Source: a virus (lineage: Duplodnaviria; Caudoviricetes). Taken from it: 50,029 nt of DNA. The notes under the pieces were generated by a model. It did not search any database, was not told where the DNA came from, and saw nothing but the letters and a program-made list of their open reading frames with translations. The translations under genes were made by a program, and so were the position numbers. Positions 1 to 50,029 of this stretch are shown in pieces; positions within the stretch are counted from its first letter, which is position 1, and each line of letters starts with the position of its first letter. The DNA is taken from positions 1 through 50,029 of the IMG/VR virus record IMGVR_UViG_3300016471_000329, one strand, 5' to 3'.

Positions 1-22
1 GGGTTGTGCGGTTAACAGTCAT
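1..22 (-). CDS. 5' fragment of next tail-module gene (MTVNRTT..., runs off window edge)
   Basis: ATG at 22 preceded by GAGGTG SD, just downstream of the 31..942 stop. Confidence 0.5.
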
Positions 23-30
23 GATTCACC

Positions 31-942
31 TCAAGTCGAAATCGGTGTCCAGTTGGGAGTCTGCGCTGTATTGATGTTGCTCCAACTAGGCGTTTGATTG
101 CTGCTGATATTTTGCCAGTTTGCGGTCTGGGAGTCATCAATCTCTTCCCAGAGCTTTCTTCCTTGAATGCTGTCAGCACCTGTGGCTGACTCTGTAATGA
201 TGGAACCAAATATTGTGCCTGTTGCAACAGCATCAGCCCCCGCCGAGCTTTCTGTAATAGTCGATGCAAACTTAACGGACGCACTATTAACATCCAGCCC
301 AGACGCTGATTCTGTGACGGCCCCGTAAAAGGTAACCGTTGTACTAATGGCATCAGCACCTGTCGCTGTTTCCGTAATGCTTGTGGCGTAGGCGTTTTGC
401 GACATGGTTTCATCAGTTGCCGTACCTGATTCTGAAACCACGGATACAAACTGTGCCACCGAGCTAACAGCGTCTGCCCCTGTTGCGGATTCTGACACTG
501 CGGTGTTGTACTTCGGTGTTGCACTAATGGCGTCTGCCCCAGAAGCAGACTCTGAAATAATTGTCCCAAACGTAACAAGGCTGGATGTTGCGTCAGCCCC
601 TGTCGCTGATTCTGTAATGCTTGATAAGAACTTAATAAGTGCTGAGATTGCGTCTGTAGCTGTACTGGTTTCTGATACGGCAGTGTTAAATTGCACAAGC
701 GCGGCAATAGCGTCTGACCCTGTTGCGGATTCTGTAATGCTTGTGGCGAAATTAATGGCTGCGGCTGTTGCATCCGTTCCTGTAGCTGTCTCACTGATGG
801 TTGCATCATATGTTGCAAAGCCACTATTACCCCAAGTTCCCGACCCCCAATCACCAAACCCCCAGCCTTCGGTAATGGGAGGAGACCCACTACTGCCTGT
901 CGCACCAAGTGCTGCGCCACCAAATGCTGAGAAGCCGAACAC
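31..942 (-). CDS. virion structural protein with ~23-aa Ser/Thr/Ala repeats (tail/fibre-associated)
   Basis: about ten repeats of x(I/V)(S/T)E(S/T)ATG(A/T)DA; MFGFSAF N-terminus and W-spaced C-terminus typical of phage tail-module proteins. Confidence 0.65.
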   Translation of the reverse strand: MFGFSAFGGAALGATGSSGSPPITEGWGFGDWGSGTWGNSGFATYDATISETATGTDATAAAINFATSITESATGSDAIAALVQFNTAVSETSTATDAISALIKFLSSITESATGADATSSLVTFGTIISESASGADAISATPKYNTAVSESATGADAVSSVAQFVSVVSESGTATDETMSQNAYATSITETATGADAISTTVTFYGAVTESASGLDVNSASVKFASTITESSAGADAVATGTIFGSIITESATGADSIQGRKLWEEIDDSQTANWQNISSNQTPSWSNINTAQTPNWTPIST

Positions 943-946
943 ATTT

Positions 947-1306
947 TTACCTTGTTATCTCGGTCCAAGAGGTTGTTGATTCGTCCCAACTGTACATCTT
1001 TCCGTCTGTAGGCATCGCTACCGGCGCTTCCCACTGTGCGTTAGCGTTAAGTAACCAACTAGCAAAAGGTTTAGGCGGTACGAAAGCGTCTATATCTTCG
1101 CGGTAGGTGTAGCCAATCCCGGCGTAGTTCTTACGCATGTTGCCGTTGTAGCTAGTCTGCTTCCAAGTGCCACCAAGAATCTTCTCAAGATGTGCAGCGC
1201 CGATATGCTCTTTCTCCACGCCGGAAGCATCAGCCGTATCTTTGTTGTCAACCACAACAACTTGCAGCACCAATCCGTTTTCGTCTATGCGGGCAAAGTG
1301 AGCCAT
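947..1306 (-). CDS. conserved phage tail-module hypothetical protein
   Basis: MAHFARID...WKQTSYNGNMRKNYAGIGYTY...DAFVPPKPFASW family signature commonly found next to Gly-rich fibre genes. Confidence 0.7.
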   Translation of the reverse strand: MAHFARIDENGLVLQVVVVDNKDTADASGVEKEHIGAAHLEKILGGTWKQTSYNGNMRKNYAGIGYTYREDIDAFVPPKPFASWLLNANAQWEAPVAMPTDGKMYSWDESTTSWTEITR

Positions 1307-1923
1307 TACGCCTCCAGCTTTAATCCAGTTAAGTCCATTTCTTCCCCGACAACACCGACAGGGAAGGTGTTAAACGATAGTGAGATTCTTACGTCATCGC
1401 CTTTGACTTCAGGAACCATGTGCGTCAGTGACGATGGAAACAGAATCAGCTTGCCAGCAGTGGCTTCAAACCACCAAGACTCTGAGTTGTACAGGTTCCA
1501 CTGCTCAGGTGGAAACTTGATCTGCTGCCAGCCATCACGGTAGAAATAAATCCTGTCATCAGCGTTTGTCTGCACATAGAACACACCACTGATGTAACTA
1601 TTGGGATGTGCGTGTTTGTGATGGTATTGCCCAGGTTCTGAGTAGTTACACCAGCTTTGCGTGACTCGTAGGCTGACGTTGTGCTTGGGATTGACTGTGC
1701 TTTTGAAGTAATCCGATACCGCATCTTCAATGAACGAACGCAGTGAGGTTAACGCAGGGTCACGTAGCACAAAGTTGTTCGTGCTTGTGGTGTTACCCAT
1801 GTTGGGTCTTGTTGGCAGTTCACGGATGAAGAACAATTCCTCATCAGACAAAGGTCTGCCAAGCTCTGCAAAGCCTACAGGTATGGGGAATAAGTTATGC
1901 AACTGCACGTTCAAATTCCTCAC
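1306..1923 (-). CDS. putative 2OG-Fe(II) oxygenase (TIGR02466-like); start probably GTG at 1908
   Basis: LFPIP N-terminus, SWCN, HxH motif (HAHPNSYISGVFY), LILFPSSLTHMV, RISLSFN. Confidence 0.85.
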   Translation of the reverse strand: MRNLNVQLHNLFPIPVGFAELGRPLSDEELFFIRELPTRPNMGNTTSTNNFVLRDPALTSLRSFIEDAVSDYFKSTVNPKHNVSLRVTQSWCNYSEPGQYHHKHAHPNSYISGVFYVQTNADDRIYFYRDGWQQIKFPPEQWNLYNSESWWFEATAGKLILFPSSLTHMVPEVKGDDVRISLSFNTFPVGVVGEEMDLTGLKLEA

Positions 1924-2149
1924 GGGCTATGCCCATCTCTTTTAATTGCTCGTCGGTGTAAATCGTAGGAATGCTGTCCTCAAACTCTCTGATCTTGTCA
2001 ATGACCCAATACACCTCTTCTATGCTTGGGCATGGCCGTGGATCATCCCACCGAGTAAAGACGTTATTACTGATTTCCCACTTCGCACCTGGACGAAGCA
2101 AGTGCATGGCTGTATCAATGCCTAGAAACTTATAAACTTTTGTAGTCAT
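1895..2149 (-). CDS. small XkdW-like tail-module protein
   Basis: LRPGAKW...RWDDPRPCPSIEE pattern; position after fibre gene. Confidence 0.5.
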   Translation of the reverse strand: MTTKVYKFLGIDTAMHLLRPGAKWEISNNVFTRWDDPRPCPSIEEVYWVIDKIREFEDSIPTIYTDEQLKEMGIAREEFERAVA

Positions 2150-2150
2150 G

Positions 2151-3845
2151 TTATTGATTGATTTTGATGATTACGATACCGGAGCCGCCAGAACCACCGA
2201 CCTTAGTAGATGAATTACTGCCCCCACCGCCACCACCTCCGGTGTATGCAGTTCCTGGTGCGCCTGGATTTCCACTGGTTGCACCATCACCACCGCCGCC
2301 AGCGCCGCCTGTTCCGCGAACAGAACCTTGAACGGTCGCGCCACCGCCGCCACCTCCAGCATACGTTACAGAGCTACCAGAAATTGACGATACCGTGCCT
2401 GCTCCACCCGCTCCGCTTTGTGAGCCAGAGCCGTTTGATCCGGCTGCTGAAGCGCCTCCACCGCCGCCTGTTGGATATGGGCTAGAGCCTACACTGTTTC
2501 CACCAGCATTACCTTGCGATGGGGTAACACTTGGGGTATTGCCAGCACCGCCTGAATAAGAAGGACCGCCTGATGATGACGCACCACCACCAGATCCACC
2601 TGCTGCTGCATTTGCCGCATTGATTGAACGACCACCGCCTGATGATGTTATAGAAGAAAATACACTATTTTCCCCTTGAGAACCACTTGTTCCTCCGGCT
2701 CCACCGCCACCAACAGTTACCGTGTAGTCTGTCCCTGCGGTAACGCTTAATCCCGTTCCGGTTCTAAAACCGCCTGCACCACCGGCCCCTCCTCCATTAG
2801 CATCGCCAGCACCCCCACCACCACCAGCAACCACAAGATAGTCAACGCTGGTTACACCAGTAGGGCATGTCCACTTAGTAGTGCCTTTGAACGTAAATAC
2901 GGTTTGGCTTGGTACGGTGTACTTGAGGATAACAATGCCGGAGCCGCCGTTACCTCCTGACCCAGGACTTCTTGAATCACCACCGCCACCACCTCCTGAG
3001 TTAGTAAATCCATTAGATCCAGCAAGTGTTGGAGTGTATGTACCACCAGCCCCACCGCCGCCAATACCACCAGCCCCAGCAGTCCCAGATCCAACACCCC
3101 CACCACCACCACCAGAAAAATAACCATCCCAAGGTGCAGGAAGGGCGGATGCAGCAAACGACGGTGCAACAATACCCGCTCCGCCTGCCCCAGCAACGCC
3201 AGAAGATGCGTTGTTACCAGTACCAATTGGTGTAGTATTTTTTGAGCCACCACCGCCACCACCTGCGTCAGCAGTGGACGGACTGTTAAAGCCTGACCCA
3301 CCGTTATTTCCTTGGCTTGGGGTTGTTGATGGTGTATTCCCTGTTCCAACAGTACCACCTCGCCCCGCACCACCACCGTTACCACCGTTTTTTCCTGCTG
3401 TTTGCCCACCGACTCCGCTCGGCCCGTCACCACCACCACCACCACCACCGAAAGCAACAAACGCATTTGGATATGGATTCCCAGGTGCAGCAGGGTCTGC
3501 GGTTATTGAAGGAGAGCTTGTTCTTTGGATATAACTGTCACCACCATTGGTTCCCTGCACGTTTGAGGCTGCCCCAGCACCCGACCCACCAACATTGATT
3601 ATGTAGTCGTAGCCAGCGGATACAACAAAACCTGTACCAGTCCTAAATCCACCACCACCCCCTCCTCCGGCACCTCGTTGACCGGCGTTACCACCTCCGC
3701 CACCACCAGCCACAACTAAATACTCAACCTCTGTAACACCAGTAGGGCAAGTCCAAGTAGAAGTAGCGGTAAAGGTTTGGACGATGGTGTAGCCAGCCGA
3801 GCCTCTAAAGGCAGCGGCAATCATTGCCGATAATGCGCCAGCCAT
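2151..3845 (-). CDS. glycine-rich tail fibre/adhesin with two tandem Gly-rich domains
   Basis: two copies of TF..T.TWTCPTGVT.V.YLVVAGGGGG...GGSGIVI.K; start taken at MAGALSAM (3845), overlapping upstream stop. Confidence 0.8.
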   Translation of the reverse strand: MAGALSAMIAAAFRGSAGYTIVQTFTATSTWTCPTGVTEVEYLVVAGGGGGGNAGQRGAGGGGGGGFRTGTGFVVSAGYDYIINVGGSGAGAASNVQGTNGGDSYIQRTSSPSITADPAAPGNPYPNAFVAFGGGGGGGDGPSGVGGQTAGKNGGNGGGAGRGGTVGTGNTPSTTPSQGNNGGSGFNSPSTADAGGGGGGSKNTTPIGTGNNASSGVAGAGGAGIVAPSFAASALPAPWDGYFSGGGGGGVGSGTAGAGGIGGGGAGGTYTPTLAGSNGFTNSGGGGGGDSRSPGSGGNGGSGIVILKYTVPSQTVFTFKGTTKWTCPTGVTSVDYLVVAGGGGGAGDANGGGAGGAGGFRTGTGLSVTAGTDYTVTVGGGGAGGTSGSQGENSVFSSITSSGGGRSINAANAAAGGSGGGASSSGGPSYSGGAGNTPSVTPSQGNAGGNSVGSSPYPTGGGGGASAAGSNGSGSQSGAGGAGTVSSISGSSVTYAGGGGGGATVQGSVRGTGGAGGGGDGATSGNPGAPGTAYTGGGGGGGSNSSTKVGGSGGSGIVIIKINQ

Positions 3846-4579
3846 TAGGTTACCCCCGCACCAGAAACGTACCAAGTATCGGTTGCAGTCTTAAGGCATG
3901 TTGCTAACCCCTTGGTGGCTACCGTCCTATTCCCCGTAGAACCATTTGCAAGCTGGAACGTAACGCCAGCACCAGAGATTGTTAAGTTCCCGCTGTTATC
4001 GTTAACTACAAGGATTGTCGTTCCTATAGGGAAAGCTACAGAAGAATTCGTAGGAACCGTCAGCGTCGCTGTAGAACCACCCGTAAAGATGACATGCTTA
4101 CCTGAATCGGTAAGCACTAGCGTGTAAGACGAAGCGCCTCCAGAGGTTTGCGGTGCAGTCCTAAAGCCTACGGAATTTGTACCATCTACCGTACAACTAG
4201 ATAGCGTCCCAGACGATGGTGTACCTAAAGCACCGCTTGGAGCAACGTAATCAGTTCCTGCGCTCGCAGCAGAGATCGCTGTGCCGTTACCCTTAAGTAC
4301 GCCGGTAACTGATGTCGAAAGCGTAATCGCTGGGGTTGATGATGCGTTTGCAACTGATCCGGCCAGTCCGTTAGCCGAAACAACCGAAACAGTCGTCACT
4401 GTACCAGCACCAGCCGGAGAACTAAATGTAAGGTTCCCAGACCCATCAGTGCTTAGAAACTGACCATTCGTACCGTCAACACCTGGAAGCGTAAATGTTG
4501 TGCTTGATGACGTATTAGCCGATTGCAGCGTGGTTGTCCCAGTGCCGCTTGCATTACCTTGGACCTTGAGATTACTCAT
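3845..4579 (-). CDS. tail fibre-related protein
   Basis: TFTLP..DGTNGQFLSTDGSGNLTF, GTVTTVSVVSANGLAGSV and YTLVLTDSGK...VPTNSSVAFPIGT fibre modules. Confidence 0.75.
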   Translation of the reverse strand: MSNLKVQGNASGTGTTTLQSANTSSSTTFTLPGVDGTNGQFLSTDGSGNLTFSSPAGAGTVTTVSVVSANGLAGSVANASSTPAITLSTSVTGVLKGNGTAISAASAGTDYVAPSGALGTPSSGTLSSCTVDGTNSVGFRTAPQTSGGASSYTLVLTDSGKHVIFTGGSTATLTVPTNSSVAFPIGTTILVVNDNSGNLTISGAGVTFQLANGSTGNRTVATKGLATCLKTATDTWYVSGAGVT

Positions 4580-4585
4580 GTGATT

Positions 4586-5032
4586 TCACCCAAAAATAAG
4601 CCACGCTTGACCTGTAGACACCGTGACTGCCTTGCCTGTGTTAATCGTAATTGGCCCCACGGCGCTAGCGTTATTACCTACCGGAATCTTGTAACTGCTT
4701 GTGATGGTTTGATTGTTTAGTGAAAACAGCGTATTTGACGCCGGGAACGTTACAAAAACATTCTTTGTCCCTGCCGGAAAATCAACAAGGTTTGCGTTAT
4801 TACTTGACGAAAGTACCGAATCTCTAGATAGCGTAGTGCCTGAAGCAGTATAAGTGCCTACCCCAACTTCCCAATACGTTCCTGATTGATCGGCAATACT
4901 ATAGAGCGTCGAGTTGCCATCACCTACCGCAGCAAAGGATTGAAACCCCGTTACAGCACCAGCAAGGGTTACCGTCCCCGTTCCAGTGGTTGTCGTGGTT
5001 TCTTGAACCCGATCTGCAAGAACAAAAGCCAT
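4586..5032 (-). CDS. conserved tail-module structural protein
   Basis: [23 protein letters not shown] family signature; C-terminal [10 protein letters not shown] motif. Confidence 0.7.
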
Positions 5033-5607
5033 TACGCAGACAAGCTAAAGGTATAAGTCACAAGCACCACGTCACCTGAGACTACTGAACGATCACCGGG
5101 GGAATCAAAGTCCTTGGCTGAAAACAGTGTCCCTGTTGTACCGCCTTTGGTGTTGTTACTTGTTAAAAACGCACCGCCGACGGTTGTTGTGGCGTTCATG
5201 GTGAACTGGGCTTTACTGGCTGTATTGGTGACAACCGAGGGATTAGCATTGGTTGCAGAGGCAAAAGTTGCCGTCGGACGATTTGCTTCACTGTAATTAG
5301 TGACCTCGGTCCACCCTGCATGAGAAGACATCGTATCTCCGGCAGCGGGGTTGTTGCTTGACGCTGCACCGTATAACCCAAGATACCAAGTCGTAATCTG
5401 CGCCGTACTTGTCAGTGCGCTGCCAGCCATGTATTGAAGCCCGACATTGACCACAAGGTTCTTGGACTCATCTGCCCACTTGAGATTACCGTCTTTGTCG
5501 TAGCACTCAATCAAAAACCGGCCTGTGGCCTTTAACCCTTCCGACGATCCGAGGTTGGTAATCAGACCGCAAGCGGCTGTGTCTGTTGCTTTAGCTGTAA
5601 GCTTCAT
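5032..5607 (-). CDS. conserved virion structural protein
   Basis: [11 protein letters not shown]...NLVVNVG...WYLGL beta-rich phage structural signature; operon context. Confidence 0.65.
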
Positions 5608-5617
5608 GGTGTATTCC

Positions 5618-6073
5618 TTACAAAATCCGAATGATTGCAGTAGATGCAGAAGCGGAAGGAAATTGAATCTGAAAAGTTTGATTCAAAGTCACCTGATCTC
5701 CGCCAAAACTTATAACAGCACACGCCGCGTTAGAGGCTGAGGCATTGTAAATTAAGGCCCCAGATGAAGTAAACGATGCTGCACTCCAACTAACGTTTGC
5801 AAAAGTCACCACAGAGGCAGTCCCATCCGCAACAGGCGTCACTGAAACTAGCGTCTCACCGCCTGCGGTGTATCCGCCTCCCGTGCTGAGTTCATTCGAT
5901 CCCATTTGGGAGTAATTGGTGGTTGATGCGCCATAAGTCCCGGATCCAGTTCCAAGGCTTTTGAACAAAGCGATCTTAAAAACATCTCCGCCCGGGTTCG
6001 AAAAGTTATGAATACCCTTCAAAAGCTCCACTTTGAAGCTTGTTGGCATTGCCGTAGTGATTGAAAGCGCCAT
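5618..6073 (-). CDS. conserved virion structural protein
   Basis: TSFKVELLKG.HNF...FKIAL...GYTAGG..L...GALIYN family signature. Confidence 0.65.
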   Translation of the reverse strand: MALSITTAMPTSFKVELLKGIHNFSNPGGDVFKIALFKSLGTGSGTYGASTTNYSQMGSNELSTGGGYTAGGETLVSVTPVADGTASVVTFANVSWSAASFTSSGALIYNASASNAACAVISFGGDQVTLNQTFQIQFPSASASTAIIRIL

Positions 6074-6074
6074 A

Positions 6075-6878
6075 CTAAGGTCCTGGGCTCACTGACTTAA
6101 TGGGCAGCCGGATCATGCCATCCCTGTATTCATCACGACGACGACGTCCCTGCTGTTCCAGGCCCAAGCCTTGTATGGCTTGTTGATAGCTTTGATTGAA
6201 ATAGTTCAGCATTTCAGGCGGCCCTTTGGTATAACTGTAGGCCTGAATCAAACAAGCGTAGAGCAATGCTTCCGGTGCATTAATGCTGATCCATGTCTCA
6301 GGATTCGTGCTTGCAAGCTGCGCGGGGCGGTAAATGTAGCCTAGTTCAACCGTATACCCACTGCTTGGAGTAGGAGCAATGTAAAAAGTAGATTGGCTCC
6401 AAACCGAGTAATATTTGGGTACACCAGAGGGGGTCGCCGTTCCTGTGCCAGAACCCACGCCAGTAGCAGTAAACGTAGTACCCGGTGAGTTGGCTGCTGC
6501 TCCAATTGCGGTGAAATCCGTTGTGCCTACAGAAATAATGGTGTAGACCGTACCAATATTAAAACTTCCAGCCGTTTCTGTGACTCCAGGCCAATATTCT
6601 TTCATGAACGACGTGTCACGAAAATCCAAAAAGATCTGGTCATCGCCACTTGTAAGTAACAAGTACCGGTGAGTGAGGAGGTCTGAAGGCGTTGTAAGAA
6701 ACTTATTGCCTGCGGTAAGAACGCCTGATTGTTCTTTCTTAAAGTAATCCAGGTCGATATCACGGAGAATACGATTCTCCGCCATTGTAATAAATGTGTT
6801 AATTACCGAGTTGCTGAAGACATTACTGTCCACCTCGGTGTAGTTTCTAATGTTGGTGACGAGTTCGTCGTAAGTCAT
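6075..6878 (-). CDS. putative head-tail adaptor/connector protein
   Basis: MTYDELVTNI...FI.MAE.RI, P.YY, APTP...Y.VEL.Y, LLYACL pattern of podovirus adaptor proteins. Confidence 0.65.
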   Translation of the reverse strand: MTYDELVTNIRNYTEVDSNVFSNSVINTFITMAENRILRDIDLDYFKKEQSGVLTAGNKFLTTPSDLLTHRYLLLTSGDDQIFLDFRDTSFMKEYWPGVTETAGSFNIGTVYTIISVGTTDFTAIGAAANSPGTTFTATGVGSGTGTATPSGVPKYYSVWSQSTFYIAPTPSSGYTVELGYIYRPAQLASTNPETWISINAPEALLYACLIQAYSYTKGPPEMLNYFNQSYQQAIQGLGLEQQGRRRRDEYRDGMIRLPIKSVSPGP

Positions 6879-7237
6879 GAAATCACCACGGTGACGTTGC
6901 CAACAAACCCGTATCCGGCAACAAAAGCCTGGGGTGGGTAGGGCTGCATGTCTGTGCGATTAACCGTACTGAACCCAGAACCAATGCTTTGGAACGGCGC
7001 GCTAAAACCTGGAGTTCCAAGATAGATTGTAACCGGCTCAACGCGATCAACGCGAGGATCTTTAAGCGCAATCGCATCGCCTCGATACTTAAGCGGATAG
7101 AGTTGCGGCTCTTTGGGCTCGTAGTCGTCGGGACAGACCATGAACCCGCGCCAGTTTTTGCGCAGGGTGTTGTAGGAGTACCGCTGACCGCAGTAATCAC
7201 ACAGGCCAAAGGAGAATTTGCCTGTTGCAAAGGCCAT
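6875..7237 (-). CDS. small Cys-containing conserved phage protein
   Basis: CDYCG...W.G..VCP.DYEPKEPQ. Confidence 0.65.
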   Translation of the reverse strand: MAFATGKFSFGLCDYCGQRYSYNTLRKNWRGFMVCPDDYEPKEPQLYPLKYRGDAIALKDPRVDRVEPVTIYLGTPGFSAPFQSIGSGFSTVNRTDMQPYPPQAFVAGYGFVGNVTVVIS

Positions 7238-7240
7238 GGC

Positions 7241-7906
7241 CTACTGCCCGAAGTCAGGGATAAAGAGTGCGCTTGCTGTGTCACGATCTTCTGCCGCTGC
7301 GCGCGCGAAGTCTTCTTCGTAGATCTGCTTCAGGATGACCGTCCGCTCAGGCGCGTATTTCAACGAAATCTGATAAGCAAGCCCGGAAGCGAGGCAAGGC
7401 AAAAAACGGAAGTTGACATCTGCCGTATTGGTATAGGTGCCCGCATCCTGGATCCGGCGAATGCGGTAGTAAACCAGTGTGTAAGCAAGATTGGGTGATG
7501 GGTACAAAAAGACCTTGAACGTGTTAGCACGTTGTACGTATAACTGTGCAGGCTGGGCTTGCACAGTTTTATCGGGTAGGTCTAAGTACTCCTCGCGACT
7601 GATCCGATCAAGCGTGATGTCTTGCTGCGGACTTACTCCAGGCAAACGGATGACCGCCGAGAGCACGTTGACCGTGTCTGATCCAAGCGTGATCTCGTAT
7701 CCTCCAGGAGACAAGGCGTACGTCGCTTGCTCAATGGTCCAAAGGTTAAGTCCTCGATTAGCCCAATCAAGAAACAACAAATTCATTGACCGACGCGCAG
7801 ACGACAATTGGTAGCCCGCCGTGGGACGCATGCCGCAACGTTCAAACGCCTCTTCGATTAAGTCATCAATCGAGAGGTTAAAGTCGGTCGTTCCTGAAGT
7901 TGCCAT
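7241..7906 (-). CDS. putative head-tail adaptor protein
   Basis: MATSGTTDFNL.IDDLIEEAFERCG...ARRSMNLLF.DWANRGLNLWT...FRFLPCLASGLAY family signature. Confidence 0.7.
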   Translation of the reverse strand: MATSGTTDFNLSIDDLIEEAFERCGMRPTAGYQLSSARRSMNLLFLDWANRGLNLWTIEQATYALSPGGYEITLGSDTVNVLSAVIRLPGVSPQQDITLDRISREEYLDLPDKTVQAQPAQLYVQRANTFKVFLYPSPNLAYTLVYYRIRRIQDAGTYTNTADVNFRFLPCLASGLAYQISLKYAPERTVILKQIYEEDFARAAAEDRDTASALFIPDFGQ

Positions 7907-8104
7907 TTACGCGCAGCTAGAGCCGCCCATTTTCATTTTCTTAACACCCTTCATGGCCATGCGCTTGTGCTGGTTGACCAGCCCACCGCTTTTCATCAAT
8001 ACAGGGCCTGAAGTCTTGCTGGTTTCACTCAGCATTTTGTTGCGCGGTCCTGAAGTGACCGCACCGCCACCACGCGTTGCCGCGCCCATGCCACGTCCAG
8101 CCAT
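7907..8104 (-). CDS. small basic protein
   Basis: RGMGAATRGG, MKSGG, MKMGG; tightly coupled in operon. Confidence 0.65.
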   Translation of the reverse strand: MAGRGMGAATRGGGAVTSGPRNKMLSETSKTSGPVLMKSGGLVNQHKRMAMKGVKKMKMGGSSCA

Positions 8105-8106
8105 GA

Positions 8107-8271
8107 TTATTTCCCCTTTTTTGCCATTTTCATGGCTTTACCGCCTTTCTTCATGCCCATGGGCATGGGAGGCATTTTGGGCATTGCACGGCCCATGGCG
8201 TCTTTGGTCTTGCGCTTGACTGCACGGCCCATGTCATCAGCCATGCCACCTTTTTGATAACCCTTCATCAT
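8107..8271 (-). CDS. small Met/Lys-rich protein (54 aa, not in ORF track)
   Basis: translated by hand: MMKGYQKGGMADDMGRAVKRKTKDAMGRAMPKMPPMPMGMKKGGKAMKMAKKGK*; AAGGAG SD upstream; fills operon gap. Confidence 0.7.
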   Translation of the reverse strand: MMKGYQKGGMADDMGRAVKRKTKDAMGRAMPKMPPMPMGMKKGGKAMKMAKKGK

Positions 8272-8284
8272 GATCAATGCTCCT

Positions 8285-8518
8285 TTATCTAAATTGCGCG
8301 GTTTTGGCCGCGATGGCTTTGGGTTGCTTCACAAACTGCTTTCCTGCCTTTTTACCTGCGCGCTTTGCTCGAGTCGTTGCTGCATATTCAGCCGGAGTCA
8401 AGGCCTTAATCGCCGCTTCAGGAAGATAGCGCTCGCCCGTCTTGCTTGAGGGCTTGCCGCTCTTGGTGCGCCATTTCTGGTCACCCCAATCCTTCAATGA
8501 CTGCTGTGGCGCTTTCAA
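8285..8518 (-). CDS. small basic conserved phage protein
   Basis: QQSLKDW..QKWRTKSGKPSSKTGERYLPEAAIK signature. Confidence 0.7.
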   Translation of the reverse strand: MKAPQQSLKDWGDQKWRTKSGKPSSKTGERYLPEAAIKALTPAEYAATTRAKRAGKKAGKQFVKQPKAIAAKTAQFR

Positions 8519-8811
8519 TCTCGATAGCCTCCACCAGCTTGTTTATACTTTTTGGCTACTAATTGTGCCTTTCTCCCGGACCATTGCCCTGCACCTGTGC
8601 CATGCGTGGCAGCGGCCTTGACCTGGGCAACAATCTTCTTGCGAAGCCCAGGTTTGGTGTAGTTTCCTGCTGCATTGACCTTGGACTCACCTCCAGAGGC
8701 CATCTTTTTTATAGGGACCATACCAATCGGTTTTCCTTTATCAGAAAACTTCATGTACTTATCACCTTTAATAAAAGGCCCAACAGAAACGCCTCTAGAC
8801 TTAGTGGCCAT
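8515..8811 (-). CDS. small basic conserved phage protein
   Basis: NYTKPGLRKKI...GQWSGRKAQLVAKKYK.AGGGY signature. Confidence 0.7.
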   Translation of the reverse strand: MATKSRGVSVGPFIKGDKYMKFSDKGKPIGMVPIKKMASGGESKVNAAGNYTKPGLRKKIVAQVKAAATHGTGAGQWSGRKAQLVAKKYKQAGGGYRD

Positions 8812-8813
8812 CT

Positions 8814-9065
8814 TCAGTGTCCTTTTTGCGCGAGGGCATCAATCTTTGCTTCAAGCCGTTCAAAGCCTGTATCAAAGCGTTCCATAATCTTTTCAAGGTC
8901 TGCACGAACCTCTGCACGAGTGATGTGATCACGAGCGATTTCCTCCCTCGTTTTGTTTAGTAGGATTTGGATGCGCTGTTGCTCATCGTGTGAGTTCTTA
9001 AGCATAAACATCACCAGAGCCACCAGAATAGACGTAATTAAGTTCCAAAGAATAATCGGGTCCAT
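8814..9065 (-). CDS. small membrane-anchored coiled-coil protein
   Basis: N-terminal hydrophobic helix (IILWNLITSILVALVMFML) then ILLNKTREEIA coiled coil; holin-like role possible but unsupported. Confidence 0.6.
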   Translation of the reverse strand: MDPIILWNLITSILVALVMFMLKNSHDEQQRIQILLNKTREEIARDHITRAEVRADLEKIMERFDTGFERLEAKIDALAQKGH

Positions 9066-9353
9066 TTAACACTTCCATCTGCGTCGAGCTTGCCGTATAC
9101 GGCTGTTTGGGTCTTTGGCTGCTTCAGGAAACTGCTTCATCTGGCCCGCCGAACGAGCACAAAATGACTTCCTTCGCGCAGCGTCTTTAGGCCCCGGATT
9201 GTCCGAAGTCACCGCTGTTTTGAGCTTGCTGCCAGGGTTGGCACGACGATAGGCTTCAACGCCTTTTTGCGTCATGCCTGCGCCTTGCTTGGTCGGTCGG
9301 AAATTACCGCTCTTGACCGACGTCGCAATGCCCATGCCCTTGGACTTAGCCAT
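9066..9353 (-). CDS. small basic conserved phage protein (DUF6321-like)
   Basis: NPGSKLKTAVT...RRKSFCARS.GQ...DPNSR...RRRWKC. Confidence 0.7.
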   Translation of the reverse strand: MAKSKGMGIATSVKSGNFRPTKQGAGMTQKGVEAYRRANPGSKLKTAVTSDNPGPKDAARRKSFCARSAGQMKQFPEAAKDPNSRIRQARRRWKC

Positions 9354-9655
9354 TATGCTGCTGCCCCACCTTCAAAGAGAATGGTCACCGTTGTTATTGA
9401 TGCTCCAAGCTTGACGTAAACGCCGTCTTTGAAAAGGATGCCCTGATCAGGGATCACAAAATTCTGTGAATCAGCAACCGTTGTTGAAGCAACCTTTAAC
9501 AAAAGGGGATCGGTATCAGCGTCCCCGTCGTAAAACTCAACATTGGTTGCAGCAGCCGATGTATGCGTGAAGTAAAGGCCGCACACCCTTGTTCGACCAT
9601 TGATGGCTTGTCCCGTGGCGTTTTTAAAGACCGCCGATATATTGCTGGCGCTCAT
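9353..9655 (-). CDS. conserved virion protein
   Basis: IPDQGILFKDGVYV signature; operon context. Confidence 0.6.
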   Translation of the reverse strand: MSASNISAVFKNATGQAINGRTRVCGLYFTHTSAAATNVEFYDGDADTDPLLLKVASTTVADSQNFVIPDQGILFKDGVYVKLGASITTVTILFEGGAAA

Positions 9656-9667
9656 CAGAGCCTCCTA

Positions 9668-10120
9668 TTAAGAGGCTTGCGTAAAGGTGATGCCAGCAGC
9701 AACCGCGCAAAATCCCTTAGCAAACCAATTTGTACCGTCGCTGATGACAGTGACCATATCGCCAGCCACTGCTTGGCCATCAACAAAAGAAATGGTGTCA
9801 TCCGCAGTGCCCGTGTCACCAGCTACGCCAGCAGCATTAACGGCTTGGCCTTTGATAATGTTTGCACTTGACGCCGTTACAACCGTGTAACTAGCGCCAG
9901 AAGGAGCTGTTTTAACGATGAAAGTATAGGTCAGTCCGGCAGCGGGGGCAGGCAGCGTTGTTGCAAACTCGGTGGCGGCGTTTAGGAAAAACGTGGTGCC
10001 AGATTGAGCAGCAGTCAATGTGGAAGCAGCAGTCAGCTCGGTGTAGGCAACTGCGCCTGTGATGTTGCCGATAAACCCATTGTCAGATATGACTGGGCCG
10101 CTAAAGGTTGTGTTCGCCAT
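9668..10120 (-). CDS. putative capsid decoration/head fibre protein
   Basis: MANTTFSGPV.SDNGF N-terminus typical of the gene following the capsid gene; TLPAPAAGLTYTFIV beta domain. Confidence 0.6.
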   Translation of the reverse strand: MANTTFSGPVISDNGFIGNITGAVAYTELTAASTLTAAQSGTTFFLNAATEFATTLPAPAAGLTYTFIVKTAPSGASYTVVTASSANIIKGQAVNAAGVAGDTGTADDTISFVDGQAVAGDMVTVISDGTNWFAKGFCAVAAGITFTQAS

Positions 10121-10123
10121 TAG

Positions 10124-10199
10124 ATCCTCACATGCGATATCGGTGTATTAGTCTGCATGTCGTCAGCCGGGACTGTCTAATACACCGGGCTAACCCCGG
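10124..10199 (-). promoter_or_regulatory. structured 5' leader (candidate pseudoknot abutting the SD)
   Basis: perfect 11-bp stem 10141-10151/10177-10187; loop bases 10155-10160 complementary to 10130-10135, next to GAGGA SD. Confidence 0.5.
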
Positions 10200-10217
10200 A
10201 ATACAGGCACTGTAGCA

Positions 10218-11147
10218 CTATGGCGCGGAGGATGCAACGTTCGTTCTATTTGCCATAAAAAGACTTCTTCCTTCTTCAGATGCCCATGATTGTTTCATTT
10301 GTACTGACTTTGACAAAGCACGCTCCAACGCTCCGCAAGATGGGCATCCACGTCCCTTGCGAAACTGAGCAGCGTATTGGGAAAAAACACCGTGAATTGG
10401 ACACATACATCCTTCAATCCTGATTAAGGCACCTTGATATACGGCGTTCGTAAAATCGTACTTATCCAAAACCTCTGACGGAAACTTGTTCTTTACAGCG
10501 TCAAAGTCCGACGGATGTTGTTCCCTAGCGTTTTTACGCATGACCTCACGAATCTTTGCCAGCCCCTCTTCGGTATAGGTTCTGGGTTTTTTAGGCACAT
10601 CCTTTTGAGCTCTTGATATCTTCGCCTTTGTCTCATCCGTTCTTATTTTTCCAAGCCAAAAACGCTGAGGGTTTTGCTTTTTCTTGGCTCGAATCCGTTC
10701 CTTAGTTTCCTCGCTATGAGTCTTTCCGACGCGGGGGTGATTAAAGTAGCTTTGAGCATAGTGGGCTTTAAGCGCCTCTGCGATTTGACGTCTTTGTTCT
10801 TGGGTAACGATTCGGCCAAAGTTTGGGTGATTTTCTGGGGCAACGTTTCTCCAGGGGGCACCTGATCGTCTTCCTGCGTTGTAACAATAAGCTTTCCCGA
10901 AATGTTCTTCCAACCACCTGTTCTCAGCTTCCTGAAGGGAGTTTCCCTCTGGAACCGTTTCTACGACCTTAAAAAGAAATTTCTCTTCCCCGTATTTGTT
11001 CCATGCCGCTTGCAAGTGAGCACAATGGTGAGTGCCCCTTCTAAGCTTGTTTCGATGTGTTCGAAACCGTTCTCTGTGGTTGTTTGTGCTGCCTACATAA
11101 AACTTATCATTTACAGCGTTAACAATTTTATAGATGACTTGATTCAT
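10218..11147 (-). CDS. free-standing GIY-YIG homing endonuclease with NUMOD3-like repeats and C-terminal Cys cluster
   Basis: VIYKIVN...FYVGS...RF..H...HLQAAWNKYG catalytic domain; GKTHSEETKERI and GKIRTDETKAKIS repeats; CPIHG...GCPSC; start set at MNQVIY because the longer GTG start lies inside the promoter. Confidence 0.9.
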   Translation of the reverse strand: MNQVIYKIVNAVNDKFYVGSTNNHRERFRTHRNKLRRGTHHCAHLQAAWNKYGEEKFLFKVVETVPEGNSLQEAENRWLEEHFGKAYCYNAGRRSGAPWRNVAPENHPNFGRIVTQEQRRQIAEALKAHYAQSYFNHPRVGKTHSEETKERIRAKKKQNPQRFWLGKIRTDETKAKISRAQKDVPKKPRTYTEEGLAKIREVMRKNAREQHPSDFDAVKNKFPSEVLDKYDFTNAVYQGALIRIEGCMCPIHGVFSQYAAQFRKGRGCPSCGALERALSKSVQMKQSWASEEGRSLFMANRTNVASSAP

Positions 11148-11177
11148 TTGATGTCCGGTATTAAGTAAGGTATGTCT

Positions 11178-11206
11178 AATGTACACTCCGTGTAGTCAAT
11201 AGTCAA
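11178..11206 (-). promoter_or_regulatory. sigma70-like promoter for the GIY-YIG gene
   Basis: TTGACT-17 bp-TACATT on the minus strand. Confidence 0.65.
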
Positions 11207-11208
11207 AT

Positions 11209-11234
11209 AAAAAGGCCACCTTTCGGTGGCCTTT
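11209..11234 (-). terminator. intrinsic terminator after major capsid gene
   Basis: AAAGGCCACC-GAAA-GGTGGCCTTTTT hairpin with U tract. Confidence 0.85.
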
Positions 11235-11236
11235 GC

Positions 11237-11249
11237 TAAGTAGTTGATT
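11237..11249 (-). promoter_or_regulatory. IHF consensus site
   Basis: AATCAACTACTTA matches WATCAANNNNTTR. Confidence 0.4.
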
Positions 11250-11261
11250 TACCTAGTGTTT

Positions 11262-12170
11262 TTATGCAGCTCCAGGGCTTCCGAAGATGCCTCTAGGATC
11301 AGAGTATCCGAACGAGTACCGCTCACGAGCCTTATAGCGGACGTTTCCGGTACTAAAGTCGCCCTCAAAACCAGTGCGCATAGCCACGCGCTCAAACATC
11401 TTCATGCCGTTAGGTGCATCCGTTTTGATGAAGTATGCATCTGGGTCGGTCAGGAAGTGGTTGACCACATAGCCTTGGGGGATCATGCCCATGTTCTTGA
11501 TGGCATTGATGTCGTTGTCTGCCGTTCCAACACGCAGCGTGGACTTCATGATGCGATCAGCGGTAAACATGAGCTCTTTCGGAATGATCAGCTTCAGACC
11601 CTGAACAGCGATCTTCAAGCCACGTTCATCGGTGAACGCTGCGATGTCGATCAAGGACTGCTCAAGCGAAGTTTCCGAAAGGTCAGCAGGGGTAGCCAGC
11701 TCGTTAGCAAGATCAGGACCGCCAAGGGTCGGGTGATCCAGCGCGCACAAGGGCTTGCCGTCGCCACCGAGTGAGGTAGTGAAAGCACCGTTGAGCACCG
11801 CAGCAGCTTTGATCTGCTTGGTTTGCGCCATGGAACGAGCCAAAGCCTTGGTATAACGCGCTGCAAGACGGTCGTAGAGGTTGTCCTCAACGGCTTCTTC
11901 AGTCAGCGAAAATGCCAAAGCGATGGTTTCGTGGGTGTAGCGAGCGGTGTAAACCTCTTGCGCGTTGTCGTATGCGACGCCAGCGCCTTCAGTCTTGACC
12001 GGAGCCTCACCGAACCCGGATTCCATGACTTCCTCTTCAAACGCACGATCAGAAGACTCGACAGCATAAATCTGCAAGTGTTCATTCTCGTAGTTCTTAT
12101 ACTCCAGGCCAAAAAGAGCGTTGAGTCCAGGCTCAAGTTCTTTAACCAGTTGGGCACGTGAAATTGCCAT
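11262..12170 (-). CDS. major capsid protein
   Basis: 302 aa; MAISRAQLVKELEPGLNALFG...ARYTHETIALAFSLTEEA.EDNLY...GNVRYKARERYSFG.SDPRG (Mu gpT-like HK97-fold family); downstream of scaffold, followed by terminator. Confidence 0.9.
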   Translation of the reverse strand: MAISRAQLVKELEPGLNALFGLEYKNYENEHLQIYAVESSDRAFEEEVMESGFGEAPVKTEGAGVAYDNAQEVYTARYTHETIALAFSLTEEAVEDNLYDRLAARYTKALARSMAQTKQIKAAAVLNGAFTTSLGGDGKPLCALDHPTLGGPDLANELATPADLSETSLEQSLIDIAAFTDERGLKIAVQGLKLIIPKELMFTADRIMKSTLRVGTADNDINAIKNMGMIPQGYVVNHFLTDPDAYFIKTDAPNGMKMFERVAMRTGFEGDFSTGNVRYKARERYSFGYSDPRGIFGSPGAA

Positions 12171-12181
12171 GATTCAGCTCC

Positions 12182-12751
12182 TTAAACGCCTGCCACGCCG
12201 CCACTGCTGTAGCTGTGGTTGTTAATCTTCACAACGAGTTGGGCATATGCGCCAAACTCATTGGCCGGATCGGCATACAAGCCAATGATTTTTAGCGTAA
12301 GACCTGCTGTGTTGGCAGGAGCGCCGCTGGTCGTCATGGCTGATTGGCCTGTGGTCGTGCTACCTGATCCATAGGCCACATACACGTTCTTGCCAATGTC
12401 TGTCTGGGCAATCGCGGTGTTGTCAGCTTGAATCAAGAACAACTGACTGGGGTCATCAACAATGTCAGCCTGAATGTCAACGGTGTACGCAGCATTCGCG
12501 ATGAACTTGTTGGACCAAGTTGGTTTGCCGGTTACTGGGTCATTGTAATAGCACCCATTAAACACGCCAACCGAGGATTGGGTGTTTGCGCTGACGCGCT
12601 CGATGTAACCAGCTACGATTCGGACTAGGTCACCTTGAAAAATATTGGTGCCGTAGTCCTCTTTGATCAGGTAACCGTACTGCTTTTGCGCCCCTGTTGC
12701 GGACAGGTTTCCGAGTGGACGCATTCCAAAAGGCTTATTGGTATTAGCCAT
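12182..12751 (-). CDS. capsid-associated (decoration/cement) protein
   Basis: MAN...PFG.RP...IFQGDLV...GVFNGC.Y.DP signature; directly upstream of capsid gene. Confidence 0.6.
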   Translation of the reverse strand: MANTNKPFGMRPLGNLSATGAQKQYGYLIKEDYGTNIFQGDLVRIVAGYIERVSANTQSSVGVFNGCYYNDPVTGKPTWSNKFIANAAYTVDIQADIVDDPSQLFLIQADNTAIAQTDIGKNVYVAYGSGSTTTGQSAMTTSGAPANTAGLTLKIIGLYADPANEFGAYAQLVVKINNHSYSSGGVAGV

Positions 12752-12772
12752 TTGTCGTTCCTTTTAAAAGAG

Positions 12773-13279
12773 TTAAGTTTCAGCCGAAGGTCGGCTGCCA
12801 AACGTCGTGCGAGAGCGGCGTTCAGGAGCGTTGATGCGCATTGAATCGTGCGCGTTGGACTTCAACAACTCGTTGTCAATCGCTCTTTGTTGATCGCGTG
12901 CTCGGTTCAGGTAATACGCGTTGCGTTCCTGAGCGGTTTCCTCGGGGATACGGGCAAGGACTAAAGCGCCTACGCCAATCACACCCGCATGTCTGCCGTC
13001 GTCAATCGATGCGGAAGCAAAATCAGGATGCTCGTCAGCCCGCACAAGTTCATAGCCCTCGCGCAGTTTTGCTGTGATATTCATCCGATCATCAAACCCC
13101 ATCGTCTCGCGACGAATCCAGCGGTGCTTATATCCTTCCGGTGCCGGAGGAGCGTCTAATTTAGAAGGAGGTGCCCAGGGCTTACGGCGCGCAGTCTTCT
13201 CACGAGTCACTGCTGCTCGTGATTCACGGCGTAGTTTCGGCAACGCGGTTGCTGAAACGTCTTGTGTTTGCTCATCCAT
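12773..13279 (-). CDS. conserved head-module protein
   Basis: WAPPSKLDAPPAPEGYKHRWIR...REGYELVR...GVIGVG.LVLARIP signature. Confidence 0.65.
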   Translation of the reverse strand: MDEQTQDVSATALPKLRRESRAAVTREKTARRKPWAPPSKLDAPPAPEGYKHRWIRRETMGFDDRMNITAKLREGYELVRADEHPDFASASIDDGRHAGVIGVGALVLARIPEETAQERNAYYLNRARDQQRAIDNELLKSNAHDSMRINAPERRSRTTFGSRPSAET

Positions 13280-13282
13280 GGT

Positions 13283-14200
13283 TTATTCCTTCACGTACTT
13301 TGCGTATTCCTCTAACGGAACACCTAGTCTTTTGGCAATTGCGACCTGACTCGGGGTCAGTTTCACAGTGCGGCGTGCGCTTTGGTTCACACCCGAAGAG
13401 CGTGACGCAGGAGCAACCGTTTGCACGGGACGGTTGGCTGAACGGTTCATACTATCAGAACGAAACTTATGTGGGAAGGCGTCTTTGATGCGTCGATCCA
13501 ACTCTTCGTAGTAATCATCGCCTCGCGGATCAAAACCTTCTTGCGATACCAGCTGAATATGAATGCCTCGGACCGCTGCCGTCATTGCAACGTCCTTGCC
13601 AAACCACTCATTCTTCTCGGCCCATTCTTCAGCACGCGGATCGGGCTGCGGCAGTTGCGGACGAGCGGCTTGTTGTTGCTGATAAGCCTGCTGTTGTTGG
13701 GCCTGTGCTGCGCGCTGGTATTCATACGCCTCACGCTGCGCGGCTTCTTCTTGCAAGCGACGCTGATCAACAAGGATAGCGGTCAAACGCTCATGAGCTT
13801 CCGTTTCGGTGTCAATGTCACCTTCCTCACGGGCCTTTTTCATGATCTGCTTGAGCGCCAAAACTTGGGTATCAATACGGCCCTTGGCCTCGCCCATGCG
13901 CTGACTGTCGGCATGCACATAACGCTGCTCGGCATCGCGAATGCGAGCCTGCATCTCTTGCGCCACGCGAATCGCCTCTTGCTCACGACGCTCGGTTTCG
14001 CGCAAACGTGCGGTTAGCTTATCAATACGCTTTTGAACCTTGTCGCTGTACTGATCAAGGTCCTGACTAGTGGTCTGGTGTGTCTCGACCATCGGGGCTT
14101 GTGGCTTTTCAAGTTGCTCGGCACTACCATCTTCGTTAATCGAGACGGTTGCAGGCTCTTCGTCTTCGCCTAGCTTAAATTCCAGTTGTTCATTGGCCAT
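13283..14200 (-). CDS. putative capsid scaffolding protein
   Basis: acidic N-terminus, long coiled coil (VQKRIDKLT), WAEKNEWFG, C-terminal LTPSQVAIAKRLGVPLEEYAK; start at MANEQ. Confidence 0.7.
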   Translation of the reverse strand: MANEQLEFKLGEDEEPATVSINEDGSAEQLEKPQAPMVETHQTTSQDLDQYSDKVQKRIDKLTARLRETERREQEAIRVAQEMQARIRDAEQRYVHADSQRMGEAKGRIDTQVLALKQIMKKAREEGDIDTETEAHERLTAILVDQRRLQEEAAQREAYEYQRAAQAQQQQAYQQQQAARPQLPQPDPRAEEWAEKNEWFGKDVAMTAAVRGIHIQLVSQEGFDPRGDDYYEELDRRIKDAFPHKFRSDSMNRSANRPVQTVAPASRSSGVNQSARRTVKLTPSQVAIAKRLGVPLEEYAKYVKE

Positions 14201-14210
14201 AGGATGTTCC

Positions 14211-14663
14211 TTACATGTGGACGATATCTTGCGGGTCATTGATCACGCCGAGCACTTCGTCATCGTTGATGAAACGAATCTCGCCGCCGTCAATCGGGAT
14301 GCGCGCACCTGCGTAACGACCAAAGATGATCCAATCACCTTCCTTGCACCACGGGCCGTCAGGAAACTTCTCCTGGTCGTAGTAGGCAAGCGGTCCTAAA
14401 TGCAGCACGTAGCCCACGGTGGTAGCCACCTGGGTGCGCTTTTGGGTTTCCTCAGACAGAGCAATGCCGCCTTTGGTTTTCTGTACGCCGCGATAAGGCA
14501 GGATAGCGATACGCCATCCGGTTGGTCGTGGCAAACGACTCAGGACGCTGCCTTCGATCAACTGCGGATCAAAGTTGCCTTCCTTGTCATACGCATCGTC
14601 CAACGCGGGCTTGCGCTGGGCTTCTTGCTCCTGCCACTTCTGTTCAAGTGCCGTCAATGCCAT
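14211..14663 (-). CDS. groES: GroES-like co-chaperonin
   Basis: PTGWRIAILP...KTKGGIAL mobile loop, GPLAY, WCKEGDWIIFGRYAG, RFINDDEVLG. Confidence 0.9.
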   Translation of the reverse strand: MALTALEQKWQEQEAQRKPALDDAYDKEGNFDPQLIEGSVLSRLPRPTGWRIAILPYRGVQKTKGGIALSEETQKRTQVATTVGYVLHLGPLAYYDQEKFPDGPWCKEGDWIIFGRYAGARIPIDGGEIRFINDDEVLGVINDPQDIVHM

Positions 14664-14851
14664 CAGAGATTCTCCTCTCGCTCGTTTAAAAGATCTTTGA
14701 CCGTGACCTCAACAAGCTTGAGTGCCTCTAAGCGACCCATCAGAAAACGATATCGTTCCATATCAGGAACCGATCCGTTAAGCACGAGTCCCTCCGTGCT
14801 CTCACGTAGTGTTCTAATTTCTCTCAGTATGCGTTCGACTAAGTCAAGCAT
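14663..14851 (-). CDS. small conserved protein upstream of groES
   Basis: MLDLVERIL...G.VPDMERYRFLMGRLEAL; start at ATG 14851. Confidence 0.65.
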   Translation of the reverse strand: MLDLVERILREIRTLRESTEGLVLNGSVPDMERYRFLMGRLEALKLVEVTVKDLLNEREENL

Positions 14852-14905
14852 GGTCACAGCCCATGAAAAAGCAGGTGGTTTAGCCCCCACCAGAAGGGCT
14901 CGGAA

Positions 14906-15205
14906 TTAGCAAATGCGGGTTTTCTTTGTCCGCGTCACTTTACCCTGGCCACGGCTGGTCACAAGACCGCCTTTTTTGTAGCCTGCCTCCTGATAGGCTT
15001 CGTATTCACGTGCCTTTTCAGGTACCTCTTCCATCATTTTACGTCCCTCTTTGATTTCATCCCGAGCAGACTTTGCTGCTGTCGTAGAAATCTTAGACAA
15101 AAGATCGCTTTCGCCTTCGATGCCTTTACGCGTCATTTCACGCGCTTTTTCCATCTTGGCTTTCTCGCTTGCAGTAGGCTTGCGGTACGTCATGGGCATG
15201 ATCAA
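14906..15205 (-). CDS. small charged hypothetical protein
   Basis: ORF ending YKKGGLVTSRGQGK...KKTRIC. Confidence 0.6.
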   Translation of the reverse strand: MIMPMTYRKPTASEKAKMEKAREMTRKGIEGESDLLSKISTTAAKSARDEIKEGRKMMEEVPEKAREYEAYQEAGYKKGGLVTSRGQGKVTRTKKTRIC

Positions 15206-15210
15206 AGCTC

Positions 15211-15471
15211 CTAGTAGATTTTCACAGGACGATTGCCGTCCTTTTTCTTGACCGTCATAAACGGACCTTGCACACCGGCAGGGGTGCTGCCAGCCTTGTA
15301 CTTACGTGATTTGCCTGCGGCGCTGTAGGCAATGGCAGCAGCCTGCTTGATGGCAGCGCCCCTGTTCTTGGGCTTGCTGGTGCCGATCGACCCCGTTTCC
15401 TTGTACTTCTTGATCATCTCGCCAATGTTGCCTGAGATGACCTTTTGGCTCTTGCCTTGTTTAAGCGGCAT
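15211..15471 (-). CDS. small basic conserved phage protein
   Basis: MPLKQGKSQKVISGNI.E...KQAAAIAYSAAGK; start overlaps portal stop. Confidence 0.65.
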   Translation of the reverse strand: MPLKQGKSQKVISGNIGEMIKKYKETGSIGTSKPKNRGAAIKQAAAIAYSAAGKSRKYKAGSTPAGVQGPFMTVKKKDGNRPVKIY

Positions 15472-17872
15472 CGCGACTTCTCCGTTGGTTGATCGCCTGC
15501 ACTTGCTGTGCGCGGCGGGCGTTTTGATCCATGATGGCTGCGCGCTCGCGTGCAACCGTAGCACGCTCGGCAGCGATGCGCTCTTGCGATTGAATACGCG
15601 CCTGATTGGCTTGTTGATTGGCCTGTGTGCGCTGTTGCTCGACCATCAAACGCTGCTTATCAATTTGCTGTTGGGCTTGGTCGTCTTGCGCACGGATCTG
15701 GAGCTCTTTTTCTTTGAGCATGACCAATGGATCAGGGCCCTGGCCTTGGTTGCCCATCAACTGGTTCTGGAGATCGCGAATCTCCTGCATGTACATGGCA
15801 GTCTTTAGCGCAATCGACGCTTCACGCTGTAAATCAGACACCATGCGGTCAGGATCTTTGCCATAGGCCATAAAGAGCTCGGCTTCGGTCGCTTCTTCGG
15901 CCTTCAAGCGCACATGCTCAAGGATGTGCTTTTGCAAAATCATCGCAGCCATGGGCTGCGCCTGCAACATGGGCGATAGACCAATCATCAGGTGCGATGC
16001 GATGTGCGCATCGTGCTGTTGCCCTGCAAAAGCCTTCAATTCCATCGCATCCAACACGTCACCGTTCTCCGTTGCCGGATCCTTGGGCATTTGTGTGCGC
16101 TGCGGCTTCAAAATGCTGTCGATATCGCGCACATTCATCGCGGTATAGACGCGATAGTAGGCCTCATAGAGGTTGTGCATCTGCGGTGCGGTCTGCGCCA
16201 TCTGCAACTGCATCTGGGCAAGCGTTAAACGCTGGGCCGAGGAGAAAATATTAGGATCGGAGACCGGCTGGACGGCAATAAGGTTGTTGAAGTCCGCTTT
16301 TTTGATCTTTCTCGACGCTCCTGGCACGTCATAGGGGTACTCATCTGGCAAATACATGCCAAAGCCCTCAGCCAGCAGCTGAAATTCCTCTTTTAATGCG
16401 TAATGCAGCCGTTTGTGGATGGCCGACATGACCTGCGTGCCGCGTTCAAGCAGTGCAAGCGTCGTTCCGACCTGCGCCATCTGGTTGCCATCGCCCACTT
16501 GCATGTCGGCGATGCTGGCAAGACGTCTTCCGGCGTCTACACAGAACCCAAGTAGGGCAAAAAGCGTCTGCGAAGGCTCTTTGTAGGGCAAAGGCAGCAT
16601 GTTTTGCTGCAATTCCGCGCCACCTACGTCAATATCGCGCCATTCTCCAGGCTGAATCGGGTTGTCTTGGTCCGCGATCCGTGCGCCTTTGGCCTTGAAC
16701 CCTGCTGGAAGGTTCGATAAGGTGCCTGCATCAAGCAATTGACGCAGTGCAGCAGTGGCAGTCTTCGATAAACCACCCACCAAATGCACAAAACCCAAGC
16801 CATACGACCCAAGGCCCTCGATTAAGACGTAGTGAACGAAGTAATTGCGCCTGTTTTTGCGCTCATCGTCCTCTTTCCAGTTGCGTTTAACGCCAATAAC
16901 GCGCTTGGTTGCCTCATCAATCGTGATTACATAGGGCAATTTGATGCCTGTGGGCTCGCCTTTGTCGTTCGTATCCTCAAATCCTGGCAAATCGTAGTCC
17001 ACCTGGAACTCAAGCAAGAAGATTTCCTCGGGCGCACCGGTTTCCACAACACCCGTTTGCTTATCCACCTGATAACGGATCTGGCTTGCATCCGACGGAT
17101 AGAGCTCGCTTTCCACAATCACATCCAAATACTCGCCTGCGACCACGCGCTTGCGGTATTCGTTGGAGTCCATCGCAATACGATGCGTGATCCGTGGGCA
17201 TTGGCTCATGACGCTTGATCCGTAGTACGGAATAAACACGTCATCTGCCAGCACAAGCTTCGACACCATTCGATCTAGCTGGGCATCAAAGTAAACCTTC
17301 TTGAACACCGAGCCACCATAGCCCAGATAGAACATCGCCTGATCAAACTCAGGCGTGTATTCCTTCATGACGGTTGTGATCTGGTAGTTCATGAAGTCCT
17401 GCACGCGGCCTGCCTGCTGGAACTTGTCTAACGTCTCTTTGCCCAAAATCTCCGTGCGCACAGGGCCATTGGCGGGCATGAGTTCCTTGGTCGCTTGCGC
17501 CTGGAACTGGACCACAGCTTCCATAAGCAACGGATGGGTTGCCGCTGCCGCGCCTCTGAATGGCTTGGTGCGCTCCTCAAATCTCATGCCTAAGAGATCA
17601 AGGCCCTTGGCATAGGTCTGCTCCCAATCGGAGCGGCTCGACTTATCGGCCTCGAAGAAGGCAGAAAGGTCAATGGCGATCTTGGATAAGATGTCATCGT
17701 CCAAGACTTCTGCCAGATTGGCGTAGAAGTCAACACCATCGCCTTCGTCTTCTCCAATCTCGATCGTCGCGCCACCGTCCTCATCAAGGATGATCTCGAT
17801 ATCAGGCGCATCACCCGACTCGATCTCGATCGAGGTCTGCGGGGCTTCGTAGAGGGCTTTGTCGATGGGCAT
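15461..17872 (-). CDS. portal protein
   Basis: 803 aa; FYANLAE, SRSDWE, HPLLMEAVVQFQAQA, GSVFKKVY, LLDAGTLSNLPAGFKAKG, long C-terminal coiled coil (P22-like barrel); downstream of terL. Confidence 0.88.
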   Translation of the reverse strand: MPIDKALYEAPQTSIEIESGDAPDIEIILDEDGGATIEIGEDEGDGVDFYANLAEVLDDDILSKIAIDLSAFFEADKSSRSDWEQTYAKGLDLLGMRFEERTKPFRGAAAATHPLLMEAVVQFQAQATKELMPANGPVRTEILGKETLDKFQQAGRVQDFMNYQITTVMKEYTPEFDQAMFYLGYGGSVFKKVYFDAQLDRMVSKLVLADDVFIPYYGSSVMSQCPRITHRIAMDSNEYRKRVVAGEYLDVIVESELYPSDASQIRYQVDKQTGVVETGAPEEIFLLEFQVDYDLPGFEDTNDKGEPTGIKLPYVITIDEATKRVIGVKRNWKEDDERKNRRNYFVHYVLIEGLGSYGLGFVHLVGGLSKTATAALRQLLDAGTLSNLPAGFKAKGARIADQDNPIQPGEWRDIDVGGAELQQNMLPLPYKEPSQTLFALLGFCVDAGRRLASIADMQVGDGNQMAQVGTTLALLERGTQVMSAIHKRLHYALKEEFQLLAEGFGMYLPDEYPYDVPGASRKIKKADFNNLIAVQPVSDPNIFSSAQRLTLAQMQLQMAQTAPQMHNLYEAYYRVYTAMNVRDIDSILKPQRTQMPKDPATENGDVLDAMELKAFAGQQHDAHIASHLMIGLSPMLQAQPMAAMILQKHILEHVRLKAEEATEAELFMAYGKDPDRMVSDLQREASIALKTAMYMQEIRDLQNQLMGNQGQGPDPLVMLKEKELQIRAQDDQAQQQIDKQRLMVEQQRTQANQQANQARIQSQERIAAERATVARERAAIMDQNARRAQQVQAINQRRSRDAA

Positions 17873-17874
17873 GT

Positions 17875-20457
<2,583 letters not shown>

Positions 20458-20537
20458 CGCTGCTCCTTATTCATGGGGCGATTATCAGCCTAATAATACT
20501 CAAACTCAAGCTGTGTTGAAGACCCGATGCAAAAGCA

Positions 20538-23030
20538 TCAGTAGTACTCAAATTCCAATTGGGTTGATGGCTCATCGGCTTCGTCATCGTCCAACGCCAC
20601 AAAGTTCCCGGCCCTGAACCGGCTGATGGCCTGCACCGTGCTATCGACCAAGTCATCATTATCGCCCTTGGGAAACGCTGCGCACTCCTCAATCAACTCC
20701 TCTGCCCACTTCGTTTGCGGTGCCCAGACCATCCCCGACTCAAACACGGGTGCAATAGCATTAGCCCTAGCAATCTTATCCTGATTCTTCTTCCTGCCTC
20801 CCGGCGAATAGGTCGTCACAGGAATCCCCACGCGCCGAAGCTCCTGTTGCAAACTCGTTCCCGTGGCCTTGGCCTCGATCAACACATTATCGGGTCGCCA
20901 GTGATCGTACTGGGCGCGTGCCACACGCTTTAGCTCCGGGAAGTCCCAACGGCCTTTTTTAACATCGAGGAGAATAATGGCAGGTCCGTCGTCCGAGCTG
21001 GGACGGAATACACCCCAGGTGGTGATGGCTGAAAAATCAGCTGTCTCCTTCTTGCTGTATGCAGTGTCATAACTCTGGATAACATATTCAACGTCGGGCG
21101 TGTAGTCATGTTCCCATATCCTCCACCAGTCACGCTTTAAAATCGCCCCCTCATCATTGGTGGGCTGCTGTTGATACATCGACTGCCACTTCTGCACCGA
21201 CAACGTCGCCCGGACCTTTTGCAACTCCTCAAGGCTCCAGTAGCTTGGCCAAAGGGGCTTTTCATCCTCGGTATACTCATTCAATATCGCCGGAAACTCA
21301 ATCACTTCCCACTGATCCGACTTCGGTTCCACCTGCGACTTAATCAACCGCGCCGTCAGATCCTTCATCCCCCAGCGCGTCATCACAACCACCACCGCCC
21401 CTCCGGGCTGCAAACGTGACCGAGGCCCCGAGGTGTACCACTCCCAGGCATTATCCAAAGCAAGCTCACTCAAAGCATCCTGCTCTGAGTGCGGATCGTC
21501 AATAATCAAAAGATCCGCACCGCGCCCTGTCATCGCACCACCCACACCCACTGCGTAATACTCCCCGCCACCATTCGTGTCCCACCGACCCGCAGCCTTT
21601 GAATCAGCCTTTAGGCTCACCGCCGGGAACAAGGCCTTGTAGTTGTCCTGATCCATCAGGTTACGAACCTTTCTGCCAAAGCGCACCGCTAACTCGCCAT
21701 TGTGCGTGGCTTGAATGATCTTGGACCTTGGCTCACGGCCCATGGCAAAGGCAGGCAAGAGGTAGGACGCAAACTCACTTTTCGTGTTATGCGTACACAG
21801 ATACCCGTCCCCCGCTAAAAACAACCCGTCCCCTCGATCAACCTTGATGCATTGTGTATCGCCTGTCTCATGAAGCCTTTCTACGGTAATGTACCTACCA
21901 AAGGTCCGCTCGCCCATCAAAAGACGTTCACGCTTTTTAGGCAACAAACAACAATCACTGTGGTAAAACGACACACGCCACGTTAGGCCATACGACTTGT
22001 CACCAATCTTGGCCTCTGACTCAAGCACCGAGGCCTTTGTGCCAAGGCTTCGAATTAACTGCGCAACATCCTGCGCCATGCGCCAATCGCTTTGAGCAAA
22101 AGAACACTGTCCCTTCTTGCTTACACACCCGTCCGTATCCATTAACCCACGCAACAAATCAAGACGTTGTGTCACCGATCCAAGCATATAAACCTCTGGG
22201 ATATGCTTATTGCCAAGAACGCCCAGCTCTTTAAGCTTTACTTGAAGGTCAAGCGTGCCGAAGGTTTTCCGTGTCGCTTGATCCGTGGTTCTTGTTCCAC
22301 GGCGCTCAAACTCCTGGCGCAAAAACACCCTGTTCTTATCATCCGCCGTAATAATCCCTGAGTTTTTCGAACCATCCCCAAGCCATACACCCAGTACATA
22401 CGGGTCAACCAAAAGGTCTTTTTCCTCGTACTGAACAGGTTTCACATCTGGCAGTCTTGGCAGTCGAACGTCTATCGCTCGCTTACCCTTCAAAAACTCT
22501 GTCTTACCACCACGCGTCTTTCTCAAGACCTCACCATGCTGCCTTCGCCACAACTCCTCCGTGGTGTAGTCATGATAAATCCTGTGCTTTCGATCAAGCC
22601 TCACGGTCCACAGATGCTCGCCATCCACAACTAACGATGCACCATCGTCGGACGTCACACGATAAAGCGTTCTGCCACGGAATACCTCTGATTTTCCAAT
22701 GACTTTGGCGGGCGAGCCATCGACCGAGAACACCGAATCACCGACCTGGAGCTCGGCCATGGTCTTCCACCCTTGTGTCGTCGGTATCTTCATACTAGTC
22801 ATTATAGCATGACGTGGAGGCATATTCACGATCAAACGCTTTAACTCGCCATTGATGATGCGGTCAAAGGCGTTGGCCATGCGACTGTGATGTGCGCTGA
22901 AGATCGCCTCCGGCCAAACATAACGAGCGAAGTCCAAGAACGACTGAGTGCTCTTTTCTTGAGCATCAAGGATCCTGAGCCTTAGCTCAAGGCGCAGTTT
23001 CTCGGCTTCAACGTCGGCGGGAAGGGTCAT
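20538..23030 (-). CDS. terL: terminase large subunit, intein-containing
   Basis: RLIVNMPPRH|TKS Walker A split by intein; LLIIDDPH Walker B; VMTRW; QSYDTAY and DDLVDS nuclease motifs; start at MTLPADV. Confidence 0.95.
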   Translation of the reverse strand: MTLPADVEAEKLRLELRLRILDAQEKSTQSFLDFARYVWPEAIFSAHHSRMANAFDRIINGELKRLIVNMPPRHAIMTSMKIPTTQGWKTMAELQVGDSVFSVDGSPAKVIGKSEVFRGRTLYRVTSDDGASLVVDGEHLWTVRLDRKHRIYHDYTTEELWRRQHGEVLRKTRGGKTEFLKGKRAIDVRLPRLPDVKPVQYEEKDLLVDPYVLGVWLGDGSKNSGIITADDKNRVFLRQEFERRGTRTTDQATRKTFGTLDLQVKLKELGVLGNKHIPEVYMLGSVTQRLDLLRGLMDTDGCVSKKGQCSFAQSDWRMAQDVAQLIRSLGTKASVLESEAKIGDKSYGLTWRVSFYHSDCCLLPKKRERLLMGERTFGRYITVERLHETGDTQCIKVDRGDGLFLAGDGYLCTHNTKSEFASYLLPAFAMGREPRSKIIQATHNGELAVRFGRKVRNLMDQDNYKALFPAVSLKADSKAAGRWDTNGGGEYYAVGVGGAMTGRGADLLIIDDPHSEQDALSELALDNAWEWYTSGPRSRLQPGGAVVVVMTRWGMKDLTARLIKSQVEPKSDQWEVIEFPAILNEYTEDEKPLWPSYWSLEELQKVRATLSVQKWQSMYQQQPTNDEGAILKRDWWRIWEHDYTPDVEYVIQSYDTAYSKKETADFSAITTWGVFRPSSDDGPAIILLDVKKGRWDFPELKRVARAQYDHWRPDNVLIEAKATGTSLQQELRRVGIPVTTYSPGGRKKNQDKIARANAIAPVFESGMVWAPQTKWAEELIEECAAFPKGDNDDLVDSTVQAISRFRAGNFVALDDDEADEPSTQLEFEYY
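21786..22808 (-). mobile_element. class 3 intein (341 aa) with LAGLIDADG homing endonuclease
   Basis: Ala1 (AIMTSMKIPT), block B HLW, block F TQCIKV, block G CTHN, +1 Thr; PYVLGVWLGDG and LLRGLMDTDG LAGLIDADG motifs. Confidence 0.9.
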
Positions 23031-23249
23031 TGGTTTTGAAATTTGCAAAAAATTTTCAGGGAAATCGTGTTCTAGAACAAGGGGGTGGGTTTCTGAAAAC
23101 GCGAAAAGTGTACTTATATCAGAAAACTGTTTTAGGCCCTAGTTGTTTTTGCGAAACCGGGCCAAGGTCGGCGTCCGCTGCGAGGGCCGGGGCGTTGTGC
23201 TAGATTCTAGAACCTAGAGCGCTCTAAAATCTACTAATCGCCGCCGGGA

Positions 23250-23410
23250 CTCGCCCCGGGGGAGGGGGCCCAAGGCCCAAGGCCCAAGGCCCAGCAGGGG
23301 AGCAGCAGGGCCCAAGGCCTGGGAGCCTGGGAGCCTGGGAGCAGGCCCCAGGGGCCACGGGGCTAGGTTATGGGCCCATTGCCCAGGGCCCGGGGGCCAC
23401 GGGGCAGGTT
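23250..23410. repeat. GC-rich short tandem repeats upstream of terL (possible packaging/terminus region)
   Basis: (GGCCCAA)x3-4 and (GGGAGCCT)x2-3 arrays in non-coding DNA. Confidence 0.6.
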
Positions 23411-23490
23411 TTGCGATCATAAGAAAAACCTATAAAGGCCTGGGCGGTGATAGCCCCGATATATAGGGGCAAAGCAGGGCCATAAAATAC

Positions 23491-23509
23491 AAAGGGCCCC
23501 GAAGGGCCC
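23491..23509 (-). terminator. intrinsic terminator, copy 1
   Basis: GGGCCC-TTCG-GGGCCC-TTT on the minus strand (cUUCGg tetraloop). Confidence 0.8.
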
Positions 23510-23532
23510 GCTGGGAGTAAAGCTTTAAAGGG

Positions 23533-23613
23533 TTACCAGCAAAGGGCTAATACTGCCCCCAGTGCTACACCAAAGGCCCAGGCAATGAGCCAGTCTAATA
23601 AGGCCCCTTTCAT
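23533..23613 (-). CDS. 26-aa hydrophobic peptide (not in ORF track)
   Basis: MKGALLDWLIAWAFGVALGAVLALCW*; ATGA overlap with upstream stop; ends just before terminator. Confidence 0.55.
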   Translation of the reverse strand: MKGALLDWLIAWAFGVALGAVLALCW

Positions 23614-24305
23614 ACCTGGGCCCTGCCTAAATCGCCGACGATATGGTGTCGGATTAATGAGCCAGGGGGCAGTGCCTGGGCCCAGGCCTTGAGCCTTACA
23701 GCGTCCCCTGCTGGGGCCTGCTTGGTATTTTCCCAGGCTAACCGCACGGGGCCCGAAGTGCCATAACAGCCCCCTTGGTGCTCATCGCCGACTAGTTTTT
23801 TGCTGGGCCCGTGAGCAGTGAAAACTACAACAAAATTACGGTCAGGGCCTGGGGGCCTAGCACACAAAGGCCTGCCCTTGCCACAATCAATGCATTTTGT
23901 ATCCGTTTTTTCTGCTGGGCATTGGATAAAAGCAGTCTGACCTACCCTTCGGGGCCATGCTTGCCCCAGGCCTACTGTAAGGGTTACAGCGTGCCCCCGC
24001 TCTGCTTCTGCTGCTGCTGCTTCAGCGTCATGCATGCTCAAGTTTATAACCGTTTTTCCGGGCTCGGGCCTGGGCACTGCTTCGGGCCCAAAGTGCGAGT
24101 ATGTCCATGCCATGCCCCCAGGGGGCACTGCTTCGATTAAGGCCTTGAGATAAGCCTTATCGACTAGTCGGGCCCCTGCTGGGCCCTGGGGATTTAGGGG
24201 GCAGGCACTGGGGCAAGTGCTGAAAACATTGTGCGAGCCTGCCCTATAGGTAACGGCTATCGGGCCCGTTTTCTTGTTGCTGCTTTTCTCGATTAATTTG
24301 AGCAT
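23610..24305 (-). CDS. conserved Cys-containing phage accessory protein
   Basis: SSNKKTGPIAVT...TCP..CPL, WTYSHF, CPAE...C..CG....C, RHHIVGD; GAAAGGGA SD. Confidence 0.7.
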   Translation of the reverse strand: MLKLIEKSSNKKTGPIAVTYRAGSHNVFSTCPSACPLNPQGPAGARLVDKAYLKALIEAVPPGGMAWTYSHFGPEAVPRPEPGKTVINLSMHDAEAAAAEAERGHAVTLTVGLGQAWPRRVGQTAFIQCPAEKTDTKCIDCGKGRPLCARPPGPDRNFVVVFTAHGPSKKLVGDEHQGGCYGTSGPVRLAWENTKQAPAGDAVRLKAWAQALPPGSLIRHHIVGDLGRAQV

Positions 24306-24382
24306 TTCAAAATCCCTTTCTGCTGTATAGGCTGGGCCCCTGCCCAGTGAGTCGTTAAAATAACAGAAAATTAAGAAAACAC

Positions 24383-24401
24383 AAAGGGCCCCGAAGGGCC
24401 C
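24383..24401 (-). terminator. intrinsic terminator, copy 2
   Basis: identical GGGCCC-TTCG-GGGCCC-TTT hairpin. Confidence 0.8.
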
Positions 24402-24431
24402 CCTGAAATGCTCCCAGGCTCAGGGCCTGGG

Positions 24432-25500
24432 CTAGGCAACGGCTAATTCTAAGATATCCCCTGCCAAGCTTTCAAAATCTACCCTTTCAGATTGCCAGGG
24501 GATTGATTTTGCATAACCAGTGGCCCCCGTAGTAGCGTCCCATAATGTTTCAATGGGCCTGCCCTCTTCGAGCATATGGGCATGCTGAATGCGAGCAGCA
24601 ACACGGGGCCCGAAACGCTGGGCTAGGAAAGCTTCAACCTTATCGATTTTGCAGGCCTGGGCCTGCTTAATTGTTTGTTCAATGCCCTTTGCACTGCTTT
24701 GGGCATATTCGAGCAGGGCAGGGGCCACTTGCTGAGTGCCTAATCGATATCTCTTCGACCTGATCAGCCCCCCACACAATACGGTTTTCGCACACAAAAT
24801 CGAATAGGAAAGTGCGAACTTTCAGGGCACTCGCCCCTACTTCACTGTTGCTGACAAAAAACCCTCGAGCCAAACTTCCAGGCTGGCCATCCCGACGATT
24901 ATGGATTTCAAGCCTGTTAATTTCATCGGCAAGAAAAACAAAGCAATCCCTATCCCCAGCGTAAAGCGTAGTGTTTTCACGGGTTACATCAACACGATTG
25001 CCCCTTATCCCAGGCACGCGAAAATTGCCTGTTTGCCCGTCCCCGAAGCGATCAATCAAGGCCCCGATAACATCACAATTCCATACCCTGCCATAGCGGG
25101 GGCCTGTTGCTGCCTTGATCATTGGTAGCGAGTCGGAAGGGCACTGCGCAAGGATCCCAACATCCTGAGCGTCCCGGGTAACCTTAAGGCCAAAGTTCAA
25201 GCAATCTGCCGCCACTGGGGCAGGCAATTCGCGCAAGTAGGATGCCGGGGCCCCTACCAAGGAAGACAACTGCCCGAAGGCCCAGTGACTAATCCCGATA
25301 CCCCTGCCCCCTGGCCCAGCGATCAACAGGCCCTGGTTATCATCAGTTGGAACTGCTGAAAGGTCGCGACTGCTCAAAACCTTAGCCTTGCTGATAGCGC
25401 GATCAGCAAGCATTTTCGAGTGCATTTCGGTTAACGTGGTGAAACGCTCTTCCGCTGGACGACTGGCCCACTGCTTATGTGCTTCGGTCAAAGTGCTCAT
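24432..25500 (-). pseudogene. DUF932-like protein split by a frameshift near 24725
   Basis: N-part MSTLTEAHKQWASRP...LYAGDRDCFVFL...RGFFVSNSEVG...FVCENRIVWG...IRHSAS; plausible C-part VAPALLEY...TLWDATTGAT.YAK continues in another frame to 24432. Confidence 0.6.
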
Positions 25501-25544
25501 TTCTGTATCCCTTTCTGAAGTGACGTGCGACATGCACAAAACGG

Positions 25545-25571
25545 ATTATACATACTTTTTACTTTTTGCAA
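25545..25571 (-). promoter_or_regulatory. sigma70-like promoter
   Basis: perfect TATAAT with TTGCAA 15 bp upstream (short spacer) in AT-rich context after terminator. Confidence 0.5.
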
Positions 25572-25580
25572 AATTAAATT

Positions 25581-25600
25581 AAAAGGGCCCCGAAGGGCCC
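25581..25600 (-). terminator. intrinsic terminator, copy 3
   Basis: GGGCCC-TTCG-GGGCCC-TTTT. Confidence 0.8.
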
Positions 25601-25618
25601 CTGACTTGCTGCTTTTAA

Positions 25619-25783
25619 CTAAATGCAATCAATCCCGATTACTTCCTGCTCATAACGCTCCAGGGCATCTGGCCCTGTTGTAAACATCTCAGTAGCTTCA
25701 AATGCCGCATCCTCTTCATCCTCTGCTTCAATAAAAAAGGTCTTGGTGATGGTCGCCCTGATGGTCACTCGGTAGTCTTTCAT
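25619..25783 (-). CDS. 54-aa acidic protein (not in ORF track)
   Basis: MKDYRVTIRATITKTFFIEAEDEEDAAFEATEMF...; GAGGA SD. Confidence 0.65.
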   Translation of the reverse strand: MKDYRVTIRATITKTFFIEAEDEEDAAFEATEMFTTGPDALERYEQEVIGIDCI

Positions 25784-25843
25784 GCCTGTTCCTCTTCAAG
25801 TTCCTGTTGCTTATTGTTGCTCTGGGCTCATTTCAATACCTCC

Positions 25844-26227
25844 TCACAGGCCGCGCAAAACTTCGCGCACCTTTTCTTCCATGTCGATCTCATCGGCGAC
25901 TTTCTCAGTGTCCAGGCCCTCAGCAATTGCGCCATAGTCCAGTTCAGTCACAAGATCGCCAAGGTCGATTTCACTGGCGATATCACTGGGTGAAAAGTTC
26001 GCCGCAACATCCCTGGCAAAGCCTTTCCAGTCGATCTGATCGGCAAGCTTTTCATAATTAATCTGGGCATTCACCCGCTCGGCAACATCGATAACCAGTT
26101 GCCCGTAGTCGGCAGGCTGGCGAGCACGCTCGGTCTCAAGCATCATGCCGTAAACGCGATTGCTCACGTCCTGCACAAGCTTATCGTACAAGCCTCCAAC
26201 TGCCGAAAGTAATGCTGACTGATCCAT
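25844..26227 (-). CDS. acidic protein with ~9-aa internal repeats
   Basis: INYEKLADQ-IDWKGFARD...IDLGDLVTE-LDYGAIAEG-LDTEKVADE-IDME; AGGAG SD. Confidence 0.7.
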   Translation of the reverse strand: MDQSALLSAVGGLYDKLVQDVSNRVYGMMLETERARQPADYGQLVIDVAERVNAQINYEKLADQIDWKGFARDVAANFSPSDIASEIDLGDLVTELDYGAIAEGLDTEKVADEIDMEEKVREVLRGL

Positions 26228-26272
26228 TTGCTTTCTCCTGTATAAAAACCAATCGATTGATTGGATAGCTAA

Positions 26273-26301
26273 AGTGTATATATAACCGAAACGCTTTGCA
26301 A
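26273..26301 (-). promoter_or_regulatory. sigma70-like promoter
   Basis: TTGCAA-17 bp-TACACT. Confidence 0.7.
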
Positions 26302-26302
26302 G

Positions 26303-26401
26303 TTATCGCCTTTTCTTATCACCGGCAATCGCTCGCAACAGGGACATTAAAACGTAGTTCCGAAACAATGCCCATACAAGGGCCCATTTAGATTGATGCA
26401 T
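26303..26401 (-). CDS. 32-aa hydrophobic/basic peptide (not in ORF track)
   Basis: MHQSKWALVWALFRNYVLMSLLRAIAGDKKRR*; AAGGA SD; overlaps upstream gene end. Confidence 0.45.
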   Translation of the reverse strand: MHQSKWALVWALFRNYVLMSLLRAIAGDKKRR

Positions 26402-26582
26402 GCTCGGATTCCTTCAGAAGCCATTGATCCAAACAGTCCCGAAGGGCGATTGCTTGCTCGCGGGTTATCGGGCTAGAGCAATGAGCCTGAGTTTTCCAAA
26501 GGGTGAGCCACAAGCCGCTCTCGTGGTCGCTGAGCGTTATGCGCTCGTACTGACCGAGTTCAATTGATGAGTTCCATTCCAT
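26388..26582 (-). CDS. hypothetical protein
   Basis: strong AAAGGAG SD, 64 aa. Confidence 0.6.
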   Translation of the reverse strand: MEWNSSIELGQYERITLSDHESGLWLTLWKTQAHCSSPITREQAIALRDCLDQWLLKESEHASI

Positions 26583-26616
26583 AACACTTTCTCCTTTCTT
26601 GAAAATCGAGCCTTAA

Positions 26617-27033
26617 CTATACACTTTTTAAAAAGGCGTGCAACCCCTCCGCATCGCCGACTCGCCAAACAGCATTCGGTTTTTCGCTTATCCCACGCTT
26701 GGCAACTTCGACCACGCGATTAGCACGATATCCATAAACGTCGGTATCGACCGAGCGCAGCACGCTCTCGGGCCAATGATGCACAAGCAACGCATAACCA
26801 ATGCCTGCTTCGCTGGCCTGATGAGCAAAGGCGATCTGGTAGGGCGAGAGCGCCACTTTCGCCCCAGCGCGCACCACCTTCAACTCCAGCAACATGATGC
26901 GCCCCTCGAGCGCGATCATCACGTCAGGGAAACCCAGGGGCGATTTGCACTCAATCCTCATCGCTATGGAACAAGGGCCTTTCAACTGGGGCTGCACCCT
27001 TTTCCAAAAGTCCTTTTCTAATTTTCTCGGCAT
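26617..27033 (-). CDS. VRR-NUC/Holliday-junction-resolvase-like PD-(D/E)XK nuclease
   Basis: EKDFW...RIE...G.PDV...LLELKV...LSPYQIAF. Confidence 0.8.
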   Translation of the reverse strand: MPRKLEKDFWKRVQPQLKGPCSIAMRIECKSPLGFPDVMIALEGRIMLLELKVVRAGAKVALSPYQIAFAHQASEAGIGYALLVHHWPESVLRSVDTDVYGYRANRVVEVAKRGISEKPNAVWRVGDAEGLHAFLKSV

Positions 27034-27778
27034 TGCTCAACCTTTCCAAAACGGTAGGCTTGGACGGTGCAACGGGTTCCACGTCCAGCACTTCACCCTG
27101 TTCCGACACAATCGCTGGCTTATTATTTCCACCATAAAGCTTGCTGATTTCCTCAAGCTTTTTCATGACCTCTTCTTTGCTCATCGAATCAATCGTGCCA
27201 ACCCGGATTTCCTTACGCTCGACGTAAATCGTCCCCAAAGCCTGCCCTCGACGATATTCAGCCGCAACTGCCGCTGAGTAAGCACCCGCAGCCAGGGCCA
27301 TGTCCCTGATCCTCTGCATGTCCTTCATATGCCGTTCGAACGAAGTGCCATGCTTGACGGCAAGCTCCGTTCTCAATTCCTGGATCGCCTGGACAATGTG
27401 CGGGGATTGGTGAGGATCGGTAAGCTTCCTGGAGTGCCATTTAAGCGTACGTTCAGGATACCCTGCTCGCCTTGCCGCCTCAGCAAGCGTTACTTCGCCG
27501 TCTCCGGTCACGTATTCCCTGACAAAAGTCCACTCCTGCTTGGTCAACGCTTTCCTTCGCACTTTCTTGGGCAACGGCGCAGTGATACGCTTTTCAACAA
27601 CCTCGGGCCGCATCAAAGGGATCTGGTCTAACAAAGGCTTCTGATCCCGAAGCGGCACTTTAGGCGTGACTACGCCCGTGCTCACGTCGAACACCGAAGC
27701 ACCAACGCCAACATCTCCAGAAACCCCCTCAGAACCGCTCCCATCCCCTGAATTCACCGAATCCTTCTGCATATCCAT
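26951..27778 (-). CDS. terS: terminase small subunit
   Basis: LTKQEWTFVREYV...AEAARRAGY HTH; RD.ALAAGAYSAAVAAEYRRGQA.G.YVERKEIR.G.IDSMS. Confidence 0.8.
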   Translation of the reverse strand: MDMQKDSVNSGDGSGSEGVSGDVGVGASVFDVSTGVVTPKVPLRDQKPLLDQIPLMRPEVVEKRITAPLPKKVRRKALTKQEWTFVREYVTGDGEVTLAEAARRAGYPERTLKWHSRKLTDPHQSPHIVQAIQELRTELAVKHGTSFERHMKDMQRIRDMALAAGAYSAAVAAEYRRGQALGTIYVERKEIRVGTIDSMSKEEVMKKLEEISKLYGGNNKPAIVSEQGEVLDVEPVAPSKPTVLERLSNAEKIRKGLLEKGAAPVERPLFHSDED

Positions 27779-28053
27779 TCCCCTTCAATATCTCCGCTCT
27801 GACGCACCCAGAACTGCCTTCCTGGATGCCTTGAGTAATAAGACTGGAGCGCTGATCGAACGCTCTTCGCTTCACTCAAGGATGCCACTTTAAAAAAGTC
27901 CCCAATCAGCATCTTGCCAAAAGGGTACTTACCCCGACCACTGCTGCCAAACACCCTACCCCAATCCCGAGGCGTGATCCCTGGCAAACGGACCTCTTCA
28001 TCTTTCGCTCGACTCACCTTTCTCTCCTGTTCAAAACCAATAAAAACCACCAA
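27754..28053 (-). CDS. small putative DNA-binding protein
   Basis: KYPF.KM.IGDFF signature; start uncertain. Confidence 0.55.
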   Translation of the reverse strand: MVVFIGFEQERKVSRAKDEEVRLPGITPRDWGRVFGSSGRGKYPFGKMLIGDFFKVASLSEAKSVRSALQSYYSRHPGRQFWVRQSGDIEGEWICRRIR

Positions 28054-28119
28054 AAAAACCTACCCAAAAAAGTTCACCTTGCATTTACCGCTTATCTGCC
28101 ACAGACTACCGCTCACTCC

Positions 28120-28500
28120 CAACCATTACGTTGACACCAATTCAGATTAGTAAGTGAACTTCTAGCGTTTTCATTTTTTTTTTTTTTTAAAATCAAGAAA
28201 GTATAGTAATATAACGTAATGTCTTGTAAGTCCTTGATTCTATTAACGAAATCCATCTCGTCCCTTAAAAACAACACTGTAATTCAACGTAATAGTAAAC
28301 TTTCAACGTAATAAGTGTATCTTACACTTATGTACATACTAATAGCAAATCCATTACCGTAATGAAAAAATAGACGTAATGTAGAACCCCAATAACGGCG
28401 GTACTTCTTACACCATTACGTCTATTACACTACTTTCTAAGTTTTGAAAAAAAAAAATTTCAAACACAGAAAGTTCATCTAATAGGCGCTCAGAAGTAAT
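28120..28500. other. AT-rich iteron region, candidate replication origin
   Basis: six ACGTAAT copies (28125r, 28214, 28287, 28306, 28374, 28415r), polyT/polyA arms forming an imperfect inverted repeat, IHF consensus at 28227-28239. Confidence 0.6.
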
Positions 28501-28716
28501 ACTCCCCAACCCTTCCCTACTGCTATACTTTTTTATAGTGAACTTCACCCTAAAACCCCGCTTCTATATACATACATTTATTTCGTCCATTTTTGACCCT
28601 TTTTACCGCTCATCACCCTTCCACCTCCGTTCATCCCCTCCCACCACCCCAAAAACCTATAGCGATCCCCATGACCCTTGATCCTTGGTCCTTGAACCCT
28701 GCCACTTCCTCCCTAA

Positions 28717-28732
28717 GTTAGTGCTCACTAAC
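28717..28732. promoter_or_regulatory. palindromic operator-like site
   Basis: GTTAGTG-CT-CACTAAC. Confidence 0.4.
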
Positions 28733-28791
28733 AAAAAGACCCGTGAGCCTTGATCCTCGGACCTCAATCCTTTGACCTTGACCCACGGGCC
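28733..28791 (-). terminator. terminator-like hairpin with heptamer-repeat loop
   Basis: GGCCCGTG...CACGGGTC-TTTTT on the minus strand; same stem as 33445-33476. Confidence 0.55.
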
Positions 28792-28833
28792 TACCAAGTC
28801 TCCTCTGTAACCCGGTTACAGAGGATGTTTTGT

Positions 28834-29070
28834 CTACTGCACTGCCAGTCTGTGGTGCCTTTGAGTGACGTGTTGCAGCAGCGCGGCGTGGACGTGCTCC
28901 CCAAACGTCACCTCTCGCACCCCCTCAACGTCGCCAGCGTCCATGGGAGGCCCCAAGAAGATCAGTTTTTGTCCATCGGCCAGTGTCACGTAGACGACCT
29001 GAACCATTTGACCGCCCACAAAGGCCTCTAAAACGGCCTCTGGGAGCTTTTCTAGCTCGTTGATGTCCAT
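28834..29070 (-). CDS. hypothetical protein
   Basis: 78-aa ORF in minus-strand operon. Confidence 0.55.
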   Translation of the reverse strand: MDINELEKLPEAVLEAFVGGQMVQVVYVTLADGQKLIFLGPPMDAGDVEGVREVTFGEHVHAALLQHVTQRHHRLAVQ

Positions 29071-29072
29071 AC

Positions 29073-29330
29073 CTAGCCAACCCCTTGTAAATAGTCCGCA
29101 GCCTCATCGTAGCCCGCCTGTCTGAGCGCTTTAAGGCAATGGTCAAGCCTACGCTCACCCACGTCAAAAGCAAAGCTATCCAGGCTGACCAGATCGGCGT
29201 GAAATCTTGTTTGGGACTGAATGTTCTTGCTGAGGGTAATCCCAGCCCCCCTTGCCAACTTAGGGATATCAACGAAGAAAGGCTCAACGAAAGACGTGGC
29301 CTTCTGGTGTGCATTGTGATCACCGCTCAT
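29073..29330 (-). CDS. hypothetical protein
   Basis: start MSGDHNAHQK with GGAG SD and ATGA overlap with upstream stop. Confidence 0.55.
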   Translation of the reverse strand: MSGDHNAHQKATSFVEPFFVDIPKLARGAGITLSKNIQSQTRFHADLVSLDSFAFDVGERRLDHCLKALRQAGYDEAADYLQGVG

Positions 29331-29524
29331 GTTCGTTTCTCCAATAGTAGTTTTTTGATATGCCCGGGGACCTTGGGCAGTGGTGCCCAAGCCTTGGCCC
29401 AATCGCCCCAAGTCCCGATTACGCAGGTGCCTCCTGGGTTCAATAGCAACAGCTTCACCCCCAGCGGTGGCGCTTGTTCCTGAGCCGTGCGCCATGAAGC
29501 TTCACCCGCGAGGTAGTCTTTCAT
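29327..29524 (-). CDS. hypothetical protein (DUF551-like)
   Basis: PPLGVKLLLLNPGG.CVIG.W...AWAPLPK. Confidence 0.6.
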   Translation of the reverse strand: MKDYLAGEASWRTAQEQAPPLGVKLLLLNPGGTCVIGTWGDWAKAWAPLPKVPGHIKKLLLEKRT

Positions 29525-29733
29525 ATCCTTGCTCGTATGACGTTGATTGCGTACGCGTAGTAATTGTGTGATTCGTTTCGCTCTTGCAATCGCTCAAGCA
29601 TGTCAATGATCTGCTTTTCTTTCTCAGCGGCGACAAGGGCAGCGAAACGTGTTACAGAACCTAATGGCTTTTCGTCAGATCCGTAAGCCAATCCAGCCTC
29701 CCGCGCCATGCGGATTATTTGTTCTCGGTTCAT
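29521..29733 (-). CDS. small accessory protein, M.REDIIRMAREAG family
   Basis: MNREQIIRMAREAGL...RFAALVAA. Confidence 0.65.
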   Translation of the reverse strand: MNREQIIRMAREAGLAYGSDEKPLGSVTRFAALVAAEKEKQIIDMLERLQERNESHNYYAYAINVIRARI

Positions 29734-30080
29734 GTATTTCCCCTTGCTCGGATTGCTTGCGCGGCCACCTTTGTAATGTTTGACGCATATTCAGGATGTA
29801 CAGCAAGCACATCACACACCTTCGCACACGCAGAACGCTCGTTTCTTATGCGCTCTTCAATCTGCCATTCAAGTTCTTCCAACAATTTTTCTATGCTGTC
29901 GCCATGACCGGTTGCGTAGCCGCGCTCGATCATCCAAGCGGCCAACTTCTCACGCTCGGCAACAGCAACAAGCTTGGCGAAGCGTTCAATGTCCACTAAG
30001 TTGCAAGTAAAGTCGTCACTCATGTCGTGTGGATCAAATCCCGCCTCTCGCGCCATTCGGATGATGTCTTCTCTATCCAT
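29730..30080 (-). CDS. small accessory protein, M.REDIIRMAREAG family
   Basis: MDREDIIRMAREAGF...ERFAKLVA.AERE...ERSACAKVC...AIRARG. Confidence 0.65.
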   Translation of the reverse strand: MDREDIIRMAREAGFDPHDMSDDFTCNLVDIERFAKLVAVAEREKLAAWMIERGYATGHGDSIEKLLEELEWQIEERIRNERSACAKVCDVLAVHPEYASNITKVAAQAIRARGNT

Positions 30081-30390
30081 GGTTCTTCTCCTTTAACTTG
30101 GCTTCAATAGCTTCCGCAAAATCCTCCACGTTCTGATGTGCATAGCAAATGTGAAACTCCACAGCACTGCCACTCTTTGCTTTGTTGCATTCCCAGATTT
30201 CATTTGCCGTCAGACCAACCCATTCATGTTCACGTTTTGCCTTTTCATCGACACGTTCTTGCGATGTGTCGTCGGCATCGACAAGTGCTTGGCGCAGGGC
30301 GGTGATGACTCCTTCTAGTTTTTGGTCGCAATACACGTCATCCGCAATCTCGTTCAACCTATCAAGTGCTTGGCGCAGTGCTTCCTTCAT
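30073..30390 (-). CDS. small accessory protein
   Basis: ALRQAL...EWVGLT..EI...FAEAIEAKLKEKN signature. Confidence 0.65.
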   Translation of the reverse strand: MKEALRQALDRLNEIADDVYCDQKLEGVITALRQALVDADDTSQERVDEKAKREHEWVGLTANEIWECNKAKSGSAVEFHICYAHQNVEDFAEAIEAKLKEKNHG

Positions 30391-30701
30391 GCCCGTGCTC
30401 CTATGCCAAAGGGATCATGCCAAGCCCTCGCTACCTTGGGTTCGCGCTTCTTGTAGGTGTTGTGCTCCTCTTTGACCGCGAAGTAATTAATGATGGTCTT
30501 TTTCCAAAGCACGGTACTTTGTTTGTACCCTTTGGACTTCACCACCAGATCATCCTCAGCCATTTCGGTCAATAGCTGATCCGCACGTTTGGCGGTGACG
30601 TTGAGCTTTTCTGCAATGTGTTCTGCTGTAACGGGATTCTTCAACCCTTTCAGGTAATCGAAGATCATCTGCTTTCGGCGCTCCTTTGGCATCTTCTTCA
30701 C
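30387..30701 (-). CDS. putative winged-HTH protein
   Basis: IFDYLK...VTAEHIAEKLNVTAKRADQLL.EM. Confidence 0.6.
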   Translation of the reverse strand: MKKMPKERRKQMIFDYLKGLKNPVTAEHIAEKLNVTAKRADQLLTEMAEDDLVVKSKGYKQSTVLWKKTIINYFAVKEEHNTYKKREPKVARAWHDPFGIGARA

Positions 30702-30883
30702 GCCCTGTCTCCTGTATGGTGTTTCCAGCCATCGTTGCCCTGCATCCGCTGCTCATAGACCTCCATAAGCAGTTCCGCAGCCTCCTTGATCTTGAACTTC
30801 TCTGCCGTGCAGTAATCCGGCAGGCCCTCAGCATAGCCCTCGAGCCATGCTGCAAGCATCCCGAACTTGTAAGCGGGACTCAT
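30698..30883 (-). CDS. hypothetical protein
   Basis: start MSPAYK right after upstream stop. Confidence 0.55.
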   Translation of the reverse strand: MSPAYKFGMLAAWLEGYAEGLPDYCTAEKFKIKEAAELLMEVYEQRMQGNDGWKHHTGDRA

Positions 30884-30885
30884 GA

Positions 30886-31173
30886 CTAGGGCCTCAACCA
30901 CTGTTGCCAGTTCTTCGTCCACTCCCGAGGCCACAAGGGTTGCTCTTCAACCTTAGCTCCCATGGCAAAGAGCTCTGAGGCAGAAAGCCGCTTGCTCACG
31001 TCCTCTTGGTACTCCTCCATCTTCTTCATGGCGTTGTAGGTCGTTACAAAAGCTCCTGGCTGCACCCAACAGGGCTTGCTGTAATGGGGCAGGTAAGTCA
31101 TACCATTCAAGACGAACACAGGCTCTGGAGCCGTGATCGCCATGACTTTGGTCTGTGTCGGATAAATAGTCAC
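30886..31173 (-). CDS. hypothetical protein
   Basis: coupled ORF; TYLPHY..PCWVQPG. Confidence 0.55.
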   Translation of the reverse strand: MTIYPTQTKVMAITAPEPVFVLNGMTYLPHYSKPCWVQPGAFVTTYNAMKKMEEYQEDVSKRLSASELFAMGAKVEEQPLWPREWTKNWQQWLRP

Positions 31174-31415
31174 AATGATCGTCCTCTAATTAAGTCTGAA
31201 ACACCCCGTGATGCCACGGGATCTGCAATCTGTGCGCAAATCTCACGTTCCTCTTCCACCATGTCCCTGACAAGCTTGGCAAGCGCTCGGTCGTCCACCT
31301 CGTAGACGACCCATTGCTTGTTGATCTTGCGCATCTCCTTGAACCCGTGGTCCTTGGCCCGTGAGCGAAGCTCCAGGATCAGTTCACGGTTCTCAAATGA
31401 CGCCATGCCCTTCAT
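31170..31415 (-). CDS. small accessory protein
   Basis: C-terminus LAKLV...EEEREICAQIAD...IRGRS related to 29730..30080. Confidence 0.6.
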   Translation of the reverse strand: MKGMASFENRELILELRSRAKDHGFKEMRKINKQWVVYEVDDRALAKLVRDMVEEEREICAQIADPVASRGVSDLIRGRSL

Positions 31416-31591
31416 GGCTCTGTACCTCCCAAACCTGATTGGCGCATCAGGAAGGACGGCTGCGCAAGATGCTCGGCATCATCCGCATCCAGGATCTCGA
31501 TAAGACGCGTGAGGTGGCGTACAAGCCGCCACTCGTGATGATCAAGCGCCACCTTGATGACGTGAACAATGGCTTCGTGATCTTTAGTCAT
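31412..31591 (-). CDS. 59-aa hypothetical protein (not in ORF track)
   Basis: MTKDHEAIVHVIKVALDHHEWRLVRHL...; ATGA overlaps at both ends. Confidence 0.6.
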   Translation of the reverse strand: MTKDHEAIVHVIKVALDHHEWRLVRHLTRLIEILDADDAEHLAQPSFLMRQSGLGGTEP

Positions 31592-32157
31592 AGCGTCCTG
31601 CCTTGCAGCCGCTCGGCCACGAGTGTTGAGTAGCCTGCGATATCAGCCCATGAGTCAACGTGATCGGCATTGCCGTTGATGATGCGAGCGATCTTATGAA
31701 AGATCATGTCAAGAGCTTCTGATTGATCGTCAGCAAGGCGCTTGTTCCTTGAGCCAAGCTCCCTGTAGAGCACGCTCTTAAACTCCTGCGCTGTCTTAGC
31801 AAGCGAGACAAAGGTGCCGTATTGCAGCGCACGTTCTTGTAAAAGCGTATTGACGCTTGGTGCCTGTACAGTCTTCTTGAACTCCAAGCCAAAGAGCGCA
31901 TTCAGTCCAGGTTCAAGTTCCTTAGCAAGTTGAGCGCGAGTGACCTTGGTCTTCTTAACCGCGTTTGTAGCTGCTTCGAGCGCGGACAATGGCACCGTGT
32001 AAACCTTGGTCTTGCGAGGACCGAGCTTGCGTCCTTTCAAGGGCGAAGGCTTTTTGCGAGGACCGAGCTTGCGTCCCTTAAGCGGTGAAACTTTTTTGGC
32101 AGGTGCCTCTGGTGCAACGTCCTGCTCAGTTTCTTTTTGTTTACGTTTCTTCCACAT
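31588..32157 (-). CDS. DUF6378-like protein with basic N-terminal repeats and an embedded copy of the capsid N-terminal peptide
   Basis: C-domain LLQER..QYG.F...ALDMI.HKIARI.NG...H.DSW.DIAGY; SPLKGRKLGPRK x2; TRAQLAKELEPGLNALFGLEFK; start MWKKRK after AGGAG SD. Confidence 0.75.
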   Translation of the reverse strand: MWKKRKQKETEQDVAPEAPAKKVSPLKGRKLGPRKKPSPLKGRKLGPRKTKVYTVPLSALEAATNAVKKTKVTRAQLAKELEPGLNALFGLEFKKTVQAPSVNTLLQERALQYGTFVSLAKTAQEFKSVLYRELGSRNKRLADDQSEALDMIFHKIARIINGNADHVDSWADIAGYSTLVAERLQGRTL

Positions 32158-32159
32158 GA

Positions 32160-32429
32160 TTACTCTCCTGTTGAAAATAGAGCTTTGTAAAAAGACCACT
32201 TGGCCTTGTAAAAAGGATCCTCACTCGGTGGGATCCAGGTCTCGCGTGGCTCACGCTTAATGTTGATTGCCAAGCCAACGCCGCGAAAACAGTACTCAAT
32301 CGCTTCGATAGGTTGGTTGTCGATGTCTACTGCGCCACGCAGATCAAAACGCGTAAGCGTCTTGGCAGCAGGCTGATTACGAAACCTTGCTAGGACATCT
32401 GAACCGGACTTCCATTGACGTTCTTCCAT
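32160..32429 (-). CDS. hypothetical protein
   Basis: AGGAG SD; DVLARFR...WIPPSEDP. Confidence 0.6.
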   Translation of the reverse strand: MEERQWKSGSDVLARFRNQPAAKTLTRFDLRGAVDIDNQPIEAIEYCFRGVGLAINIKREPRETWIPPSEDPFYKAKWSFYKALFSTGE

Positions 32430-32583
32430 CTTCTTTCTCCTGTATCAGTAAGGTGCTAACTCAACATCGCTGAGTTCATTTACTTTATCACGTCTTTTTT
32501 GTTTTTGTCGCCATTTGATGATTTTTTCTTGCTCTTCCTTAGTTCTGAACGGCCACTTCATTTGTTTAGGGCTAATGGGAAAG

Positions 32584-32817
32584 TCAGTCTCCGTGCTGTT
32601 TTCTGTATTCATTGTATTCCCTCAGTAGTTTGTCATGCATCTCATGCAGCTTGTGTAACTTCTCATCAGCCTCGGCCCAACGAAGCTTCCAGACCCTGGC
32701 AGCTTCAATGTGGTTAACGGCGTACATGATCGTGCGCGCATCTTCCATATCAGTCATTTGCTCGGCCATCAGCCGAAGTCGGTCGGTCAGGTGTTGCATG
32801 GGTTTCTCCTTGGTCAA
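32584..32817 (-). CDS. hypothetical coiled-coil protein
   Basis: ORF in operon; possible start at MQHLTD after AAGGAG. Confidence 0.55.
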   Translation of the reverse strand: MTKEKPMQHLTDRLRLMAEQMTDMEDARTIMYAVNHIEAARVWKLRWAEADEKLHKLHEMHDKLLREYNEYRKQHGD

Positions 32818-33182
32818 TCATCCATGAGTACACGGAGATACTCAATTGGTACTGGTACTGCGCTTCGCGTAGCTCCTGCTTCAACTGATCCATTCGGTTC
32901 TGGTAATAATTGATGTTGGCTCGAATCCCGCTTTTGGTCAGCTTTTTGTATTGTTCGATGGTGTTCAAAGGCTTCGTCCTCTAAAAGCATAAGATTAGAT
33001 TCTGTCAATGCGCCGAGAATGTTGACACGTCTTGGCCTGTCTTGGTGTTCAAGATCAAGCCATGCGGTTTTGATATCGATTTGCTCTGGCAATCCAGCTT
33101 CGGCTGGCAGGACTTCGTATTGAACAAATACGTTTAATTCATTCAACACGTTCGATAACGGGATTGTGAAAGCGTGCTTCAA
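32814..33182 (-). CDS. hypothetical protein
   Basis: AAGGAA/TTG start; coupled ORF. Confidence 0.5.
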   Translation of the reverse strand: MKHAFTIPLSNVLNELNVFVQYEVLPAEAGLPEQIDIKTAWLDLEHQDRPRRVNILGALTESNLMLLEDEAFEHHRTIQKADQKRDSSQHQLLPEPNGSVEAGATRSAVPVPIEYLRVLMDD

Positions 33183-33444
33183 ATTCTTTCTCCATTTCTT
33201 TAGCTTTCTCGGGGTCTACGCGAGAAAGTGTACGTAAAAACTCTGCGTAGATCAAGCGATGCGCAATCGTTGAACGAGAAACAATATGAAACTCACTTAA
33301 CTCTGTCAGCATTGCATACGCTTCCAACGGAAGCATCACCGTACACCATGGTTTCGTTTGTCTGCGCGAGGGCGAGACAACCTTTTTCTCACGCTTAAAC
33401 CATAAGCGTGGTCGCCCTTTCTTGGACTTCTTCTTAGTGGGCAT
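33139..33444 (-). CDS. putative ribbon-helix-helix/DNA-binding protein
   Basis: basic N-terminus (KKGRPR), then TVMLPLEAYAMLTELS...SRSTIAHRLI. Confidence 0.5.
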   Translation of the reverse strand: MPTKKKSKKGRPRLWFKREKKVVSPSRRQTKPWCTVMLPLEAYAMLTELSEFHIVSRSTIAHRLIYAEFLRTLSRVDPEKAKEMEKEFEARFHNPVIERVE

Positions 33445-33476
33445 AAAAAAGACCCGTGATCCTTGGACCACGGGCC
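33445..33476 (-). terminator. intrinsic terminator after DNA polymerase
   Basis: GGCCCGTG-GTCCAAGGAT-CACGGGTC-TTTTTT. Confidence 0.7.
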
Positions 33477-33555
33477 AACCACCAACAAACCGAAGAGGTA
33501 GCTATGGACACTACCAGCTTCATTATGCAGCCCATGGAGAACAATGTAAAGATGC

Positions 33556-35421
33556 TCATCCCATCGACGCTCCCCACGTCTCACCTATCTCAACGTCCAC
33601 TACTGACGGTACTTCAAGCTGCACAGCATTAGCCATGATATGTGCGGCTTCTTCAGCCTCCTCACGCTTGTTCACAGACAGCGCAAGCTCATCATGTACT
33701 GAAAGTAGTAGGTCAAATCCCGCCTTATGAAGCTCGACCATGGCCTTCTTTGTTTGATCGGCAGCCGAACCTTGGATCAGTCGATTTAATCCTTTATAAG
33801 TCATGGCCCGTTTAATTCTTGGCCCATATTTAATGGACGCTTCCTCAAAAGGCAACGCCTTATTAATGCCCCACTCAATAGGTTCCCAAAGCGGGAAGCG
33901 GCATTTGCGACCCAAGAGTGTACGGATCGCGCCTCCTGAACCACGGTGCTCGATCCGACGCGTCACGGCATCCACAGTGCTACGCAAGAAGGGCACTTTT
34001 TGGTGAAAGGTTTTGATGAGTTCACTGGCCTCATCCAGAGGCATATCAAGCTGTTGAGCCATCTTTGCTTTTCCGGCGCTGTACATGATGGCCAGGGTAC
34101 ATGTCTTCGCAACCTTCCGTGGCACGTTCGCTGCGTCGGCTACGATCTGATAGAAGTCCGTTCTCGGGTTCTCTCGATAAGCCTTCACGACTTCGTCAGT
34201 ACCAGAAAGACCTAGTAAATGTGCGTAATGAATCAAGATCCTTGGTTCTTGAGACGAGAAGTCGTTTGCGGCCCATTTTTGACCCTGTTCCGGAAGGAAA
34301 AGCCCCCTGACTAATGGACCAAGAACCTCGTGTCTTGCGCTGACCTGTTGAAGATTGGGGTTGGCCATGGATAGCCGCCCTGTGACTGTGCCGCCATCGT
34401 CTGATCGAATCTGGTTGATGTGCGGGTGAATGCGGCCATCGTGCGCAGAGAAGTCTAAGTAAGGCTGCAAGAACGTGCCGTGGGTCTTGTTCAGTTCGCG
34501 CGCTTCAACGATTTGCTTGCAGATCGGATGTTCGTGCGTATCAAGAAAACTCTTGGTAAAGCTTGGCAGTCCGTTCGCGGTCCTTGGATAATGAATCCCA
34601 AGCTTGTCAAACCCTATAGCGATGCTGGCTGCGGCCCAGATATCCACGGGCGACCCGCAGGCTTTGCGAATGGCTTTGACCAGTTGAGCCTCTTTGTCTT
34701 GCATCTCGCTCACAAGCTTGGTCGCCCGATCGCGATCAAAGCGAATGCCCCGCTTGGTAATGCCAACCAGCACAGGCAAAAGTTCAGTCTCTAGATCAAA
34801 GATCGATTCAACTTCTTCCTTGCGTAAGACCGTCTTGAAGTGCTGCCAGAGCTTGAGCGTGAGCGCAGCATCTTGCTCGGCGTACTCGCCCACAAACATG
34901 GCAGGCAAGCGCCAGAGTTCTTTCTTGGCATGAACACCAAAGTCTTGTGCGGCTTCTTTTAATCCTTGCTCAGACTTAACCTCTTTGAGGTAATCGAAAC
35001 CGAGGGCATTAAGGGCGTAGCTGAATCGGTTTTCATCGATGCAAGCAGCAGCGACCATGGTGTCAATGATTTGACCCCGCACATTAAATCCAGAGGCGAG
35101 AAGCCATCCAAGATCGTAGGCGGCGTTGTGCATGACCTTGGGACATGGAAGGTCAAGCACACGTCGAATGAATCGCTCAACAATCCCACGGTCAAGGTTA
35201 CCTCCACCCTCATGAGCAACTGGGTAGTAACCTCGCCATCCTTCAACAGCAATGGCGTAGCCGACAATGTAACCGTCATTTCTTGGCCATCCGGGGCCGA
35301 ACCGTTCCATGTTTCTGTCGCACGTTTCCAGATCAATTGCGATCTCCTTGGCGTCAGACAGATCAGGAAAAGAGGCGGGAGGAACCCACTCGGAGGTGGG
35401 CGGAAATAGTGGTAGCGTCAC
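33556..35421 (-). CDS. polA: family A DNA polymerase with 3'-5' exonuclease domain
   Basis: Exo I DLET, Exo II HNAAYDL, Exo III YAEQDA; TVTGRLSMANPNLQQ; motif A DFSSQEPR; motif B R...K...L...Y; IQGSAAD; motif C VHDEL. Confidence 0.95.
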   Translation of the reverse strand: MTLPLFPPTSEWVPPASFPDLSDAKEIAIDLETCDRNMERFGPGWPRNDGYIVGYAIAVEGWRGYYPVAHEGGGNLDRGIVERFIRRVLDLPCPKVMHNAAYDLGWLLASGFNVRGQIIDTMVAAACIDENRFSYALNALGFDYLKEVKSEQGLKEAAQDFGVHAKKELWRLPAMFVGEYAEQDAALTLKLWQHFKTVLRKEEVESIFDLETELLPVLVGITKRGIRFDRDRATKLVSEMQDKEAQLVKAIRKACGSPVDIWAAASIAIGFDKLGIHYPRTANGLPSFTKSFLDTHEHPICKQIVEARELNKTHGTFLQPYLDFSAHDGRIHPHINQIRSDDGGTVTGRLSMANPNLQQVSARHEVLGPLVRGLFLPEQGQKWAANDFSSQEPRILIHYAHLLGLSGTDEVVKAYRENPRTDFYQIVADAANVPRKVAKTCTLAIMYSAGKAKMAQQLDMPLDEASELIKTFHQKVPFLRSTVDAVTRRIEHRGSGGAIRTLLGRKCRFPLWEPIEWGINKALPFEEASIKYGPRIKRAMTYKGLNRLIQGSAADQTKKAMVELHKAGFDLLLSVHDELALSVNKREEAEEAAHIMANAVQLEVPSVVDVEIGETWGASMG

Positions 35422-36923
35422 AGTCGAAAGCCTTTCTGGTTGCTGCGTGGCATGACCAAGTGCAGGTTTTTACGAGTGCGCGTGATACCAACATAGAGCA
35501 ACCGATTGATGTCATCAGGATTGGTGTCATAACTTTTTGCAAACTTGGTAGACAGGTCTGTCAAAAGTAGAACATTATCAGCTTCTCCACCTTTTGCGCC
35601 ATGGATCGTGGATAATTTTATCTTAGGTGCTGCATTTAATTTCACACCGCGTCGAAGTAAAGCAATGATGTACTGACGCTGGGCAGCGCTAATCTTGGTC
35701 AGTACTTCATGCCAGATGCCATCGGTGAGCAAGCCCCACTTGTTATGCAGATCCTTGATCGAGTACATTCGATCTTCAGGCGCTTGAGCCATAGTCTTAT
35801 AGCCTTTAGCTATGAGCGCTGCATCAAGATAGCCATAAACTATCTTAACAACAGAAAGAGGTACCTCGCCGCCCTTGCGCAGCATCTCCCAGCCGTACAC
35901 CGCTGCGAGCACCTTCTCGCCAATGCTCCGTTGTCCATGGCGCTCGAAAAGCAAGCCTTGGCTCTTGAGCCACTCAGGCAATTCGTCCAGCATGTAGTTT
36001 GCAGCGGCCATCACGAGCCACTCGCCATCGGTCATGTTGACCTGAGAGAAATGGTTATAGGTTTGGATGTTGCCTTGCTCATCACGGGCAGACCACTCCT
36101 TGGGCTGTCGATGTTGGATGCGTTTAACCACGCGCTCAGCAAGCGCATGAACCTTGGCAGGAATCCGATAAGACTTATCTAAAACCTTAACTTCGCCAGG
36201 GAAGGTAAGGAACGAATCAACATCAGCGCCTGCCCAGTTGTAAATCGCTTGATCGTCATCACCCGCTAGGTAAACACGCGTGGAGCGTTTGGCAAGATCC
36301 TTGACCAACTGCCACTGAAGGCGCGATAGATCTTGCGATTCATCCACGATCAGTGCATCAAGGCGCGGTAAGCGATTGGATTCTTGCACGATCAACTCAA
36401 GCAGATCGGTAAAGTCCAGCAGACCGTTCTCGCCTTTGTACTGACGATAGGCGCGCTCGACGTACTCAAAGTGAAACCACTCGATGTCCAACGAGGATTG
36501 GTTGTAATGGGTCTTCAGATCAAGGCCCTTGATCCGTGCAAGGTTGATCTCGTTCAGAATGGCGTTGTCTGCTCGCGCTACGAACCCATCAGTGTCGTTT
36601 TCTGTAGCGATCTCCAAGCCACAGCTTCTGCCAAACTCTTTGTAGTTCTCATCTTGCATCATCTCGCTCTTGTTAATCCCAAGGCAGCGAAAGGCCAGCG
36701 AATGAAGCGTCCTGAACCACGGGAAGTCCGTAGCAGGGTTCAGGTGTGGGAACTTCACGATCGCCCGATCACGCGCCTCGTTGGCCGCTTTGCGCGTGAA
36801 GGCAAAGTAGCCAATCTTGGTTGACGGCGTCTCCCTGGCTAGCTCACCTTGGACGACGTTTAATAGATATGTTGTTTTCCCCGTGCCCAGCTACGGCGGG
36901 CCGAAGACTTTGAGCGTGCTCAT
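35418..36923 (-). CDS. UvrD/Rep-like superfamily 1 helicase with an in-frame TAG in Walker A (recoded or pseudogene)
   Basis: ATG 36923: MSTLKVFGPP*LGTGKTTYLL...AFTRKAA...RTLHS...VDESQD...GDDDQAIY...SYR...STIHGAKGGEAD...YVGITR; all SF1 motifs otherwise intact. Confidence 0.85.
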
Positions 36924-36933
36924 CTTCGGCCCT

Positions 36934-37326
36934 TTACTCCTTTTCAGCATGCAAGTGAATCCGAATATGTTCGGACCTGGAAAGAACTTGCAGGTTTGAT
37001 ATGTCGTTATTCCATTTGTCTCCATCAATGTGATGGACGACCTCGCTGTAATCCAGTTTTCGTCCTAAGACTTTCTCCATAATCACGCGGTGCATGTGGC
37101 GCTGATTAAGCTTGACGTAATTATCACGCTTGCCGGTAAACCTGACTAGGTCGTGATTTCTAAAGGATGAGCGTCTGGCCTGTTCAGAAGAACTAAAAAG
37201 TCTGGCGTTATGCCCGTTTATGAACCGAAGCGGTTCGCCTTTTTTCTGGCCTCTTTCCGATCGTGTCCTGATTGCTATCGGAGTAGGCAGCCCGCAGCCG
37301 CACTCGCAAAGCTTCACGCTTTCCAT
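36934..37326 (-). CDS. free-standing HNH homing endonuclease
   Basis: CECGCG N-terminus; HRVIME..LGR.L...EVVHHIDGDKWNNDISNL...H...H; start MESVKL after AAGGGA SD. Confidence 0.88.
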   Translation of the reverse strand: MESVKLCECGCGLPTPIAIRTRSERGQKKGEPLRFINGHNARLFSSSEQARRSSFRNHDLVRFTGKRDNYVKLNQRHMHRVIMEKVLGRKLDYSEVVHHIDGDKWNNDISNLQVLSRSEHIRIHLHAEKE

Positions 37327-37411
37327 GTTTTGTCCCTTCGCAAAACGCCCTTTAAGTGAGATTGGCCAGACGGTAAAGGGAACCGTTTTTCGCTCCGTCG
37401 AGCTAGGCCAA
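37327..37411 (-). promoter_or_regulatory. structured leader of HNH gene
   Basis: three-way junction 37362-37411 plus GTTTTG/CAAAAC hairpin (37327-37346) enclosing the SD. Confidence 0.5.
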
Positions 37412-37427
37412 AATGAATAATACACCA

Positions 37428-38990
37428 TCAAAACGGACTCCCCTTCTTCGCAGTCGGCGTCTCAAAGGGTGCTTCTTGTTTCGGGAAGCACGGGATACGC
37501 CACACGCGTGTGGTGCGGCCCTTGAGAAACACGGGCAACGGCTCACCGCCTAGATCACGCAGCCGCTGGGCCATCTTCGGTGCGCTCAGGCCCTTGAAGT
37601 TATTGCGCGTGAGGTGATCCTCAAGATCCTTGATGCGGAAGTAAACCTTCTGATCCTCTTCATCCACCCAGGGCCTGCCCATGAGGATTTCATCACGGTC
37701 CATGGCTTGCTGGATGTGCGTGGTGAACTCCTCCAAGAGCGCTGTGAATCGCCCTGTGATGGTGGTGTCTTCGGATGCCTCTTGAATCTGCTCTAGCTCA
37801 ACCATCTCACGCAGTAAGGCGTTGAGCACTTGCTCCCAGTCTTGTTTGCGTAGCGTGGGCGGTAAGAGGTTGATCTTGTCCATGCACGCTTTTTGGAACG
37901 CCGCTTGGTTGTAGAGACTCTCCGTATCGAGCTCAACGCGCCTGCCGTTGATATCCAAGAACCATAATGGAGGCTCACTGTTGTACTTGGAGAGGGCAGA
38001 CATTTGAGGAGCATCAGGGCCATCGGCACCAACGCCAAACTTGCGAGTGCGACAAAGGCCAGCATTACAAAAAGAATTAATCGGCGCATCTTTACACTTG
38101 TACTTGTAATCTTTTTTGGTCAATTGCTTAACGATAACCTGCAACTCGCTCAATCCCAACGGGGGACCAAAGTACTTTTGATTGTGCTCGGCAAGCTTGT
38201 CTTCCCAGTTGTGCGCACCGGTGCGCTTGAGGTAGATGCCGATGTTGAAAAGGCCATTGTTCCTTGTGCCTTCAGGAAAGCCCTGTGAACACAGCGTCTG
38301 TAAGCAGGGCGGACCATCCTTGATGGGCTGCTCAGGCTTGGCAGGGGCCTCGGGTGCAACGAGTTGGTCTTGCACCGCATCGTCATACAAACGATAAAAC
38401 TCTTCAAGCGTAGCCGCCGTGCCATCGCTCTTGATGCCATAGCGCAGCGTTTCATCGCCGCCAAAGTAGGGTAGGTTTAAGAAGTTGCCCGTATCGCCAC
38501 GGTCAACAAGAATCTCGCTTTGTTTGGGGAAGATCTCTCTGCCTGACTCACCCAACAGGGCTGCACAAGCGGTGAGGTATTGACGCATGTCAGCGGCAGG
38601 GATCGGTTCCTTAGTGAATGCAAACACATGCGCGCCGCCTGATTTGCTGCGGCAAACGACAAGGGGCAGGTTCAGCGTCTTGATCTTCTCCACAACGCTG
38701 CGGTGATCAAGGGGATATTGATCAATATCAATACAGCCCCAAATGCAAGAATTATCAGCCCGGATAGGAATAATGCCAAGAGAAGGCTCAACACCTTCCA
38801 GATGCTTTTCCCAGAGCTCATCCACCGGTGGTTGTCTAACCACCACGGCCTTTCCCGCTTGCTTGCCATCTCCCCTCGCCTTCTCAATCCGGTAGGTTCC
38901 GTAGGCGATATCCAATCCCTCAAAGATCGCCTTGAAGCGTTTGATGTCAGTCATTTCTGGCTTTCTCACAACGGGGTACTCCCCGGTCAT
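37428..38990 (-). CDS. DNA primase (AEP-like with PriCT-like domain)
   Basis: WGCIDID, RSKSGGAHVF, GNFLNLPY, PPCL...EGTRNNGLF; no P-loop helicase domain; start may be MTDIKRF (38954). Confidence 0.75.
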   Translation of the reverse strand: MTGEYPVVRKPEMTDIKRFKAIFEGLDIAYGTYRIEKARGDGKQAGKAVVVRQPPVDELWEKHLEGVEPSLGIIPIRADNSCIWGCIDIDQYPLDHRSVVEKIKTLNLPLVVCRSKSGGAHVFAFTKEPIPAADMRQYLTACAALLGESGREIFPKQSEILVDRGDTGNFLNLPYFGGDETLRYGIKSDGTAATLEEFYRLYDDAVQDQLVAPEAPAKPEQPIKDGPPCLQTLCSQGFPEGTRNNGLFNIGIYLKRTGAHNWEDKLAEHNQKYFGPPLGLSELQVIVKQLTKKDYKYKCKDAPINSFCNAGLCRTRKFGVGADGPDAPQMSALSKYNSEPPLWFLDINGRRVELDTESLYNQAAFQKACMDKINLLPPTLRKQDWEQVLNALLREMVELEQIQEASEDTTITGRFTALLEEFTTHIQQAMDRDEILMGRPWVDEEDQKVYFRIKDLEDHLTRNNFKGLSAPKMAQRLRDLGGEPLPVFLKGRTTRVWRIPCFPKQEAPFETPTAKKGSPF

Positions 38991-39010
38991 CCGGCTTTCC
39001 CCCAGGTCAA

Positions 39011-39805
39011 TCAGAACGGGATATTAGCGTCTTGCACTTCTCCGGCCTCGGACTCATGCTTAACTTTCACTTCCCCACGACTTACAGACTCTGCAAACTG
39101 CTTTGCAGGCATGTAAACCGAGGCAATCTGCTCGGCTGGAATCGAGCCAATGCGCTCAACTTCCCAACCGTACCACTTGCCTTTGTCATTACTCTCAGCC
39201 GTGGTCGTCAGCCGATACATTTGGCTGTAGATGGGCGGGGTGTAAGGACCGTTTTTGCCCATCAGTTTGACGGACATCATCATGCTGTTCCACTTCCTGG
39301 ACTTCTTCAGTTGCGTGGACTTCATCACAATGAGTGCAGGGGTCGGGATACCTTCCTCATCCACCATCATCACGTAGTGATTAGCGGTGTTTTCGATGTA
39401 GTTCCCATTGTCCAGATAGTCCTTATTGTCGCCCGGAACGCGATTGGTGCGACTGAGGATATCGGACGTTGCCGGGTAGATCTGCACAGGCGCGCCCGAC
39501 GAACCGCTGCCACGCGGTGCCCACTCAATGTACTGCCGTACGTAGGCGGTCGGAACAACCACGATACCCTTCTTGCCGTCGAAGAGTTCCTTGGTTACTG
39601 TGTTGAAGATCATCCCAGGCATGGCCCCTTCAACAACACCGATCTCATCAGAGTTGTTGGTGAGAGCTTTTAGAAAAGGAAGCGCAAAGTCATCCTTGTT
39701 CATCTGCTCTAGGCCCGCTCCCGCATCGGCTTCAAAAGCATCGGCCAATGCAAGTGCGGTGCCTGTCGTCTTTACTGCTACTGCTGAAACATCTGCTTTT
39801 GCCAT
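39011..39805 (-). CDS. putative single-stranded DNA-binding protein
   Basis: DFALPFLK, YIEW.PR, MKSTQLKKSRKWNSMM, SNDKGKWYGW, acidic tail ending IPF. Confidence 0.7.
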   Translation of the reverse strand: MAKADVSAVAVKTTGTALALADAFEADAGAGLEQMNKDDFALPFLKALTNNSDEIGVVEGAMPGMIFNTVTKELFDGKKGIVVVPTAYVRQYIEWAPRGSGSSGAPVQIYPATSDILSRTNRVPGDNKDYLDNGNYIENTANHYVMMVDEEGIPTPALIVMKSTQLKKSRKWNSMMMSVKLMGKNGPYTPPIYSQMYRLTTTAESNDKGKWYGWEVERIGSIPAEQIASVYMPAKQFAESVSRGEVKVKHESEAGEVQDANIPF

Positions 39806-39841
39806 GATAATGGTCCTTGGTTCGTGATTAATGGTTCGTTA

Positions 39842-40390
39842 CTACGTTGATTTGATGCTGGCCTTGTTGCCGACGTACACACCGAAAAGTTCAGTAGGCA
39901 CTTCGCTTCCCTTGACTAGCATCTCCTTAACCCAAGCCTTGAGGGTTTGGGGTTCTATCTTCTGGCTCTGCTCGGCCATGTAGCCTTGCGTTGACAGTAG
40001 ATCCAGTAGACGAGCGCAAAGCTCATCTTCGCGACGGCCAAAACGCACCGTCACTGTGTTCTTGATGATGTCATCATAGCCACGCTCACGCAGCCAAGCA
40101 AAGGCCTCGGCCTGACGCTCCTTGCTGATGGTGGCGCTGTAAAACTGCTTGACCTCAATCTTACTGCCGTCCTCCATAGCAAAGCTTTTCAAGCCAAGCT
40201 CTGCAAAGGCCTCGGGCAGTGCTTCTTCGGTCAGCTTGCGGTAATTGCTTTGACGCTCGGACAAGGTTGTCTCCAACTCTAAGATTTCTTTTTCCAAGAG
40301 TTTGGCACGCTTGGCGAGTTGGGCAATACCGGCAAGCTTATCGTCACCAATGGTGAGCGCATCGGCATCTTGTTCAAACATATCACTCAT
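39842..40390 (-). CDS. conserved replication-module protein
   Basis: LPE...ELGLKSF..EDG...AFAWLRERGYDDIIKN.V...PQTLKAWVKE; start MSDMFEQ. Confidence 0.7.
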   Translation of the reverse strand: MSDMFEQDADALTIGDDKLAGIAQLAKRAKLLEKEILELETTLSERQSNYRKLTEEALPEAFAELGLKSFAMEDGSKIEVKQFYSATISKERQAEAFAWLRERGYDDIIKNTVTVRFGRREDELCARLLDLLSTQGYMAEQSQKIEPQTLKAWVKEMLVKGSEVPTELFGVYVGNKASIKST

Positions 40391-40715
40391 GGCTTTCTCC
40401 TTTCTGGGGGAACAAATCAACCTGGATGGGAATGTAACGCCTTTCAAGACGATCCCACTTAAGACATTTGTAGCGTCCGTTGTTCTTGGATGCTGCAACG
40501 GCACTTACGATACCGATCGCCGTGGGGTCACCAATGAAAAGCAAGTAATCGTTGTCGGTGAAGTTCTCAAGCTTTCGCTGCACACGAGCAACGGTGGGGG
40601 CAACGCTAAACGCAATTTGCACATTGTTTGGCAGGATCACTTCGATCGCACCAAAATCTAATGCAGACGAGATGTTGTGTTGCCCCGTTTCAGTAACGGC
40701 ATAGACTTTAGCCAA
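40383..40715 (-). CDS. conserved hypothetical protein
   Basis: KVYAV.E...NISSA..FG...DYLL.IGDP...LKWDR...Y; GAAAGGAG SD. Confidence 0.7.
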   Translation of the reverse strand: MAKVYAVTETGQHNISSALDFGAIEVILPNNVQIAFSVAPTVARVQRKLENFTDNDYLLFIGDPTAIGIVSAVAASKNNGRYKCLKWDRLERRYIPIQVDLFPQKGESHE

Positions 40716-40745
40716 CGCCTTTCTCCTTTCTCAAATCGAAAACCG

Positions 40746-40780
40746 AGTGTACACTTCGATTTCAGGACATGCAAGTCCTG
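40746..40780 (-). promoter_or_regulatory. promoter of replication operon in divergent intergenic region
   Basis: TTGCAT-17 bp-TACACT; -10 lies in palindrome AGTGTACACT; CAGGAC/GTCCTG inverted repeat flanks the -35. Confidence 0.65.
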
Positions 40781-40792
40781 CAAGAAAGGAGA

Positions 40793-42250
40793 ATGATGGA
40801 AGAGCAATATTTAGCGAATTACCCGTATCGCAACAAACCCTTCGCACATCAGCAAGCGTACCTTGAGCGGTTCTGGCGCAAGCCTCTTGCAGCGCTCTTT
40901 GCTGACATGGGCACAGGCAAAAGTTATATGTTAATCAATAACTTAGCGATGCTCTATGACAATGGCGAAGTCAACGCTGCGGTGATCGTAGCGCCCAAGG
41001 GCGTCTACAGAAACTGGATCGATATAGAAATCCCAAAGCACATGCCAGCGCACGTGGTTTACCGCGCAGCACTGTGGACGCCTTCACCGCGCAAGGCTGA
41101 GAAGGCTGCACTAGATTCCATTTTTGAAGTCACTGAGGATTTAAAAATTCTCGTGATGAATGTTGAAGCGTTCTCAACGGATAAGGGCAAGCTCTTTGCG
41201 CAGCGCTTTGTCTTGTCGCACACGGTACTGATGGCGGTTGATGAAAGCACGACCATCAAAACGCATACCGCTGCAAGGACCAAGAACATTACAAAGGTTG
41301 GAAGACTTGCTCGCTTTCGCCGGATCATGACTGGATCGCCTGTGACCAAGACGCCGATGGATCTGTTCTCACAGTGCAATTTCCTGTCTGCCGATTGCCT
41401 GGGTACGGATAGTTTTTATGCGTTCCAATCGCGATTTGCCGTGGTAATCGAGCGCCGTGTTGCAACGCACGCTTTTAAGCAGGTCATTGGATATCAGCGG
41501 CTCTCTGAATTGCAAATGATCGTAAGCCGTTTTAGCTTCAGAGTCACCAAAGAAGAGTGCCTTGATTTGCCTGAGAAGCTTTTTGTGCGGCGCGACGTTG
41601 ATCTAACCGATGAGCAGGCGCTTGCCTATAATCAGATGAAAGCCATGGCGCTTGCACAGTTCTCCACAGGCACGGTGTCCACGGTCAACGCGCTCACGCA
41701 ACTGATGCGACTGCACCAGATCGTATGCGGTTTCGTGAAGCTTGATGATGGCACCATACAAGAGTTGCCTAACAACCGCATTCAAGAGCTGCTCAGTGTC
41801 ATCGAGGAGACGGGAGGCAAGGTCATCATTTGGGCGACCTATCGACACAACATCGAGGCCATTCATCTTGCACTGCAAAAAGCGTATGGCATGGATTCGG
41901 TAGGCGTTTATTACGGTGACACGAAGCTTGATGAGCGTCAGCGCGTGATTGAAAAGTTCCAGGATCCAAGCTCCCCGATGCGATTCTTTGTGGGCAACCC
42001 GCAGACAGGCGGCTACGGGATCACACTCACAGCGGCAAGTGTCGTTGTCTATTACAGCAACAGTTTTGATTTAGAAAAACGATTGCAGTCTGAGGATCGT
42101 GCTCACCGGATAGGTCAAGTCAACAAGGTGACTTACGTTGACTTGATATCACCCAAGACGATTGATGAGAAGATCGTCAAAGCCTTGCGCGATAAGATTG
42201 ATATTGCAACCCAAGTCCTTGGCGAGGAACTTAAACAATGGCTCATCTGA
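40793..42250 (+). CDS. SNF2-family (SF2) helicase/ATPase
   Basis: PFAHQ, DMGTGKS, VDES, MTGSP, LHQI, KVIIWA, GGYGITLT, QSEDRAHRIGQ; AAAGGAG SD before ATG 40793. Confidence 0.9.
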   Translation: MMEEQYLANYPYRNKPFAHQQAYLERFWRKPLAALFADMGTGKSYMLINNLAMLYDNGEVNAAVIVAPKGVYRNWIDIEIPKHMPAHVVYRAALWTPSPRKAEKAALDSIFEVTEDLKILVMNVEAFSTDKGKLFAQRFVLSHTVLMAVDESTTIKTHTAARTKNITKVGRLARFRRIMTGSPVTKTPMDLFSQCNFLSADCLGTDSFYAFQSRFAVVIERRVATHAFKQVIGYQRLSELQMIVSRFSFRVTKEECLDLPEKLFVRRDVDLTDEQALAYNQMKAMALAQFSTGTVSTVNALTQLMRLHQIVCGFVKLDDGTIQELPNNRIQELLSVIEETGGKVIIWATYRHNIEAIHLALQKAYGMDSVGVYYGDTKLDERQRVIEKFQDPSSPMRFFVGNPQTGGYGITLTAASVVVYYSNSFDLEKRLQSEDRAHRIGQVNKVTYVDLISPKTIDEKIVKALRDKIDIATQVLGEELKQWLI

Positions 42251-42930
42251 TTCCAATCCGCGAGAAGTATCACTATGAAAAGCTTGCTCGTCATGACGGC
42301 GAAGGCGGTCGCACATATGGTGATCAAAAGTTACCCAGCGTGACCCGCATTCTTGACTCCACTAGGGATAAAGCCAAGATTGACGAGTGGGTGCAGCGGG
42401 TTGGCAAAGAGGAGGCCGAGCGCATCAAGACGACCGCCGCCACGATCGGCACGCACATGCACAGCGTGATTGAGCACATGATTGCGGGGCAGGACTTGCC
42501 TGCTCCTTACACGCAGGAAGCGATCAAGGGCTACGAGATGGGCTATCGCCTGATCAGCGAGCAGTTTGCGCATATCACAGAAGTATGGGGCTCGGAGGTT
42601 ACTCTGTATATTCCGAATCGCTATGCAGGGACCACGGACATGGTGGGCCTGTATAAAGGGAAACCCGCGATCATCGACTTTAAGCAGTCCAATAAACCGA
42701 AGCGTCATGAGTGGATCACGGACTACTTCCACCAGTTGTCCGCCTACGCGCTAGCGCACGACTACCAGTTTGGCACCGAGATTGAGATGGGCGTGGTGAT
42801 GATGGCGATGCAATCCGGTGGTACGCAGGTATTCACGACCACCGGACGGGAGTTCAGCCAATACAAGACAGGCTGGCTTGAGCGGGTAGAGGGGTTCTAC
42901 CGTAACACTGCGTCAAAGGGGAAAAGCTGA
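42238..42930 (+). CDS. PD-(D/E)XK exonuclease (Cas4/lambda-exo-like)
   Basis: LPSVTRIL, GT.MH..IE, E...YAGTTD...IIDFKQ, QLSAYA. Confidence 0.85.
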   Translation: MAHLIPIREKYHYEKLARHDGEGGRTYGDQKLPSVTRILDSTRDKAKIDEWVQRVGKEEAERIKTTAATIGTHMHSVIEHMIAGQDLPAPYTQEAIKGYEMGYRLISEQFAHITEVWGSEVTLYIPNRYAGTTDMVGLYKGKPAIIDFKQSNKPKRHEWITDYFHQLSAYALAHDYQFGTEIEMGVVMMAMQSGGTQVFTTTGREFSQYKTGWLERVEGFYRNTASKGKS

Positions 42931-45900
42931 CGCAGCATGTCACGTGCCTGTGGGTTGGGCTGTCCGCTCGGAGCCTGCGCTTGAGGGCGTCCTGGCTGTT
43001 GAGCCGGGGCGAATGAGCCAAGAAGCCCGCGTGAAGGCGGTGCTGGCGGGAGTTTCCTAAGCATACGCTCCGCTGTGCGCTCGGCAACCGTGGGAGGCGT
43101 AGGAGCAGGCTGCTCTTCTTCCTCAGCGGCGGTCAATCCAGCGTTGATCAAATAGCCGCGCAATTGTTTTGCAAAGCGGATTTTGTCTTGCTCCGAGCGC
43201 CCTTTTTCAAGCAACCTGACCATGAATGCCGGATCACGCGAAGCTTGCTCAAGCAAACCGCGCACGCTCTCATTGGGCATGCGGTCAAACATCTCCCGCA
43301 TCATCTTCGATCCAGCCGAAGCGGCGATCAAGCTTGAGCCTCCCGCTTCTGCTCCCTTACTAGCCATTCCAGCGCCCATTCGAGCACCGACAACGCGAAG
43401 CACAAGATCTTCTGCCGCATCCGAGGTCTCGAGCACGCGATCGAGCACTTGTTTGTTTTGCATGACGGCTTCAATGCGCGAGAGCTCGCCTGTCAACTTT
43501 TTGATGTTGGAAAGCTCTCCGCGATTCATCACGCCACTGTCAACCAGGATGTCAGCCAAGGCTGGCCTGCCTGTTGAAGTCGGAGCAAAGAAGGCGTCGT
43601 TATAGGCCTTGAAGTTAAGTTTCTCACCACCTGCTTTGGCATAGGCATAGTCGTAAATGGCTGACTTCAGCGCATCCACCATGTCCTGGCTTCTTCCGCC
43701 ACCCATGCCGGTGCTTGCTGCTTGAGCCAAGCGCCGCATGCTCAACGCAGGATTCTTGCTGTTGATGGCGTCGGCCACGGCCTCAGAAGGATTCTCACCA
43801 AGAAACTTGGCAAAAGCGACCTGCTTGTCAATCTTCTTAGATATCGCCGAGTTTTGCTTGGTAATCAGATCCAACGAGTTCTGCGCCCGAAGGCTGTTTT
43901 CCAAGTCATAACGAAGCCCCGGAATACTATTAACCAGCGTTTCGTTTTCGTTCATCCAACGCGACAACCGCGTGGTGTTCAAACGGTTAGTCTGCGGGTC
44001 GATGGATGCCGCTGCTGCCAGACGCGTGGCGCGATCCACAGCATCAGCGGTTGATACTACCCGCTCACCGGATCGATTAACGGCATCTTCAAGGATCCTG
44101 GTCCTTGGATCGTTAGGCCCGAAGTCTGCAACATACTGACTGTGCAGGCGAGGCAGCATATCGACGGCGTCTTGGATCTGCTGTAAACGAGCGTTAACAA
44201 TATCCGAATTGCCGCTAAAGGCCCGTGAGACAAGGACCTCGGGCAGGATGCGCTCGGCCCCAGTCTTACCTACAGCACGCATGTCACCTGCAAAGGTGCG
44301 TGTAAAGCTATCGTTCAGTTCCTTGGAAAAGGCACGCGCTGCATCGTAGGCAGGATTGCGAACCTGCTCCATGTCATCCAGCAGTGCCTCAGAGAACTTG
44401 GAGTAGAAAGCGTAGTTAGCGCGCTCGCCTCTTGCCTCAGCGTCCATGGCCAAACGCAACATGTCGCGACGTGCGTTGACAAGATCGCCCACGTTGATGG
44501 CACCACGGCGAACAAAATCCTTGCCAGCCGCGATAAGTTCTTTTTCTGTATCAACAAGCTGACTTTTCATGCCCGCGTAGGACAGATCCCCTTTCTTGAT
44601 GGTCGAGAACTGGCGCTTGAGAGTTTGATAAGCGTCGAAGAGATCAGGGTTAGCCTCCTGACCAAATTTCATCAGCTGATCTGGCGTCAGGTTTTTGACA
44701 TTCTGTGCTTTAGAAAGTCGTCCGTAAATGTCTTTGACGATCGCCGGAAACTCACGGTTGTAGTACTCAGGTGACATTTCAGAGCGAATGATGTCAAACT
44801 GCTTAGTGAAGCTATTGGCAACAACAGCCTGACCGTCTGTTAAACGTGCAACGGCAGCGCGGATCTGCTCCTTGTCAGCGCCCTGCTTTTGCATAGCCGC
44901 TACGGTTTCATTGACCTGCGCACGGATAGCCTTTGGCACGTCAGACCACAGCATGTGTTCGACTTCGCGGGCGTCTTTGAGCGCGCTATCAACATTGTCA
45001 CGTATAATCTGTCCAATCCTGGCACGATTGGCAGGACTGTCTTTGCTGATTCCCGCAATTGCAATCGCTGACCTTGCATCGGCAGCAGCAAGGCGACCGT
45101 CCAACAGTTGGCGCAAGTAGTCCTCACGTAACCTTGCCGCTTCTTGCAGCATCGTGGGGTCGCCCGACTGGTTAAGCATGTTGATCATGCGGATCACGGC
45201 TTCTTGAGCCTTGCGCCCTTGTTCAGCAACCTTCGGCCCAAACTCATCATTTTGTCGTGCAAGCGACGTTTCAAGCACAGTCAGCGGAAGATCCCCTGTC
45301 TTTTGTGCAGCCGTCATGCCGGGGACAATGCCTGGATCTTTCAAAGCCTGGATCAAACGGGGCAGATAATCGTTGTTGTAAGCATCTGCCCACTTCTCAG
45401 GATCTGCCTGACGCAATTCAGGCTGGAAGTTTTCTTCCAAGATAGCCGCAAGACGATTCGCGGCCCGTGCTTCACGCTGCCCTGCGGAAAACCGGCTCAC
45501 GCCACGCTTAATAAGATCAACAAGAGGCAGGGATGCCGTTGTGATCAGCTTTGATGGATTAAGTAATCCGCCAACAACTTCGCCCGTGATGCGCGGTCCT
45601 GTTTCCCCCGGAAAGGTGGCTTCAGCAACGCCTGCACCAATACCGGACCCAACGGCTGATTGTGTCTCAAGCGCACCATAAAGAATAGGATGCGAACGCG
45701 CAAAAGTGCCAAGCTTCCCCAAGAAATCCAACACGCGAACACCTGTCGTGGCTGGAATGGTGTAACCCAAAGGCAAGTAAGCCAAGCCACCACCCGTGGT
45801 CTTGCCAGCCTCGCGGAAAGGTTTAAGTTCTGGATTGGTCTGCTCTTCGTAGAGCTGCTTGCCGAGCTGTTCACCAAGTTGATTGCCGCCTAACAAGCCT

Positions 45901-46187
45901 GTCAGACCGCCAGCCACGGTGGCTGCGACCGTGGTGTAAGGCTGGCCAAAAGGAATTCTTGTGCCTGCCTGGAAACCCAGACGTGCGCCACCATATAAGC
46001 CGCCTGCCGAAGGCGCTTGTTCCGTGACACCTTGCACAAGGCCCCTGGCATATTCTTTGGCAACATCGATAACGTCTGCTTCAGGCTGCGCAGGAGCAGC
46101 AATACCAGCAAGAGAGTCCTCTTGAGTTGCAGGAGACTCGCCAGCAGGGCGTGCGAGATCTTCAATGCGCAAGGCTTTTTCGGCCAT
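42897..46187 (-). CDS. large helical internal virion/ejection-type protein
   Basis: 1096 aa; Gly/Ala-rich hydrophobic N-terminal segments; last of three large genes typical of podovirus ejection proteins. Confidence 0.55.
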   Translation of the reverse strand: MAEKALRIEDLARPAGESPATQEDSLAGIAAPAQPEADVIDVAKEYARGLVQGVTEQAPSAGGLYGGARLGFQAGTRIPFGQPYTTVAATVAGGLTGLLGGNQLGEQLGKQLYEEQTNPELKPFREAGKTTGGGLAYLPLGYTIPATTGVRVLDFLGKLGTFARSHPILYGALETQSAVGSGIGAGVAEATFPGETGPRITGEVVGGLLNPSKLITTASLPLVDLIKRGVSRFSAGQREARAANRLAAILEENFQPELRQADPEKWADAYNNDYLPRLIQALKDPGIVPGMTAAQKTGDLPLTVLETSLARQNDEFGPKVAEQGRKAQEAVIRMINMLNQSGDPTMLQEAARLREDYLRQLLDGRLAAADARSAIAIAGISKDSPANRARIGQIIRDNVDSALKDAREVEHMLWSDVPKAIRAQVNETVAAMQKQGADKEQIRAAVARLTDGQAVVANSFTKQFDIIRSEMSPEYYNREFPAIVKDIYGRLSKAQNVKNLTPDQLMKFGQEANPDLFDAYQTLKRQFSTIKKGDLSYAGMKSQLVDTEKELIAAGKDFVRRGAINVGDLVNARRDMLRLAMDAEARGERANYAFYSKFSEALLDDMEQVRNPAYDAARAFSKELNDSFTRTFAGDMRAVGKTGAERILPEVLVSRAFSGNSDIVNARLQQIQDAVDMLPRLHSQYVADFGPNDPRTRILEDAVNRSGERVVSTADAVDRATRLAAAASIDPQTNRLNTTRLSRWMNENETLVNSIPGLRYDLENSLRAQNSLDLITKQNSAISKKIDKQVAFAKFLGENPSEAVADAINSKNPALSMRRLAQAASTGMGGGRSQDMVDALKSAIYDYAYAKAGGEKLNFKAYNDAFFAPTSTGRPALADILVDSGVMNRGELSNIKKLTGELSRIEAVMQNKQVLDRVLETSDAAEDLVLRVVGARMGAGMASKGAEAGGSSLIAASAGSKMMREMFDRMPNESVRGLLEQASRDPAFMVRLLEKGRSEQDKIRFAKQLRGYLINAGLTAAEEEEQPAPTPPTVAERTAERMLRKLPPAPPSRGLLGSFAPAQQPGRPQAQAPSGQPNPQARDMLRQLFPFDAVLR

Positions 46188-46195
46188 AACAACCT

Positions 46196-48160
46196 CTACT
46201 GGCGGATCATGAATTTATTGGTCGGAACATATAAAAACTCAGTGCCGACGGGAAGCGCTTGTGCTTGCTCAACGGTTGACACCCTAACAGGAAGCCCAAC
46301 CATTCGACGGATACGACGCACCTCGCCTATCTTTTGCTCGGCTTCTTGCCGACGAGGCGCGCCAATCTTTTCTTCGTTTGCTTTCTTAACCGACGCCTCT
46401 TCAATGCCAGCAAGCACATTGTCCAAAGCAATCAATCGATTTTGGAAGGCTTCAGGACGGTCAATAAACCGAGGCAAAACACTTAGTTTTTCCTGAATGT
46501 CTTCGCGTTCGGCATTCGCCATACGCGTGGTTTCCTGCAAGGCCTTGACCATTTGCGTCACTGAATTATTGATCTCAGTCACTGACTGTTCATACTTAGG
46601 ATCCACCATGCCTCCAACCAAAGGCACGCGTGCAACACCTGCACGAAGCAGATTCAAGGGGCCAGTACCTGTGCTTGCCAAACGATAAAGGCTTGTTGGC
46701 GTGGCTTGAGCCTCGGCCTGAGGCGGTGCGGGCGCAGTAGATGCAGTGACTCCGGTAGTTGCAGGCGCAGCGGCTCCAGGAGTCGTCGTTCCAGCAGGAG
46801 CTTGAGCCGTGGGCCTTGATCCAAGGGCCTTGGACCGTGCATCGATGGCCTGTCTCAAATAATCGGGAAGTTCATTACGTACCGTTCGCGTAACCGGACG
46901 ATCCGTTTGTGGGTCAATGTACTGCTCAATCTTGGGTTGTGTGTAATTCTTAATTGCAAAATCGAGTTGAAGAATTTCCGGAGTCTGAACCCCTGTTGCG
47001 TACAAATCCACTAGGGGTTTATTTGTCATAAGCTCGTTCATCAGAGCTGGCGTGAGACCAGTGCTCTTTTTGGGAGCATTGGCTTTCATCGCAGCAATCG
47101 CTTCTGCGGTCTCGCCCCTGAAGATATCGCGACCGATCTGCGCTTTGAGCGCTTCACGCTTGAGATCTGCGGCGCGCTCTGATTCACGTTCCTTCTCAGC
47201 CGCCTGAAGACCCAGCAACTTAATCTGCTGCGTCATCTTCTCAGCTTCCGAAGCACGCGCACCAATCTGCGCCGGAAGCTGGCTGGCAGCACCCGCAATG
47301 CGAGACGCAAGAGAGCCCCGCATCGGCTGCCCTGTGCGTGGATCCACATTTCCGGCCAGTGCAAGTCCTGCTCCTGCAATGTCAAAAAGCATTTGCGCCT
47401 GAGTCAAGCTCTTGTCTTGCCCAAGCAGCCCTTGATAAAGCTTGGTTGCATCTGCAATCCGCGTTTCCATGGTCCGCGTAGAGGGCTTAGTGGGTGCAAG
47501 AGCTGCAAGCAAAGCATTCTTTGCCGCTTCACGTTGTGCGGGGTTTAACAGGCGGGACGAAATGCCGACGTCTGCTGTCGCCGTACTTGCAGATGGTTGG
47601 CTGTCTTCGGCTTCGACACCATCTTCATCGGAGCCTACTTGAAAATTTTGGACTACAGGCCCTCCCCTGGCCATGCCCATGGGCAGTGAGCCAATGCCCG
47701 CTGCTTCTGGAGGCGGAGGAGCGGCCCCTGGAGGCATGCCTGGACCGGCAGGCCCAGCCATTGGCGGTGGCGGGGGAGGAGGACCGGCAGGCCCAGCCAT
47801 TGGCGGGGGTGCAGCTCCAGGGGCCATGGCCGGTAAGGCAGCGATGCCCTGCTGCTCGGCAGCCAACACAGGCTGCAAGAGCGCAAGCACTTCAGGTGGC
47901 GTTTGCTGAGCAGCATCGTAGCCGACCATATCAGCAAGTTCCTCGAACCGCGCATCCACTGAACGCACGTCGCCACGCAAGTTATTCATCAAAATCTCAG
48001 GTGAATCAGGACGACGGTCCATGAGCTTGCCCATGTCGGACTCATCGTCGTCCTCGCCCATGTCATCATCTTCGCCCATCAAAATGGACATAATCCCGAC
48101 CTCGTCGGGATCCATCTTGCCGCCCTTAAACAGGGGTCGGTCCAATACTTTTGACTTCAT
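46196..48160 (-). CDS. internal virion/ejection-type protein
   Basis: VLDRPLF N-terminus, Pro-rich linker, MARGG motif, coiled coils. Confidence 0.55.
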   Translation of the reverse strand: MKSKVLDRPLFKGGKMDPDEVGIMSILMGEDDDMGEDDDESDMGKLMDRRPDSPEILMNNLRGDVRSVDARFEELADMVGYDAAQQTPPEVLALLQPVLAAEQQGIAALPAMAPGAAPPPMAGPAGPPPPPPPMAGPAGPGMPPGAAPPPPEAAGIGSLPMGMARGGPVVQNFQVGSDEDGVEAEDSQPSASTATADVGISSRLLNPAQREAAKNALLAALAPTKPSTRTMETRIADATKLYQGLLGQDKSLTQAQMLFDIAGAGLALAGNVDPRTGQPMRGSLASRIAGAASQLPAQIGARASEAEKMTQQIKLLGLQAAEKERESERAADLKREALKAQIGRDIFRGETAEAIAAMKANAPKKSTGLTPALMNELMTNKPLVDLYATGVQTPEILQLDFAIKNYTQPKIEQYIDPQTDRPVTRTVRNELPDYLRQAIDARSKALGSRPTAQAPAGTTTPGAAAPATTGVTASTAPAPPQAEAQATPTSLYRLASTGTGPLNLLRAGVARVPLVGGMVDPKYEQSVTEINNSVTQMVKALQETTRMANAEREDIQEKLSVLPRFIDRPEAFQNRLIALDNVLAGIEEASVKKANEEKIGAPRRQEAEQKIGEVRRIRRMVGLPVRVSTVEQAQALPVGTEFLYVPTNKFMIRQ

Positions 48161-48169
48161 CGCGGCTCC

Positions 48170-50029
48170 TTAGCCAAAAAGTCCTGCGCGTTGTGCGCCT
48201 GAAGCAGCACCAAGTCCTGCAATCCCAAGGCCCAAGGCTGTCTGCAAGGGGCTAGCGGTGGGTGCAGTCTGCGAGGTCAACGCCATCTGCGTGGTCGGTG
48301 CGCCTCGGTAGATGTCCGACACAAAGCCCAACTGCTGGAAGGGCAGCATGGCTTCTTGCGTTTGCGTGGCGCGAATCGCATCGAGTTGCGCCTGGGCGTT
48401 TTGCTGCTCAAGACTACCGATGCCTGCCATGAGTTGCACGTCTGCCGATCCAAGGCCTTGCATGGTCTGGCCCAACGCGCCTTGCTGCACACCGAGTTGA
48501 CCCATCTGTCCGCCAAGGCTACCGAGCATCCCTGCACGCTGCATTTCCAACCCACCCTGTTGAGCGCCAAGTTGACCTATTTGTGCGCCCAGACTGCCAA
48601 GCATGCCCGCACGCTGCATTTCAAGGCCTCCTTGTTGCGCAGCAAGTCCTCCAATACCTTGACCAAGCTGACCGTAGAGCCCCGCCTCTTGCCCTGCTAG
48701 TTGTCCCTGGAGCGCGGTCCCTGCCTGACCAAGCTGTGCTCCTTGGAAGGCTTGCGCTGCGGATTGCCCTGCCAACTGGCCTTGAAGACTTGCTTGTTGG
48801 GAGCGTAAGGCACCTGCCTGCGTGCCTAGTTGACCATACAAACCAGCCTGTTGACCAACAATACCTGCCTGGATCTGGGCAAGTTGACCTGGAAGCAGTC
48901 CTAGTTGCGCTTCTTGCGCAGCCAAAGCTCCCTCAAGTTGTGATCCCGCCTGTCCCATCTGGGCTTGCTGGAAAGCTTGTTGACCATACAATCCGCCAAT
49001 CCCCTGAAGCATAGCTGCTTGTTGTAAGCCAGACGCTTGCCCCAGTTGCTGCATTTGAGCTAACTGATTAGCGGTTTGCGCGTCAAACCCTGCCTGCTGA
49101 AAACGCTGTTGAGCGGCTTGAAGGCCTAATTGTGCCCCTGTTAATCCATACTGGCCCTTGAGCGCCTGCGTGGCCAAACCAGCTTGCTGTTGGAATTGTG
49201 CATTTTGCTGTGCCGTGGCCATTTCAGTTTGCTGATTGGCTAATGCTGCCTGAAGCGCCGCCTGCTGATTCATACCAGAGGCCTGTAAACGGTTAGCCTC
49301 GTTCTGCACTCGCGCCTGCTGTTCAGCATTGAGATTAGCTAAAGAGGTCTGAAGTCCCGCTTGCGTACCGAGTTCTTGTACTCCCAAACGAGCCGCGAGG
49401 TTTTGCTGACCAACAGTCAGGCCAGCCTGTTGGTTGGCCAAGGCCGCCTGCATCGCCTGCTCGGCAGTCATGCCTTGAGCTTGAAGTTGTGCAGCTTGGT
49501 TTTGGACATTGGCCTGCTGCTGCGAGGACAAGTTCGCCAACGCGGTTTGAAGACCGGTCTGCGCGCCAAGTTGCTGGGTCCCAAGCAGGGAAGCCAAGTT
49601 CTGTTGGCCGACAGTCAGGCCTGCTTGCTGATTCGACAAAGCCGCTTGAAGGGCCGCTTGTTGGTTCATCCCGGACGCCTGCAAGCGGTTGGCTTCTTGC
49701 TGCACCCGCGCCTGCTGATCGGCCGACAAGTTCGCCAACGCAGTTTGAAGACCCGTTTGCGTGCCCAACTCTTGCACGCCCAACCGAGCGGCGAGGTTTT
49801 GTTGCCCAACCGTAAGCCCGGCCTGCTGATTCGACAAAGCCGCTTGAAGGGCCGCTTGTTGGTTCATCCCGGACGCCTGCAAGCGGTTGGCTTCTTGCTG
49901 CACCCGCGCCTGCTGATCGGCCGACAAGTTCGCCAACGCAGTTTGAAGACCCGTTTGCGTGCCCAACTCTTGCACGCCCAACCGAGCGGCGAGGTTTTGT
50001 TGCCCAACCGTAAGCCCGGCCTGCTGATT
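48170..50029 (-). CDS. Gln/Ala/Gly-rich repeat protein (putative DNA ejection/pilot protein), 5' end outside window
   Basis: open frame to window edge; 66-aa and 25-aa repeats; C-terminal PFQQLGFVSDIYRGAP...hydrophobic Gly-rich tail. Confidence 0.65.
   Translation of the reverse strand, partial: NQQAGLTVGQQNLAARLGVQELGTQTGLQTALANLSADQQARVQQEANRLQASGMNQQAALQAALSNQQAGLTVGQQNLAARLGVQELGTQTGLQTALANLSADQQARVQQEANRLQASGMNQQAALQAALSNQQAGLTVGQQNLASLLGTQQLGAQTGLQTALANLSSQQQANVQNQAAQLQAQGMTAEQAMQAALANQQAGLTVGQQNLAARLGVQELGTQAGLQTSLANLNAEQQARVQNEANRLQASGMNQQAALQAALANQQTEMATAQQNAQFQQQAGLATQALKGQYGLTGAQLGLQAAQQRFQQAGFDAQTANQLAQMQQLGQASGLQQAAMLQGIGGLYGQQAFQQAQMGQAGSQLEGALAAQEAQLGLLPGQLAQIQAGIVGQQAGLYGQLGTQAGALRSQQASLQGQLAGQSAAQAFQGAQLGQAGTALQGQLAGQEAGLYGQLGQGIGGLAAQQGGLEMQRAGMLGSLGAQIGQLGAQQGGLEMQRAGMLGSLGGQMGQLGVQQGALGQTMQGLGSADVQLMAGIGSLEQQNAQAQLDAIRATQTQEAMLPFQQLGFVSDIYRGAPTTQMALTSQTAPTASPLQTALGLGIAGLGAASGAQRAGLFG
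49620..50029. repeat. 198-bp near-exact tandem repeat (66 aa)
   Basis: sequence starting 49681 recurs at 49879; diverged copies continue down to about 49230. Confidence 0.9.

Follow-up and report, generated by a model that had tools for sequence, protein, structure and literature searches.

Copies of a predicted capsid N-arm helix recur, apparently as a mobile module, on unrelated proteins of HTVC023P-type phages

A 21-residue segment of a small accessory protein from an uncultured freshwater phage copies the N-terminal arm of the major capsid protein encoded in the same genome, and sequence comparisons indicate that this arm copy is a mobile module across HTVC023P-type phages. The copy is real, selected and recurrent, and we infer a function for it below. 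It was found in a linear virus contig of 50 kb that is about 82% complete; the window, as the term is used here, is this whole stretch of 50,029 nucleotides. Copy and capsid peptide (Table 1) are identical at 19 of 21 residues, the two changes being V/A and Y/F, and ten of the 19 identical residues use a different synonymous codon; translation thus reproduced the numbers given earlier in a sequence-only reading of this DNA. The other nine identical residues use the same codon. At the nucleotide level the copy matches its own capsid peptide at 50 of 63 positions, tblastn within the window recovers the pair with an E of about 1e-8, and the similarity reaches 24 residues (31873-31944 versus 12093-12164, 79%).

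Table 1. Positions of the arm copy, its carrier and the head genes discussed in the text.
Feature	Position	Strand	Description
Carrier ORF, 189 aa	31588..32157	-	Basic low-complexity N-terminus, capsid N-arm copy, DUF6378
Two Lys/Arg-rich SPLKGRKLGPRK repeats	32053-32088, 32011-32046	-	1-3 copies among homologues
Capsid N-arm helix copy	31876..31938	-	Carrier residues 74-94; helix H74-89 in low-confidence model
DUF6378 domain (PF19905)	31612..31848	-	Pfam E 3.3e-8; all-helical in low-confidence model
Source peptide, capsid residues 5-25	12096..12158	-	N-arm helix H5-26
Major capsid protein, 302 aa, HK97 fold	11262..12170	-	PF25209, phrog_371; model pLDDT 82.6
Putative scaffolding protein	13283..14239	-	Between GroES and capsid; same order in DSL-LC04, HTVC023P
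Phage GroES co-chaperonin	14211..14663	-	Family match

The earlier reading had also held that the copy is not an assembly echo, and had named absence of the peptide from homologues as an outcome that would speak against it. A contig from another study spans 31739-32445, including both copy junctions, with 3 differences (contigs of 4 of the 24 listed runs were compared), and the peptide is present in 112 of the 120 listed carrier homologues, 8 being without it. The copy is therefore not an assembly artefact, and the earlier reading stood on both points. Contigs of two RNA libraries cover the peptide as well, which by itself is not proof of transcription.

The PolA of this phage is 74.4% identical to that of DSL-LC04, 49.5% to that of HTVC023P and 44.4% to that of HTVC027P. 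HTVC023P-type phages are delimited, in the accessible part of PMC9599517, by a PolA at least 45% similar to cultured representatives, and GroES is counted there among their core genes. With this PolA, and with GroES, helicases, a terminase and a related capsid present, the phage belongs by its gene content to the HTVC023P type. Moreover, the gene order from GroES to the capsid is that of DSL-LC04 and HTVC023P.

A Foldseek search with the capsid model led to HK97-fold capsids (E 1e-11), and the copied stretch corresponds to the predicted first helix of this fold (residues 5-26). Across 35 aligned capsids R5, E11, L12, P14-G21 and Y24 are invariant. No match was found among solved structures searched by sequence with the capsid and the peptide. 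The ORF between the GroES and capsid genes is, from its position and a weak atlas lead, a putative scaffold and a candidate partner of the arm; it has a conserved helix-turn-helix-like C-terminal end (about 13286-13372) and no Pfam or NCBIfam match, and the atlas match is a lead only (0.87; 11-14% of its members have PF09306). The gene immediately downstream of the capsid encodes a GIY-YIG/NUMOD3 homing endonuclease (10218-11186, minus strand), unlike in DSL-LC04, where none is annotated at this place. In addition, six capsid genes from other loci (L524, L529, L530, L534, L540 and L543) are broken at the same place just upstream of their TEEA motif, a pattern that points to an intron or a programmed shift and away from a sequencing error.

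Several other features of the window were observed. The large terminase subunit (20538-23048, minus strand) contains, at about residues 283-353, a LAGLIDADG/Hom_end region that is likely an intein. Three near-identical GC-rich hairpins with an A-run, at 23484-23513, 24376-24412 and 25573-25610, are likely minus-strand intrinsic terminators. An AT-rich inverted repeat in a non-coding gap (28177-28221 and 28414-28457, 82% over 45 nt) is a possible origin or regulatory region. Two adjacent small paralogues (29521-29733 and 29730-30080, minus strand) have in common an N-terminal IIRMAREAG motif, with similar starts in L390. Finally, an SNF2-type helicase and an exonuclease (40769-42930, plus strand) are inverted relative to nearly all other genes of the window.

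The carrier most likely starts at the ATG at 32157, which lies 7 nt downstream of an AGGAG (32165-32169) and gives a protein of 189 rather than 203 residues; a promoter scan remained at chance level. Its SPLKGRKLGPRK repeats may bind DNA. The C-terminal DUF6378 domain scores 34.1 bits, above the Pfam gathering threshold of 27.1, and most DUF6378 proteins match the carrier over this domain only. Homologues at E<=1e-3 numbered 150, of which 120 were listed. The AlphaFold model of the carrier has a pLDDT of 51.5, and a Foldseek search with it gave no match at E<=0.001; matches of the domain in the atlas, with a best score of 0.87 and a weak DUF1599 match at 0.76, are no more than leads. The PHROG label "phosphofructokinase" was not trusted, and a VAPEAPAK-like match between the carrier N-terminus and the primase (E about 0.1) was taken as a low-complexity chance match. 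No function of DUF6378 was found described in the open-access literature. The arm copy was gained by at least two separate DUF6378 lineages, the window family and that of L113.

The earlier reading had proposed listing non-capsid matches to the peptide, and this search widened the picture considerably. IMG/VR was scanned with patterns that excluded a start codon at the capsid's position, in scans that overlap one another. Non-capsid ORFs made up 34 of 45 matches in the filtered scan, 34 of 46 motif matches with a looser pattern and, after removal of one truncated capsid, 17 of 120 under a weak filter. Pooling gave 43 distinct non-capsid ORFs that fall into 15 unrelated carrier groups when the peptide is masked, and one further carrier type was found in the genome G042. 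The groups include the second DUF6378 lineage, a DUF3310 protein and a winged-HTH family; others, as judged by eye, are HTH-like proteins with hydrophobic tails, Lys-rich proteins and near stand-alone peptides of 54-67 residues. The term capsid mimic, used in the sequence-only reading for a motif of one protein, is apt. The feature extends beyond that one gene and is a mobile module on many unrelated carriers.

The carriers are mostly basic or HTH-like. Their net charge per residue has a median of +0.075, against +0.011 for 22 neighbouring small ORFs of the window (p 0.002, in a post hoc comparison with one genome as background). Across 15 carriers the relative position of the peptide runs from 0.16 to 0.79, usually internal or C-terminal. 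At two loci, two copies occur in neighbouring paralogues. Neighbouring HTH-like paralogues were observed in L122 (392-481 and 655-744), L332 and L357, each paralogue ending in an arm copy. In three members of the second carrier family described below that are without the peptide (L587-L589), KRGRP tails, which we take to be AT-hook-like, stand in place of the arm copy and the Lys-rich tail. The single-locus N-terminal fusions L085 and L141 could be chimeras; the carrier families represented by several alleles cannot.

The control was TEEAxEDNLY, a motif inside the capsid that is as conserved as the arm and occurs in about 4100 stretches. Sampled without a filter, 120 of 120 stretches lay in capsids; under a comparable filter the 27 matches comprised 25 capsids or frameshifted capsids, one 22-codon frame and one contig end, and no fusion protein. 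The contrast with the arm is qualitative, resting as it does on one control motif and on two filters whose pass rates may differ. A profile search of 50% representatives gave 497 matches; among the best 150, 78 match the capsid downstream and P0121, P0125 and P0225 look like genuine carriers. The remaining 72 seem for the most part to be capsid starts that are truncated or chimeric, and these were not counted as carriers. A host origin of the peptide was rejected: of the 117 motif ORFs found in contigs of prokaryote genomes 116 are capsids, the remaining one (L599) looks like a chance match, and no cellular protein with the arm motif was found among them.

The copies are under purifying selection. 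The sequence-only reading had argued for selection from the synonymous differences between the copy and its own capsid gene; these are not decisive, since import from a sibling phage would look alike, and it is the codon-level comparison among copies, which that reading had suggested as a check, that carries the claim. In the window family, with loci chosen by DUF6378 motifs (20 distinct DNA sequences), the peptide has undergone at least 28 synonymous and 15 non-synonymous minimal changes, a ratio of 0.16 versus 0.15 for the domain; the pooled pairwise ratio is 0.25 for the peptide and 0.15 for the domain. A variant of the peptide, AIKPG, has 10 synonymous to 6 non-synonymous changes (p 5e-4), where, as for all our selection tests, the p-value is indicative only, because the counts are tree-free minima with changes treated as independent and the linker recombines freely against the domain. 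This variant was not found among 63 distinct fetched capsids and the window's own. Re-import from capsid genes therefore cannot explain all of the conservation, and exact mimicry is unnecessary, since a variant that departs from every fetched capsid is still conserved.

Members of a second carrier family were retrieved with the N-terminal domain as the only criterion, the peptide playing no part. From 22 loci, 3 were dropped as unrelated and 1 as cut off; in the 18 kept, the peptide is complete in 13, partial in 1 and absent from 4. The 12 distinct copies differ by 20 synonymous and 6 non-synonymous changes over 17 codons, a ratio of 0.12. Gain and loss of the copy are seen among close alleles. 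Linker types are scattered over the tree of the DUF6378 domain, so that the order of gains and losses is not recoverable from it.

Six of 29 records searched held both a capsid and a copy, which with the window and G042 makes eight genomes, representing about six carrier types. In 8/8 the copy is of the same subtype (E or L at capsid position 13) as the capsid of its own genome, a match that could also be expected from descent alone. The window copy is nearest to its own capsid among seven compared, with 19 residues and 50 nt identical versus 16-18 residues and 41-48 of 63 nt for the capsid genes of other genomes. A second copy was found in 0/5 cultured relatives. Among 34 records chosen regardless of the copy, many of them incomplete, 24 had an arm match and one of these 24 a second copy. 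The module is accessory and dispensable, being absent from 8/120 homologues, 4/18 members of the second family and 5/5 cultured relatives.

Our preferred reading, to which we give a probability of about 0.35, is that the copy would act as a loading tag, docking on the scaffold and carrying its carriers to the assembling capsid. The copied helix would bind the C-terminal end of the putative scaffold, as N-arm helices do in solved procapsids, and once docked it would bring the mostly basic carrier into or onto the prohead; we infer, in other words, scaffold binding by the copy and packaging of the carrier. The peptide is predicted to form a single amphipathic helix with a hydrophobic face that every variant retains: L8, L12, L16, L19 and F20 lie on one face, and the predicted hydrophobic moment is similar in the capsid, the copy and the AIKPG variant. 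The reading draws on phage 80alpha, where the C-terminal helix of the scaffold packs against N-arm helix 1 (PMC5644958, available portion), on the candidate scaffold with its conserved C-terminus and on basic carriers that recall the T4 internal proteins. The bias for the arm over the internal motif, the match to the own subtype and the recurrence on unrelated carriers also support it. Against it stand the carrier neighbourhoods that were inspected, which are mostly replication or small variable genes and not the head module, the usually internal position of the peptide and, by eye, two carrier groups with a hydrophobic, membrane-like stretch at their end, as well as some proteins of 54-67 residues that have little cargo, which fit poorly. 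No maturation protease able to release a tag was identified among the scanned ORFs of this record, which is about 82% complete and has several ORFs without a family match. A more open-ended version, held just as tentatively, is that the arm-helix segment may be repeatedly grafted onto accessory proteins as a capsid-addressing element that hijacks the scaffold site and either loads the virion or jams rivals. If so, new internal or injected proteins would evolve by a single recombination step.

The gene location, the hydrophobic or cargo-less carriers, the internal position and the missing protease are better accommodated by two other explanations, each of which we consider rather unlikely. The first is an assembly competitor acting in trans, in which the helix would fill the arm-binding site of the scaffold or of a neighbouring subunit without being packaged and the carrier would be a mere vehicle. 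Its effect, doubtful to the same degree, would be to delay the phage's own assembly or to spoil that of co-infecting relatives. The near stand-alone forms of 54-67 residues, the mutually unrelated carriers and the location among early-type genes would all suit such a competitor, and the satellite proteins CpmB and Rcm interfere, from the scaffold side, at the scaffold-capsid interface (PMC5644958 and PMC12409344, available portions). The copy, however, matches its own capsid subtype, so that a competitor would hit the phage's own assembly too, and the bias towards basic or HTH-like carriers would be left unexplained.

The second, a decoy that would bind a host defence sensor recognising the invariant arm and block its activation, has about the same low standing as the competitor. 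Its patchy presence (1/24 records, 0/5 isolates) among variable small genes would agree with this, such a distribution being typical of counter-defence genes; this capsid arm, however, is not known to be recognised by any sensor. Thoeris and CapRel are triggered by capsids (PMC12578639 and PMC13728456, as far as accessible), and DSAD1 competes with the trigger of DSR2 for its binding site and thereby blocks DSR2 (PMC11263360, accessible text). The Thoeris escape sites, however, lie in the P-loop and E-loop and not in the N-arm, according to the same part of PMC12578639, and a screen reviewed in the accessible text of PMC13728456 found oligomerisation to be common to triggering capsids. An exact copy of a trigger would, moreover, more simply activate a sensor than block it.

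Less likely than the loading tag, the competitor and the decoy are the two remaining alternatives. A generic stable amphipathic helix, captured and then kept in floppy linkers for dimerisation, for membrane binding or as a spacer, without a capsid-related partner, is the less improbable of them. It would suit the AIKPG variant, which retains the hydrophobic pattern only, the relaxed position 22 of other carriers (T, A or K instead of L or M) and one allele that lacks the peptide and has in its place a helix of weak similarity. Most members of the second family, however, keep 17 of 17 arm residues, including those at the surface, across 20 synonymous changes, and the internal capsid motif, conserved to the same degree, is not reused. 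Neutral repeated capture of the 5' end of the capsid gene, with a low dN/dS inherited through re-import of capsid alleles, is quite improbable: cassettes are frequently gained, lost and shuffled and the G042 copy, which retains the capsid start and 7 identical codons and hence is a young capture, would be of this kind, but the AIKPG variant has its synonymous excess while occurring in no fetched capsid, partial or decayed copies are rare (P0109, L008, L259 and L586), and the flanking linkers vary far more than the peptide.

The arm copy is akin to known assembly-interface tags and mimics. Encapsulin cargo-loading peptides, for example, also tag varied cargo with a short sequence that docks on a shell of the HK97 fold; they belong to cellular compartments and are not known to be copied from the arm of that shell. 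In T4 diverse basic proteins of low conservation are loaded by means of a short tag that has an affinity for the core (PMC9026906, accessible part). As described there, the CTS of IPI, IPII and IPIII is likewise a short peptide common to diverse basic accessory proteins, with a proposed link to the scaffold core, and is an N-terminal propeptide of 10-19 residues cut off by the prohead protease. The peptide reported here is, unlike the CTS, a copy of the capsid N-arm with a length of 21-24 residues and a mostly internal or C-terminal position (residues 74-94 of 189 in the window carrier, and thus not the N-terminal place of the T4 type), and its packaging is only proposed. CpmB and Rcm of SaPI resemble it as mimics at a scaffold-capsid interface involving the N-arm helix; in the available portions of PMC5644958 and PMC12409344 they are satellite-encoded mimics of the scaffold side that alter capsid size, whereas the arm copy reproduces the capsid side and is encoded by a phage that has a head module of its own, and an effect on assembly is only proposed. 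DSAD1, acting on DSR2, is similar in being a phage accessory protein at the binding site of a structural-protein trigger; the accessible text of PMC11263360 does not present it, however, as copying the sequence of the tail tube.

We found a further parallel within T4 itself. Residues 2-38 of gp61.1 (NP_049649.1) match gp23 57-93 with 46% identity (E 6e-9), and the copied stretch spans the start of the mature capsid protein; the gene (L559 1967-2131, minus strand) also matches capsid genes in other T4-like phages. As in the window, a small gene among replication genes, here beside the primase, copies the N-terminal part of its own capsid. The capsid family and the sequence are different, and gp61.1 is a single conserved and uncharacterised gene, not a multi-carrier cassette. 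The principle of copying the capsid thus recurs in another family. In the open-access literature we found no account of accessory genes with copies of a capsid N-arm; the orthogroup tables in the supplement of PMC9599517 may list these carriers.

Since the arm copy is accessory and its partner only a candidate, it is a strong lead and not a mechanism. The loading of internal proteins in phages without a T4-type targeting sequence is poorly known, and a 21-residue self-mimic grafted at least 15 times onto unrelated proteins is a concrete and cheap test case. If it does act as a tag or as an inhibitor, it would provide a portable loading tag or a peptide inhibitor of assembly. Uncharacterised genes such as T4 61.1 may be explained as well, and the copies would indicate a functional surface for the unsolved capsid family of these abundant marine and freshwater phages.

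Follow-up and report, generated by a model that had tools for sequence, protein, structure and literature searches.

The replication module and its interrupted helicase gene

The window analyzed here is a linear virus record of 50 kb (50,029 nucleotides; CheckV completeness 82%), for which the best sequencing runs are freshwater. Its minus strand encodes, one after another, a primase at 38990-37428, an endonuclease of the HNH_3 type that ends at 36934, a helicase resembling UvrD and a polymerase of family A. The AEP-type primase (37428..38990; Pfam AEP-TOTE, E 1e-13) is the upstream flank of the region of interest and, in an alignment with the loci L001, L002 and L003, its stop codon marks the left end of the cassette discussed below; the family A DNA polymerase (33556..35421; Pfam DNA_pol_A, E 2e-55) is the downstream flank of the replication module. 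The longest frame of the free-standing HNH endonuclease comprises 165 aa (36934..37431; Pfam HNH_3, E 5.9e-14); judging from a Shine-Dalgarno (SD)-like stretch, the gene likely starts at ATG 37326 and encodes a protein of ~130 aa. The 82%-complete record contains only one UvrD copy. A first-pass annotation had suggested that this gene may be needed, as the primase lacks a helicase domain and no DnaB was seen; an SNF2 helicase, however, is also encoded in the window (40769-42250; Pfam), and therefore UvrD is not the only helicase. In the account given in PMC6302109, UvrD-like helicases often adjoin one PolA group plus an SNF2 helicase, and the arrangement in the window is alike.

Starting from ATG 36923, the helicase gene reads M-S-T-L-K-V-F-G-P-P, followed by TAG, CTG and 489 open codons to position 35418 with no further stop. 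The ten codons of ORF1 (36894..36923) encode a beta-strand and the G-P-P of Walker A, and the last of them, CCG (36896-36894), is the predicted take-off codon; the 6-nt coding gap (36888..36893) consists of the TAG stop (36893-36891) and the predicted landing codon CTG (36890-36888); and ORF2 (35418..36887) comprises the remaining 489 codons of a UvrD/Rep-like SF1 helicase, from G-T-G-K-T onward. ORF2 matches UvrD-helicase and UvrD_C in Pfam and PcrA, Rep and UvrD in the PDB. Motifs I-VI and the UvrD domains characteristic of the UvrD/Rep/PcrA group of SF1A are all present, motif I only when the gap is skipped, and skipping it joins the two coding segments into one conserved protein. The HNH_3 ORF (E 6e-14) ends with a stop at 36934, 10 nt ahead of the helicase ATG, as had been noted at first pass. 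A second in-frame ATG is located at 36950; the start differs between alleles because the upstream ATG of L266 lies in another frame, and in L245, which lacks the HNH gene, ACG occupies the position of ATG 36923.

Contig X3 (35740-37563), from the same study as X1 and X2, shows no differences from the window, with the gap region uninterrupted, and X9 (36836-36934), from another study, likewise shows none and includes the six bases; X1 and X2, possibly the record's own source, also carry them ungapped. Assembly error is excluded because all four contigs, and other phages too, hold the insert. The placement of TAG and CTG inside the Walker A codons is borne out by the sequence and by these contigs from independent runs, and the four read assemblies confirm the insert without differences. 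The reported lack of any other lesion downstream also stands, with 489 open codons and the SF1 motifs kept. The frame downstream of the gap is under purifying selection, as a comparison of the window helicase with 10 relatives indicates (dN/dS 0.054-0.099, or about 0.05-0.10). Across the family, SF1 motifs are retained in 60-67 of 67 full-length insert alleles; the median dN/dS is 0.149 for insert-insert pairs (25 pairs) vs 0.083 for intact ones (141 pairs), the two sets being unmatched for clade and distance. Three distinct insert alleles (L124=L190=L250, L187 and L239) contain an additional early stop, as would be expected of a dead gene. However, the independent runs, the at least 85 distinct elements described below, the purifying selection and the covarying signals leave a dead gene or an assembly artefact with a vanishingly small probability.

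Recurrence of the insert and the codons around the gap

Among 80 viral homologues of the helicase, 75 include the 5' end; 69 of these 75 encode G-P-P-G-[ST]-G-K-T, and the other six have a stop and one codon at that place. A search for the pattern G-P-P-TRR-NNN-G-[ST]-G-K-T, in which the codon after TRR was left free and to which a helicase profile was then applied, yielded 43 viral, 40 genome and at least 120 metagenome matches, with helicases accounting for all 43, for 4 of the 40 and for at least 71, respectively. The insertion accordingly recurs in related phages, as anticipated at first pass: at least 118 matches in phage UvrD-like helicases represent at least 85 distinct elements, although these element counts include near-duplicates between collections. 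The insert-bearing helicases diverge down to about 25-40% identity.

In the 118 listed helicase matches, the TRR codon is TAG in 52 cases, TAA in 38, TGA in 27 and TGG in one (L221), that is, a stop directly follows the take-off codon in 117. The stop is followed by C-Y-N in 111 of the 118, compared with 8 of 85 listed chance matches outside helicases; in these 85 control matches, TGG occupies the TRR position in 40. When the stop position was left free, 48 viral matches were obtained, 43 with a stop, all of them helicases, and five with a sense codon, none a helicase. As proposed, the codon behind the stop is able to pair anew with tRNA-Pro in 83 of the 85 listed distinct elements: at positions 1-2, the landing codon forms Watson-Crick pairs with the Pro anticodon in 33 and G.U pairs in 50, with a mismatch in two. 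An exact or synonymous Pro match at the landing codon is found in a minority, and the third bases of the take-off and landing codons belong to the same purine/pyrimidine class in 78 of the 85. Poorly pairing landing triplets are exemplified by CAC (L187), GCG (L276) and ACA (L284).

At the same site, gaps of 7 nt (L301, L321, L330), 8 nt (L313, L298) and 13 nt (L284) also occur, all out of frame; each of these variants keeps the hairpin described below and a long helicase frame behind it, and the triplets that precede the resume Gly are CCT, CCG, TCG and ACA. The variable-gap scan used GGC as the sole Gly codon, and 6 of the 11 viral matches with gaps other than 6 nt were not helicases and were dropped.

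Readthrough, or reassignment of the stop, would produce a helicase with two extra P-loop residues; the in-frame 6-nt form and the L221 helicase, in which TGG replaces the stop, fit such a product. Against it, all three stops are in use, a sense-codon version is found in 0 of 43 viral helicases, and the 7-, 8- and 13-nt gaps, which open with a stop, are out of frame, so that readthrough is excluded as a shared mechanism. Reassignment of TAG had been judged unlikely from the start, rightly so: TAG ends 7 of 28 long minus-strand frames, and the window contains no tRNA gene; together with the three stop types, these observations rule out a reassigned TAG or a suppressor tRNA. The probability of readthrough or reassignment is close to nil.

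Within the window, a search for a second such element gave one further Pro-stop-CYN match, without hairpin or gene context. Walker A is uninterrupted in all of the six GenBank phage homologues examined (of 120 matches), namely those of DSL-LC04, 023Pt_psg01, ct3Et533, Pan1, R26L and HTVC027P, and a blastn search with the element returned chance matches only; among these six homologues and the blastn matches, no cultured model phage with the element was found. The four helicase matches from the genome collection come from short contigs of MAGs with the labels Bryobacteraceae, Anaerolineaceae, Elusimicrobia and Gemmataceae, which are too mixed for hosts to be named from them.

An upstream hairpin with a Shine-Dalgarno signal

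The insert alleles contain an inverted repeat, the 3' arm of which is formed by the [IV]-F-G-P codons and runs up to the take-off Pro codon. In the window, this 5' stem-loop (36898..36932; arms 36932-36922 and 36908-36898; supported by folding and covariation) ends one base before the take-off codon and folds at -21.4 kcal/mol (z = -4.8; 0 of 200 shuffles equally stable). Stems range from 8 to 14 bp, and a stem of at least 8 bp is present in 90 of 96 insert contexts vs 2 of 55 intact ones. Within 14 nt 5' of the stem, 89 of the 96 insert alleles, as against none of the 55 intact ones, have an SD-like duplex of <= -5 kcal/mol. In an alignment of 30 elements, which were picked for similar loop length and of which one supplied the structure, 93% of cells are paired and 6 of 12 pairs show compensatory change. 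Only 0-3 of 500 shuffles reach as high, a control that leaves relatedness in, and slid controls fall well short too; in one alignment (A2), the window row is out of register, which counts against pairing.

The AAGGAG at 36937..36942, at the base of the hairpin, had been taken as the helicase's ribosome-binding site. The motif is present (36942-36937) and conserved among the insert alleles; it lies 13 nt from the ATG and is more readily interpreted as a component of the recoding signal. In 60 of 81 cases, whatever the loop size, 4-5 nt separate the end of the GGAG core from the base that pairs with the first base of the first Pro codon, and the distance from the SD to the stem base holds while the span of the stem-loop varies from 23 to 59 nt. 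In 59 of 87 elements, the nearest start codon is upstream of the stem, and therefore the SD is often internal to ORF1. An in-frame start upstream is available to ORF1 in 86 of 87 elements; its length is 9-55 codons (median about 20), and x-[KR]-[IV]-F-G-P-P is kept as in intact alleles.

A small GCCC hairpin around the stop, which the first-pass annotation had proposed as the signal, does not survive the comparison: in the window it reaches only -9.1 kcal/mol and competes with the stronger upstream hairpin, with which it shares bases, and family-wide it is weak and not conserved (median -4.3 in insert vs -2.5 in intact alleles). The upstream hairpin together with the SD, and not this small structure, constitutes the conserved stimulator. 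ORF1, the Pro codon, the stop, the C-Y-N codon, the resume Gly codon, the hairpin and the SD are conserved together.

Alternatively, the SD and the hairpin could together make up a split ribosome-binding site, from which translation starts anew at the codon behind the stop; the product would be a helicase that lacks its first strand and is perhaps complemented by the ORF1 peptide. The geometry is like that of T4 genes 25 and 38 as described in PMC3014915, and in 29 of the 118 listed matches the codon next to the stop is CTG or TTG. Codons that are not start codons (CCA, CCG, CCT, CTA, CTT) occupy this place in 83 of the 118, though; ORF1 retains its in-frame start (86/87) and the beta-strand/G-P-P residues; and a P-loop split mid-way is unlikely to bind ATP, given the established P-loop structure. 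Re-initiation is thus extremely unlikely. Removal of the six bases at the RNA level, by a polymerase jump or a splicing-like excision followed by ordinary translation, would be compatible with the varying gap lengths, and a strong hairpin directly 5' of the site might act on RNA polymerase. The RNA-run contigs examined contain no 6-nt deletion, which is a weak test: X15 (36816-36900), the one such contig that spans the gap, does so ungapped with just 7 nt on one side, and RNA-run contigs show neither strand nor level. Such removal is considered very unlikely.

Association with putative homing endonucleases

A co-occurrence of the insert with an upstream HNH gene, predicted at first pass, is found in part. 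An HNH gene is present upstream in 46 of 95 insert contexts (37 of the HNH_3 type and 9 of a second type) vs 0 of 51 intact ones, as detected with profiles that were derived from insert loci; in the other 49 insert alleles, the upstream DNA examined contains no HNH. With about half of the insert alleles lacking an upstream HNH, the link between the two is one-way. A Pfam check confirmed the first type and matched the second weakly, and returned nothing for 21 ORFs upstream of intact alleles. In a separate, unbiased set of homologues, both of the two insert alleles have an HNH, compared with 1 of 75 intact ones; the exception, L370, has within 900 nt, one gene away, an HNH protein of 181 aa that looks different.

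In a FastTree phylogeny of 122 rows (from 128 sequences of at least 400 aa), the insert state changes at least 9 times as forced by well-supported branches, and 16 times at best, with gain and loss not distinguishable and with long-branch warnings for the tree. Among independent pairs from the tree, HNH never opposes the insert, a trend that is not significant in this underpowered comparison (9 pairs, median p 0.06).

Comparison of close relatives delineates a mobile block. The helicases of L001 and L002 are 99.2% identical, and the whole block with HNH and insert is present in L001 and absent from L002; the flanks are 93-100% identical per 100 columns, and the bin at the helicase 5' end is 89% identical. 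In L001, the block spans from the primase stop to about helicase codon 20, and by the L001/L002 comparison the approximate extent of the block in the window is 36860..37432, including the spacer, the HNH gene and the replacement helicase 5' end with the recoding element. The window and L001 are 97-100% identical inside the block, and their helicase bodies diverge more (dS 0.41). The block swaps about 55 nt of the helicase 5' end for diverged DNA, so that immunity is possible without the insert. Another near-identical phage entirely without the element, in addition to L002, is L014, and close relatives also include HNH-less junctions (X4, X16) and an allele that has kept the element in the absence of HNH (L245). 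The locus shows the features of a homing cassette, with an endonuclease beside the changed allele and absent from a near-identical empty allele, and a patchy distribution with repeated gain or loss.

The hop might instead be real and the insert kept as a regulator that limits or tunes helicase output in response to release-factor, tRNA-Pro or EF-P status, with the endonuclease hitch-hiking and immunity coming from flanking base changes. The signals are intact in the 49 of 95 alleles without HNH, the element dominates entire deep clades in the pattern-selected set, and the 5' end of the block is diverged from intact alleles, all of which speak for regulation. Yet the near-identical L002 and L014 entirely lack the element, an uninterrupted Walker A is found in 69 of 75 and in 75 of 77 homologues, the same element lies beside a different endonuclease in an unrelated kinase gene (see below), and the bypass of mobA/gene 60 is, as described, likewise retained after loss of the endonuclease (bioRxiv 2022.08.31.505936). 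A regulatory role in place of homing immunity is unlikely.

A second gene family with the element

Relaxing the first Pro of the pattern produced 18 viral matches, and 17 of these belong to a small kinase-like gene (AAA_33) found in AT-rich phages. Here too, Pro, stop and C-Y-N follow a hairpin, this time with an A-rich tract and without an SD; the SD is therefore not universal. Among the kinase homologues, there are 10 distinct loci with the 6-nt form and one with the 7-nt form, and a divergent NUMOD3/TnsA-like endonuclease is encoded upstream in 10 of these 11 element loci (one match being weak) vs 0 of 41 intact ones. SD-blind Bacteroidia as putative hosts would explain the absence of the SD from the kinase version.

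Proposed mechanism and implications

These observations suggest that a programmed hop of peptidyl-tRNA-Pro over the six bases yields the normal G-P-P-G-T-G-K-T and that the insert spread with HNH as a protective homing cassette, a combined reading that appears probable. The ribosomal hop itself is very likely, and, given the hop, an origin of the insert in homing immunity would be almost as likely.

Termination after proline is slow, and ribosomes would be expected to pause at Pro-Pro-stop. Under the proposed mechanism, the ribosome would translate ORF1 and pause with Pro-Pro-tRNA in the P site and the stop in the A site, whereupon the peptidyl-tRNA-Pro would let go of the take-off codon. The stem could zip to its base only after the ribosome advances, so that refolding would drag the ribosome forward. 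Once the stem is looped out, the SD would lie about 8-11 nt from the landing codon (11 in the window) and would fix the site at which the tRNA re-pairs; the landing CUG is predicted to pair with the Pro anticodon via one G.U wobble. In a mixed infection, HNH would nick intact alleles within the conserved codons of Walker A or close to them, repair would copy HNH, the replacement 5' end and the insert together, the insert would shield the allele against renewed cutting, and HNH might later decay while the element remains.

A broader reading is that of a widespread and portable, minimal 'Pro stop-hop' class, in which unrelated free-standing endonucleases that home into the codons for Walker A in phage NTPases would bring along a unit of hairpin, Pro, stop and CYN, which renders the DNA uncuttable and leaves the protein unchanged; the balance of evidence tilts slightly toward this generalization. 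If true, the endonucleases involved would be two HNH types and the NUMOD3/TnsA-like type; in hosts that use the SD, this signal and the hairpin, looped out, would set the landing codon in the P site much like an initiation site; the elements would be the first natural in-frame stop-hops in use; and they would represent a self-erasing insertion strategy beside introns and inteins. The element is shorter than 60 nt and comes in at least 85 natural variants of stem, loop, stop, landing codon and gap length, and this small size and variety make the models of the hairpin as forward driver and of the SD as landing aid testable in a short reporter. The findings further suggest that homing endonucleases repeatedly solve the problem of immunity with bypass cassettes and that such helicases and kinases are cut short ahead of Walker A by gene callers.

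Comparison with known bypassing systems

To our knowledge, natural bypassing in bacteria is represented by T4 gene 60 with its homologues and by the Hau3 terminase. No case of bypass in a helicase or in a Walker A motif was found in searches of the open-licence PMC and bioRxiv literature. As of 2016, the review PMC5009743, as far as it bears on this point, knew of no natural in-frame stop-hop. The events at mRNA exit are called the main unsolved problem of gene 60 bypassing (bioRxiv 2024.12.09.627546), and a forward pull by a refolding stem-loop has been proposed for that system (PMC5009743; bioRxiv 2024.12.09.627546).

The likeness to the T4 mobA/gene 60 cassette, as described, is extensive: both have a free-standing HNH gene upstream of a replacement 5' gene end (bioRxiv 2022.08.31.505936; 2024.12.09.627546), a stop-containing gap in a conserved replication gene with the stop right after the take-off codon, a 5' stem-loop with SD-type landing help, and a patchy distribution with near-identical empty alleles and with the endonuclease lost and the bypass kept (bioRxiv 2022.08.31.505936). 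The differences, again with respect to the published descriptions, are as follows. The gap is 6 nt in frame in the helicase element (variants 7-13), whereas it is 50 nt in T4 gene 60 and 20-50 nt in the homologues; take-off is at Pro with landing that is often G.U-mismatched, in contrast to the matched Gly or Asp codons of the gene 60 family; and ORF1 is in many cases too short for an exit-tunnel signal of the gene 60 KKYK type. The helicase element has no conserved A-site hairpin, unlike gene 60 with its take-off/A-site stem-loop; 0-1 nt rather than 9 separate the stem from the take-off codon; and the SD is strong and 5' of the stem, compared with a mini-SD inside the gap in gene 60. In the gene 60 system, a gene for the topoisomerase large subunit is split, with CTE and NTE, whereas here the site is Walker A of a helicase or kinase and the host gene is not split in two; likewise, HNH lies between primase and helicase in the window, and the strict mobA/gene 60 site is the topoisomerase gene. 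Three kinds of endonuclease accompany the Pro-stop elements, unlike mobA/gene 60. As to size, MobA is an HNH protein of 269-279 aa, and the HNH_3 protein of the window has about 130-165 aa.

The Hau3 terminase of a Streptomyces phage, with two 10-nt inserts, resembles the helicase element in its short gap in a phage ATPase gene (PMC10732093; PMC5009743) and in its proposed signals, an SD inside the gene and 5' of the gap plus local stem-loops (PMC10732093). According to the same source, its bypass was seen by mass spectrometry in E. coli with UAA replacing UUA, and it differs in that a rare sense codon, UUA, is the trigger, the gap is out of frame and the role proposed is regulatory; no endonuclease link is described in that account (PMC10732093). 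The synthetic stop-hops of E. coli, in which 9 nt yield a single amino acid, share the order of codon, stop and matching codon but are low-level, stimulator-free and limited to constructs, as summarized in PMC5009743. In T4 genes 25 and 38, a hairpin between the SD and the P-site codon similarly gives a working distance, of 5 and 11 nt, although this serves initiation at AUG and not repositioning of an elongating ribosome (PMC3014915). The byps of Magnusiomyces mitochondria are short inserts that are also skipped with imperfect take-off/landing matches; they differ, in the description of PMC5009743, in the need for an unused codon and relaxed mitochondrial ribosomes, in their independence of mRNA context and in not being of phage origin.

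The helicase cassette works like the T4 mobA/gene 60 cassette and yet falls outside strict membership because the gene, the codons, the gap length and the signals differ; from the sequence comparisons taken together, it appears to be a real case of programmed bypassing, of a new form and tied to homing endonucleases.

Variation in the helicase gap and its flanking genes

The gap in the Walker A codons does not always take its usual form. At L221:1740-1830, the helicase gap holds TGG where the stop is expected, with a weak stem and a Shine-Dalgarno-like stretch kept beside it; either a sense codon is hopped over in this case or a two-residue insertion is tolerated. At L284:1480-1501, the gap is 13 nt long and its final triplet, ACA, shows no match to proline; the frame downstream is intact.

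The genes upstream of insert alleles include an ORF (L114:2549-3202, minus strand) that possibly encodes an additional type of endonuclease, as it matches LAGLIDADG_3 weakly (E 8e-4, short of the cut-off), and a Mom-family DNA modification gene (L093:1856-2458) located directly upstream.

The helicase with an 8-nt gap at L298:1518-3029 shows a weak intein-splicing match around residues 417-480. The helicase frames of L093 (823 aa) and L102 (838 aa) are unusually long and possibly contain inteins.

Genomic context in the window

The primase stop is separated from the likely HNH start by approximately 100 nt (37327-37431, minus strand) that are identical in L001, the homologous locus carrying the HNH-plus-insert block, and may contain expression signals for the HNH gene. 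The helicase segment 35700-35900, which appears to be a recombined patch, is only 71-77% identical to L001, to L002 (block absent) and to L003, whereas its flanks show 85-98% identity. In region 39011-42930, the minus strand carries genes resembling Pam3 gp32, gp33 and gp34, and the plus strand a divergent SNF2 helicase together with a weak PD-(D/E)XK gene.

The same element in a kinase-like gene family

The element consisting of a hairpin, a proline codon, a stop and a C-Y-N codon is found also in an AAA_33 kinase-like gene of AT-rich phages (L441, L502 and, with the exception of L343, L338-L355), where it is accompanied by a divergent NUMOD3/TnsA-like endonuclease; in L338, the neighbors of this gene include an RNA ligase gene.
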